Assembly: GCF_009914755.1 (NCBI RefSeq)
Contig: NC_060926.1
Strand: one strand, 5' to 3'
DNA: 64,000 nucleotides
Source of the DNA: the human T2T-CHM13v2.0 reference genome, Homo sapiens
A program made the translations under genes and the position numbers. Position 1 is the first letter of the stretch, and every line of letters begins with the position of its first letter. Positions 1 through 64,000 of this stretch are shown in pieces. Under the pieces are notes generated by a model that did not search any database, was not told the origin of the DNA, and saw only the letters and a program-made list of their open reading frames with translations.

Positions 1-267
1 AAAATGAGTTTATAGCCATAGAAATAAAAGCATAGTGTTCTTTGCATTTATATTTGAGAGAATTAAGTCACTATCCCTTTATCACCACACTCTTCTACTT
101 CCAGTCAGGTTAGGGAAGAAGATAATATTTTAACTAAGAATTTAATTCCTAAGAAGTATGCAGGTCAATATTTTACCTCTGTGTAGCTAAAAGCAGACAT
201 TAAGAAACCCCATAAATGCACAAATACAAGACAAGGTTGCTCCTTAAAATGTTTACTCAGAAAAGTT

Positions 268-670
268 TGTGGTAGATTTTGTTTTTGTCTTCAGTTATCT
301 GCTACCCTCCCTGTGAGAGGTTTACACATCCCTCCCAACTGCCATGTGACTTGCAGTGCCTCTCTGTGGGATGAATGTAATTCCCAGCCAGTGATGTTGA
401 GCATGACCATTTGACTGGCTTCCATTAATTGAATGTGAGTATGCAACATCTAAACAGAAGCTTTAAGTGCTATTGAACAATTCTTCTATGGGAATGCATG
501 TCATTGGCAGAGCCTACTCCACTTGTCTGGATTGCAGAATAACGAAGATACCTGGAAAAACAGCATGGAACTGACAAATAATGTGAATAAGAAATAAGCC
601 TGCTGTGAACAATTGAGATTGTAATGTTACTTGTTACTACTGCAAAACCTATCAGAAGCTCACTGATACA
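268..670 (+). mobile_element. Old MaLR solo LTR (MLT1I/J-like)
   Basis: TG...CA termini (TGTGGTAG ... CACTGATACA), MLT1-type 3' end, near-perfect 5-bp TSD AAGTT (263-267)/AAATT (671-675). Subfamily from memory. Confidence 0.7.
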
Positions 671-1261
671 AAATTACCTTATGTAAAAGTCCTTATGATT
701 TTTTCATTTGTAGAGTGCTGTTTTAATTACTTAATTTGAAAAAATAAGTGTGAGTTAGTAAAATAAACAAATAAAAATCCTCCAGCAAGGCTACTTGTGG
801 ATATCTCTGGGGTTCTCTTCAGTGAATTGATTGAAAAAGAGGCACAAAAAGTTAATGCAAACTTAGTAATTATTTCTTAAAATATGAACTCACAATTACA
901 AATATTAAATGCCATTGTAAGTTGGTATTTCAGAAGATTTCAAAGATTATTGTAAACAGCAATATATTCATGATGACTTTGCAAAATTTAAGAAGATATA
1001 CCTATAAAATTAATGGGATAAATAACAATTACATATCACCAAGAAAATAGTTACTTCTTACTGAGAACATTTTCACTGAAAAAACACATCAAGCTCAGAT
1101 TTTTGAAAAATGGTATATTCAAACATATTGGAAAGCAAGGAATATGTTGTATTCTGGAAATCTGTGTTAGGTGACTCAAAAATGACTCTAATGAGTACAG
1201 CTATACTGATTTTGAAGATGCACGTGAAAAAATAGAATATTATCAATTGTGGCTTTGATTA

Positions 1262-1299
1262 TACTAGTTTGGAAAATTTATGTACTAGTTTGGAAAATT
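1262..1299. repeat. 17-bp direct repeat TACTAGTTTGGAAAATT x2 (period 21)
   Basis: Identical copies at 1262-1278 and 1283-1299. Confidence 0.9.
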
Positions 1300-1324
1300 A
1301 ATGTTTTCCCTTGAGTAATGGAAA

Positions 1325-1325
<1 letters not shown>

Positions 1326-1356
<31 letters not shown>

Positions 1357-1359
1357 GTG
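1326..1359. repeat. (TG)n microsatellite
   Basis: About 17 TG units with one interruption. Confidence 0.95.
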
Positions 1360-2288
1360 AGTCAGAGAAACAGAGAGATAGCAGTGCCCAAATTAACAGC
1401 TTCTTTCTTGACAAATCAGCAATTCATGCTGGTGAACACATTTTGAAACGATCTTGTTCTACAAGACTTGGAGTACCAACACTCACCTTGGATTGCCTTT
1501 CCGGAGCACTTGAGGATTTATCCTAGACTGCGTGACTTAGGCTAGGGGAAATGTACTTTTAGGGGAAGATGTCGAACCATTGAACAAAACCAACACTTTT
1601 AATAAGGGATAGAATTTTCTGAAAATACAGAAAGGTATATGTGAAAATTTGCAGGCTTGAGGGACACAGAAAATGTAAAAACCAAGTTGAACCCATTTTA
1701 ATAACCATTTCTTGATTGGGTTATACTACCTACCCAGAAGCCTTCAGACCCACTTTAGCCCTGAAACACCTGAAGTTTTCTACAGAAGATAACTGTTCTC
1801 TGTAATGTTGACAACGGTTATCAGGAAGCTTATTCATATAACCTTATTCCTTATTCTTTTGACCTGTTTATTTGGCTTCATTTCTTCAATAGCATACCAA
1901 ATGAAACGATGGTGTTTTCACCCAGGCAGCCTGGCAAACCATTCTGAGATACTGGGTACAGGGTCCCACTTCCCTTCCATCCCTTTACAAGGTTTAGCTT
2001 AAAATTCTGATGTACAGGACTTTGGAATCAGCAAAAATTTTATAAGTCTGCCGCTAGATTAGATTGTATTGTGAAATCTAAAATGTGGAAGTGACACAAG
2101 AAATAGTTAAGTCCAGCCACCTTATCAAGACACATATACACATAAATTCAGCTGATTGGAAAGACAAATGTGCTTCAGGCATCAATGTGTGATCTTGGTG
2201 TAGCATTTCCTTCTTCAGAATATTCTTAGGCTCTTCAAGTTTTCATTCCATGGCATGATCCCAAACCATCAAGATTCTTAATGGATAT

Positions 2289-2423
2289 TGTAGTGTTTTG
2301 AATTGTGCCCTCCAAAAAGATAATTTCAAAGCCTAACTCCCTATACCTATAAATGAGACCTCATTTGGAAATATAGTCTTTGCAGTTGTAACTTAAGAAT
2401 CTCAAAATCATACTGGATTTAGG
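2289..2423 (+). mobile_element. MLT1B/C-like LTR 5' fragment
   Basis: TGTAGTGTTTTGAATTGTGCCCTCCAAAAAGATA...ACCTCATTTGGAAATATAGTCTTTGCAG resembles the MLT1B/C start. Confidence 0.65.
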
Positions 2424-3434
2424 AAGTTCTAAGGAAAGCAGTGTGCTGAATTACATTTTGTAAACTGTTTCTTTTAGAGCTTTTGTAAATCACAGAGTTT
2501 CACTCTCCTGCAATATATTATACTTATTATGTGGCGCCTTTATTTTGCGAATCTATTGGTCACAAATTTTATTTCTTGGCTTCAATCATTTGATAAAATT
2601 ATCTTGTGGTGTGTTTATGGCATGCTTATCAAATAGCATTCAAATATTTGTTATAGTTTTATGTTGCAAAATTGGGCTTTAATTATTTATTACACTATAA
2701 TCCTACAAGAAAGACTCAACAGTTTCTGGTTGTTTGGTGGAAAGTTCCCAGGAATATATGCCTGAACTATAATAATATTCATCAAACATGGATAGAGAAG
2801 AGAAGTTTTAGAAATCTTCATGGACACCAATGTTGAATCAAATTATTCATGATAATATCATTTAAATACATAATTTTATAAAAGTTTTAAGCATGCAAGT
2901 CCATGACCATAAAGCAAAGCAAATGATAAAATTCAAAATAAAACTAAAAATCCATTATAATTTGAATAAACTATATTAACATGATAGATGATATTGTTTT
3001 CCTGAAACTAAATTGGTAATCTTTAATTTACTAATAGAAATGTATTTGCATATTCTATGTTTCACTTGGGACTTACTAGCTTCATTGGATTTTGAGCACG
3101 GTGAATCAGCAATTAAATCATCCTCATTATTATTACTTTTACAATTACTTCATTTTAACCACAAATCCATAATTGTAAGTCATTTACTTGTATATGCTAA
3201 AACACAACATTGTAATAAAAACTTCTAATATAAATTACTTATTGTCCAATTACTACTATACTTTCTGTATAAAAAGTAATTTTAATTGACATGGTCTGTT
3301 ATAACATTTGTTTTGTAGTGGATAGTATTATTAAAATTAGGCACTTTTGCTCTTTCTTTGCATTATATTTTCTTAGAGTTTTTGTTAGAAATGACTGCTG
3401 AATTTATCAAATGCCGTTTCAGCATCTGCCAATG

Positions 3435-3466
3435 GTGTGTGTGTGTTTATGTGTGTGTGTGTGTGT
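3435..3466. repeat. (TG)n microsatellite
   Basis: Interrupted TG run next to an L1 relic. Confidence 0.9.
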
Positions 3467-3469
3467 AGT

Positions 3470-4240
3470 TCTAATCAATTTTGTCACTTGTAGATTTATA
3501 AAGTTACTGCCACAATCAAGATACAGAACTGTTCCATTATCACAAAGGTTTCCCTTGTGCTACCCCTTAATATTTGTACCCACTCCAATTTCTGTCCCCC
3601 TGGCAATGACTAATATGTTCATCTCTATAACTTTGTCGTTTCAAGAATGTAATATAAATGAAATCACACAGTGTGTAATCTTTTGAGATTGGATTTTTTT
3701 TTTACTCAACATAATGACCTTAACTTCATTCAAGTAGTTGCAGTATATCAATGATGTATTATTTTATTGTGTGGAGTAGCATTCCCTTATATAGATTTGC
3801 CACAATTTCTTTAATCATTCCCTCACTGAGGGCACTGGAATTGTTTTCAACTTTTGATGATTTTGCAAATAAAGCTTTACAAATACTCTGCTATGTTTAC
3901 AGGTTTTTTTTTATGGACATAAGTTTTCAGTACTCTGCAATAAATGCCCAGGAGTGTAACTGCTGACTTATATAGTATGTTTTGTTTCATAAGAAATTTC
4001 TAAACTATTTTCCAAAGAAGTTGTACCACTTTACATTTCTACCAAGGATATATCCCAAGGATACATCAAAGATCTACTCTTTCTCATTTGGTATTGGTAC
4101 CAAATGCTGGTATCAGTACCATCATTTGATATTGTCACTATTTTTCAATGTTACCTGTTTTAATATATATGTAATAATATGCTTTTTAGCTTGTATTTGC
4201 TTAATGGCAAAATATTTAATATCTGTTTCCATGCATAATT
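3470..4240 (-). mobile_element. Ancient L1M (L1MC/MB-like) 3' region
   Basis: Antisense L1M 3'UTR motifs (CCACAATCAAGATACAGAAC; GAATGTAATATAAATGAAATCACACAG; AAATGCCCAGGAGTG). Confidence 0.7.
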
Positions 4241-4264
4241 GTTATAACATCACATTTGTTGATA

Positions 4265-4764
4265 TCGTTGAACTTACCATAATATCTCAAGACAACCTAT
4301 TAATGAAACAAAACTGAATTTATTTAAGCTCACTGCAGTAAGGGAGAAAACTACTTAACAGAGATTTAGCAGTGCCTCAGGAGGAAAGTCAGAATTGGTA
4401 TATTTATAGGTCTTTGGTGTCTGGGCTCAGTGGTTTAAAGTAGCTCTTTCAAAGTAGAGGACTGATTAAGATTGGGCAAGTTTTCAGATACAATAGTTTT
4501 TAGACTGGTAGACATAGCAAAGTAAAGGCCTTGAAGCAAGTTTGATAAGTAGAATGTCATTTAGTAGGTAAACAACCCAGGTCAGAAGACCCAGGTCTTT
4601 GATAAATAGCTCTGGAAGAATTTTATTAAAAAAAATATAAAATTATTTTTTAGTTTGTAGTTCTTTCCTAGGCAAGGTTTTTCTGAAACAAATAGCCAGG
4701 TCGTGTTGACATAGATGGTCTAGTTTCATCCAAATCATGCTGACACAGACACTCTCAGTCCTCA
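4265..4764 (-). mobile_element. Probable old ERV solo LTR inserted within L1M relics (family uncertain)
   Basis: Antisense poly(A) signal (TTTATT) and TATA-like TATTTATA spaced as in a reversed LTR; lies between two L1M relics. Confidence 0.4.
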
Positions 4765-4769
4765 ATAAT

Positions 4770-5170
4770 GAATTGTATTAGAAATTTCCAGCTACTTATC
4801 TACTCTTGAATTTGTGAAATAAACCCTACTTTTTTATGAAGCATTTTACTCTCTTATGAATTATTAGATTTTACTTAAAATTTTAATCGGAATTATTATA
4901 TATACTCAAGTGCAATTGACTTACAAAGTTCTTTTTCGCATTATAATTTTGTCAGGTTTGGGGATTAAAGTTATGCTGGCTTCAGAGTATGAATTAAGCT
5001 CTCCACAATTTCAACACTCTGGTATATTATAAATACATTTGAAATTATCCAGTCTTTGAAGCTTAGGTGAATTCATCTGTAAACTCCATCTGGTCATTGT
5101 GCTTTTTTCCCATAAAAGATCTTTATTCACCTTTCAATTTTCTTCAATGGCCATAGCCTATTTCTTTTTT
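4770..5170 (-). mobile_element. Ancient L1M ORF2 relic
   Basis: TTGTCAGGTTTGGGGATTAAAGTTATGCTGGCTTCA...GAATTCATCTGTAAACTCCATCTGGTC is an antisense L1 RT-region pattern. Confidence 0.6.
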
Positions 5171-5437
5171 CACTCCTTCCAGGCTAAATATTCTTGCATT
5201 GTTCCCTTCTCCTTTGTTTTTTAATGTCTTTCTTCCTTTATTTTTATGTGCCTTCATGCTGGTTCCTCCTCCTATTAGTCTGATTCTAGGATAGGCATAA
5301 TTCTCATCCTAAGAGAATTTATAAAGTCAGAAAGTCCAGGGTTGAATTTCCTGTGCCTACGAACTGTGGGTTGTGTAAAAATGGAAAATACAGTTAAATT
5401 GACTAAACTTCAATTTTTGTCATAAATAAATTTAATA

Positions 5438-5829
5438 TGTGTTGTAGGTCAGTGTACAGACCATGACTTCAGGAATTAGGCATTCCTGATCCCTATTTGC
5501 TAATGACTCCCAGCTAAGTGCTTTTGCAGGAATTGCCCTCAACCATTGGTAAACTCCCAGCTCAATGAGTGGTCAGTGTGCAGACACAATGTCCTAGCCA
5601 TTTTGCCTTAGCTCAGGCCAAATCTGAAGGGTAACCCCCACTGTGGTGTTCCCCTTGAGATCACCTGATGCCTCTGTTGCAAATGTCTCACAGTTCAACT
5701 CCTCCCTTTGACCAGCCCTGCAATCCTCATCCATTTACAGGCATTGTTCCCGAGAGCACTCCCCAGTAAACCTCTTTCCAGCAAGTCTCCATCTCTGAAT
5801 ACGTTTCCTGGCTTACCCCACCTAAGTCA
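5438..5829 (+). mobile_element. LTR16-family (ERVL) solo LTR inserted in a MIR
   Basis: GCAGGAATTGCCCTCA...CCCGAGAGCACTCCCCAGTAAACC...ACCCCACCTAAGTCA is typical of LTR16; MIR-like pieces flank it (about 5325-5385 and 5830-5930). Confidence 0.7.
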
Positions 5830-7815
5830 GAAAATTGGTGTGATACTAATGCCCACCTCTTAAAGCTGTTGGCATGTATAATGAGGTTTTAGACACACAG
5901 TGTTCGTAACACGAGCTTTTAAGTGTTACTCTTTATTTTTACAATAGAGTGTTAAGAAAGAAACTTTTCTCTACTCAGACTTTTGGCTACCACCACAAAG
6001 CAGAGGAAAATAGCTGATTAATTTTTATATATTGTTGAGATAAATGGTAGCCACATCCATAGAGACCTTAAAAGATGCCAGAACTGGTCCTGCTTTGTCT
6101 ATCACTATCATCTACTTTTCACCTTTGTAAAGACTAGAAATTCTAAAGGAGATTGTTTCAAAGGAGTTTATACAAGTAGAGATATACTTGGCTTACTGCT
6201 CTGTCCCCCCACCCTAAGCATACACATGAGACCATGAAGCATGACCAAAGGGATTTGGGAAAAACTTAAATGCTGTCCCTGGCATTTTGAGGGCATACAT
6301 GAACAAAGAAGCCTGCACCTGCTTCTCACACAGGGAAGGCTGAAGGAAGGAAGGAGCTTGGATCTGCCTGGGATGGCAAGACAAGGAAAATGCAGATAGT
6401 ATTGAACAAGTATCACTTCTACTATTTGTCAAGCAAAGAGGCATTTCTTACCAGTGGAAAAGTCACTGCTACAGGGCACAACTATGCCTCCCCATCACGG
6501 TGATGGTAATGGGAAGGTGAAGGATGGGTAATGGGAAGATAATGTGGGTGGTGGTACTAATATAGTCTGCACTTGGAGAAGAAGCCTGTAAGGAGATAGC
6601 CAAAACTGTAGTACCTTTTCAGGAAACTGGGCAATGTGGAAGGTAGCTTCAGAATAAATTTTCAAAGATAGAACAAATGGATCCATGAAAGATGTTTGCC
6701 TCACGAAAGATGGATGTCTGCCATGGCAGAAATGATCAACAGCTAGATGATGACTTCTTACTCTCTTTAATTCCTCCTCCCTAAGATCCAATTCTGGAAG
6801 AGACAACAGGAGCATGAAAAAGTTGTGGCAGTTTTAAATTCTATTTGCATTTTTTGACATTCCTCCAATCAAAAGGTGACATCTAATTTCCCTAACCTTG
6901 AAATGAGCTAGCATTATTATTAAACTAATCAAAATTTCTGTATTGATGCTTTAGTGGAGATTCTATTTAACACTATATATACGAATTGCAATTTTTTTAA
7001 ACTCCATTTAGAGCCCTTTTTAAATTTGGAAAATTAACCACATTAAACTAAATAGAGTAGGGTTTTTACTCTTACTTCAGTTATATTATTTTGTTTTCTA
7101 TTTCCTTGTTTTATTTTCTTCCTATGTGTTGTATAAATTAGGAATATTTTTCTTCTAGTAAAATGACTTGTTACAGATGGATTTTATCATATATATGGTT
7201 AGATGCAATTCTTTATAAAACATTTAAATCTATATTTCTCAATTTAGCAACATTGAATATGAGATTATCATTCGAGTACATGGAAATGATGAAAATATTA
7301 GTCATACTTGTATTTCTTTTTAACTATCGCTCATAATCTTGCCCTCCCATTCAATTACTATATTTTCTACAATGTTGATTTTCTTTTCTTGATCTATAAC
7401 TTATTTTTACTATGGTATTTTTTCCTTTCTTTAAATTCTTTAAGTAGGTCATTTTTTATTTGTTATTGTAGTGTGTACTCTTATCTCTTATTTTCCCTTG
7501 CTTTATATTAGCTGCATTTTATTTTGCTTTCTTTAAAATCACAAAATGATGTCAAGAATGCAGTTCTGATACATGAACTAAATATTTCTAAAACAGATGC
7601 AATTCTCATACTTCTTGTATGCCTTATTCAAATCCTTTCATTTCATAGAATCTTTTCTTAAGTTTTGATTGTTCTGATTTTTTTTGGTAACAGAAATTTG
7701 GTGGAGATTTTCCCTTTCGATGTCAATTACTGCTAAAATCTCAAAGCTTCAATAAATAGATAAGCACCAACACATTCTAAAGGGTGGTTATATCTCTTTG
7801 GGGCTGGTTTAACTA

Positions 7816-8431
7816 TTTAGCAGACACATCCTAAGGTGACCCCCCAGTATGTCATGCCCACCCTTGTATATTCCCCTACCCTTTAGTAGAGGTAGAATCT
7901 ATGCTTTGCTTCTCAACAAGAGAAAAAGGCAAAGATAACGGAATACCAATTTCTTGATTAGGTTATCTGTCAAAGTGATTGAAAATCACTTATATAATTT
8001 ATATATAAGTATTTAAGACTCTAAGACTCCCACTCAGCTAACTGCAGAAAAATACTCTGCTTCTAGCTTTCAAGAGGCAAGGAGATATATTGAAAATTAC
8101 CTACAAGAAGGATCACATAGCAGGGAACTCTGGGCAACATCAAATACCTGATAACAGCCTCCACCCTGTAGACAGTAAGGAGCTGAGGCCCTCATACAGC
8201 TGTAAGGAAATGAATATTGCCAACTGTCTGCATGGACATGGAAGCAGATCTTTTCAATTTTAGTCTCCAGGTTAGAACACAGCCTGTCCAACACTTTGAT
8301 TATAACCTTGTAAGACCCTAAGTCAAGGACTCAGTCAGGCCACCTGACCCAAAGGAAATTGTGAAATAATATGTATTGTCTTAAGCTGATAAATTTGTGG
8401 TGGTTTGTTACATAGTAATAGAAAACTGATA
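7816..8431 (+). mobile_element. MLT1E-type MaLR solo LTR
   Basis: GCAGACACATCCTAAGGTGACCCCC start and TTGTTACATAGTAATAGAAAACTGATA end. Confidence 0.75.
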
Positions 8432-8534
8432 GAATTATTAATAGTTCTGCATCTGTTCCTCAATCATCCAGCTCCAGCCCTCTTTATATAAATACAAAAG
8501 AGACTATAAACTGAAGAGAGAAGTATTGAGATAG

Positions 8535-9580
8535 TGTAATGTAACCCTAGCTAGTGGGAATGACCTTTGAGGCTTTTTTTCCTCCTTATGGAGGAGAATT
8601 GTTTCGCATACTCACCCAGCCCAAGTCAAGTGAGTAGAGATCTAAGAAAACTATGGAGATTGTGGGTTTCTGAAGAGCTGGAACTGACCCACCTCGTAGT
8701 AAGAAACTTCTTGTAAGAATGTTTCATGTATCACTGGAATTTGAAGAGATATATAAACAAGGCGCCGTTCTTGACCTTGTTTGTAAAAGTCTGGCTTCTG
8801 TCAACAACAACTCAGGAAGATAGGGTTTGAGAGGAAAGACAGTAAACAATCATTTGTCAAGACAAAAATCTCTGAATTTCCGCAGAGATGAGCCATTATT
8901 TTACCTTCTTGAAGAATACCCAATCCAAGATGTGGTTGGCCAGACTGGAGACAAAGGTCTAAGGTTGCAGGGTATAATTTTAAGAGCAGAACTGACATGG
9001 AGGCAGTGAAAGGTCACTCAGCAAACTTATTCTCCAGGTCAGGAAACTCTGCAGTGCAGAAATCCATATGGTGCTTCCAAATAAGCCCACAAATGCATCA
9101 CATAAGACAGCCTCTACCAGCAATCAAGTGCCTGCCACAGAAGACACTGACAAAATTATATCAATAGCAGTGATTTAATACTTTTCTCTCTTTTCCTATG
9201 AAAGCCCCTTCCACTAATTTGGCACTGGGAGATCCAGCAGGAGGAGAAGAAGATGAAGGACAAGTGAATAGACAGATCATGTTTTGTTTTGTATTTTTTT
9301 CCCGCATAAATTCCCTAAGCCCTGAGTCAGTTATAAAATTGGAGTAGAAGAGAAATTTTTGCCCTTATGGGAGTTTGCTATTTTAAATTAAACTCTGCTG
9401 GACTTGAATTTGTTTTAACCCTGTGAATGATCAGAAATAAATGGGATTTGTGTGGTATCACCAAGGGACAGAAAAAGGGAAGGTAATAGGACCAAATCAA
9501 AGGCAGTAGTAGGAGAAAAATAGAAATTGCTTTTTCTGGCATTTTCCCTATCAAGTACAGCCATTTATATTATCTAATTG
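8535..9580 (+). mobile_element. LTR78-like ancient LTR
   Basis: 3' block CTGGACTTGAA...AAAGGCAGTAGTAGGAGAAAAATAGAAATTGCTT resembles the LTR78/78B end. Boundaries approximate. Confidence 0.55.
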
Positions 9581-9678
9581 CCTCTTTTCCCCTTGTTTAT
9601 TTATTCCTAAAACAGGGAAGATCTCTCCAGAACCCTACTCAATGAAGGGAGATCCTCTTTGCATTCTTTCACTCATGT

Positions 9679-9724
9679 GCTTTTTGATTCTTTCAATCAA
9701 GCGCTTTTTGATTCTTTCAATCAA
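9679..9724. repeat. 22-bp tandem duplication GCTTTTTGATTCTTTCAATCAA x2 (period 24)
   Basis: Identical copies at 9679-9700 and 9703-9724. Confidence 0.9.
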
Positions 9725-10587
9725 AGGGTAGACAGGACTGGGAGATGCTGAAGTTTTCTGTCACCCATTCAATTGTTAACCAGTCTGAGGAAGGTAAGAT
9801 GCAATCTATAATTATGAGCAAAACTAACTAGAGAATGTTGCTTCTGCACAATTGTTTTTCTTATATTGACTAAAAAGTATTACACTACAAGCAGCCTTTT
9901 TAACTCTGGAGTTCCATTATCTTATACTCAAGGTATACAGTGTTGGTAATTCTGATCTCCTAACTCGAATTTTGTTGACCAGAGTTGGGGGAACACTATA
10001 TCCTGGGAATGATGCACTGTACCCGCAGAGTTTTGAAATGTTTTACATCAGAATACTTGGGCCACATTATCATGAGATTTGACTGAACCCAGCTCAGTTG
10101 ACTATCAACTTCTTAATAATATGGCTGTATATTATGAAGCAGTTTTCTAGCATTTGCTTTGATATCTGTTGGCTGGAAATGGCAAAAATAGATAAATTCT
10201 GTCCATTTTTACCCTGAATATTTGTCCTATGCTCTTGCTCCTCCAAATTAGGAAATTTTTCTTCAGGCTTCACACATACTCTGCCAAGCTGAAGAATCTT
10301 CTTATTATTTATAAGTACTATTTTATTTATGTACAAGTAGAAATGGCTGAACATTTAGATTTATTGAGGGCACTCCTTGTTTGCATTTGTTGTTTTCATG
10401 ATGTAACTATAAATAGAGCCCCTTTTATCAAAAGTAACTTATATGTGCCACAGTTTATATCCTTATGCTATTGAGAAATCAAGTCAAGCATCGCTTTAAC
10501 CTTCTTATTACACAACCTAGCACTTATTCTTACAGGCTGCTGATGCTGTCTCAAAGTGTTCGTGATTCTTGTTGGATAAAGGGGCTC

Positions 10588-10964
10588 TGATATGGTTTGT
10601 CTCTGTGTCCCTACCCAAATCTCATCTCAAATTGTAATCCCCACATGTAGAGGGAGGGACCTGGTGGGAAGTGATTGGATCATGGGGGAAGTTTCCTCCA
10701 TGCTGTTCTCCTAATAGTGAAGGACTTCTCACAAGATCTGATGGTTTTAAAAAGTGTTTGGCAGATTCCCCCACCCTCCCCCCTTCTCTCTTTCTATCTA
10801 CTGCTGCCTTGTGAAGAAGATGTTTGCTTCCCCTTCTGCCATGATTGTAAGTTTCCCGAAGGTCCCCAGCCATGTGAAACTGAGAGTCAATTAAACCTCT
10901 TTCCTTTATAAATTACTCAATCTCAGGTAGTATCTTTATAACTGTGTGAGGATTGACTAATACA
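10588..10964 (+). mobile_element. THE1D/THE1C MaLR solo LTR
   Basis: TGATATGGTTTG...GACTAATACA with perfect 5-bp TSD GGCTC (10583-10587/10965-10969). Confidence 0.92.
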
Positions 10965-11493
10965 GGCTCCAAGTAGAGTAAAATTAATCTCACTGCCATC
11001 ACAACTTGCCTTTGCCTTCAGATCTTGACCTCCATCACTGCAATTTTCACAATGGCATATTACTTTTTCCAGGAAAGGAGTTATAAGTCCTTTAGTGACT
11101 TGGAGTTATAGTCCACTGGTGACTTCTCTCTCAGTTTGTTCCTTTCTACTCTATAGATTGTCAATATTCCTATTTTATAATGTGTAGTTCACTATCATCT
11201 AGTTTGATAACTCACAAAGATTTATTTTTTCCTATTTAAGTTTTCCTCAACCATTTCAGTAATTTTTAAGAGGAGTATTTAGAAATGTATTCTACAAGGT
11301 TTTTTGTGTGTTTGAGCGTGAAATTATTTGAGTATAAGATTAAAAATTTACAAGTTCTGCTGAATATATAATCTTATTTAAACCAATGAAGGCTTTTCTT
11401 GTTTGGCATGTAGGAAAAAATTAGTTTTCATACATATATGGCAACTCTTCCCAAAATATTTCTTCTTCTGAGGTCTAATTTACCAGCAGAGGA

Positions 11494-11790
11494 TTTTTTT
11501 TTTTTTTTTTTGACAGAGTCTCACTCTTGTCACCCAGGCTGGAGTGCAGTGGCCGATCTCAGCTCACTGCAACCTCTGCCTCCTGGGTTCAAGTGATTCT
11601 CCTACCTCAGGCTCCCGAGTAGCTCGGACTACAGGCACGTGCCACCATGCCTGGCTAATTTTTTTTTTTTTTAGTAGAGATGGGGTTTCACTGTGTCAGC
11701 CAGAATGGTCTTGATCTCCTGATCTCACGATCTGCCCACCTCAGCCTCCCCAAGTGCTGGGATTACAGGCGTGAGCCACCGCACCCGGCC
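11494..11790 (-). mobile_element. Alu (AluS, Sc-like)
   Basis: Poly-T, full antisense dimer, ends ...CACCCGGCC. Confidence 0.95.
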
Positions 11791-14169
11791 AGTAGAGACT
11801 TTCTTTTGGGTAAAACATTTTACATACTAGGTTATTTTTAAAATACAGATTAGTTAGGGAATTTGACTAAGGCATTAACTCCATAATGCTTTAATGTGAG
11901 TTAATTCAACTCAAAATAACGAGAAAACTTGGAAGTACTGGGACACAAGGGGTAGGAGTGTCTGCAGACAGAGAACAGAAAGAGGCATGAGGAAGTTTAG
12001 CAACACCCAAACATGCTCCATGCTGTTTATAAGACACAAATACATGAACAAAACCAGGAAACACTCCCAAGGACAATTATTGTATTAATTTGGGCATTAA
12101 TCTCTCCCTTTCAGTTACATCTTTCTCTCCTCCATTGTACTGAATAGAAAGTTGAAGTAATCTTTTCTTCACGTTATATCCCTGAGGAGATTTCTAGCTG
12201 GCAAGGGCAGTAGACATAGAAGTAGCAGTAGTACTGATCTTTTGAAGCTTTGGCAAAAGCAATAGGAGGTGGGACGACCATAAGGGAAAAGTTGCATTTG
12301 GAAATCAAAGAACTTTAACCAATGTTCTCTACATCCTAAGAGGCTCAGTCTATAGGACTTCTCCAGGGGAAGGTGGTACTTCGGTGGAGGGAGTTGGCCT
12401 TAGCAGACCTTGGATTCGCAATTTTCTGGCAGCCTTTCCAGTATAAACCATATTGTGAAAAGCAAGCAGAAAAATATACTCATAAATACCAAATTTCCAA
12501 AACCCACTATGATTCCGAGGTTCTGCCTTTCTTCCAGAGTAATTGGAGGGTCTAAAAGAAAAAGATGATGGTATTTATATTCCCTCTGATTTCCTCTGAT
12601 TTTATTCCCTAGATTTTGCAGAGTTTTAGTTTTCTGTGTAGGATATTGGGCTGTGTAAAAAATAACATAATTCACAGCCTTCGGGGCTTCTAATGGGACT
12701 TCAAGATTCTTTAGTCCAGTGGTTTACCTGGCTAAAATCAGAATACTTCAAATGAAGATCATAGATTTGTATTTTACACAAGATCTTTAGGTGGTTTCGA
12801 TGATTGAAGAGCTTTGGAAATTACTGAGCTGGTCTTATTTCTCAGGTACTTGAATGGCCTGATTGGTAAGAAATCAGTATGCAATTATACCTTAATTTAC
12901 AGCACAGTAGAATGAATTTGTGTTTGGATTTGATCCTGTGTCTTGCAGGATTCTACTCCCCTCCTGTAATCCTTCTCTGAAAAGTACATTTATAAAATAA
13001 ATGATGGCTTGAAGTTTTTTGTTTTAAGTTTGATTCTATCCTCATCTCTGGGCTGCAGTCTGAATGGCTCAGAGTCCATTTGTTTTTCTTCCTTTAGTTG
13101 TCACTGAGCTTAAATTGTTTTTTGCCCATATAGAATATTTCTCTTCCTTAATGTTATGGATGAAGATGAACTACTCATTGAGCTGGCAGGAGTAAGAGTA
13201 GTAGGATTAGTTTGGTTTCAGAAATGATATATGGCTGCAGGATATAAAATCAACTGAGATTCGTATCCTGGAAGACTAGTTAGTCTGTCGTGACTGCTGT
13301 CATTATTTTTCAGTCCACAAATCTGCAGGCAAAGTGTCAAGGTCAGCTACAACTATTTTTGAATTCTCTGGTTTTGTTTTCAGTAAAATTGATTAATACT
13401 GCCTTCCAACATGTGTAGTATTGTTAAAGGAGGCAGAGATAATCAAATGGTCATGTGGAAGTATTTGAGGAGTCAGACTAAGATAGGTAAAGCTAACAAC
13501 TAATGAAAATATAATATAATTCCTTTTACCCAATTAACTTTGCAGATGCTCTGATACTTGGCCAAAATATGAAGTTAGTAAAAATATTTCTTCTTCCAGC
13601 TATTTTAACCTTTGCTTCATTTTCTTCCACACAGCTAAGGGCTGGAGAACTGGTTCCCTCCTTTTTAATAAGCATCTAATACTTTACATTAGCTCTCTTT
13701 TTTTCACTTGCAAGCAAAATCTAGCTTATCAGTCAATTGATTAATGGATGGTCATATCCCCTGGTACCAACTAGTTAGGCGAATATGGTTTTAGATAAGT
13801 GTTTTCTAACTTTATAATTGAGCCGATAGCATAAAGAGAATAGAGGACCCTCCTGGTATTGAGAAACTTTCAAAATTCAGAGTTGCACTGTTCTTTATCA
13901 AAAAGATCAGGCTATTTTGTTTGAACATCACTAAAATTCAGATGAATAATTTGTTTCTTCCTCAGAGCATAAGTTTCCTCTAGAATCATGATTGCAATAA
14001 TGCTATTCTCATTCTAATGCATTTGCATAAACATCACACCCCAAAGGTTAATGGTAATTGCAAAATGGGTAAACCTTTAAATAATTCAAGGCTTTCCGAT
14101 TCTAAAATTACAGCCTGATTATTTGCTAACATGTCCATTGCTCTTTAAAGCTTACAAAAGGCTGTAAAG

Positions 14170-14320
14170 TACATGATCTTATTTAAATTTCATCATAGGC
14201 CTTGGAGATGAGTTCTATTGTTCTCATTTTATAGATGAAGTAACTGCTCAGAGTTGAGGGCAGTAACTGAGGACCCCAACCCAGGTCTTCTGACTCCTAG
14301 TCTATTGATTTCTCCATTGC
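14170..14320 (-). mobile_element. MIR
   Basis: MIR core CTCATTTTATAGATGAAGTAACTG...AACCCAGGTCTTCTGACTCC. Confidence 0.7.
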
Positions 14321-14609
14321 ACAAATCTCTTCAATCACTCTGTTTGATGGTCTGTATTTTATAAAATGCAGTAAATATTGACAACATTGCAGTTGTTTAG
14401 GAACCTGGAGAATATAATTTACTGACAGTGAAGTAAATTCATGTGATATAGAAGAAAAAGCCCTAGACTATTTTTTTTAAAAAATGTGTAATACAATCTT
14501 AAGCCTATCTTTTACAAATCATATGACCTTGTGAAGGTTGTCTAAATTTCTATGTAATTTTTGTTTCTTTTTTTTTTTTTTTTGAAGAGATGGTGACAAC
14601 GTCTAATGG

Positions 14610-15150
14610 GCCACAGTTTCAGTTGCTAATGCTGTATAAAAAAACACCCCAAATTTAAAAGAAGAATAAGTTGTCATTTCTTATGACCTTTCTGTTAACA
14701 GTTCAAGTAAAGTTCAACAGAGAGGTTCTTCTGCCCCACTTGGCATTAGCTGGGGTCATTGGCTTGGCTGCATTTAACTAGCAGCTGCCTTGGGCTAGAA
14801 GGTTCAAGAGAGCGCCTTAACACATCTGGCACCTCAATACTGCTCCATGTGATCTCTACCTCTGTCTCTGTCTCTCTCTGTATAGTATCTCATCACCCAG
14901 TAATCTTTCCTGGTCTTCTTTTCCACAGAGAGTTGGCATCTAAGAGAGAGGTTGAGCAAGGTGATATATTTCTTAAAGGCCAGGGCTGGAACTGGCACAT
15001 CACTCTCTTCACATTCTATTGACCAAGCCAACTCTCCAGGCCAGCCCAGATTCAAGGGAAGGGAAAATAGATTTTATTTTGTGATGGGTGGAGCAGTAGG
15101 CACATAGAGGGAAGGAAAAGATTAATGGCACTCACCCTTGGAAACTATAC
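14610..15150 (-). mobile_element. Old MLT1 (J/K-like) LTR
   Basis: Antisense MLT1 motifs GGAACTGGCACATCACTCTCTTCACATTCTATTGACCAAG...GGCCAGCCCAGATTCAAGGG. Confidence 0.65.
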
Positions 15151-15219
15151 TATGGTCAGCCTTAGGTAGCTATTTGATTACTCAGTAAGAGACTGAAAGT
15201 TCTATTTTTCAAAACAAAT

Positions 15220-15660
15220 CATTATTAGATGCATTCTGTAGCCAAGAACTGTTCTATGCCATGGGTGTATAGTCGGAAAAAAGAACAGATGCTTTTTTAT
15301 ACCTCATGGTAGTAGAAAAGGCAGATATCAACTAAATGAATATATAGATAAGCACTGAATTACAAATGTGGGTAAGAGCTATCAAGGAAAGCTGTAGAGT
15401 GCTATAGCACAATAGCCTAACTTGGATTAATGGGCCAGGAAAAGCATCTGATCAGGTGATGTTTGTGTTGAGAGCTGCAGTCTGAGTTGAAGTCAGCTAT
15501 GTGAACAGGAAAGACAAGAACACTCCAGACAGCAGCCACAGCATGTGTGATGACCCTGAGCTGTGTTGTAAAGATGGAAAAGTCATGGTGACCAGAGCAT
15601 AAGGATCCAGCAAGTGTGGACCTAGAAAGGCAGGTGGTCATGCCATTGTTAATATTAGAT
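15220..15660 (-). mobile_element. L2 relic
   Basis: Degenerate antisense L2 3' region (GCCAAGAACTGTTCTA; GGCCAGGAAAAGCATCTGATCAGGTGATGTTTG). Confidence 0.6.
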
Positions 15661-16589
15661 GAATTTTTTCTATTTCATCCAGATGTTTAAAGACAGTACA
15701 GAAAAAGATTATATCCATGAAACAATATTATAAAGTGATTGTGTGAGGCTTATAGTGTATGAACACTCAAAGAGCTTCTACAGTTTCCTTGTTTTTTGTT
15801 AAATATGTTCCCACAGTCACTGACAGGTGTGTGTAGGCAGAAAAGGAAAGGGAGGAAAACATTTTTTCAAAGGTAGAAATTCAGAAACTTATTTACTAAA
15901 AATGCTCATTTTCCCTTCTTGAGCATCTATAATTTTTGATGTTATTACTTTTGCATTTTCTACATCATTAAATGCATCTGTGATTTTCCCTGCTTGTTCA
16001 ATCTGTTCCAGGCCTACACACACAAAATCACATTAACTAATATTGTAATGGAGTTGACAAAGTCCTCATAAAAATGAGTACGTCTTAAATTTTAATTATG
16101 AATGCAGAACAAATAATATGTTCCAAATTTATTTATTATTTTTCAAAAAAAAAGAAATCTCAAAACTAAATGATAAATTCAAAGCCAGAGAGAAGAGGCC
16201 TAACTCATTGCAGGTCTTGGATATCTCCGCTTAGTACAGAAAGAATAAACTGAAAAAGAAATACTGCCTCCTGATTGATAGAGGGAAATGATCTGCTAGA
16301 CAGTAATTCACATCAATTTACCACTTGTTCACTGCATATTTATTGTGTGCCTAGCCCCATGCAGAGTATTTGCTGAGGATAAAAAGAAATATATAATGCT
16401 GTGGAACTCACAGTTTTGCTAAATGGACAGCAGCCGTGTAATCGAGAAGGCAAAATGGAAAAATAATGTACCGTAAAGAATATAAAATCTAGTTATATTG
16501 ACAAAAATGTTCTTCAAAATTTAGAAGACAGCCCCTCATATGCAAAGACAAAAAAGAATTATTGAATTTGTTTAGGTCTGAAAAGTAGC

Positions 16590-17030
16590 CGCTGGAATTA
16601 GACACCAGGATGTCATATCTTTGTTGCCTTCCCAGGATTCAATTCCTTTTTCCTCCTTCCGCCTGTAGCTAGGAGTACATAACCTACAGTAACCAGTCTA
16701 TGCCTTATATCTACATGGCTCAGTGATCAGGTGAGGTAGGATGTGTGATTGGAGGGAATCTCAACAGTTGTGCTGGGAATGCAGGTATAGACCTTGTCAT
16801 CTACTGGCTATGAACAAAGGATGGATGTCAGCCAAGAATTGCTGACCACCACAAGGGGAACATGTGGAGATAGCTGCCTGAGAATGGACTCTATACTAAG
16901 CAACTGTTGAGATGAGATTTGATATATAAGAAAATTGTTGCCTGAAGGTACAACTGTTTTTAGTTATTTTATTTATTTTTATTTTACCTTTGGCAGCACA
17001 AAGTAATCGAATTGAGAAGAAGGCTACCAC
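16590..17030 (+). mobile_element. Old MLT1 (K/L-like) LTR relic
   Basis: Degenerate MLT1 motifs (GATAGCTGCCTGAGAATGG; TGCCTGAAG). Confidence 0.45.
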
Positions 17031-17172
17031 TTATGTGTTCTGTATTTGTGTACTTCTTGGACAATTCATGTTGCTTAATCAATACCTGCTTTCAATTACA
17101 CTGTGTAGGAAGGATGGTCAAATAACCCTTAAGATTCTTATCTTGAAACTCTATGGCACTTATTTCTTTCCA

Positions 17173-17474
17173 TTTTTTTTTTTTTTTTTTTTGAGATGAA
17201 GTCTCACTCTGTCTCTCAGGCTGAAGTGCAATAGCATGAGCTCGGCTCACTGCAACCTCCACCTCCTGGGCTGAAGCGATTCTCCTACTTTAGCCTCCTG
17301 AGTAGCTGGGATTACAGGTGTGCACCACCACACCTAGCTAATTTTTGTATTTTTAGTAGAGACAGGGTTTCGCCGTGTTGGCCAGGCTGGTCTCAAACTC
17401 CTGACCTCAGATGATCTGCCTGCCTCAGTCTCCCTAAGTGCTGGGATTACAGGTGTGAGCCACCATGCCCAGCC
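17173..17474 (-). mobile_element. Alu (AluSx-like)
   Basis: Full antisense dimer; degenerate TSD TATGGCACTTATTTCT/TATGGTGCTAATTTCT. Confidence 0.95.
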
Positions 17475-19858
17475 TATGGTGCTAATTTCTTACAAGAGTC
17501 ACTTCCAGTACCAGATCTAACCAATTTTTCCAAGTTGAAACCAGTAGTCATAAATCAATTACATTAGCTGGTATGGAGAGTTTGGGCCAAAATAAAAAAG
17601 AATAAAAATAAGAAAGAAAACTCAATTCCTGGCCACATATTTAAGAATATTAATGATGCCCAATACCGTTATTCAGTGCTAAAAAACTAATTTATAATCA
17701 TAAGTAATCCATATTTTATTAGCATATGTTGAAACTATTTTTTTATTTCATACTGGACTGTACATTGTCTAAAACAGACTTCATGTCATATTCAACTATG
17801 TACTGTCAGAGCCTAGCATGGTACCTGGGTTTCTGGTAAAAAAGACTACATGGTTCCTCAATGTGTCAAGAATGAAAGAGAGTTGGATGCCAATACCCTA
17901 TGTTAGCTTCAATAAAAAAATCACAAGTACAGTAGAAGAATGAGATAAGTGTGTGATTGCAAAGATGTCTTTGTCTTAGCAACAAGAGATAAAATGCTAA
18001 AACAGATAACAGAAATAAGTTAGGCCACTCTAGGAGGACAATTTTGAAAACTGTTAAGCCTCCACGGTATTTGGTATTCAACAATGTGTAAGAATACTAG
18101 CTTCGTTGCTCCTGAATTTTTAATGTTCTTCCTTAATTAGTTCTTTTTTCATACCTTCCCTAGAAGGCAAGCTCATATTATTAATAGTAACCCACAATAT
18201 ACAAACAAGATGATCTGTATAAACTAACAAAGGCAAATGTAGCCTGGAAGGTGCTTACTCTGAAGAGTGTTGCATTGAAGTACATTTTTTTAAATGAATT
18301 TCTAAAAATAATTCAATTGCCACATTTATCATTTGCAATGATATTGATTCTTATCTTGTTGTAGTACTTCATAGTTTACAAAGCACTGTAGATACTACTA
18401 AAGATCATCCTAAAGAAATACCTCAATTCATAACCTCTGTGAATACAGGCATATGTTGTTGCAGTCAGGGATTGTGAAAAGGTAGGCTTGTTCTAGATAA
18501 ATAAGAACTACTTGCTAGGTGTGTTGACTCAGAAGCAAAGAAAATAACTGAGTTGGCTGAATGTGACAAATTATTGGGATAAAATGATGATTTTATCACT
18601 GATGATTCCTGCTTCATGAAGTTAAACCATCAACATGCTCGGCTCCCTATAAACCCCACTGATAAGCTAAGTTTTAGTGGCTACACAAATATGCCCTTAA
18701 AGTGAATGGGAAAGTTACTTTCTAGGAGTCAAACCATGAAATAATAAGCTCAGAATTAAAAAAAAATGAAATTAAAAGTATCCCTGTGTCCAGGAGACAT
18801 GGAACATACCCAAGCCCAATTAATGTGACCAGGATGTAATGCAAACTGAAAGCCATTAAAGTAAATGGTAACCTAATCAATACTGTGTAATCCTTCTCTT
18901 TCTTCATTTATTCAAGTTTTTAAGGATCAAAAATTTAAGTGACAGCCATCACAATGTTAGAGGCTGGAGATAACAAAGATAATTCAGACATGACCTAGGC
19001 TTCCAGGATTGACAACACAGCAAGATATACATGTGTGCAAACATATAATAACAATACCATGTGGAAAACAATATAATAAGGTCATTTATAAAATGTAACA
19101 TAGAAAAGGAAATTCTCTTTGAAACCAAGAGCAGTTAAGAAGGGACTTACAGTGGAGGTTTTATATGAGCTGGTTCTTCAAGATTGAGTGTTGTGGGGAT
19201 CTCTAGTGAAAGTCCCAAAATAATGCTCAGGGATACTGAGAATGCCTTATAATAGAAATTTGTATACATCACTAATTTTAATATGAAGAATAATTTAGAG
19301 CGGTCACTGTTGTCTAAGCGTGTGGGATTTTCAGGCTGGAGGTTTAAGAGGTGTTGATTAGGTAGGAGAAAAATATGCATAATCAAAAGTGACCTTAGAA
19401 AAGAGAATTCTGATTTAGATATGAGGGATGGTTGGGTACACAGAGACAGGTGGCATAAGATTAAGTTTAAAGAACTAGAAAAAAGAATGTTGCCATGGCA
19501 AAGATTTAGGCATCATTTAAATCTAAAGTGTTATTTTTGCACAATGTAAATGAAATACAGCAGGTGTACTAGAACTATCATTAATTAGGGAACATTCAGT
19601 GTTTGCAAAGGGGCAAAAGATATAGATGCTAATATGCTGGGAACTGTATAATTTACTATTACATTTCATGAGTTGATATTTAGGGAACTCTTTGATGTAC
19701 AGAGGTATATAAGATATTAATATTGTTCCCTCCCCAACTTTATTACATTAAAGACCTTGGCAGTCTTTCAAAATCAGTGTTTGGCAGATTGATATACAGC
19801 AATCATTAGTCTCTTCCAGGGCAAAAATTGGGAAAAGGTTATTTTAAGAAGACATATA

Positions 19859-20224
<366 letters not shown>

Positions 20225-21249
20225 TCAGTTGAATATGTAATCTGAAGGAGGAAATATTGTCTAGTACTTTGGGATGTAGAAGAAAATGCGTGAGGCAAAG
20301 ATAGAACCGAGGTGAGACATGCAGGTTATAAAGAGAGCAGATGGTGCATGAAGAACTGGTTCTGCCATCTCTGTGGAGGGCTGATTTAAGAAGAGAGTTG
20401 GTTCCAGGAAAAAAGACCTTAATGAAGCAAATATTTGTGTACAGTTTTAGAACCATTTCTAGTTTAAGGATGTAGGCAGATGTTGAGGCACCCAGAAATT
20501 AGACTTTATTGTCCATAGGAAAGATAAAGGAAAGGAAATAATAATACAGGATCCTGATGAGAGATAACACCATGTAGGAGGAGCCTGTGGCAGGAGCAGT
20601 GGTGGTGGTAAGTTTACATCAAAGTGAGGAAGGAGCAGGGGTGACATTCCCCAACGTTTCTTTCCTCCCATACTCCAGTTTCGGCTAGTACTTCCCATTG
20701 ACTGAGTCCTATTTGAAACTAACCAGAAGCACTCACCAGGTGATTCAGTCCATAGGGATCAGCCTTCTAGGGCACAGAACATGATGATAACACTATGAAG
20801 GAAGAGCAACAGTGACAAACAGAAATTAAAAGACACAGCACACTGGCAACAATAATTCATTGGCTTTTCCACAGATTAAGCAATATGCTATGCAACATCT
20901 TTTAATTCCTAGTGTTCTGTTTAATTTTTTTTCAAGAATGAGTGTTTTCATGATTCCCTTGACTTTCTGTGTTTCTTGATGGCCAGAGATAAGGGTCTTA
21001 GTTAGACAATCCAACTATTTTGGACATAAGCATAACATATTGCCTGTTGTCAATAAATATATTTATCGCTGTCTCATCTATAGGTTTTTTTCTAAGATTT
21101 GTGAGCAAAAATTATTCTTCAAAAACACAGCCATCTTTGGGTACTGCTTTCAAACTAAAAAGACCTGGTCCTTGGGCAAGGTAGGTCTACCAAATTCATA
21201 AACTCCTGTAAATACCTTGTTAAAGTATAATTCTCAAAAATGTAAAACC

Positions 21250-22861
21250 GTCCAAATTGGAAAAGAGGGTATCAATTGTCTCTTTCTACAGACAGCATGA
21301 CCTTACATTTAGAAAAACCAAAAGACTTCACCAAAGAACTGTTAGAACTGGTAAATAAATTCAGTAGTTGTAGGATACAACGTCAATGTATACAAATCAG
21401 TAGCATTTCTATAGACCAATAATGAAATAGTCAAAAAAGAATTCAAAGTGACAATTACATTTAGAATAGCTACAAAAAAAATGACTAGGAATACATTTAA
21501 CCATGAAGGTAAAAGACTTCTACGAGGAAAACTATAAGACATTGATGAAAGAAATTCAAGAGGTCACAAATGCAAAGACATCCCATGCTCAGGGGTTGGA
21601 ATAATTAATATTGTTAGATGAACATGCCAATCAAAGCAATCTACAGATTCAATTCAATCCCTATCAAAATACCAACACTATTTTTCACATAAATAGAAAA
21701 AAACAATTCTAACACTCATATGGAACTGAAAAGGAGCCCAAATAGCCAAAGAAGTACTGAGTAAAAAGAACAAAGCTGGAGACATCATACTATCTGACTT
21801 CAAAATATACTACAAGTCTGTACTAACCAAACAGCAAGGTATTGGTATAAAAATAAACACATAGATCAATAAAACAAAACAGAGAACCAAGAAATAAATT
21901 TGCAAATGTACAGCCGCATATTTGATCTTTGACAAAGCAATCAAGAACATACATTTGGGAGAGGAAATCCTCTTCAATAAATGGTACTGAGAAAATTGGA
22001 TAACCACATGTAGAAGAATGAAACCGGACCCCAGTCTCTCACCAAATGCAAACATCAACCCAGAATGGATTAATGACTTACAGACAAGACCTGAATCTAT
22101 AAAACTGTTAGAATAAAACATAGGGAAAACTCATCAAGACATTGGTCTAGGCAAATACTTTATGGCTAAGACCTCAAAATCACAGGCAACAAAAACAAAA
22201 ATAAACAAACTGGGACTATAATGAACTAAAAAGCCCCTGAACAGTAAAAGAAACAATCAATAGATTTAAGAGACAACTTGCTGAATGGAAGGAAATATTT
22301 GCAAATGATTCATCTAACAAGGGACAAACATCCAGAATACTCAAGGAACTCAACTTAAGAGTTAAAAAAAAACCCACAAATAATCCTATTAAAAATAGGA
22401 CAAAGGATATGAATAGACGTTTCTCAAAAGATGACATACAAATGCCCAACAGGTGTATAAAAAGGTTCAACATCGCTAATTATAATTTTGGTTTAATGCG
22501 AATCAAAAACACAATGAAATATTATCTTACCCCAGTTAGAATTCCTATTGAAAAAAGACAACAGAAAAACAGATATTGGTGAGAACGCAAAGAAAAGGGA
22601 ACTCTAATAAACTGTTGATGAGAATGTAAATTAGTATAGCCACCATAAAAAACAGTACGGTAATTTTTCAAGAAACTGAAATCCAATAATCCCACTACTC
22701 CACTACTAGGTATTTATCCAAAGGAAAAGAAATCAGTATATCAAAAGGATTCCTGCACTTGGGTGATTATTGCAGCACTATTTATAATAACAAAGATATA
22801 TATCAACTTAGGTGCCCATCAGTGGATGAGTAGACAAAGAAAATGTAGTTTACCTAATTGA
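21250..22861 (+). mobile_element. L1MA4-like LINE-1, ORF2 3' half (5' segment of interrupted element)
   Basis: Degenerate ORF2 C-terminal sequence; resumes at 26857 after the nested L1PA. Confidence 0.85.
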
Positions 22862-22865
22862 CCTA

Positions 22866-26830
<3,965 letters not shown>

Positions 26831-26856
26831 AAAGAAAATGTAGTTTACCTAATTGA

Positions 26857-27350
26857 TGGAATATTATGCAGCCATAAAAGAGGAAATTGTGTCATTTGCA
26901 ACAACATGGACCGAATTGGAGGTCATTATGTTAAGTGAAACAACCCAGGCACAAAAAGACAAATATCACATGTTCTTATTCATATGTGGGAGCTTAAAAA
27001 GTTGATCACATGGAGGTAGGGAGTGAAATGATTGATACCCAAGTGAAGGGAGTATGTGAGAGTTGCAGGGCTAGGGGGAATGAATAGAGGTTGGTTAATG
27101 GGTATAAACATAGAAGAGATAGAATAAATAAGTTCTCACGTTTGATAGCAAACTATAGTTGACGATATTTCCAAATAGGTGGAAGACAGGACTTGAAATG
27201 TATCTAACATATAGAAATGGTAAATACTCAGGTGAAGAACACCTTAAATACCCTGACTTGATCATTACACAATTAATGCATGTACAGAATTTCACATGTA
27301 CCCCACAAATATGTGCAAATATAATATATCCAAAAAACAAGTAAAAGTAA
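26857..27350 (+). mobile_element. L1MA4-like 3' end (continuation of the 21250-22861 element)
   Basis: AAATACCCTGACTTGATCATTACACA...TTTCACATGTACCCCACAAATATGT is an L1MA4-type terminus. Confidence 0.85.
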
Positions 27351-28449
27351 AATCAAGACTCATAATGAACTCATGAAATTAATGACGTAACAAGTAAGAT
27401 GTTTAAGCCAATTGAAATGAGAATTGAGGAACTTGGTTTCATAGGCAACTAATTAAGAAATGTTAGGAAAAGACAGTTGCATTTAAGAAAATGGTTAGAA
27501 GTTCTTGAGAGTAGCAGACTGCCACATTTAAGGCTTTGTTTTTCAGCAGACAAAAATTATTGGCAACTTTACTGACTAGAAGTTACAAGTTAACCTCAGA
27601 CTTACAGAGTTTTAAAATAAGGCTGTCAAAAGAAGGCCAATCGAACAGGCAAACACCACAGCACTGAAAGAACACCTGATAATTTCCATTGCCTATTTCC
27701 AAGTTTCAGATATGTTTTTTTTTTTTCTGAAACTTGGAGTCAATTTAAGAACCCACCAAGCTTCCTGCTCAGATTTCTCTACTTTTAGAAATCTTTTTAG
27801 GAGCACCAAATCATCACAGTCACAGAGGAATTCTGGTTTGCCTGAATATAGGAAGTTCCAGATTACTTTCTGAAGAAAATGACTAAAGAAAGACAAAGAA
27901 AAATAACTTTATTATCTTTTTTATGGTAATTTTTTTGTTTTTGTATATACATATATATATACACACACACACACAAAATGCATAGATATAAAAATAGATA
28001 ATATTAAATATTTTCCTGTTTTATATAGGAAATATATATGTGTTTGAAATATATATATTAGGCAATATTTTCCCATTAAACTCGTCTGACCTTTATTTAT
28101 ACACCTGATTTGTCATTTCTCCAACCTGGAGAATAGAGACTTTCAAGAACGTCAAAATCTTTTGTTTGGATGCTTACCAGGGCAATATACATGGTTGTTA
28201 CATGTAGTGATGTAGTCTTTATTATTAATTAAATTTGTTAAATTTTGCTTCCTTAGAAGCCTGGATATCTTGTTACCTGGAGCATTCTGTAATTCATCCT
28301 CTGATTCTTTTGGCCCTCATGTGAACCAGATAAGCGTCAATTTGGGTCTCCAGACATTTGACAGACTAGTCAGTATTTCTGGTTTGAATGTCTGCGTCTG
28401 TTCTTTCTTGTTGTTTTCTACACACATTCAGTACCTATATATAGTTCAG

Positions 28450-28677
28450 CTGAGTAGCATGCTAAAATCTCACACCTTTCTTCCAACTGGGATGTGAATC
28501 ATCCCTTTGTCCAACATATTCACGATATATAAATGATCTGCCCGTTAACCACTTAGTGGCTACCTCCTTTATCAAATCAAAAAAACATAGTGTTTATAGA
28601 ATTTGTATCATGTGCACATTTCAGGCATTCACTGGGGGTCTTGGAATGTATCCCCTGTGGATAAGGTGGGACTATTG
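28450..28677 (+). mobile_element. MER44A-like Tigger MITE, 3' part
   Basis: GGGATGTGAATCATCCCTTTGTCCA...CACTGGGGGTCTTGGAATGTATCCCCTGTGGATAAGGTGGGACTATTG (right TIR). Confidence 0.8.
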
Positions 28678-30381
28678 TTCTTGTTTGGGCCAGACAGTAA
28701 TGTTTTCTGGCTATGAAGACAGACTCCGTAAAGGTAATCATGAGGAAGAGTGGACCATGGGAAGATTAGAGGCCACTATTATTCTAAAACTGGATCCTTC
28801 AACATCCACCTTCAAGTATAACTTCTTTTTTTCAGAAAATACTTTCCATCCTGACCCTATAACATTACTGCACAAGATCTGGTATTCAGTTTGAAAGCAC
28901 AAGTGTTGTATCTCTTATTATGCCTTAAAGCATAATAGATGTTGCTCATCTTCTTCTTTTCATTTGTCCTCATCTCTAAAAATCTTAAAATATTTAGGGA
29001 GGGGCCAAGATGGCCAAGTAGAAACAGCTGTGGTCTGCAGCTCCCAGCGAGACCAACGCAGAAGGTGGGTGATTTCTGCATTTCCAGCTGAGGTGCCCAT
29101 TTCGTCTAATTGGGTACCCAGTTCATCTAATTGGGACTGGTTAGGCAGTGGGTGCAACCCACTGAGAGCAAGCAGAAGTAGGATGAGTCTTCGCTTCACC
29201 TGGGAAGTGCGAGGAGCCAAGGGACCTCCCTCCCCCAGCCAAGGGAAGCAGTGAGGGACTGTGCTACCTGCCATAGGTACTACACTTTTCCCACAGATTT
29301 TTGCAATCTGTGGATCAAGAGATTCCCTCATGAGCCTACAACACCAGGGCCCTGGGTTTCAAGCACAAAACTGGGCAGCTGTTTGGGCAGGCACCGAGTT
29401 GCAGGTGGTGTTTTTTTTTTTTGTTTTTGTTTGTTTGTTTGTTTGTACTCCAGTGGTGCTTGGAACTCCAGTGATACAGGAAAACCGTCCACTCCCCTGG
29501 AAAGGGGGCTGAAGCCAGAGAGACAAGTGGTCTTGCTGAGGGGTCCCACTCCAAAGGAGCCTAGCAAGCTAAAAACCACTGGCTTGAAATTCTCACTGCC
29601 AGCACAGCACTCTGGAGTCTACCTGGGAAGATCCAGCTTGGTGGGGGGAGGGGAGATCAGCATTACTGAGCCTTTAGTAGGCAGTTTTCCCCTGACTGTG
29701 CTAAGGAGACAGGGAGGTCTGGACTGGGCAGAATTCACCACAGCACACCAAAGCTGCTATGGCCAGACTGCTTCTTTAGATTCCTCTTCACTGGGCAGGG
29801 CATCTCTGCAGGAAATGCAGCAGCTCCAATCAGGGACTCATAGACAAAACTCTCATCTCCCTGGGACAGAGCATCTGGGGAAGGTTGTCTGCAGGGGCAA
29901 CTTAAGCAGACTTAATATTTTCTGCCTGCTGGCTCTGAAGAGAGTGACTAATCCTGACAAGGGGAATTCTCCCAACACAGCACATCAGCTTGTTAAGGGA
30001 GAGACTGCCTCCTCAAGTGGGTCCCTTACCCCCTTGCCTCCTGACTGGGAGAGACCTCCTAACAGGGGTCGACAGACACCTCATACAGGAGAGTTCTGGT
30101 TGGCATCAGGCTGGTGTCCCTCTGGATGAAGCTTCCAGAGGAAGGAGCAGGCCACAATATTTGCTGTTCTGCAGCCTTCACTGGTGATACCCAGGCAAAC
30201 ATGGTCTGGAGTGGACCTCCAGCAAATGGCAGCAGACCTGCAGAAGAAGGGCCTAACTGTTAAAAGGAAAACTAACAAACAGAAAGCAACAACAACAGCA
30301 TCAACAAAAAAGATCCCCACCACAAAAACTTCATCCAAAGGTCATCAGCCTCAAAGGTCAAAGGCAGATAAATCCATGAAG

Positions 30382-31409
30382 ATGAGGAAAAACCAGCACA
30401 AACATGCTAAAAATTTCCAAAAGTGAGAATACTTCTCCTCAAAGTGATTGTCATGCCTCTCCGGCAAGGGCACAAAACTGGACGGAGAATGAGATTGACG
30501 AAGTGTCATAAGTAGGCCTCAGACGGTGGGTAATAACAAACTCCACTGAGCTAAAGGAGCATGTTCTAACCCAATGCAAGCACGCTAAGAATCTTGAAAA
30601 AAAGGTTACAGGAATTGCTAACTAGAATACTCAGTTTAGAGAGGAACATATATGACCTGATGGAGCTGAAAAAAACAGCATGAGAACTTAGTGAAGCATG
30701 CAAAAGTTTCAATAGCCAAATCAATACAGTGGAAGAAAGGATATCAGAGATTGAAGACCACCTTGCTGAAATAAGGCATGAAAACAAGATTAGAGAAAAA
30801 AAGACTGAATAGGAACAAACAAAGCATCCAAGAAACATGGGACTATGTGAAAAGACCAAACCTATGATTGATTGATTGGTGTACCTGAAAGTGTTGGGAA
30901 GAATGGAACCAAGTTGGAAAACACATTTCAGGATATTATCCAGGAGAACTTCTCCAATCTAGCAAGAGGCCAACATTCAAATTCAGGAAATACAGAGAAC
31001 ACCACTAAGATACTCCACAAGAAAATTGACCCCAAGACACATAATCACCAGATTCTCCAAGGCTGAAATGAAGGCAAACATGTTAAGGGCAGCCAGAGAG
31101 AAAGGTCAGGTCACCTACAATGGGAAGCCCATCAGACTAACAGCAGATCTCTCTGCAGAAATCCTACAAGCCAAAAGAGAGTGGGGGCCAATATTCAACA
31201 TTCTTACAGAAAAGAATTTCCAACCCAGAATTTCATATCCAGCCAAACTAATCTTCATAAGTGAAGGAGAAATAAAATCCTTTACAAACAAGCAAATCCT
31301 AAAAGACTTCGTCACCACCAGGCCTGCCTTGCAAGAGCTCTTGAAGGAAGCACTAAATATGGAAAGGAACAACTGGTACCAGCCACTGCAAAAACACACC
31401 AAAATATAA
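30382..31409 (+). pseudogene. L1 ORF1p remnant (frameshifted)
   Basis: MRKNQ.. start; TPRHIITRF..REKGQVTYNGKPIRLTADLS..ARE-like EWGPIF..YPAKL..WYQPLQKHTKI end. Confidence 0.93.
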
Positions 31410-31472
31410 AGACCAATGACACTATGAAGAAACTACATCAACTAGTGTGCAAAATAACCAGCTAGCATTGCG

Positions 31473-35222
<3,750 letters not shown>

Positions 35223-35319
35223 TACTTGTCTTCATTTCTAGGCTCCAAGACTATTCATTTTTGGCAATTATTCTCAAGTCAGTGCCTATGAGAAACCCTG
35301 TATCCCTGTATTTTATGAC

Positions 35320-35408
35320 TTTTTTTTCTACTTCAAGTTCTGGGACACTTGTGCAGAACATGCAGGTTTGTGCTCTCCCTCCACTTGCCCCCCCCACCCC
35401 CTGACAGG
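35320..35408 (-). mobile_element. Inverted, internally deleted L1PA7-like 3' terminus
   Basis: T-tract + CTTCAAGTTCTGGGACACTTGTGCAGAACATGCAGGTTTG joined to TGCTCTCCCTCCACTTGCCCCCCCCACCCCCTGACAGG. Confidence 0.88.
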
Positions 35409-36329
35409 TCACAGGTGCTTTGTTTTCTGTTGTTTTCTGGAGTAAAGGAAAGGAAATTTCTGAAATTTGTCATAATACTGTCAAAGTATTCTTATGTTGC
35501 CTTCTTTGCTAACTAAAGTTTCAACGGAGTGTTTACTCATGGCTCAATATTAGTATCTTCTCAATTGCATTAAAACTTACTTCTGCTAACTACATTCCAG
35601 CAGTTTTAGATTATAGTCTCTGAAACCCAGCATGAGAGACTGAATAAGTTAATCAAATGAACTCAGACTATTGTTTGTGAAGGAGTTACACCTTTTAAGA
35701 GGTAGAGTTTAAACCATTAAAATATCTTCTAACAGCCCCACAAGAGGTCTATAATTATAATATATACCTGATACCTCATAGATTATCTCTGCCTATGAAT
35801 GGCAGACTTAATGATAAAACTGTGTTTGGGAGGAGCTAGAAACATTTAAAGTCATTGATAACTATTGACCACTAGGGAACTTCTATTCATTTGAAATGTT
35901 GAAAAAATGTTCCCTTAAGTTTTTAGATTTCAGCTCAGCATATAATGCAGTATGCACATTTATCACTTTATTTTCCTCTTGTTGAATTTTAATGTTACTT
36001 TTATGGCTTTATTTCAATATTTTTCTAGTGTGAGTCACATTACACTACACAATATCTGGCTTTTGTCCTTTGCAATACCATTCCTTTCCCCTCATCAATT
36101 CTTGTAAAAAACACTACTGAATGAATGAAACACTATGATTTTGTTCTAGACTTTCAGCTTGTCAGTTTGGCATTGAGCTATGAATATTCTGGAGCTAAAA
36201 TTTCCACAGTGTCAATATCCAAGTGTATCTGACCAAATCCAGGATTGAGTTTCTTCTTCTGATGGGCTTTAACCCTTAATCCTCTCCCCATATGTGAAGA
36301 GTATCATGTTGCTTGAAACCAGAACTCAA

Positions 36330-36885
36330 GTCCATACTTATAAATTTGCCTACTCACTAAAATGTCTTTGTAATGAATATTCATAGCATTTTTGCCATCA
36401 TTCAAGGACATATACAAAGTGATAAAAAAAAATTGAGTCACTCATTTCTTCCTTTCCCAGATGAGGTCAAACAAAGTAACATTCTGCTTGCGTTTCAGCT
36501 CCCTTACAGTGATGACAAGAGGATAAAGACAGGAGGAGCGGCGCAGTGTGGTACCAGAAGCTCCAGCTGAATCCTAGCTGTGGCATCTGCTACTGGGGCA
36601 GCCTCAGGGAAGTCACTTAATGCTCTGAATCTCATTTTATCTTTTGTAAAATAAAAGAAATGGAATCTATCAAGACGAGTAGTTTTTAAAATTTAAGATT
36701 ATAATCTTTGTGAGATAAATGTATAATTGTATTATATAATTACTCTTTATGATTGCATGTAATATCAAATTATTTAATGTAACATATATATAATTTTCCC
36801 TTAGGAGCAAAGGATTTGTATTTACTATTGGTGATCACTGTAACTTTATAAAAGCATAACCACCAAGATTAATGAGAATTAACTG
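36330..36885 (+). mobile_element. MER82/Tigger8-like TcMar-Tigger non-autonomous element with internal MIR-like segment
   Basis: AATTTGCCTACTCACTAAAAT...CCCAGATGAGGTCAAACAA at the 5' end; ...GAGAATTAACTG followed by the TA target at 36886-36887. Confidence 0.7.
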
Positions 36886-38258
36886 TACATAGGCTGACTA
36901 AAGACAGTGTTTAACAGGAAGTACGGTGTCATCTCAAAGTAACAGAAACTAGAAAACCCAAGAAAAAACTAAAATCTATTATAAATGTTAAAATAATTTA
37001 AAGTGTTAAGATTAAAACCAGTACAAGAATCAATACCTTTCTCATATACCACTATGATGACCTAGAACCATTTTATCTATACAACAAGTATTAGACTTCA
37101 GGAAAATGACAGTAAGTCTCCAATTATTAGAGGTATATGGAGCTCAAACCTTTATTCCCAGGAAAACTGTCTAACAAGTCTGACAGATGTGGATGTGAAA
37201 GGGGCAAGGAGCCCTTTCTATTTGCAGACATTGTATTACTTACATGGACAGTAAAATCAAGAATAGTAAAGGTGATGTGTCACTACATCCCTTGTCCCAA
37301 CAGCAGAACAGGGACAACACCAAGACGAAGGAGGCAGATGACAATGCAACACGAGTGGTGGGGCACCCTGCTGCTGAGGAGCTAAATATACACTGTAGCT
37401 AACGAGTGTCACAGTGTGCAGCTAGACCCAGAAGGAGAAGGCAAGCCAAAAATTCTCATACCTTATCAGAACCTGGGAGATGAAAACTATCTCAGAGGTG
37501 GTTTCTATGGGATAGACAGTAGGCGAGAAGTGGGCTCATACCAACTCCTCCTAAGACCCTCATGCTTTACATTCCAGGAGAATCACAGGGCATTCTGCGA
37601 GATCAGCTGTTTTTAAGCCTTCCCTATGTTGCCAGTGTGGAAGTGTGCAAGGTCATTGGGACACCAGCCTGGAAGAGTTCCTATTACTGCGTTGTATTTA
37701 ATAACAAAATTAGGACTTAGATCAAATTCTGACAGGTACAAATGGTTACTATCAAGTGTTCAAAACTGATCAAATAACTAGTTCTTGTATCTCAAGGCAA
37801 GATATATTCTGACCAATATCTAGCTTAAAAGACTCAGTCTGAGGTGGACATAATGGCATTCCGATGGGCGGGCAAGTCAGTTGGGTCATCCCACGGTTTG
37901 ATATGTGAAGTGGAGAAACACAAATTAAGTAAGACTCCCTATCTTAGGTGCTGCTACCAAGCTTTGGGAAACAGGGCTTGCTTTTCCTGGGATATTCAAC
38001 CTCATTTTTGCTAAGGCAGTGGGGTTCCTTAAAAGCTTTTCAGCCTTATCACATAACTTAAACTCTATTAGCCTAATTATAATAGGTAACATATATTTCT
38101 GACATCTATCTTAATAGTCAGTAAATCTTCTCGTATATATTTCAATAACAGTATTTGAAGTGATCAAGTGATATTTTTGAGTATATATTTCTGATACACT
38201 AGCATCTTTAAAAACTAATTAACCAGCCCTATGGTAAGGGTTAAAATTAACTTATATC

Positions 38259-38313
38259 ATGCGCGTGCGTGCACACACACACACACACTCACATACACAC
38301 ACACGTACACACA
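38259..38313. repeat. Alternating purine-pyrimidine tract (GC/CA)n, Z-DNA-prone
   Basis: ATGCGCGTGCGTGCACACACAC... Confidence 0.8.
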
Positions 38314-38513
38314 GATCCAGCATACATTAAGTATATATTACATTGTTTCTACTTCAACATCCTGAAGGGAAATCATTTAAAACCATGTAATAGAAACATC
38401 CAGATAGACCATGTAATGGAAGAAAATTCTCATTTACCAAAACAATTAAAAAATTAAATAAATGAACAGACTACCTATGAACTTACGTGCTGAATATATA
38501 AAGAAAAAATTCA

Positions 38514-38861
<348 letters not shown>

Positions 38862-39279
38862 TTAAAAGGTGATTTGAAATAGAAAAAATATATCATGCTT
38901 TTGATTAGGAATGTTCAATATCATGAAGATGTCAGTTCTCCATAAATCAATCTATAAAATTAATATGATTTTGTAAAAACAACAATACCAATTGGACAGG
39001 ATCTTTTAAAACTTTATATTTTAAAAAAAAGCAAAAACAATTTAAACCGCATAACTTTTTTAAAAAAGGTATAATGGGGGATAGTCCTATCAGATATTAA
39101 ACTATATCTTCTAATTTAAACAATGAGGAGTTAGCACATTAAGAGTTCAATGGAAAGTCCCCAAAGTGCAGACATAGAAGATAAAATATATAGTGGAATT
39201 TTGTTTATAATAAAGTTTACATTTGAGATCATAGGTGAAAAAATAGAAGATTAATAAATTCGATTGGGACAACTGGTTA

Positions 39280-39412
39280 GCCAACTAAAAATATTATTTC
39301 TTTATAATTTACATGAAAATAAATTTCAGATGCATTAAAGACTTAGGCCAACTAAAAATATTCTTTCTTCACAATTTACATGAAAATAAATTTCAGATGC
39401 ATGAAAGACTTA
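39280..39412. repeat. 67-bp tandem duplication inside the L1ME relic
   Basis: Copies start at 39280 and 39347; about 4 mismatches. Confidence 0.92.
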
Positions 39413-39743
39413 AGTATGAAAAATAAAACTTAGAAGAAAATTTGAAAAAAACTTTTATGTTGGAAAGTTCTTTTAAATTATGGAGTAAAACAAGTCATAA
39501 AAAATGAATTTGATTATATAACTCTAAATTATTCTACACAACAAATAAAAAATACACAAAAACATCAGAAACAAAATTTAAATTTTTAATTCATATAATA
39601 TGAAATTGGTTAATTTTTCTATTATGCAAAAGTTTTCTATAAATTAATAAGAACACATAAAAGCAACCCAAGTTAAAAGGGGAAAAAAATTTAGATAAGT
39701 CAGAGAAATGCAAATAGAGATGGCCCTTAAGAACATGAAAAGA

Positions 39744-40039
39744 GGCCAGGCGCGGTGGCTCACGCCTGTAATCCCAGCACTTTGGGAGGCCCAGGCGGGC
39801 AGATCACGAGGTCAGGAGATGGAGACCATCCTGGCTAACTCAGCGAAACCCCGTCTCTACTGAAAATACAAAAAATTAGCCAGGTGCGGTGGCGGACTCC
39901 TGTAGTCCCAGCTACTCGGGAGGCTGAGGCAGGAGAATGCGTGAACCCGGGAAGCGGAGCTTGCAGTGAGCCGAGATCGTGCCACTGCACTCCAGCCTGG
40001 GCGATACAGTGAGACTCCGTCTCAAAAAAAAAAAAAAAA
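39744..40039 (+). mobile_element. AluY
   Basis: CpG-rich, AluY diagnostics (GAGACCATCCTGGCTAAC, GCGTGAACCCGGG, GGAGCTTGCAG); perfect 15-bp TSD AAGAACATGAAAAGA. Confidence 0.97.
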
Positions 40040-41501
40040 AAGAACATGAAAAGATGCTGAAACTCAAACGCCTTCATAATAAGATAAATAAAAGTTAAAA
40101 TTATGAAATAATTTTTATCAAGTAGCAAAAATTAAAATGCTTACAAACACATTGTGTTGGCGAGGGTATGGAAAACAGGCATTCATACTTTTTCTAGGAA
40201 TACAAAATGGTACTATTTTATGGCAATAATTTGGCAACATCTATAGAAATTTGATGCTAAATATGTCCATATATTCATTGCAGCTTTATATTTGTAATAG
40301 CACAATATTTTTAAAAATTCTAAATAATAGGATTGGTTAAATACATTATGTAACATTTATATAATAGAAGAGTTTGCGTTACAAAGAAAATGAGGGACAC
40401 CATTATGTATGGATATGTAACAAATACATACCGTCAAAACACACACTAAGTGACAAAAGCAAAGTACAGAAGAGTTTGTTGAGTGTTTGTCAAAAGAGAA
40501 AAAATAACATACATGTCCACCTGTCCACATACAGAGAATGTCTGCACAAAGGCACAAGAATTTGACTGGTGGCAGCTCCCGGAAAAGGAAACTCAGTTGC
40601 TGAGAGATCCAATTGAAAGAGAAACTTACTTTTTATTTTACACTTTCTTGTACCTTTTGCTATTATATCATGTGTATGTGATATGTATTCAAAGAAAAAG
40701 TAAGACTAATATTATCAAACATTTCAAAATAATGTGTAGTGATTTACGAGGTTATCTTTCATGGAAGCGTAGTGCTAAGGGAAAGAGCCATATTCGTACT
40801 CCGGAGAAACAAGGTATCTGACGAGGTAACTATCAATCAGGAGTGGAGCCAGAAAATTGAGCACAAAGGAAGTTTAAGAGCTAAATCAAGGAATACCAAC
40901 TGTCTGCCCTTGCATCCGCCAACCTTATTTTAGGTAACATATATGGCTGTCTCCAGGGCGTGATTCAGCCTGTCTTGGCAATTTGAAAATCATTTTAATA
41001 ATACCCTTAAACTTTAAGGGACTAAAATCAATAGTGTTTACTGTATCGATTTATCAATTTCCACTCGCCATCTACTGGCACAGATGTTTTTAAACTAATT
41101 TTAGCATCAGACTTTCTTAAAAAGTAAAATATTGTTCAGCATCTCAATATCTATATAAATGAAATGAAGCTGTTCTGTTTCTGCGAGGGAAGAGTGGTGG
41201 AGGCCCACCAGCCCATCTGCTGAAACTTCCTGTTCAGATACTCTTCTCAGCAGCCCACCCACCTTAGTTTCATTGAATGCAGCCCCAAAACCTTTGTTTC
41301 ATGGGGGATAAAAGGAGTAAAGATAAAGAAAAACAGAGGTTTGGTGTGGGTAACATAAGAATTCTCCAGCAAGTAGCAAGACAGGCCACGGGTGGTAGTG
41401 GTTTTGCTGGCACTGTATTCTGCCTCTCGATATTGATAAAATATTTTATTTTGTGCTACAAATAGGATCTCTCTAAATACCTTTTCAGCCCTCCTCCAAC
41501 C

Positions 41502-41608
41502 TATGTGTGTGTATACATACATATGTATGGGTGTTTATATATATATAATATATATATGTGTGTGTATATATATATATATTTAAAGCATATCTATATATAT
41601 TATATATG
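41502..41608. repeat. (TA/TG)-rich low-complexity tract
   Basis: Direct reading. Confidence 0.85.
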
Positions 41609-42044
41609 TGTAGGGGAGAATAATATCTTTTCCAAACCTGTTACTGAGATCCCTAAAACAAAAGGCAGATTACCAAAAGAAGAGCATAACATTTTATTTA
41701 AAAAAGAGCTTTAGGTGACATGGGAACATTCAAAAATGAAGACCCAGAGACTCAGGGAAAACTGTATCTTTATGGACAGTCACACAAAAGTGTGTTTGGA
41801 GGACAAAGGGGTATAATTTAATAGCAGTAAACCAGGGGGAGCTTAGCAAGGCTTGTTTGTTCAGATTCTTCTTAGCGTCTGTGTGTGTCATTGTTTCCCT
41901 CCAGATATAGGACAGAACTACTGTCACATAAGCGTCTTCATGGGGGGGAGGAAAAGAGAATGACCTGCTTGCTTCTGCGGTTTTCGCAGTTTCTTTCAGC
42001 TTGAATTATTCATTATGCCAAAGTATAATGTTCTGAGCCCTGAC
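41609..42044 (-). mobile_element. MER34/MER39-group ERV1 solo LTR
   Basis: Reverse complement begins TGTCAGGGCTCAGAACATTATACTTTGGCATAATGAATAATTCAAGCTGAA and ends ...CTCCCCTACA. Confidence 0.7.
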
Positions 42045-42106
42045 ACACACACACATATATGCATATTCTATACATATATATGTATTATATACAGTATATA
42101 TCTATA

Positions 42107-42218
42107 CTGTATTATATACAGTAATATACATCACACACATATATATGTATATTCTATATATACATATTCTATATATACATATATATGTGTGTGATGTATA
42201 TTACTGTATATAATACAG
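42107..42218. repeat. Perfect AT-rich inverted repeat, 46-bp arms, 20-bp spacer
   Basis: 42107-42152 is the exact reverse complement of 42173-42218. Confidence 0.95.
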
Positions 42219-42369
42219 ATATTACATAAATAATCGTATATCTCTCACACACACAAATGGCTTTCTGCTTTTCAGTCTTCACATATAATAATTTATACTC
42301 ATGAAGTATGTTTCCATTGCACTCCTGAGTTAGAGGTTCAGTCGCTATAATATGTCATGATTGGTTCGT

Positions 42370-42580
42370 TGAGTAGTGTAGGCTGAAAAATCTGACATTT
42401 GCCCAAACCATTCTCTGTTACACTGTGCAGAATTGAGCAAGTTACTTAAGCTTTGCCATCCAGTTTCAACATTGGGAGTGCAAGTGTATTTACTAGTAGT
42501 GTTTCTATCAATGTTAACATTAATTCATGTATGTGAAGAACCTGACATGGTAATTGCTTAATAAACTGTTTGTAATCCCA
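42370..42580 (+). mobile_element. MIR
   Basis: TTGAGCAAGTTACTTAAGCTT...ATGTATGTGAAGAACCTGACATGGTAATTGCTTAATAAA. Confidence 0.65.
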
Positions 42581-44019
42581 GCACCACTCTCCAACCTTCT
42601 TCTTTTCTTTGTCGACTAAAGGAAGAGTAACAATAATCAGGAGCATTAAAAATACTGTTTTTCAATAGAATGGAAATATATGTATCTTTATTCTAGCATT
42701 TAGCTAACACATACAATGGAAAAATATCACATATATAAAGATGATGGACATAAAATCTATGTTAGTATTTCACAAGAATCATACATACTTTTTCGTAAGT
42801 TTGCCCACAGGTTTATTATAGCACTAGTGTCAATAAATAACACTGTGCACATATTTACAAGAATATATTATATGCATGCCATTTCCTTGTCACAGCTGAA
42901 GCCTATCTCATGTAACATATGCACTAGGAAATCTTACAATCAAGGGGAATTTTTTTTAAACATCAATCCTTTTTGAGTCTTCCTTGGGTTGGACAAGAAA
43001 TAGCATTTAAATGTCAGGTGTAATATATATCTGAATAGGATTTGTCATTATTAGTAAATTTGAAATATTCTGGAATGAGATGTTACCTGGGAATCACTTT
43101 CATGATACTTAGTTGAGCCTAGCATATCTCAGAATACCTCTCGTCTTCCCTCTGAGTTGGTCTTCCTGCTTTCGGTCTCTTCCTTGCTTAAAGAGTTATG
43201 TCTGTTAATACTTAAAATTAAGATTAAATAATTTAACTAGTTGTTCAAGACTAGTTACTCCCAATCAAACAGTAAGTACCCTCTCATCTGTGTGTGATAA
43301 TGCTAGTTAAGCCAGGAGTTGAGTTCAGGTTCTCTGACACCATATTCACATTCCACATGGGCTGTCACTATGCTACTCTATTAGCCTGGTTGATGAATCT
43401 CTGCACTCCAGCCTGGATTTTCTGTGTTCATTCTTACCTCCGAGATTTTCATCACATTTTTGCCCTTACCTGGAATCACATCACTCCTTCTCCATCTCCA
43501 CATATTCAACTCGTGATACCTAGTTCAAGTCTAGCTTTTTCTAAAGGATTACTTGTAGCAACTATACCTTCTCTGCATTTATAATTATAGTAGCTCATTA
43601 ACTCATTTGATATATGACCATTAATATATTTCTCTAAGTCTAATAGTTTTATGATTATTAGTCATATCATGCAGGAATTGTGATTGTACTTTTTTTGAAC
43701 CTCTTCAGCACAGTAAAGGAGTGAAGAGTGGCTAGTCTCTGTATTCATGCCTAATTTATTCGGGTTGAATTTGCCTAAATGATTGGTTCGTTCTTTTGTG
43801 TTTATTGTAACATTTATGTTTTAGAATTTGTTTTTCATTTTTCTGCTCAGATTCTTGCTACCATACATACTCTGCATACAGATAGTAATAAATTTTATGA
43901 GATTTAGTTTAGTGGTGTTCAAATTTTGGTGTACATATAGACTTTCCTGGGATCTTTTTCAAAATATACAAGCTGGTTTCTATTTCCCACAGTGTAGTGT
44001 AATAGACACTCTAACTGGC

Positions 44020-45150
44020 ACTCTTGATTAAAACAAACTACGAATGTGGGAAAAGTACTAAAACAATAATTATAAATCCATTACTGAGCTGACATTTGCA
44101 GAAGCCAAAATGAAGTAAAAGCAAGGATTATTATGAAAGTGAGGACCAAAGCCAGCCTTCACTTTGTGATGCAGTGGTTCCATTTCAATGGTTGCACGAG
44201 AGGCAAGAGATTGGAAGCAACTATGATGGAAGTTTAGTAGAAGACTACTGCAAAAGCTGAAAGATGAAAAAGTAATAAATGGGCAAATACTAAGAAAACT
44301 AGTTTTTCTTGATCTTGATGAACTGAGAAGGGGAAGGAGGCTAGAATATTCCCTATATAGGTTTATGGTCTGGACACATGCTACCAATGTATTTCAAAAA
44401 AACTCAAGAAGATAACTTAATTGAAAGTGCTCACAGGCTGGTAGTGACCACAGATAACCAACAGAAGCAGAGAAAATTACTTTTGAAGGAACACAATTTT
44501 AATAAAAGTATCAAAGAATTTCCACAGAGAATTTTTGAGGAATGTTTGCTCAGAGTTAAAATGAACAAAACACAAAACAGAAGAAAACAAAGAAACATGA
44601 ATAAAAGATCAGGGGATCATGGGGAATAGACTGTAGAATTAGATACAAAAGATATGTTTATTTAATGTATCTAATGGAGACTCTCACATTAGAAAACAGA
44701 ATATGTATCAAGACATAAAAGAGATGCTTGAAGAAATAATCTACATATTAGTTTTGGTGAATATATATGACTGGGTATATTTGTCAAAAACTTAACTTAT
44801 ACACCTACAAAAGGTGACTATTACTGACTACAAATTGAACCTCAAAAATCTGACTTAATGAAAGAATAAACATCTTCAAAGGTCTTTTTAAAAAACAAAT
44901 AAAATGTGGGACAGCACTAAAGTGATAATTACAGGGATATTTATAGCCTTAAATGTTTCTAGTTGTAAAGAAAAAAGGCTGAAAAGAGATCTGAAACATC
45001 AACTTTAGACAACAGGAAACAACAAAATATCTCTAAAGAGAATAGAAAGAAATAATAAAATAAATGCTTAAATTAATATAATAGGAAACAAATATTCAGT
45101 AACAAATGCCAACAAGCAGCTAAATGTTGTTTTTTGGGGCAAGAACTAAT
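44020..45150 (+). mobile_element. Ancient L1M fragments
   Basis: Degenerate L1 motifs (GTGGGACAGCACTAAAGTGATAATTACAGGGATATTTATAGCCTTAAATG). Confidence 0.55.
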
Positions 45151-45829
45151 TTTTTAGTTGTATTAGTAACAAGTGACCACCAGAACGGGCTAGAAACCCA
45201 TTTAGTCAAAGAATGACAGCTGTTTCACTAACCGCTTCTGAAAGACCGCCAACCACGAACAGACACACTCTGATAGCCGCACTTCTACAACTAAATATAA
45301 CCAATCATTAACACCTGTGTCTGTGTTTGTGTAATTCTTGAACTCTGTGCTTGCCATAACCTTCTATAAATGTTCTCTGCTTGGCTCAGAGAGAATGTCA
45401 TTAGTGTCACCTTTGCATACTCAGTTGTAGTTCTTTCAGTTGTTACTGCACACCTCTTGAAAGTTTTCAGCAGGTTCAAGTCTCTTTCTGCTTTTCTGTA
45501 CAACTTGGTGCCCTTGCTCTAGAAGACTCTTGCTGTTCACCTGTAAACTTGTAGCCCAGACCTCTTCTCTTTCTTGATATATAACCAACTAATGATCGAA
45601 CATCACCTGTATGCTCTGTAGACACTTCAGATAGATGTGTGTAAACCGAACTCACCTAGCCCTCCTCTTCCTCTATTCCTTATTTAGTACCAGCATCAAC
45701 CCAGTCTCCTCAGCTAGAAACCTGGGTTTCATAGTTAACACCTGTGTCTCTTTACCTGCCCCCCCCCCCACCCCGCTCCCCAATCAATCAAGCACCAAAA
45801 CCTGTTCATTGAGCCGCCTAAAAATGTCT

Positions 45830-46000
45830 TTAGTTCAAGAGTTCACAACCTTGACTGCCCATTGGAATCACCTGGACAACTTTAAAATGTACCAATGATT
45901 CAGTTTAAATTTTGATTTAAATGGTCGGGGGGTGGGTGCTGAATTTCAGGATGTTTAAAATCTTCTTAGTATTCTAATGTGAAGCGAAAGTAGAGAACCA
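45830..46000. mobile_element. MER5A-like hAT-Charlie MITE
   Basis: AACCTTGACTGCCCATTGGAATCACCTGG...ATTCTAATGTGAAGCGAAAGTAGAGAACCA. Confidence 0.65.
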
Positions 46001-46515
46001 AGCATGGCTCTGTCTCCTCACCTCCATTATCACATAACTTCAGGCCCCACAATTTCTTACATGAATTATTGAAGCCATTATTAAGATCAGTCAGGCTCCT
46101 GGTCTCTAGTGTTATTCACTTCAAATTCATCCTTCACACAAAATAATAGCATGTAGCTATAGAAATATGACAATTTATCTTCCTTTTAAAAATTTTTCCA
46201 TGCCTGGCCATTAATAAAGTATAAAGTCTAAATTCTTTTAACAAGTCCTTCAGCCACTTCCATCACGTGCCCCCAATCTGATGATGCATGGCCTCATTTC
46301 TTGCCACTTGGCTTTTCAATATAATCTAGCATCACTGAGATGTTTATTTTCTCGTATGCATCCTGTTGTGCTTTTTCTTTTACATAGAATGACTATTCAC
46401 CTACCAGCAATCTAGTTAGACTGATTCACTAGTTTATAAAATAGTCCAATACTTCCTTCTCCAAGAAGCCTCCTTTAACTCTCTGAGGCTGAGGCTGGAT
46501 GTTGTTGCCCCTTGC

Positions 46516-46913
<398 letters not shown>

Positions 46914-48324
46914 TAGGCTATAAGTTTCTTGAGTCCTCTCAGAATTTGATTTAACTCTTGATATGGTTTGGACTGATGGGAAATACAATGATCAATAACA
47001 ATGGTATTTGTATTCCATTTGCTCATAATTTACATGCACAGGTAATTAAATTACTAATAGAGTTGGACAGATGAAACAGTATCTATATGAATACAGTCCA
47101 ACAGGAACATAGAGGAAGATACAATTTACTGTACAGGGGCGTGGAAGTGAGGTGTTAGAAATGACTGATTAGGAGATTACACACCATCTAGAACTGAGCT
47201 CATTAAAACAAGTGCAGTTAAAATATACATAAGTTTCACCAGACCCATAAGAGTCTTAATGGTAGTTTCTTTACTCTGCATTAGAATGTCTTTGCTTTCC
47301 ACAATGTTGGTTATAATCACTAGGTTTTCATTTTGCAGACAGAGGCGCTGATAGAAAGATTTCCAAGTGAAAATTTATGGTAATGATGTCTGGTTACAAT
47401 GCTTTGCATATAGTGAAATCTTCCATAATGTAAGTACTTTCTCTGGTTTTTACTTATGGGATAGTCAGAGACCTATAAATATTGCTTGACCACGTGGACC
47501 ACAATGTGAGCAGAGAGAAGGGAAAATGAGCTCTTTGCAGTTTTCATCCTACCGCCAGGTTACAATTATTAAACTTCCATTTCCATTATACATTTGTAAT
47601 CTCTCATCAGCCTAGTTAATTGACTACTTGAACTTCCAAAACTCTGCTTAAAACAAGTAAGTTATAGAAATCAAGATATTCAGAGAATCAAAAGGTGAAA
47701 GTGGTTTATGCATGCTACATTCCTGTTTTTCCTTTGAATACTTCCTTTTGCTGAAATACTCATTTCGGAAGTGCTGCGTTAGACAAATTGTATCTCTATT
47801 CTAAGATAATGGAAATACAATTTCTAAAAGTAAATTCATTGTCACAAAATAATGATGCAACTAAACAATTTGGTTCCCTCTTAGGTTTCATAACAAAGTA
47901 ATTCCACTTAAATTGTGTGAATAATGAAAGTAACTTTATTTGGGAGACTTGGTAGTTGCTGGTACTAAATAAAGAATACAGGTATATAGCTTTGCATTGT
48001 CAGAGAATATTTAATTAAAATCTTCTTACTGGGGAATAATATGTTAGAGTTAGCAACAACTCTTTCAGATCAGTGGGCAACATTTAGTGCACTTAACAGT
48101 TACTAATTTTCTTTCTTAAAGTGTTTCCTTACTGACTTACAATGTACTCAGGCATTCTGCTAAAACATTCATTAAAATACATATGAAAAATTTGTAATTT
48201 TTCTTCAGCATGAAAATGTCCCAATTTTCTAAAATTATTTTTTTCTTCTGGAGAAAACCTTTTTTCTGCCTCTAAACTTTTATTCTTTGGTGTAACAGAG
48301 CTCCAAAGGGGGAAAAAAAAAGTG

Positions 48325-48948
48325 TAAGCCACTTATTCTGGCCCATTAGATTCTATGAACATTGAGATTGCTCTGTGATCCAATTCAGCAACACAAGGTT
48401 AATGAAGAACAGGCACTTCTCTTTCCCATGATGCAGGGCAATGTCAGGAAAGATATACCTGTTTAGTTCTTGTTTGCAGATAGCTTGGGTTGGCACTGAT
48501 TAAAACTGAAACTGATGAGAGAAATGACCCGAAACAAGAGTTTTCAAAAAGATAACTGCTTTGCTTGGTTATCGCTGTTCTTCAAGTCATGGGAGTTGAC
48601 ATGCCCATCCTGATAGAGGAATGGATGCTGGTGCATTTTCCGAGTCATGGAAAAAATGTGTTCCTTTTCTTCTCACCTGTCTAGCCTCTTTCAGTGCTTT
48701 AGTAGTAAGGCTGAATACACGGTATCTTTCTCAAATTCCTTCTATTTAGAGCAATGAATTTAGAGGAATCTCTACATCTCTGTTCCCCTTTGTCTTACAT
48801 GACTGATGACAGTTGTGCGACTTGGGCCACTCTCATATATGTACCTAAAGTTATCTACAATTCCAGGATTTAGTTCTCCCTTTTTCAGTGGGAAGCCAGG
48901 GATTGAGCTAGATGATATAGGTATAACCGAATCTTCTCATTTCCATAA
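48325..48948 (+). repeat. Left arm of long inverted repeat (partner 51447-52050)
   Basis: Aligned by hand to the reverse complement of 51447-52050 over its full length, ~85% identity; no TE family recognised. Confidence 0.95.
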
Positions 48949-49624
48949 GAAGAGATAAAAAGGAAATAACTTGTGACTTTTGGTATTTTAGCTTTCATAA
49001 GGAAGACATTTGGTAACTCCTTGCAATTGATCATATCATATCAATGTCTCAGAACCCATTAGCTGAGAAGGGAAGATTTGATTGATAGAGTAGACATAAA
49101 CTTTAGATGTCTCTGATCCAAAATTTGTGATACTTCATAAGGCCAATACATAGTCCTTAGATTGTTTAATGTAGTCTTTAATTATTCAGTGTTCTCAGAA
49201 GCATTTTCATCATGAAGAATTTCTTCATGAGTTTCCATCCTGTGATTTTTCAGCTGTAATCATTGTGCATTGAATGACTTGATTATCATAATTCACATAT
49301 GATGTAGGGGCATTGTGAACTCTACATTTATTCATAAATTGATTTTACTTTTTCTCCCCAATTCCCTCTAATATTATATTAAATTGTATGTAAGGGTTTG
49401 TTAATTCAATCAGGTTAGTAACTAAAGCCCTTTGTTTTTAACCACAATTCAAATTTAAGCCCTTCTTGAGCCTTTAATCATGTAGTACATTTATTCAAAA
49501 GCAGTGACCTTCTTTAAAAGACATGGAACAATTCAGGCAGAAAGAAAAACATGAACAAGTTTTGGTCATCGAGTTTAAAAATGAACTGTGTTTGAAAGTC
49601 ATGAAACTCCATTAGAAAAATCCA

Positions 49625-49810
49625 GTGTATTAGCACGGCTTTGAATTCAAAGCTTTCACAGGCTTGAATACTAGTCCTGTTATTTACCACTTGTGGAACT
49701 AGTTACTTAACTTCAGGCCTTAGTTTACTCATATGTGAAATTTTGATAGTGGTCTTCTTGCACAGAGTTCTTATAAAAAGTACAATAATATAAAGCCAAT
49801 TTAACAGTAT
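49625..49810 (+). mobile_element. MIR within the inverted-repeat spacer
   Basis: TAGTTACTTAACTTCAGGCCTTAGTTTACTCATATGTGAAAT. Confidence 0.6.
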
Positions 49811-51446
49811 AAAATACACGTGAGTACAATTACATTATATATGTATATATACTTTATGTCTAATGTATTTAAATGTGGTAAAATCAATACTAGAATATTA
49901 CAAAGGCTCCACTGGAGCTTGCATTTGGAGTGAGGAGACCTGGCTACCATTTTTGTATCTTTTATTCCTTATCGTATCACCTGAGGAACTCCCTGAACCT
50001 CTCTGGGCCTTCTTTCCCATAGCCAGCATTATAGTTTTGGTTGGATGCTTCCCTGCAAACATTACCCCGTTGGAAACCAGAGAAGAGAGAGGGCAGAGGC
50101 TGCTTATGGAGGTCAGGATTATTGTACCTAGAGAAACGATTTTAACAGAGACCGAAATGGTGCCAGGTGTACAGCCTAGTGTTCTGATCTCAGGCACGGA
50201 TCTTGGCAGAACTCTAGTCATTATAGGTTATAATTTTCTCATAGGAATTGCAGAAAGCTATAATCTAGTGAACAACTTGAAGGTCCTCGAGTCATCCTAG
50301 GAACTATAGATACTTGACTAAAGCAAAAAAACTAGTTCCCAGTCTTGCATTCTGAAAATATTATGTTTCAGCTGTACTCTCTGTCTGGGTCAGGCAGAGG
50401 TACAGGTGAAAGATCTGCCTACTAACCCAAACCTTAGTACAGTGAACAGAGGTGGGGAGGACTCAAAATAACATCTACCCCAGAGTGTTGTTATAAGGTC
50501 CAGGGATAATAATTTATGAAGAGATGCTATGTCTAATATAAAATGGAAAATAGAATTTTGGCTTATATAATTAAACATTTTAATTGAGATTGCCTTTTCA
50601 ACTACTTTAAAATAGATTATTGATTTATATAATATAATCTAACATACTGGCTAATTGACATTGATTTTCCCTTACTGGTGAATTTATGTTCTTTTCTAAT
50701 GTTGTCCAAATATTATTTACCCAGGTAAGATATAGCAAAAACATAATTATTTATAGGAGATTCAACTCAGCTGGTGGAAAGAAAACACTGAAAGTATTTT
50801 GAGATTTAGAATAATATACTCTAATTGTGTTAACATTCTGTTGATAGCATTGTTACTTTTTTTCCATGGTGCCAAATCTTATTCACTTTCCTCAGGTATT
50901 GCTTTATTTTTTTTAATTGATTATTTTCAAGTCCCTGGTGGTGCTAAGGAGAACATAGAATTCTCCTTAGAGTACAAATAACTCCTAAACCACAATATAT
51001 TAATTTGTGGCCATCTTGTTCCTAAGCCAACTATTTATCAGAGCTGGCAGAGGGAGGGGGAAAAAACAGAAAGTACAAATTTTGCTAAGACATTCCTTGT
51101 ACCTAATGATATACTCCAAAAGAGAACAGAAAGTAGACGAAGAAAGGGAAGAAAAAAAAAACATGAACAATATATTCAATGAGAACGTAGGCACCAGTAT
51201 TCAAAATGATGATCTATAAATGTGAATGCTCTAACAAGTATCATTTGTCACTCATAAGTGAATAGTTTTAGTAACACATTTTCCAAGGACAGGCAATACA
51301 GATATAATATCTTATGTGTAAGATTCAACAAATTTTTATAATTTAACGCATAGTTAAATTTCTTTCTTTTACTTTCTTTGAGCAAAAAAATCTCCCTCTT
51401 CTGCAGTTGATTTTCTTTAAATATATTTTGTGATATTTATTTTATG

Positions 51447-52050
51447 TTATGGAAATAAGAGGATTCAGATACATTTATGCCATCTAGCTCAATCTCTAGC
51501 TTTCTTATTGAGAAAGGGAGAACTAAATTCTGGAATTGTAGATAACCTTAGGTACATACATGAGAGTGGCCCAAGTCATGCAAGTGTCATCAGTCATGTA
51601 GAAAAAAGAGGAACAGAGGTGTAGAGATTCCTCTAAATAAAAGGGATTTGAGAAAGATACCCTGTATTCAGCCTTACTATTAAAGCACTGAAAGAGACTA
51701 GGCAGATGAGAAGAAAAGGAACCCTTTTTTTTCCCATGCCTTGGAAAATGCACCAGGATCCATTCCTATATCAGGATGGATATGTCAACTCCCATGGCTT
51801 CAAAAAGAGGGATAACAAAACACAACAGTTATCTATTAAAGAACTCTTGTTTCAGGTCATTTCTCTCATCAGTTTTAATCAGTGCCAACCCAATCTATCT
51901 GCAAACAACCAAACATGTATATCTTTCTTGACTTTGCCCTACTTCATGGGAAAGGGAAGTGCTTGTTCTTGATTAACCTTGTATTGCTGAATTTGATCAC
52001 CAGACAATCTCAGTGTTCATAGACTTTAATTGGTCAGAATAAGGGTCTTA
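51447..52050 (-). repeat. Right arm of long inverted repeat (partner 48325-48948)
   Basis: For example ATGAGAGTGGCCCAAGTC pairs with GACTTGGGCCACTCTCAT, and CAGTTTTAATCAGTGCCAACCCAA pairs with TTGGGTTGGCACTGATTAAAACTG. Confidence 0.95.
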
Positions 52051-52239
52051 AGTTTTGATTTTTGGAGATTTATTGCATTAATGAAAAAATGAGGGTATAA
52101 GGAAAGCTTTCCATCAGCCAATCTAGATTCAGATATAACACACATATTGGAATTATTAGAGGGAATTTACAATAACTATGATTAATACTTAAGGCCTCTA
52201 GTGAAAAAGGCTTATAATACGTATGGAAAGTTGGGGAAC

Positions 52240-52960
52240 TTAGCATCATGATAGAAACCCTAAGAAAAAAAATAAAATAGAAATACCAGAAATGAAGAAC
52301 ATCCACAATGTCAGACATGAAAAATGCTTTTCATGATCCATCAGTAGTCTTGATGGAGCTAAAGAAGAAATCAATGAACTTGAAGTTTTTTCAGTAAAAA
52401 TTATCCAAAACTGAAACTCAGTGCACAAAAAAAAAAAAAAGAATGGGAGATGGAACAAATCAGAGCTGCCAAGAGCCATGAGACAATATAAAACCACCTA
52501 TAATACCTGTAATTGGAATCCAACAAGAAGAACAGAGAGGAAAAAAAGGGCAGGATATACATATAAGGAGATAATGGCTGCAAGTTTTTCAAAACTTAAG
52601 ACTTCAGCCACTGATATAAGAACTGAGAGCACTAAACAGAATAAAACCTAGAGAAATTTATACCAGGCACATAGTATTTAAATAAGTGAAAAACAAAGAA
52701 AACCCAAATCTTTAAGGTAGACAGAAAAAAAATAAGTATGAACTATGGATGCATTTTGTAATATAGATGAATCTCAAATGTGAAGAAAACCAGACCCAAA
52801 TGGCTACCTATTGTGTGATTTCATTTATATGGCATTCTGAAATCTATGTAAAACTGTAAGTATGGAAAACATATCAGTGAATTCCAAGGGCTAGAATAGT
52901 GATTTTGACTTGAGAGAGATACTAAGAAATTTTTGTAGGTGATGAAACTTTTATATATTT
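52240..52960 (+). mobile_element. Ancient L1ME fragments (ORF1-like and 3'UTR)
   Basis: GAAGAAATCAATGAACTTGAAG; TAATTGGAATCCAACAAGAAG; TTGTGTGATTTCATTTATATGGCATTCTG; resumes at ~56311. Confidence 0.6.
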
Positions 52961-53029
52961 ATTATTAAATTAAAAAAATATATTTTTATTACATTAAAAA
53001 TATATTTTTTCATTACATTAAAAATATAT

Positions 53030-56000
53030 ATTTTTAATTTTGTGGGTACATAGTAGGTATATATCTTTATGGGTTACATGGGATATTTTGATATAGGCAT
53101 GCAATGCATAATAATCACATTAGGGCAAATGGGGTGTCCATCACCTCAAGCATTTATCCTTTGTGTTACAAACAATCCAATAATATTTCTTCAGGTATTT
53201 TAAAATGTACAATTATATTATTTTTGACTATAGTCACTCTGTTGTGCTAGTAAGTATTAAATCTTATTCATTCTTTCTATTTTTTTAACCCATTAACCAT
53301 CCTCACTCCCATCCCCAACAACCCTCTCACTACCCTTCCCAGTCTCTGGTAAACATTCTTCTATTCCCTATCTCTATGAGTTCAATTATTTTATTAATAA
53401 TTTTTAGCTCTCACAAATAAGTGAGAACATGTGATATTTCTTGTTCTGTGCCTGGCTTATTTCACTTAGTGTAATGACCATCGGTTTCATCGATGTTGAT
53501 GCAAATGACAGGATCTCATTATTTTTTATGGCTGAATAGTACTCTATTGTGTATACATACCACATTTTTTTTTATCCATTCATCTGCTGATGAACACTCA
53601 GGTGCTCCCAAATCTTGGCTATTGTTTACATGGCTGCAACTAACATGGGAGTGGATACATCTCTTTGATATACTGATTTCCTTTCTGGGGGGTACATTCT
53701 CAGCAGTGGGATTGTTGGATTGTATGGTAGCTTTATTTGTCATTGCTTGAGAAACCTCCAAACTCTTCTCTATAGTGATTGTACTAACTTATATTCCCAT
53801 CAATAATGTATGAGGGTTTTCTTTTCTCCACATTCTTGCCAGCATTTGTTGTTGCCTATCTTTTGGATAAAAGCCATTTTAACTGCAGTGAGATAATATC
53901 TCATTATAGTTTTGATTTGCATTTACTGATGATCAATGATGCTGAGCACCTTTTCATAAGTCTGTTTGCCTTTTGTGTGTTTTCTTTTGAGAAATGGCTA
54001 TTCAGATATTTTGCCCACTTTTTAATTGAATCATCAGAATTTTTCCAGTAGAGTTGTTTGAGCTCCTTATATATTCTTGTTATTAATCCATTGTCACATG
54101 AGTAGTTTGCAAATATCTTCTTGCCTTCTGAAGGTTGTCTCTTCACTTTGTTGATTGCTTCCTTTGCTGTGCAGAAACTTTTTAACTTGACATTATTACA
54201 TTTATCATTTTTGCTTTGGTTGCCTGTGCTTGTGGGGTATGACTCAATAAATCTTTGCCCAGACCAATGTCCTGGAGAGTTTTTCCAATGTTTTCTTTTA
54301 GTAATTAGTAGTTTGAGGTATTAGATTTAAGTATTTAACCCATTTTGATTTGAGTTTTTATACATGATGAGAGATAGGGGTCTAGTTTCATTCTTCTACA
54401 AATAAATATCACGTTTTTCCAGCATCATTTATTGAAGAGACTGTCCTTTCCTCAGTGTGTGTTCTTGGCAGCTTTGCAAAAATGAGTTCACTGTGGATGT
54501 ATGCATTTGTTTCTTGGTTCTCTATTTTGTTCCAATGGTCTACATGTCTACTTCTATGCCAGTACCAAGCTGTTTTGGTTACTGTAGCTCCATAGTATAA
54601 TTTAAATTCAGGTAATGTGATTCCTCCGTTTTGTTTTTACTTAGGGTAACTTTGGTTATTGTGGGTCTTTTGTGATTCCATATAAGTTTTACAATTGTTT
54701 TTTCTAATTCTGTGAAGAATGTCATTGGTATTTTGATAGGGATCACATTTAATCTGTAGATTGCTTTGGGAAGTATGCATATTTTAACAATATTGATTCT
54801 TCCCATCCATAAACATGGAATACCTTTTCATTGTTTTGTCTGCTCTTCAATTTATTTCATAAATGTTTTATAGTTTTCATTGTAGAAATATTTCACTAGT
54901 TTGCTTAGGTAAATTCCTAGGTGTTTAATTTGTGGCTATTGTAAATGGGATTACTTTATTTCTTTTTAAGATTGTCTTCTGTTGGCATATAGAAATGTCA
55001 CTTATTTATGTATGTTGATTTTATATCCTGAAACTTTACTGAACTTCTCAGTTCTAATAGTTTTTTTTGTGGAATCTGTAGTGTTTTCCCAGTATAAGAT
55101 CATATTATCTGCAAACAAAGATAATTTGACTTTTTCCTTCCTAATTTGGATGTCCTTTATTTCTTTCTATTATCTGATTGCTTTATCTAAGACTTCCAAT
55201 ACTATGCTGAATAACAGTGGTGAAAGTGGGCATCATTGTTACGTTTTAGATCTTAGGGAAAACCATTTCTGTTTTTCCCCATTCACTATGATACAAGCTG
55301 CAGGTCTGCCATATAGGGCTTTTATTATGTTGAGGTAGGATCCTCTATACACAGTTTTTCAGGGTGTTTATCATGAAGGGATGTTGAATTTTATCAAATA
55401 ATTATCCAGTATCAATTGAATGATCATATGATTTTTGTCTTTCATTTTGTTGATATGATGTATGACATTTATTTGCATATATGGACCCACCTTTGCATCT
55501 CTAGGATAAATCCCACTAGGTCATGATGAATTATCTTTTTAATGTGTTGGTACATTCAGTTTGCTTCTATTTTATTGAAAAATTTTTGCATCAATATCCA
55601 TCAGTCATATTGGCCTGTAGTTTTTGTTTTTTTTTGATGTGTCATTGTCTGATTTTGGTGTCGGAGAAATATAATACTGTCCTTGCAGAATGAGTTCGGA
55701 AGTATTCCATCCTCCTCTATTTTTCAGAATACTCTGAGTAGAATTGTGTTAGTTCTTCTTTAAATGTTTGCTAGACTCCAGCGGTGTCCTGGACTTTTCT
55801 TTACTGGCAGACTTTTTATGGCTACAATCTCATGACTTGTTATTGTTCTGTTAAGATTTTGGATTTCTTCATAGTTCAATCTTGGTAGGTTGTATGGGTC
55901 TAGGAATTTATTCATTTCTTCTAGATTTTCCAATTTATTGGTATATAGCTGCTCATAGGAGCCACAAATTCTCCTTTGAATTTCTGTGGTATCAGTTGTA

Positions 56001-56310
56001 ATGTCTCCTTCATCTCTGATTTTATTTATTTGGATCTTCTCTCTTTTTTCTTTAGTTAGTCTGGCTAATGATGTGTCAATTTTGTTTCTATTTTTGAAAA
56101 CCAACTTTTTGTTTCATTGATCTTTTGTAGTTTCCTTTGTTTCAATTTTGTTTATTTATTCTCTGATCTTCATTATTTATTTTCTTCTGCTAATTTTGGG
56201 TTTAGTTTGCTCTTGCTTTTCTAGTTCTTTAAGATGCCTTGTTAGGTTGTTATTTTGAAGTTTTTCTTCTTTTTTGATGTAGGTGTTTATAGCTATAAAC
56301 TTCCTTACTC
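53030..56310 (-). mobile_element. 5'-truncated L1MA1/L1MA2-like LINE-1
   Basis: Antisense 3' end TTTTGTGGGTACATAGTAGGT...GGCATGCAATGCATAATAATCACAT; minus-strand ORF2 fragments [17 protein letters not shown] and [16 protein letters not shown]. Confidence 0.92.
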
Positions 56311-56550
56311 ATATATATCTTAATTGTAGCAGTGGTTGCATGACAATATGTACGTGTCAAAACTTGCAAAATTGCTCAATAAAAAGGGGGGATATTATGA
56401 TATATAAATTATATTTAAAAAATTATGGGTGCGTATAGAAATGCTGTAAGGAAAAATGGCTATTTAGAGGTATTAGAATTTGAATTCAATCTTTAAATCA
56501 TGATATGATTTTCATGAAAGCTTAATTTTTAAAAATAAAAAACATGTACA

Positions 56551-56838
56551 TCATGCCTGTAATCTCAGCACTTTGGGAGGCCAAGGCAGGTGGATCACTT
56601 GAGGTCAGGAATTCGAGACCAGCCTGGCCAACATGGTGAAACCTCATCTCTATTAAAAATACAAAAATTAGTTTGGTATAGTGGCACGTGCCTGTAATTC
56701 CAGCACTTGGGAGGCTGAGGCAAGAGAATCACTTGAACCCGGGAGGCAGAAGTTGCAGCGAGCCAAGATCAAGCCACTGCACTCCAGCCTGGGTGACAGA
56801 GCGAGACTCCATTTCAAAAAAAAAAAAAAAAAAAAAAG
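56551..56838 (+). mobile_element. Alu (AluSx/Sz-like), lacking first ~17 nt
   Basis: Starts TCATGCCTGTAATCTCAGC; A-tail present. Confidence 0.95.
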
Positions 56839-56969
56839 AAAGAAAGTACACATGCTATAGAGGGGGGCTAAAGGGTAATCTCACCATAATTAAATCCCTT
56901 TATTTGTATTTATCCCTGACTGTGTGAATCTAGCCACAGTCAAGAAACTATAACAAGGAATCATAACAA

Positions 56970-57090
56970 TTCAAATAATTTATTTTACAAATTAGGAAAG
57001 TGAGACCTGGAGAAGGGAAGTAAATTTCTTAATATACACTATGAGTTGGGAGCTGGAGTTGAGATTCTACGTTGAAATTTCTAACTCTAC
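56970..57090 (-). mobile_element. MIR fragment
   Basis: TATTTTACAAATTAGGAAAGTGAGACCTGGAGAAGGGAAGTAAATTTC. Confidence 0.55.
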
Positions 57091-57664
57091 AGCATCATTA
57101 ATAGCTAAATTTAGAACCAAAGACCTCTAAATCATGATTGGTTCAAATAGCCCTAGCACTTCTTTCTTGTCCTGTGTTTACCACCCACCACTTTAGAAAT
57201 GCTACTTTTGCAATCCTAATGTTGAAGTGTCTAGGAAACCCTCATTGCAAGCAGCAATGCTCTTCATTTTTTATAGTAATGCTTCCAACAGTTTCCTGTA
57301 ATTCGCAATATAAATGCAAATTTTGATACTGTAAGTAGAAAGTAGAGATTTTTCCCTTATAAAGCATGAAACATTCTTGCATAGTAAATCCCAAGTTATC
57401 CTTTTAATCAGGCATAGAAAAAAATAGTTGGCCATTTACATATGGAGACTTGAAAGGAGCAGGGAGACATCCTACGGCCATAAAAATGTCTTCTAAATAG
57501 TGGTCTAGACTCTGTACTCCTGAGAATAAGAGTTTTCTGTGAATAAGAAATTTCCTTTCAGTGTTGCTGATTACTTTCTTACTAAAAAATAATGTTATAT
57601 ACTTTCTGTTGTCTTATCTACTTTTGCATTCTCTCCCAAGTCTGTGTGTCCTAAGAATCAAAGC

Positions 57665-58182
<518 letters not shown>

Positions 58183-58504
58183 ATAGTTCATTTTGGTCTT
58201 TACTGTCAGCTTGTTGGGTGTGTCTGAGCCTGGTTTACTCCTTTTAATTTGTAAGGCAGGATGACCTTAAAGCAGTTAACTTTGGTTCAAATTGTGACAT
58301 AGGTATTGTGACATTGGCTAAATTATTGAAATAGTGTAAAATGGGATAATAATATTTCACAAAGCCACTTTGAGGGTTCACTTAAACAAGAATGCTATCA
58401 GCTGAAATAGAGTATGCTCTCCAGATGTTATTTCTCTCTGGTCACTAGTCTTAGGTTTCTTTGCATATACACAGATTCATCTTTGTATTTCTAGTGCTGT
58501 GCTT

Positions 58505-59000
58505 CTGTGCTATCTGGGCTGAGCATCTCCTATCTGTTTCTCTAGAGTAGTCTACACTTCTACCACTCCACACTTCTCCAACCTGCTCTGGGTCTGATAA
58601 TGAGGGCTTCATTGATGGGTTCCTTCACCCTTTCACTCCATGTTGGGGTTGTCCAATGGAAGGTAGTGGTAGGAGATTGGAGGTTGGGTTGAATGTGAGT
58701 TCAGAGTGTTTTTCCTCAGCTCCTTCCTTGACAGGCTAGAGTGAGTTGGCAATGTTTTTCTACCAAAAGTCACAACCCCTATCAGAGGCCCTTTTACGTA
58801 CAGCTTCTATGTTTTAGTCCCATATTTTATTAACTGCCTGCTCTCGTTGCTCTTCAGACTTAGAAGTGGCCATTCTGTTAGGTGTAGCTTCGGGAAACTG
58901 CACTGTCTTGTTGTGGCTGCCATTTTAAATCTTGGCCATACTCTTGTAAATAGCACCTTTTAAAACTCTCCTCCAAATGCCTATCCTTATCTGATACAGA
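58505..59000 (+). mobile_element. LTR33-like ERVL solo LTR
   Basis: GGGTTGTCCAATGGAAGG...AGGAGATTGGAGG...TTGTAAATAGCACCTTTTAAAACTCTCCTC. Confidence 0.65.
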
Positions 59001-60844
59001 TCCTGCATGATGCGCAGGCATCATGGGCTCCTGGACAACTCAAATGTGGTATCATCTAGATGTTCCAATTATCATTCATTCACACTGTCAGGACCAGGTT
59101 CAGAAACACCTCCAGGAACCTACAAAAGGAGATCACAGGAAACCAGGGAGGAGGCAGGGTGTGACTGACCGACTTTTTCACGTCTAATTAGGAATCAGCT
59201 CTCAATGGGGAAAATGACAGGAAAATAGATCCGAATAATTGGAAAGACATGTCTGATTTATAAAAAAAAAATTTAAACAGATTATTTTAAGTGGAAAAGT
59301 TTTTAAGAAAGGTCAAAGAGAGATAACCTTACCTCAGCACATTTTAAAGATAAAAGAAAGGGAGAGCTCACTTATTATGATGCAAGCCAAAGTCGTAGAA
59401 AATTAACATACTTATTTTAATAAATCTATTCTGTCATGATTCTCATAATAGATTTATTAATGAAAACTTTCCACCTGCTGGGAGGGAGGGTGATGATTGT
59501 ATATTTCAGGGAAAAAAGTCTCCTTAAGTATAACTCTAAGAATAATATTTCTTAAAATAATATCTATAACAGCATGTGATATAACTTTCCAAAAGGAAAT
59601 TCACCAGTAGACCAGGAAAACTTATTATACAAGTATTTCTTAATGGTAAGCCTTTGGTGATCACTGAAGAACTATTTCATTATTACCAGTGGAGAGTAAA
59701 CAGTAACTAAAAATTTTCCAGCTAGGTGTATTTGAAGAGATGATGCCAAATTAGATGTATAATAGGATTAAAATAATTTTAAGTCACTTTCAATATTCTC
59801 AATCTCTTTCTGTGAGATTATTCTATGTCATTTTATCTTTACTGAATGTCTCACCTTGTAGGTGAGGTGGTGCCCACATACCAAATTAAAGTGGGAGAAA
59901 TCGAAACTTACAGATAAATAATTTATATCTACCTAATATTTAACCTGAAAATGATGTAGATACAGTTATTTAGGAGAGCACCTCAATTTGCTTCTTTACT
60001 TCTCTTTGGCTAGCCCAGTGTAAATTTTGAAAAAAAAAAAACAATGTTTTCGTCTGCTTTCAAGTAGGATGGTTTCATTGGTTAGTTTAAAGCCTAATAT
60101 GTGATAATAAGAGACTTAAAACCATTCACTGGCTTAAAAAATAGAGAAGTTGATTTCTTACTCATTTAACTGTCCACGGTATGTGTCTCAAATCGGGAGA
60201 TATCTCTACTCACTAAGTCAACTGGGGACCCTGATGGAAGCTCTGGTGTCATCAATATATGGTTTGTGCAATACTGTGGCTGTTTGAAGAAGCAAATACC
60301 ACTTGAGCGCTTAGGCCACAACTTACCCACAAAGACTCTGCAAACTCAAGAAAAGCAGTCTAACCATATGGCCAGGAAAAAAATGTAGCATGAACTTTTG
60401 TGGAAAGCTAACGTTTTAGTTATGATTGCTGATGAAACTTTAAGAGGTCCATGACCAGCCATCTATGTCAATTTCCTGCCCAGAAGTAAATGAAGACTTT
60501 GTGGAGTAAGCATGGGATTATTGAGAATTGCTGTTAACCAGCTGAATACCTGGGCCAGAAAAGATCTTCCCAGTGTTCTGATCAGAAACCCTTGAGATGT
60601 AAGAGATACATAATAATGTATAAAATGAACATATATCAATATTTTCATTTTACAATTTGTAAAAACTTCTTATTGAGGTATGACATATACATCCCTTATT
60701 CTTTCTGAATATCAGTATTTTTGTCACAAGAATCTGCAAACTATATCACTATCACCTACCAATACCAATCAGTTCTGTTTTAAAAATTAACTGAGTTCCA
60801 TATGTACAGAGATTGGCACCTAAGCTGATCAAAAAATGATGGTT

Positions 60845-61122
60845 TCCAGGTGGGCATGGTGGCTCATGCCTGTAATCCCCGCACTTTGCGAGGCCGAGCA
60901 GGCAGATCATGAGGTCATGAGTTCAAGACCAGCCTGAACAACATGGTCAAACCCCATCTCTACTAAAAATACAAAAATTAGCCAGGTGTGGTGGCACGCA
61001 CCTGTAATCCCAGCTACTCAGGAGGCTGAGGCAGGAGAATCAGCTGAAACCAGGAGGCCAAGGTTGCAGTGAGCTGAGATTGTGCCAATGCACTCCAGCC
61101 TGGGTGACAGAGCGAGACTCTG

Positions 61123-61152
<30 letters not shown>
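60845..61152 (+). mobile_element. Alu (AluSg-like)
   Basis: Full dimer with long A-tail; TSD core GATGGTTT. Confidence 0.95.
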
Positions 61153-61153
<1 letters not shown>

Positions 61154-61647
61154 GGATGGTTTTCTCTCTGACGTTTTTGGACCAAATATCTTGATGGGTT
61201 TTTGTTGTTGTTGTTTGGTTTCTGTCGCTCTCTTTTGCCTTTGCTCTTTTCTTCTCCTCATCCCACATTCTTAATATTTACCACAAATCTTCATTCTACC
61301 TATCATTCTAGGATAGCATCTCAAAGACCAACCCACGATTGAAGCCTTTCTGGATCCTTTTACCTGGTTTTCCCCTCCATTGTTTGCCAGTAACATTTTA
61401 TTTGTAACACTGACAATGTTACCAACAATATCACCAACCAGCTTGAATTGGAGTTTGTTTTTCTAAAATACTTTTTATTTTTGAAAATATTAAACTTTGG
61501 AACTCTCACTTAGATGTTTCCTTGAAAATGTGGGACTTGAATTGATCCTTGAAAGATAAGAATTATTTAAATGGGTGATATAAATCTAGCAGAACAGAAG
61601 GAAGCAAGGTGAAATATTAAATTTTTTTTAAATGGTAAATGAGAGAG

Positions 61648-61699
61648 TGTATTAGTCAGGGTTCTCTAGTGGGACAGAACTAATAGGAATATATATATT

Positions 61700-61795
<96 letters not shown>

Positions 61796-62143
61796 GTTTA
61801 TTAATAGGCCTCCTGCAAGCTGAGGAGCAAGGAGAGCCAGTTCGAGTCCCAAAACTGAAGAACTTGGAGTCCAATGTTTGAGGGCAGGAAGCATCCAGCA
61901 CAGGAGAAAGACATAGGCTGGGGCTAGGCCAATCTCGTCTTTTCACATTTTTCTGCCTGCTCTATATTCTAGTCACAATGGGGCTGATTAGATGGTGACC
62001 ACTTAGATTAAGAGTGGGCCTGCCTTTCCGAGACTACTGACTAAAATGTTCATCTCTTTGGCAACACTGTCACAGACACACCCACGATAAATACTTTGCA
62101 TCCTTCAATCCAATCAAGTTGACACTCAGTATTAACCATCACA
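61648..62143 (-). mobile_element. MLT2A1-like (HERVL) solo LTR
   Basis: Reverse complement begins TGTGATGGTTAATACTGAGTGTCAACTTGATTGGATTGAAGG; perfect TSD GAGAG (61643-61647/62144-62148). Confidence 0.92.
61683..61793. repeat. Compound (TA)n array with TTCC interruptions
   Basis: TAGGAA(TA)4TTCC(TA)~24TTCC(TA)~20. Confidence 0.95.
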
Positions 62144-62877
62144 GAGAGTAATGCTGCTGATCCATTACCAATAATCAATCACCAGCAATCAGTGATCAAC
62201 TGCTATCAGCTATGAACAAGGTACTTTTTTACAAATTAAGTGTATAAAATCGTGAAAGATGTCTACTCTGTTCTGAAGAGGATTATGTGAAATGAAGTTT
62301 CTTTTTTCTGGTAGAACAGGATTTGCGTTATCTATCCACGTTTGTTCACTTTCCTTCCCTAGTGATTGAGTCAACATGTTTGCATATCAACTGGTTAGGG
62401 TAAAGAATTCCATTTATGGCCATAGATTTTGTGGGGATTACTGAACCCTAGCTGAACAAAGGAGCAAACTCAAATTTCTGTCCTATTTTCAACAACCAAG
62501 AAGAGAACCTTAATTCTTGCTCCACACTCAGGTACATATACTCCTGGGGGACTATAATAAGTAATATGTCAATCCAAAGGACACACATAATTTATTTTCT
62601 AAAATGTTAAATATTCTAAAATATTGACTTTAAAATGAAAAAAACAAATAAAATACTATAGAATAAACAAATTCAGATACATGATGGAGTAGAATATTAA
62701 AACAGCATATATATCTTGAAACAAAACATCAGAGTACATAAAAATTGCACAATTTTAGTGGCTGTTTCATGCTTCTTCCCAAAAGTCTTAGGTTATACAT
62801 CAGCTCCCTACTACTTTGAGGAATGCTTCATTGGAAGAATCTTAGACTTTCTATTTTCATTCATATGTCAGAAATGT

Positions 62878-62957
62878 GATCATGCCACTGCACTCCAGCC
62901 TAGGCAACAGAATGAGACCCTGTATCTAAAAACAAAAACACAATTTTTAAAAAAACA
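62878..62957 (+). mobile_element. Severely 5'-truncated Alu (3' end only)
   Basis: GATCATGCCACTGCACTCCAGCCTAGGCAACAGAATGAGACCCTG + A-rich tail. Confidence 0.85.
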
Positions 62958-63847
62958 CTAATATCAGATTATTAGGCCAAAGAGTTTTCAGTCTTTATTT
63001 GCTCCCTCCAGTCGTCTGAAGAACATGTTAAAATGTGGCTCCAGAGTCGGAGCAACGTGGAGCAATACATGTTCCTTGGTGGCAGGTCTAGGATCATGGA
63101 TTAAGGGACTCTGTGGATTCCTCTGTGGGATTACAAACTCTGTGTGGAGATACTATAAGCTACTGCACATGTCAGGCTGGTCAAGTTGCATCAAGCCTGC
63201 TAACAATGACGTTTCTGACTAAAAGCCTAAGATATTTTTTTTTTTCTGGGGGGATGACTGTAAATTTCTCTTCTAAAACTTCCACACAAAACACACTGAA
63301 AGTGTTTTCAAGTGGCTCTCTCCTTCAGAAAATCAATGTCAGAAACTTAGACCTAGTTATCTTGTAATACCAGGTTGTACCATTTTGCTCACTTCAAAAC
63401 TACTTTTATAAGGATTTGCTATTATTTTCTGGTAATGTTCCATTATGTAAATGTCTGGAAACAACTTTCTGTCAAACTCGAGATGCTAGATCAATAGAAT
63501 AAGTGCATGATCTTATGTCTTGCCAGTTATCTTTCATTATTTGGAAGTTCTCTATTTTCAATTTTCAGAATTAAAAGAGGGCTTATTTTCTAAATACAAC
63601 CTCGTTAATTCTGACTGTGCTTCTGTAGACGTTGCTGGGCCTTCCCCAATATTAGGATTCGGTGGGCTCTTCTAGAAACACTTGCCACAGACAGCAATTG
63701 GAAAATCAGCAGCAACTCTATTTGCTGCTGTATAATATTCCACTGCCCACACCTGAAAAGACAACCTTCATGAATAGCAGAGGGTAGCTGGAAGTTGTCC
63801 TGGTAATTACATAGTCATACCCCAGTCATGCTTTTGGGAATGAGCAC

Positions 63848-64000
63848 TATAGCACAGTGGTTAAACATGTGGTCTTTAGTATCGAGCAGATCTAGGCAAA
63901 TTTATGCTGTGCCACCAAGTTTAATTGTGGGCACATTACTGAAGTAAATCACCATTTCCTAATTTGCAAAATGGGTACTATGAGAATACCAATCTTACAA
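63848..64000 (+). mobile_element. MIR
   Basis: TATAGCACAGTGGTTAAACATGTGGTCTTTAG...TTTCCTAATTTGCAAAATGGG. Confidence 0.7.

What the first reader, a model, noticed from the sequence alone, without database searches (positions are those of the whole stretch)
48325..52050. Long inverted repeat of apparently unique DNA: ~620-bp arms around a ~2.5-kb spacer
Seen: 48325-48948 aligns end to end with the reverse complement of 51447-52050 at roughly 85% identity (by eye). It has many perfect blocks of 15-25 bp (TTGGGTTGGCACTGATTAAAACTG; TAGTAAGGCTGAATACA; GACTTGGGCCACTCTCAT) and only a few small indels. I do not recognise the arms as Alu, L1, MIR, LTR or a known DNA-transposon TIR, and I see no TSD or transposase. 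Known: transcribed long inverted repeats make dsRNA that is an ADAR substrate, can yield endo-siRNA and can drive back-splicing of enclosed exons. Inference: this is a local inverted duplication that could act as a ~600-bp non-Alu RNA duplex, a paired regulatory module, or an undescribed long-TIR (foldback-like) element. It is the main structure in the window not explained by ordinary repeats.
Basis: partly seen in the sequence, partly recalled or inferred. Interest (0 to 1): 0.85.

Follow-up and report, generated by a model that had tools for sequence, protein, structure and literature searches.

The report
Old local inverted duplication, apparently inert
A stretch of about 640 bases of single-copy human DNA was once copied backwards 2.5 kb away in a gene desert, and the two copies have since drifted apart like unconstrained DNA, so it looks like an ordinary rearrangement scar.

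Summary
The inverted repeat is real. Arm 1 (48313-48959) matches the reverse complement of arm 2 (51436-52062) at 86-87% identity, with 8-9 small indels, across a 2,476-bp spacer (blastn E 3.6e-172).

The arms are not copies of an interspersed repeat. A search of the whole 3.1-Gb assembly finds only these two copies. The same tool returned 11,946, 6,746 and 232 candidates for three control repeats from the window, scored at 88-91%, 80-83% and 66-87% identity.

Nothing points to a mobile element:
- The spacer and left flank are single-copy.
- There is no target-site duplication, Pfam domain or Rfam family.

Nothing points to constraint either:
- The longest exact block (25 bp) is no longer than chance predicts.
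- The indel-to-substitution ratio is about 0.11.
- Transitions show no bias toward keeping G:U pairs.

Best reading: a one-off local inverted duplication from roughly 30-70 Myr ago (age inferred), made by fold-back or template-switch repair or by a staggered-break micro-inversion. It now appears inert. An RNA duplex is possible in silico, but no gene is annotated here and transcription could not be tested. Low interest.

The parts
48313..48959 (+). Arm 1 of the inverted repeat (647 bp), 39.8% G+C over 48279-48959, 6 CpG
   Evidence: 541/622 aligned bases identical to the reverse complement of arm 2; only two places in the whole assembly (itself and arm 2).
51436..52062 (-). Arm 2 of the inverted repeat (627 bp), 36.1% G+C over 51436-52089, 0 CpG
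   Evidence: whole-assembly search at E<=10 returns only itself and arm 1.
48279..48312 (.). Weak A-rich outer extension of arm 1 (its partner is 52063-52089). Membership is doubtful.
   Evidence: 20 of 28 aligned bases; 4 of 20 copies of the neighbouring old repeat align into 52074-52090, so the partner stretch may belong to that repeat instead.
48960..51435 (.). Spacer, 2,476 bp, single-copy, 33.4% G+C, no coding or RNA-family signal
   Evidence: self only in the assembly, E<=1; Rfam: nothing near threshold; stop-to-stop ORFs >=45 aa: no Pfam family reaches its cut-off.
52112..52443 (+). Context, not part of the repeat: the 5' end of an old interspersed repeat lies 23-50 bases beyond arm 2's outer end
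   Evidence: 232 candidates, 40 scored (the query's own place plus 39 others at 66-87%); 19 of 20 fetched copies align, 15 of them starting at 52111-52150 and 4 at 52074-52090; in 11 of 20 other copies the family continues >=600 bp back from the end of the fetched stretch. Calling it L1 ORF1-like is by eye only (searches gave no significant support).

Best explanation
This is the relic of a single local inverted duplication. A stretch of about 630-650 bp of ordinary single-copy DNA was copied in reverse orientation about 2.5 kb away.

The more likely mechanism (inferred) is a broken or stalled 3' end that folded back or switched template. It copied the stretch on the opposite strand and was then rejoined. 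On this reading the spacer keeps its original orientation and one arm is the new copy, possibly arm 2, which abuts a truncated old repeat. The alternative route is a micro-inversion with a staggered break at one end. Fill-in would then leave inverted duplicates of the breakpoint sequence flanking an inverted spacer.

Since the event, both copies have accumulated substitutions and small indels at what looks like the neutral rate, about 7% each. That places the event at very roughly 30-70 Myr ago, in early anthropoid primates (inferred from recalled rates). Today it most likely does nothing. At 86-87% identity with a 2.5-kb spacer it is a poor substrate for recombination or cruciform formation, and it lies in an unannotated gene desert.
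For: Shown:
1. The pair is real and far beyond chance.
2. There are exactly two copies in the 3.1-Gb assembly, for either arm as query: 2 first-look candidates each.
3. The same tool detects repeats from the window well. It returned 11,946 candidates (40 scored: itself plus 39 at 88-91%) for an L1 piece. It returned 6,746 candidates (the 40 scored gave 42 match rows; 39 full-length matches at 80-83%) for a repeat at 52976-53498. It returned 232 candidates (40 scored: itself plus 39 at 66-87%) for the old repeat at 52112-52443. A family of the arms' divergence would therefore have been seen.
4. The spacer and left flank are single-copy.
5. The divergence looks neutral. K2P is 0.144 for the core and 0.136 without CpG sites, with 50 transitions and 31 transversions, and 8-9 indel events against 81-83 substitutions. 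The longest exact word is 25 bp and the longest run in the alignment is 21, against 27.9 +/- 6.4 expected from random placement.
6. There is no bias toward G:U-preserving transitions on either transcript strand (31 vs 21, p = 0.21).

From print (passages read):
- Inverted duplicates of ancestrally unique sequence flank 17 of 29 Drosophila inversions. Their median size is 321 bp, none exceeds about 1.9 kb, and they are often one-sided (PMC1885836).
- Human fold-back inverted duplications carry single-copy spacers of 766-70,466 bp, median 3,428 bp (PMC3907307). The 2,476-bp spacer here falls within that range.
Against: - No outgroup genome was available. The age, which arm is the copy, and the ancestral orientation of the spacer are all untested, and the two mechanisms cannot be separated.
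- Mismatch density is mildly uneven along the arms (chi-square p = 0.021, 12 bins). Most of the excess is in the two end bins.
- Arm 1 keeps 6 CpG and arm 2 none (p = 0.031). Arm 1 is also G+C-richer at differing sites (43 vs 24, p = 0.027). These are post-hoc tests on small numbers, but they would also fit different germline methylation or constraint on arm 1.
- 'Inert' rests on absence of evidence. Transcription, editing and chromatin data could not be consulted.
- The old repeat's 5' end next to arm 2 could be an ordinary 5' truncation. In 9 of 20 other copies, collinear homology reaches only 250-533 bp back from the end of the fetched stretch.
Confidence: 0.78

Rival explanations
1. The repeat is transcribed in some tissue as part of an unannotated RNA and folds into a non-Alu duplex of about 620 bp. 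That duplex would be edited by ADAR, diced into endo-siRNAs, or influence splicing.
For: In silico the arms cofold at -847 kcal/mol (+ strand RNA) and -824 kcal/mol (- strand RNA), against -314 with one arm shuffled. 562 of 647 bases pair and the longest uninterrupted helix is 45-49 bp. With G:U pairs, 91.7% (+) or 90.0% (-) of aligned positions can pair. A genome-wide scan in print predicts about half a million dsRNAs in non-repetitive human DNA (PMC11838218, passages).
Against: The hub's gene table has no gene in the window, none within 100 kb before it, and the nearest after it (a lncRNA) about 62 kb away. Rfam finds nothing. There is no sign of selection for pairing: no excess of G:U-compatible transitions (p = 0.21) and no long conserved block. 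In the same preprint only 4,597 of roughly 500,000 non-repetitive predicted dsRNAs are edited. At 87% paired it fails that paper's 'long, highly paired' criterion of >300 bp and >96% paired.
Confidence: 0.08
2. A non-autonomous DNA transposon with about 640-bp terminal inverted repeats (foldback-like or long-TIR), present as a single surviving copy.
For: The architecture, two long inverted ends around an interior, is what such an element would look like.
Against: There is one locus in 3.1 Gb and the interior is also single-copy. No Pfam family reached its cut-off in any of 32 stop-to-stop ORFs of >=45 aa over 48129-52330 (the ORFs overlapping 48200-52150); the best score was 16.9 bits against a cut-off of 25. 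No target-site duplication: the longest direct word between the two outer zones is a 7-mer, GAAAAAA, reached by 184 of 300 shuffles.
Confidence: 0.04
3. Two independent insertions of a low-copy or very old interspersed repeat that happen to lie head to head.
For: NCBI's masking misses some repeats in this window. The stretches at 52112-52443 and 52976-53498 are repeats but are not among the listed masked stretches. The own-genome search found no relatives for a stretch I took by eye to be MIR, so very old short repeats can escape it.
Against: Two copies that are 86-87% alike would belong to a family whose other members are about equally close, and the tool finds such members for three control repeats down to 66-72%. 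Here it finds none. The arms are collinear end to end over about 640 bp, and the only two copies in the genome lie 2.5 kb apart.
Confidence: 0.05

Closest known systems
Inverted duplications of breakpoint sequence left by staggered-break inversions (Ranz et al. 2007, PMC1885836; passages read)
   Same: Inverted duplicates of ancestrally unique, non-repetitive sequence flank a segment. Sizes in that study were 46 bp to about 1.9 kb (median 321 bp), the duplication was often at one breakpoint only, and the duplicates decay by substitutions and small indels (mean identity about 88%).
   Different: That work is on Drosophila, with inversions of chromosomal scale. Here the enclosed segment is only 2.5 kb, in human, and whether the spacer is inverted relative to the ancestor could not be tested.
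Fold-back inverted duplications with a single-copy spacer (Hermetz et al. 2014, PMC3907307; passages read)
   Same: An inverted and a non-inverted copy are separated by a non-duplicated spacer of 766-70,466 bp (median 3,428 bp). The spacer here is 2,476 bp.
   Different: Those events duplicate megabases, pass through a dicentric chromosome and carry terminal deletions. Here only about 640 bp was copied and the event was resolved locally. The short inverted microhomology at the junction cannot be read after about 14% divergence.
Long inverted repeats (LIRs) catalogued in the human genome (Lirex, PMC5414712; passages read) and predicted non-repetitive dsRNAs (dsRNAscan preprint, PMC11838218; passages read)
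   Same: It meets the Lirex working definition: arms >30 bp and mismatch rate <15%. Here the arms are about 640 bp with 13% mismatch. It would also fall within a 10-kb scan for intramolecular duplexes.
   Different: It is much longer than the typical catalogued LIR (the listed examples are 31-122 bp). The spacer exceeds the 2-kb window used in the Lirex case study. I could not check whether this locus is in either catalogue, because I did not see the supplements.
Segmental duplication
   Same: A duplicated stretch of non-repeat genomic DNA.
   Different: It falls below the usual thresholds. The abstract of PMC4053137 (search listing only) gives >90% identity. The >=1 kb length criterion is recalled, not from a call. 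The arms are about 640 bp at 86-87%.

Membership tests
Interspersed repeat pair (Alu, L1, LTR, MIR, DNA-transposon copies) | Further copies elsewhere in the genome at similar divergence | tested here: not met
   2 candidates each (self and partner). Controls gave 11,946, 6,746 and 232 candidates.
Long-TIR / foldback DNA transposon | Terminal inverted repeats | tested here: met
   This is true of any inverted duplication, so it does not discriminate.
Long-TIR / foldback DNA transposon | Target-site duplication flanking the ends | tested here: not met
   the longest direct word between the outer zones is 7 bp, reached by 184 of 300 shuffles. The ends are fuzzy after about 14% divergence, so a short TSD could be erased.
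Long-TIR / foldback DNA transposon | Multiple copies, or a related autonomous element with transposase | tested here: not met
   (single locus); none of 32 ORFs reaches a Pfam cut-off.
Staggered-break inversion scar | Inverted duplicates of otherwise unique sequence directly flanking the segment | tested here: met
Staggered-break inversion scar | Enclosed segment inverted relative to the ancestral order | not testable with these tools
   No other primate or mammalian genome is held. A continuation of the neighbouring old repeat, which this model could place inverted next to arm 1, was not found, but that repeat may simply be 5'-truncated.
Fold-back / template-switch inverted duplication | Single-copy spacer of about 1 kb to tens of kb between the inverted copies | tested here: met
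   2,476 bp, single-copy. The range in PMC3907307 is 766-70,466 bp.
Fold-back / template-switch inverted duplication | Short inverted microhomology at the spacer/duplication junction | tested here: inconclusive
   Junction sequences were printed. After about 14% divergence the end of homology cannot be placed to the base.
Endogenous long dsRNA (ADAR / Dicer / MDA5 substrate) | Long intramolecular duplex | tested here: met
   562 of 647 bases paired in cofold. The >96% paired criterion for putative MDA5 substrates in PMC11838218 is not met.
Endogenous long dsRNA (ADAR / Dicer / MDA5 substrate) | Both arms on one transcript; A-to-I editing or small RNAs | not testable with these tools
   No expression data are held. 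The hub's gene table lists no gene in the window.
Segmental duplication | >90% identity (and >=1 kb, recalled) | tested here: not met
   86-87% identity over about 640 bp

The most novel reading that the evidence does not exclude
Arm 1 is not neutral DNA. It keeps all 6 CpGs where arm 2 has none, and it is G+C-richer at differing sites. It could therefore be a germline-hypomethylated or bound element, with the pair transcribed in some cell type into a non-Alu duplex of about 620 bp and about 90% pairing. That RNA would be edited or diced, making this a primate-specific dsRNA locus in the gene desert (by recall, the one distal to CTNNA2).
Probability: 0.06. Interest if true: 0.5.

Novelty: new member of a known kind. 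Interest (0 to 1): 0.15.

Why it matters
It matters little as it stands. It is a clean, datable example of a small inverted duplication of unique DNA in the human genome. With primate outgroups it could show whether such scars arise by fold-back or template switching (spacer not inverted) or by staggered-break micro-inversion (spacer inverted). The second mechanism is documented in the papers I read only for flies. If the region were transcribed, it would be one of the rarer long duplexes not built from Alu. Nothing seen here suggests that it is transcribed.

Tried and rejected
- Rfam scan of 47000-53500 at E<=1 gave only two chance-level rows, mir-737 (25.6 bits vs 60) and snoZ30a (21.2 vs 80). 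Neither is in an arm.
- Pfam on 32 stop-to-stop ORFs gave nothing at a cut-off.
- A search for extension of the inverted homology beyond the arms, or for other copies in the window, found none.
- I took 49600-50020 in the spacer for MIR by eye. Neither the assembly search (self only) nor a sensitive in-window blastn (nothing below E 0.17) supports that, so I make no argument from it.
- I tried to use the old repeat beside arm 2 to polarise the event. I fetched 20 other copies with 1.5 kb upstream and looked for the family's upstream part next to either arm or in the spacer. None was found.
- My first measure of upstream homology among those copies was inflated by Alu insertions in the fetched stretches, as one search showed. 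The collinear re-count shows the family continues upstream in 11 of 20 copies. In the other 9, collinear homology reaches only 250-533 bp back. The window copy may therefore be an ordinary 5' truncation, and the test is uninformative.
- The L1 ORF1 identity of that repeat got no Pfam hit and only E 0.36-0.83 by blastp against the window's own L1.
- PMC3961182 (passages) gave nothing usable on small, diverged inverted repeats.
Full report
**Observation.** The inverted repeat exists as described. The repeat finder returns six collinear inverted segments (78-98% complementary) that tile 48313-48959 against 51436-52062.

- A local alignment over 48279-48959 vs the reverse complement of 51436-52089 has 561 matches, 89 mismatches and 35 gap columns in 10 events. 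That is 86.3% of aligned bases.
- The strong core, 48313-48959 vs 51436-52062, has 541 of 622 identical (87.0%). A realignment of the same core gave 540 of 623.
- The outermost 34/27 bases match at only 20 of 28 and are A-rich.
- Sensitive blastn of 47000-53500 against the whole window gives E 3.6e-172 for this pair. It shows no further inverted homology beyond the arms and no other copy in the 64 kb.
- The spacer is 2,476 bp.
The longest exact shared word is 25 bp.

**Not a known repeat pair.** The whole 3.1-Gb assembly holding the window was searched with each arm. The first look found 2 candidates each time, the arm itself and its partner (83% by that tool's alignment), even at E<=10. The tool warns that it can miss repeats, so I ran controls from the same window:

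| Control | Candidates | Scored matches |
|---|---|---|
| L1 piece, 33633-34292 | 11,946 | 40 scored: itself plus 39 at 88-91% |
| Repeat at 52976-53498 | 6,746 | 40 scored, 42 match rows; 39 full-length matches at 80-83% |
| Flank 52090-52975 | 232 | 40 scored: itself plus 39 at 66-87%, nearly all over 52112-52443 |

The tool therefore sees interspersed families at and well below the arm-to-arm identity, yet it finds none for the arms. A stretch of the spacer that I took by eye for MIR found only itself, so very old short repeats can escape. Two copies 86-87% alike cannot belong to such an old family unless they were duplicated from each other. The spacer and the left flank 47300-48278 are also single-copy.

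**Not a mobile element or gene.**
- None of the 32 stop-to-stop ORFs of >=45 aa overlapping 48200-52150 reaches a Pfam cut-off. The best score is 16.9 bits against a cut-off of 25.
- Rfam gives two chance-level rows outside the arms.
- The longest direct word shared by the two outer zones is a 7-mer, reached by 184 of 300 shuffles, so there is no target-site duplication.
- The hub's table lists no gene or functional element in the window.

**How the arms have diverged.**
- K2P distance is 0.153 overall, 0.144 for the core and 0.136 without CpG sites. There are 50 transitions and 31 transversions in the core.
- There are 8-9 indel events of 1-10 bp against 81-83 substitutions, a ratio of about 0.11. 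One 6-bp indel is a tandem AAACTG duplication in arm 1.
- The longest identical run in the alignment is 21 (25 with other gap placement). Random placement of the same number of differences gives 27.9 +/- 6.4, and 92.7% of simulations reach the observed value. The '15-25 bp perfect blocks' are therefore what chance gives at this identity.
- Transitions that would keep a G:U pair number 31 on the + strand and 21 on the - strand (p = 0.21). There is no sign of selection for pairing in either orientation.
- Against a perfectly even decay, mismatch density differs among 12 bins (p = 0.021). Most of the excess is in the two end bins.
- Arm 1 has 6 CpG and arm 2 none (p = 0.031). At differing sites arm 1 has G/C where arm 2 has A/T 43 times, against 24 the other way (p = 0.027). 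These are post-hoc tests on small numbers, and I record them as unexplained.

**Age (inference).** Each arm carries about 0.07 substitutions per site since the event. With neutral rates of 1-2.2 x 10^-9 per site per year (recalled, not from a call), that is about 30-70 Myr, around the early anthropoid radiation. Gene conversion between the arms would make it look younger. No other primate genome is held, so this is untested.

**Mechanism (inference).** Two known routes give this architecture.

*Fold-back or template switching.* A 3' end at the right edge of the spacer primes on the opposite strand at the inner end of the stretch, copies about 640 bases, and is rejoined. Human fold-back inverted duplications always carry a single-copy spacer, 766-70,466 bp with a median of 3,428 bp (PMC3907307, passages).

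*Inversion with a staggered break.* Fill-in duplicates the breakpoint sequence in inverted orientation at both ends of the inverted segment. In Drosophila, 17 of 29 inversions carry such duplicates of unique sequence, 46 bp to about 1.9 kb, with sequences from only one breakpoint region duplicated in 12 inversions and from both in six (PMC1885836, passages).

The two routes differ in whether the spacer is inverted relative to the ancestor.

I tried to polarise the event with the old repeat that starts at about 52112, which is 23-50 bases beyond arm 2.
- 19 of 20 fetched copies align there. 15 start at 52111-52150 and 4 at 52074-52090.
- In 11 of 20 other copies the family continues at least 600 bp back from the end of the fetched stretch (collinear count). 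The first count was inflated by Alu insertions, as one search showed.
- That upstream part is not found beside either arm or in the spacer.

This fits a break in the repeat with loss of sequence, with arm 2 as the new copy. In the other 9 of 20 copies, however, collinear homology reaches only 250-533 bp back, so an ordinary 5' truncation is as good an explanation. I lean to fold-back or template switching without a test that separates the two.

**The dsRNA reading.** If both arms were on one RNA they would pair. Cofold gives -847 kcal/mol (+ strand) and -824 kcal/mol (- strand), against -314 with a shuffled arm. 562 of 647 bases pair, and the longest helix is 45-49 bp. This is a property of any inverted repeat.

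A preprint that scanned the human genome predicts about 5 million dsRNAs. About half a million of them lie in non-repetitive DNA, and only 4,597 of those are edited. Its criterion for putative MDA5 substrates, >300 bp and >96% paired, is not met here (PMC11838218, passages). No gene is annotated in the window or within 100 kb before it, and the nearest after it is about 62 kb away. I could not consult expression or editing data.

**Comparison and novelty.** The thing is a long inverted repeat in the sense used by LIR surveys: arms >30 bp and mismatch <15% (PMC5414712, passages). It is longer than the examples listed there, and its spacer lies beyond the 2-kb window used in that case study. It falls short of the segmental-duplication thresholds (>90% identity, abstract of PMC4053137 in the listing; >=1 kb, recalled). 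It is a new instance of a known kind.

My four literature searches addressed the class, not this locus. None could have found this locus in print, and I did not see the supplementary catalogues.

**Verdict.** The transposon and regulatory-module readings are not supported. The dsRNA reading is untested and unlikely to matter. Interest is low.

Noticed in passing
window 48313-48959 vs 51436-52062: The arms differ in composition. Arm 1 has 6 CpG and arm 2 none (p = 0.031). At differing sites arm 1 is G/C where arm 2 is A/T 43 times, against 24 the other way (p = 0.027). This could be chance, regional mutation bias, or different germline methylation.
   Followed up: partly
window 52112-52443 (+): An old interspersed repeat whose 5' end lies 23-50 bases beyond arm 2: 232 candidates in the assembly, 40 scored (itself plus 39 at 66-87% identity). 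By eye it looks like an ancient L1 ORF1 region, but Pfam gave nothing and blastp against the window's own L1 was not significant. It is not among the masked stretches listed by the hub.
   Followed up: partly
window 52976-53498 (+), and 26902-27404 (-): A middle-aged interspersed repeat: 6,746 candidates in the assembly, and 39 of the scored matches are full-length at 80-83% identity. Many of the best hits are on contig C23. A 63%-identical inverted relative lies at 26902-27404 in the window. It is not in the hub's list of masked stretches, which shows that an unmasked stretch here can still be a repeat.
   Followed up: partly
window 52952-53040: A short AT-rich near-palindrome at the start of that repeat: 37-nt arms with no spacer at 81% complementarity, plus an overlapping pair of 30-nt arms. 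It is low-complexity sequence.
   Followed up: no
window 30825-35226: A long L1 segment in + orientation, interrupted into several masked blocks. Its piece at 33633-34292 has relatives at 88-91% identity across the assembly.
   Followed up: no
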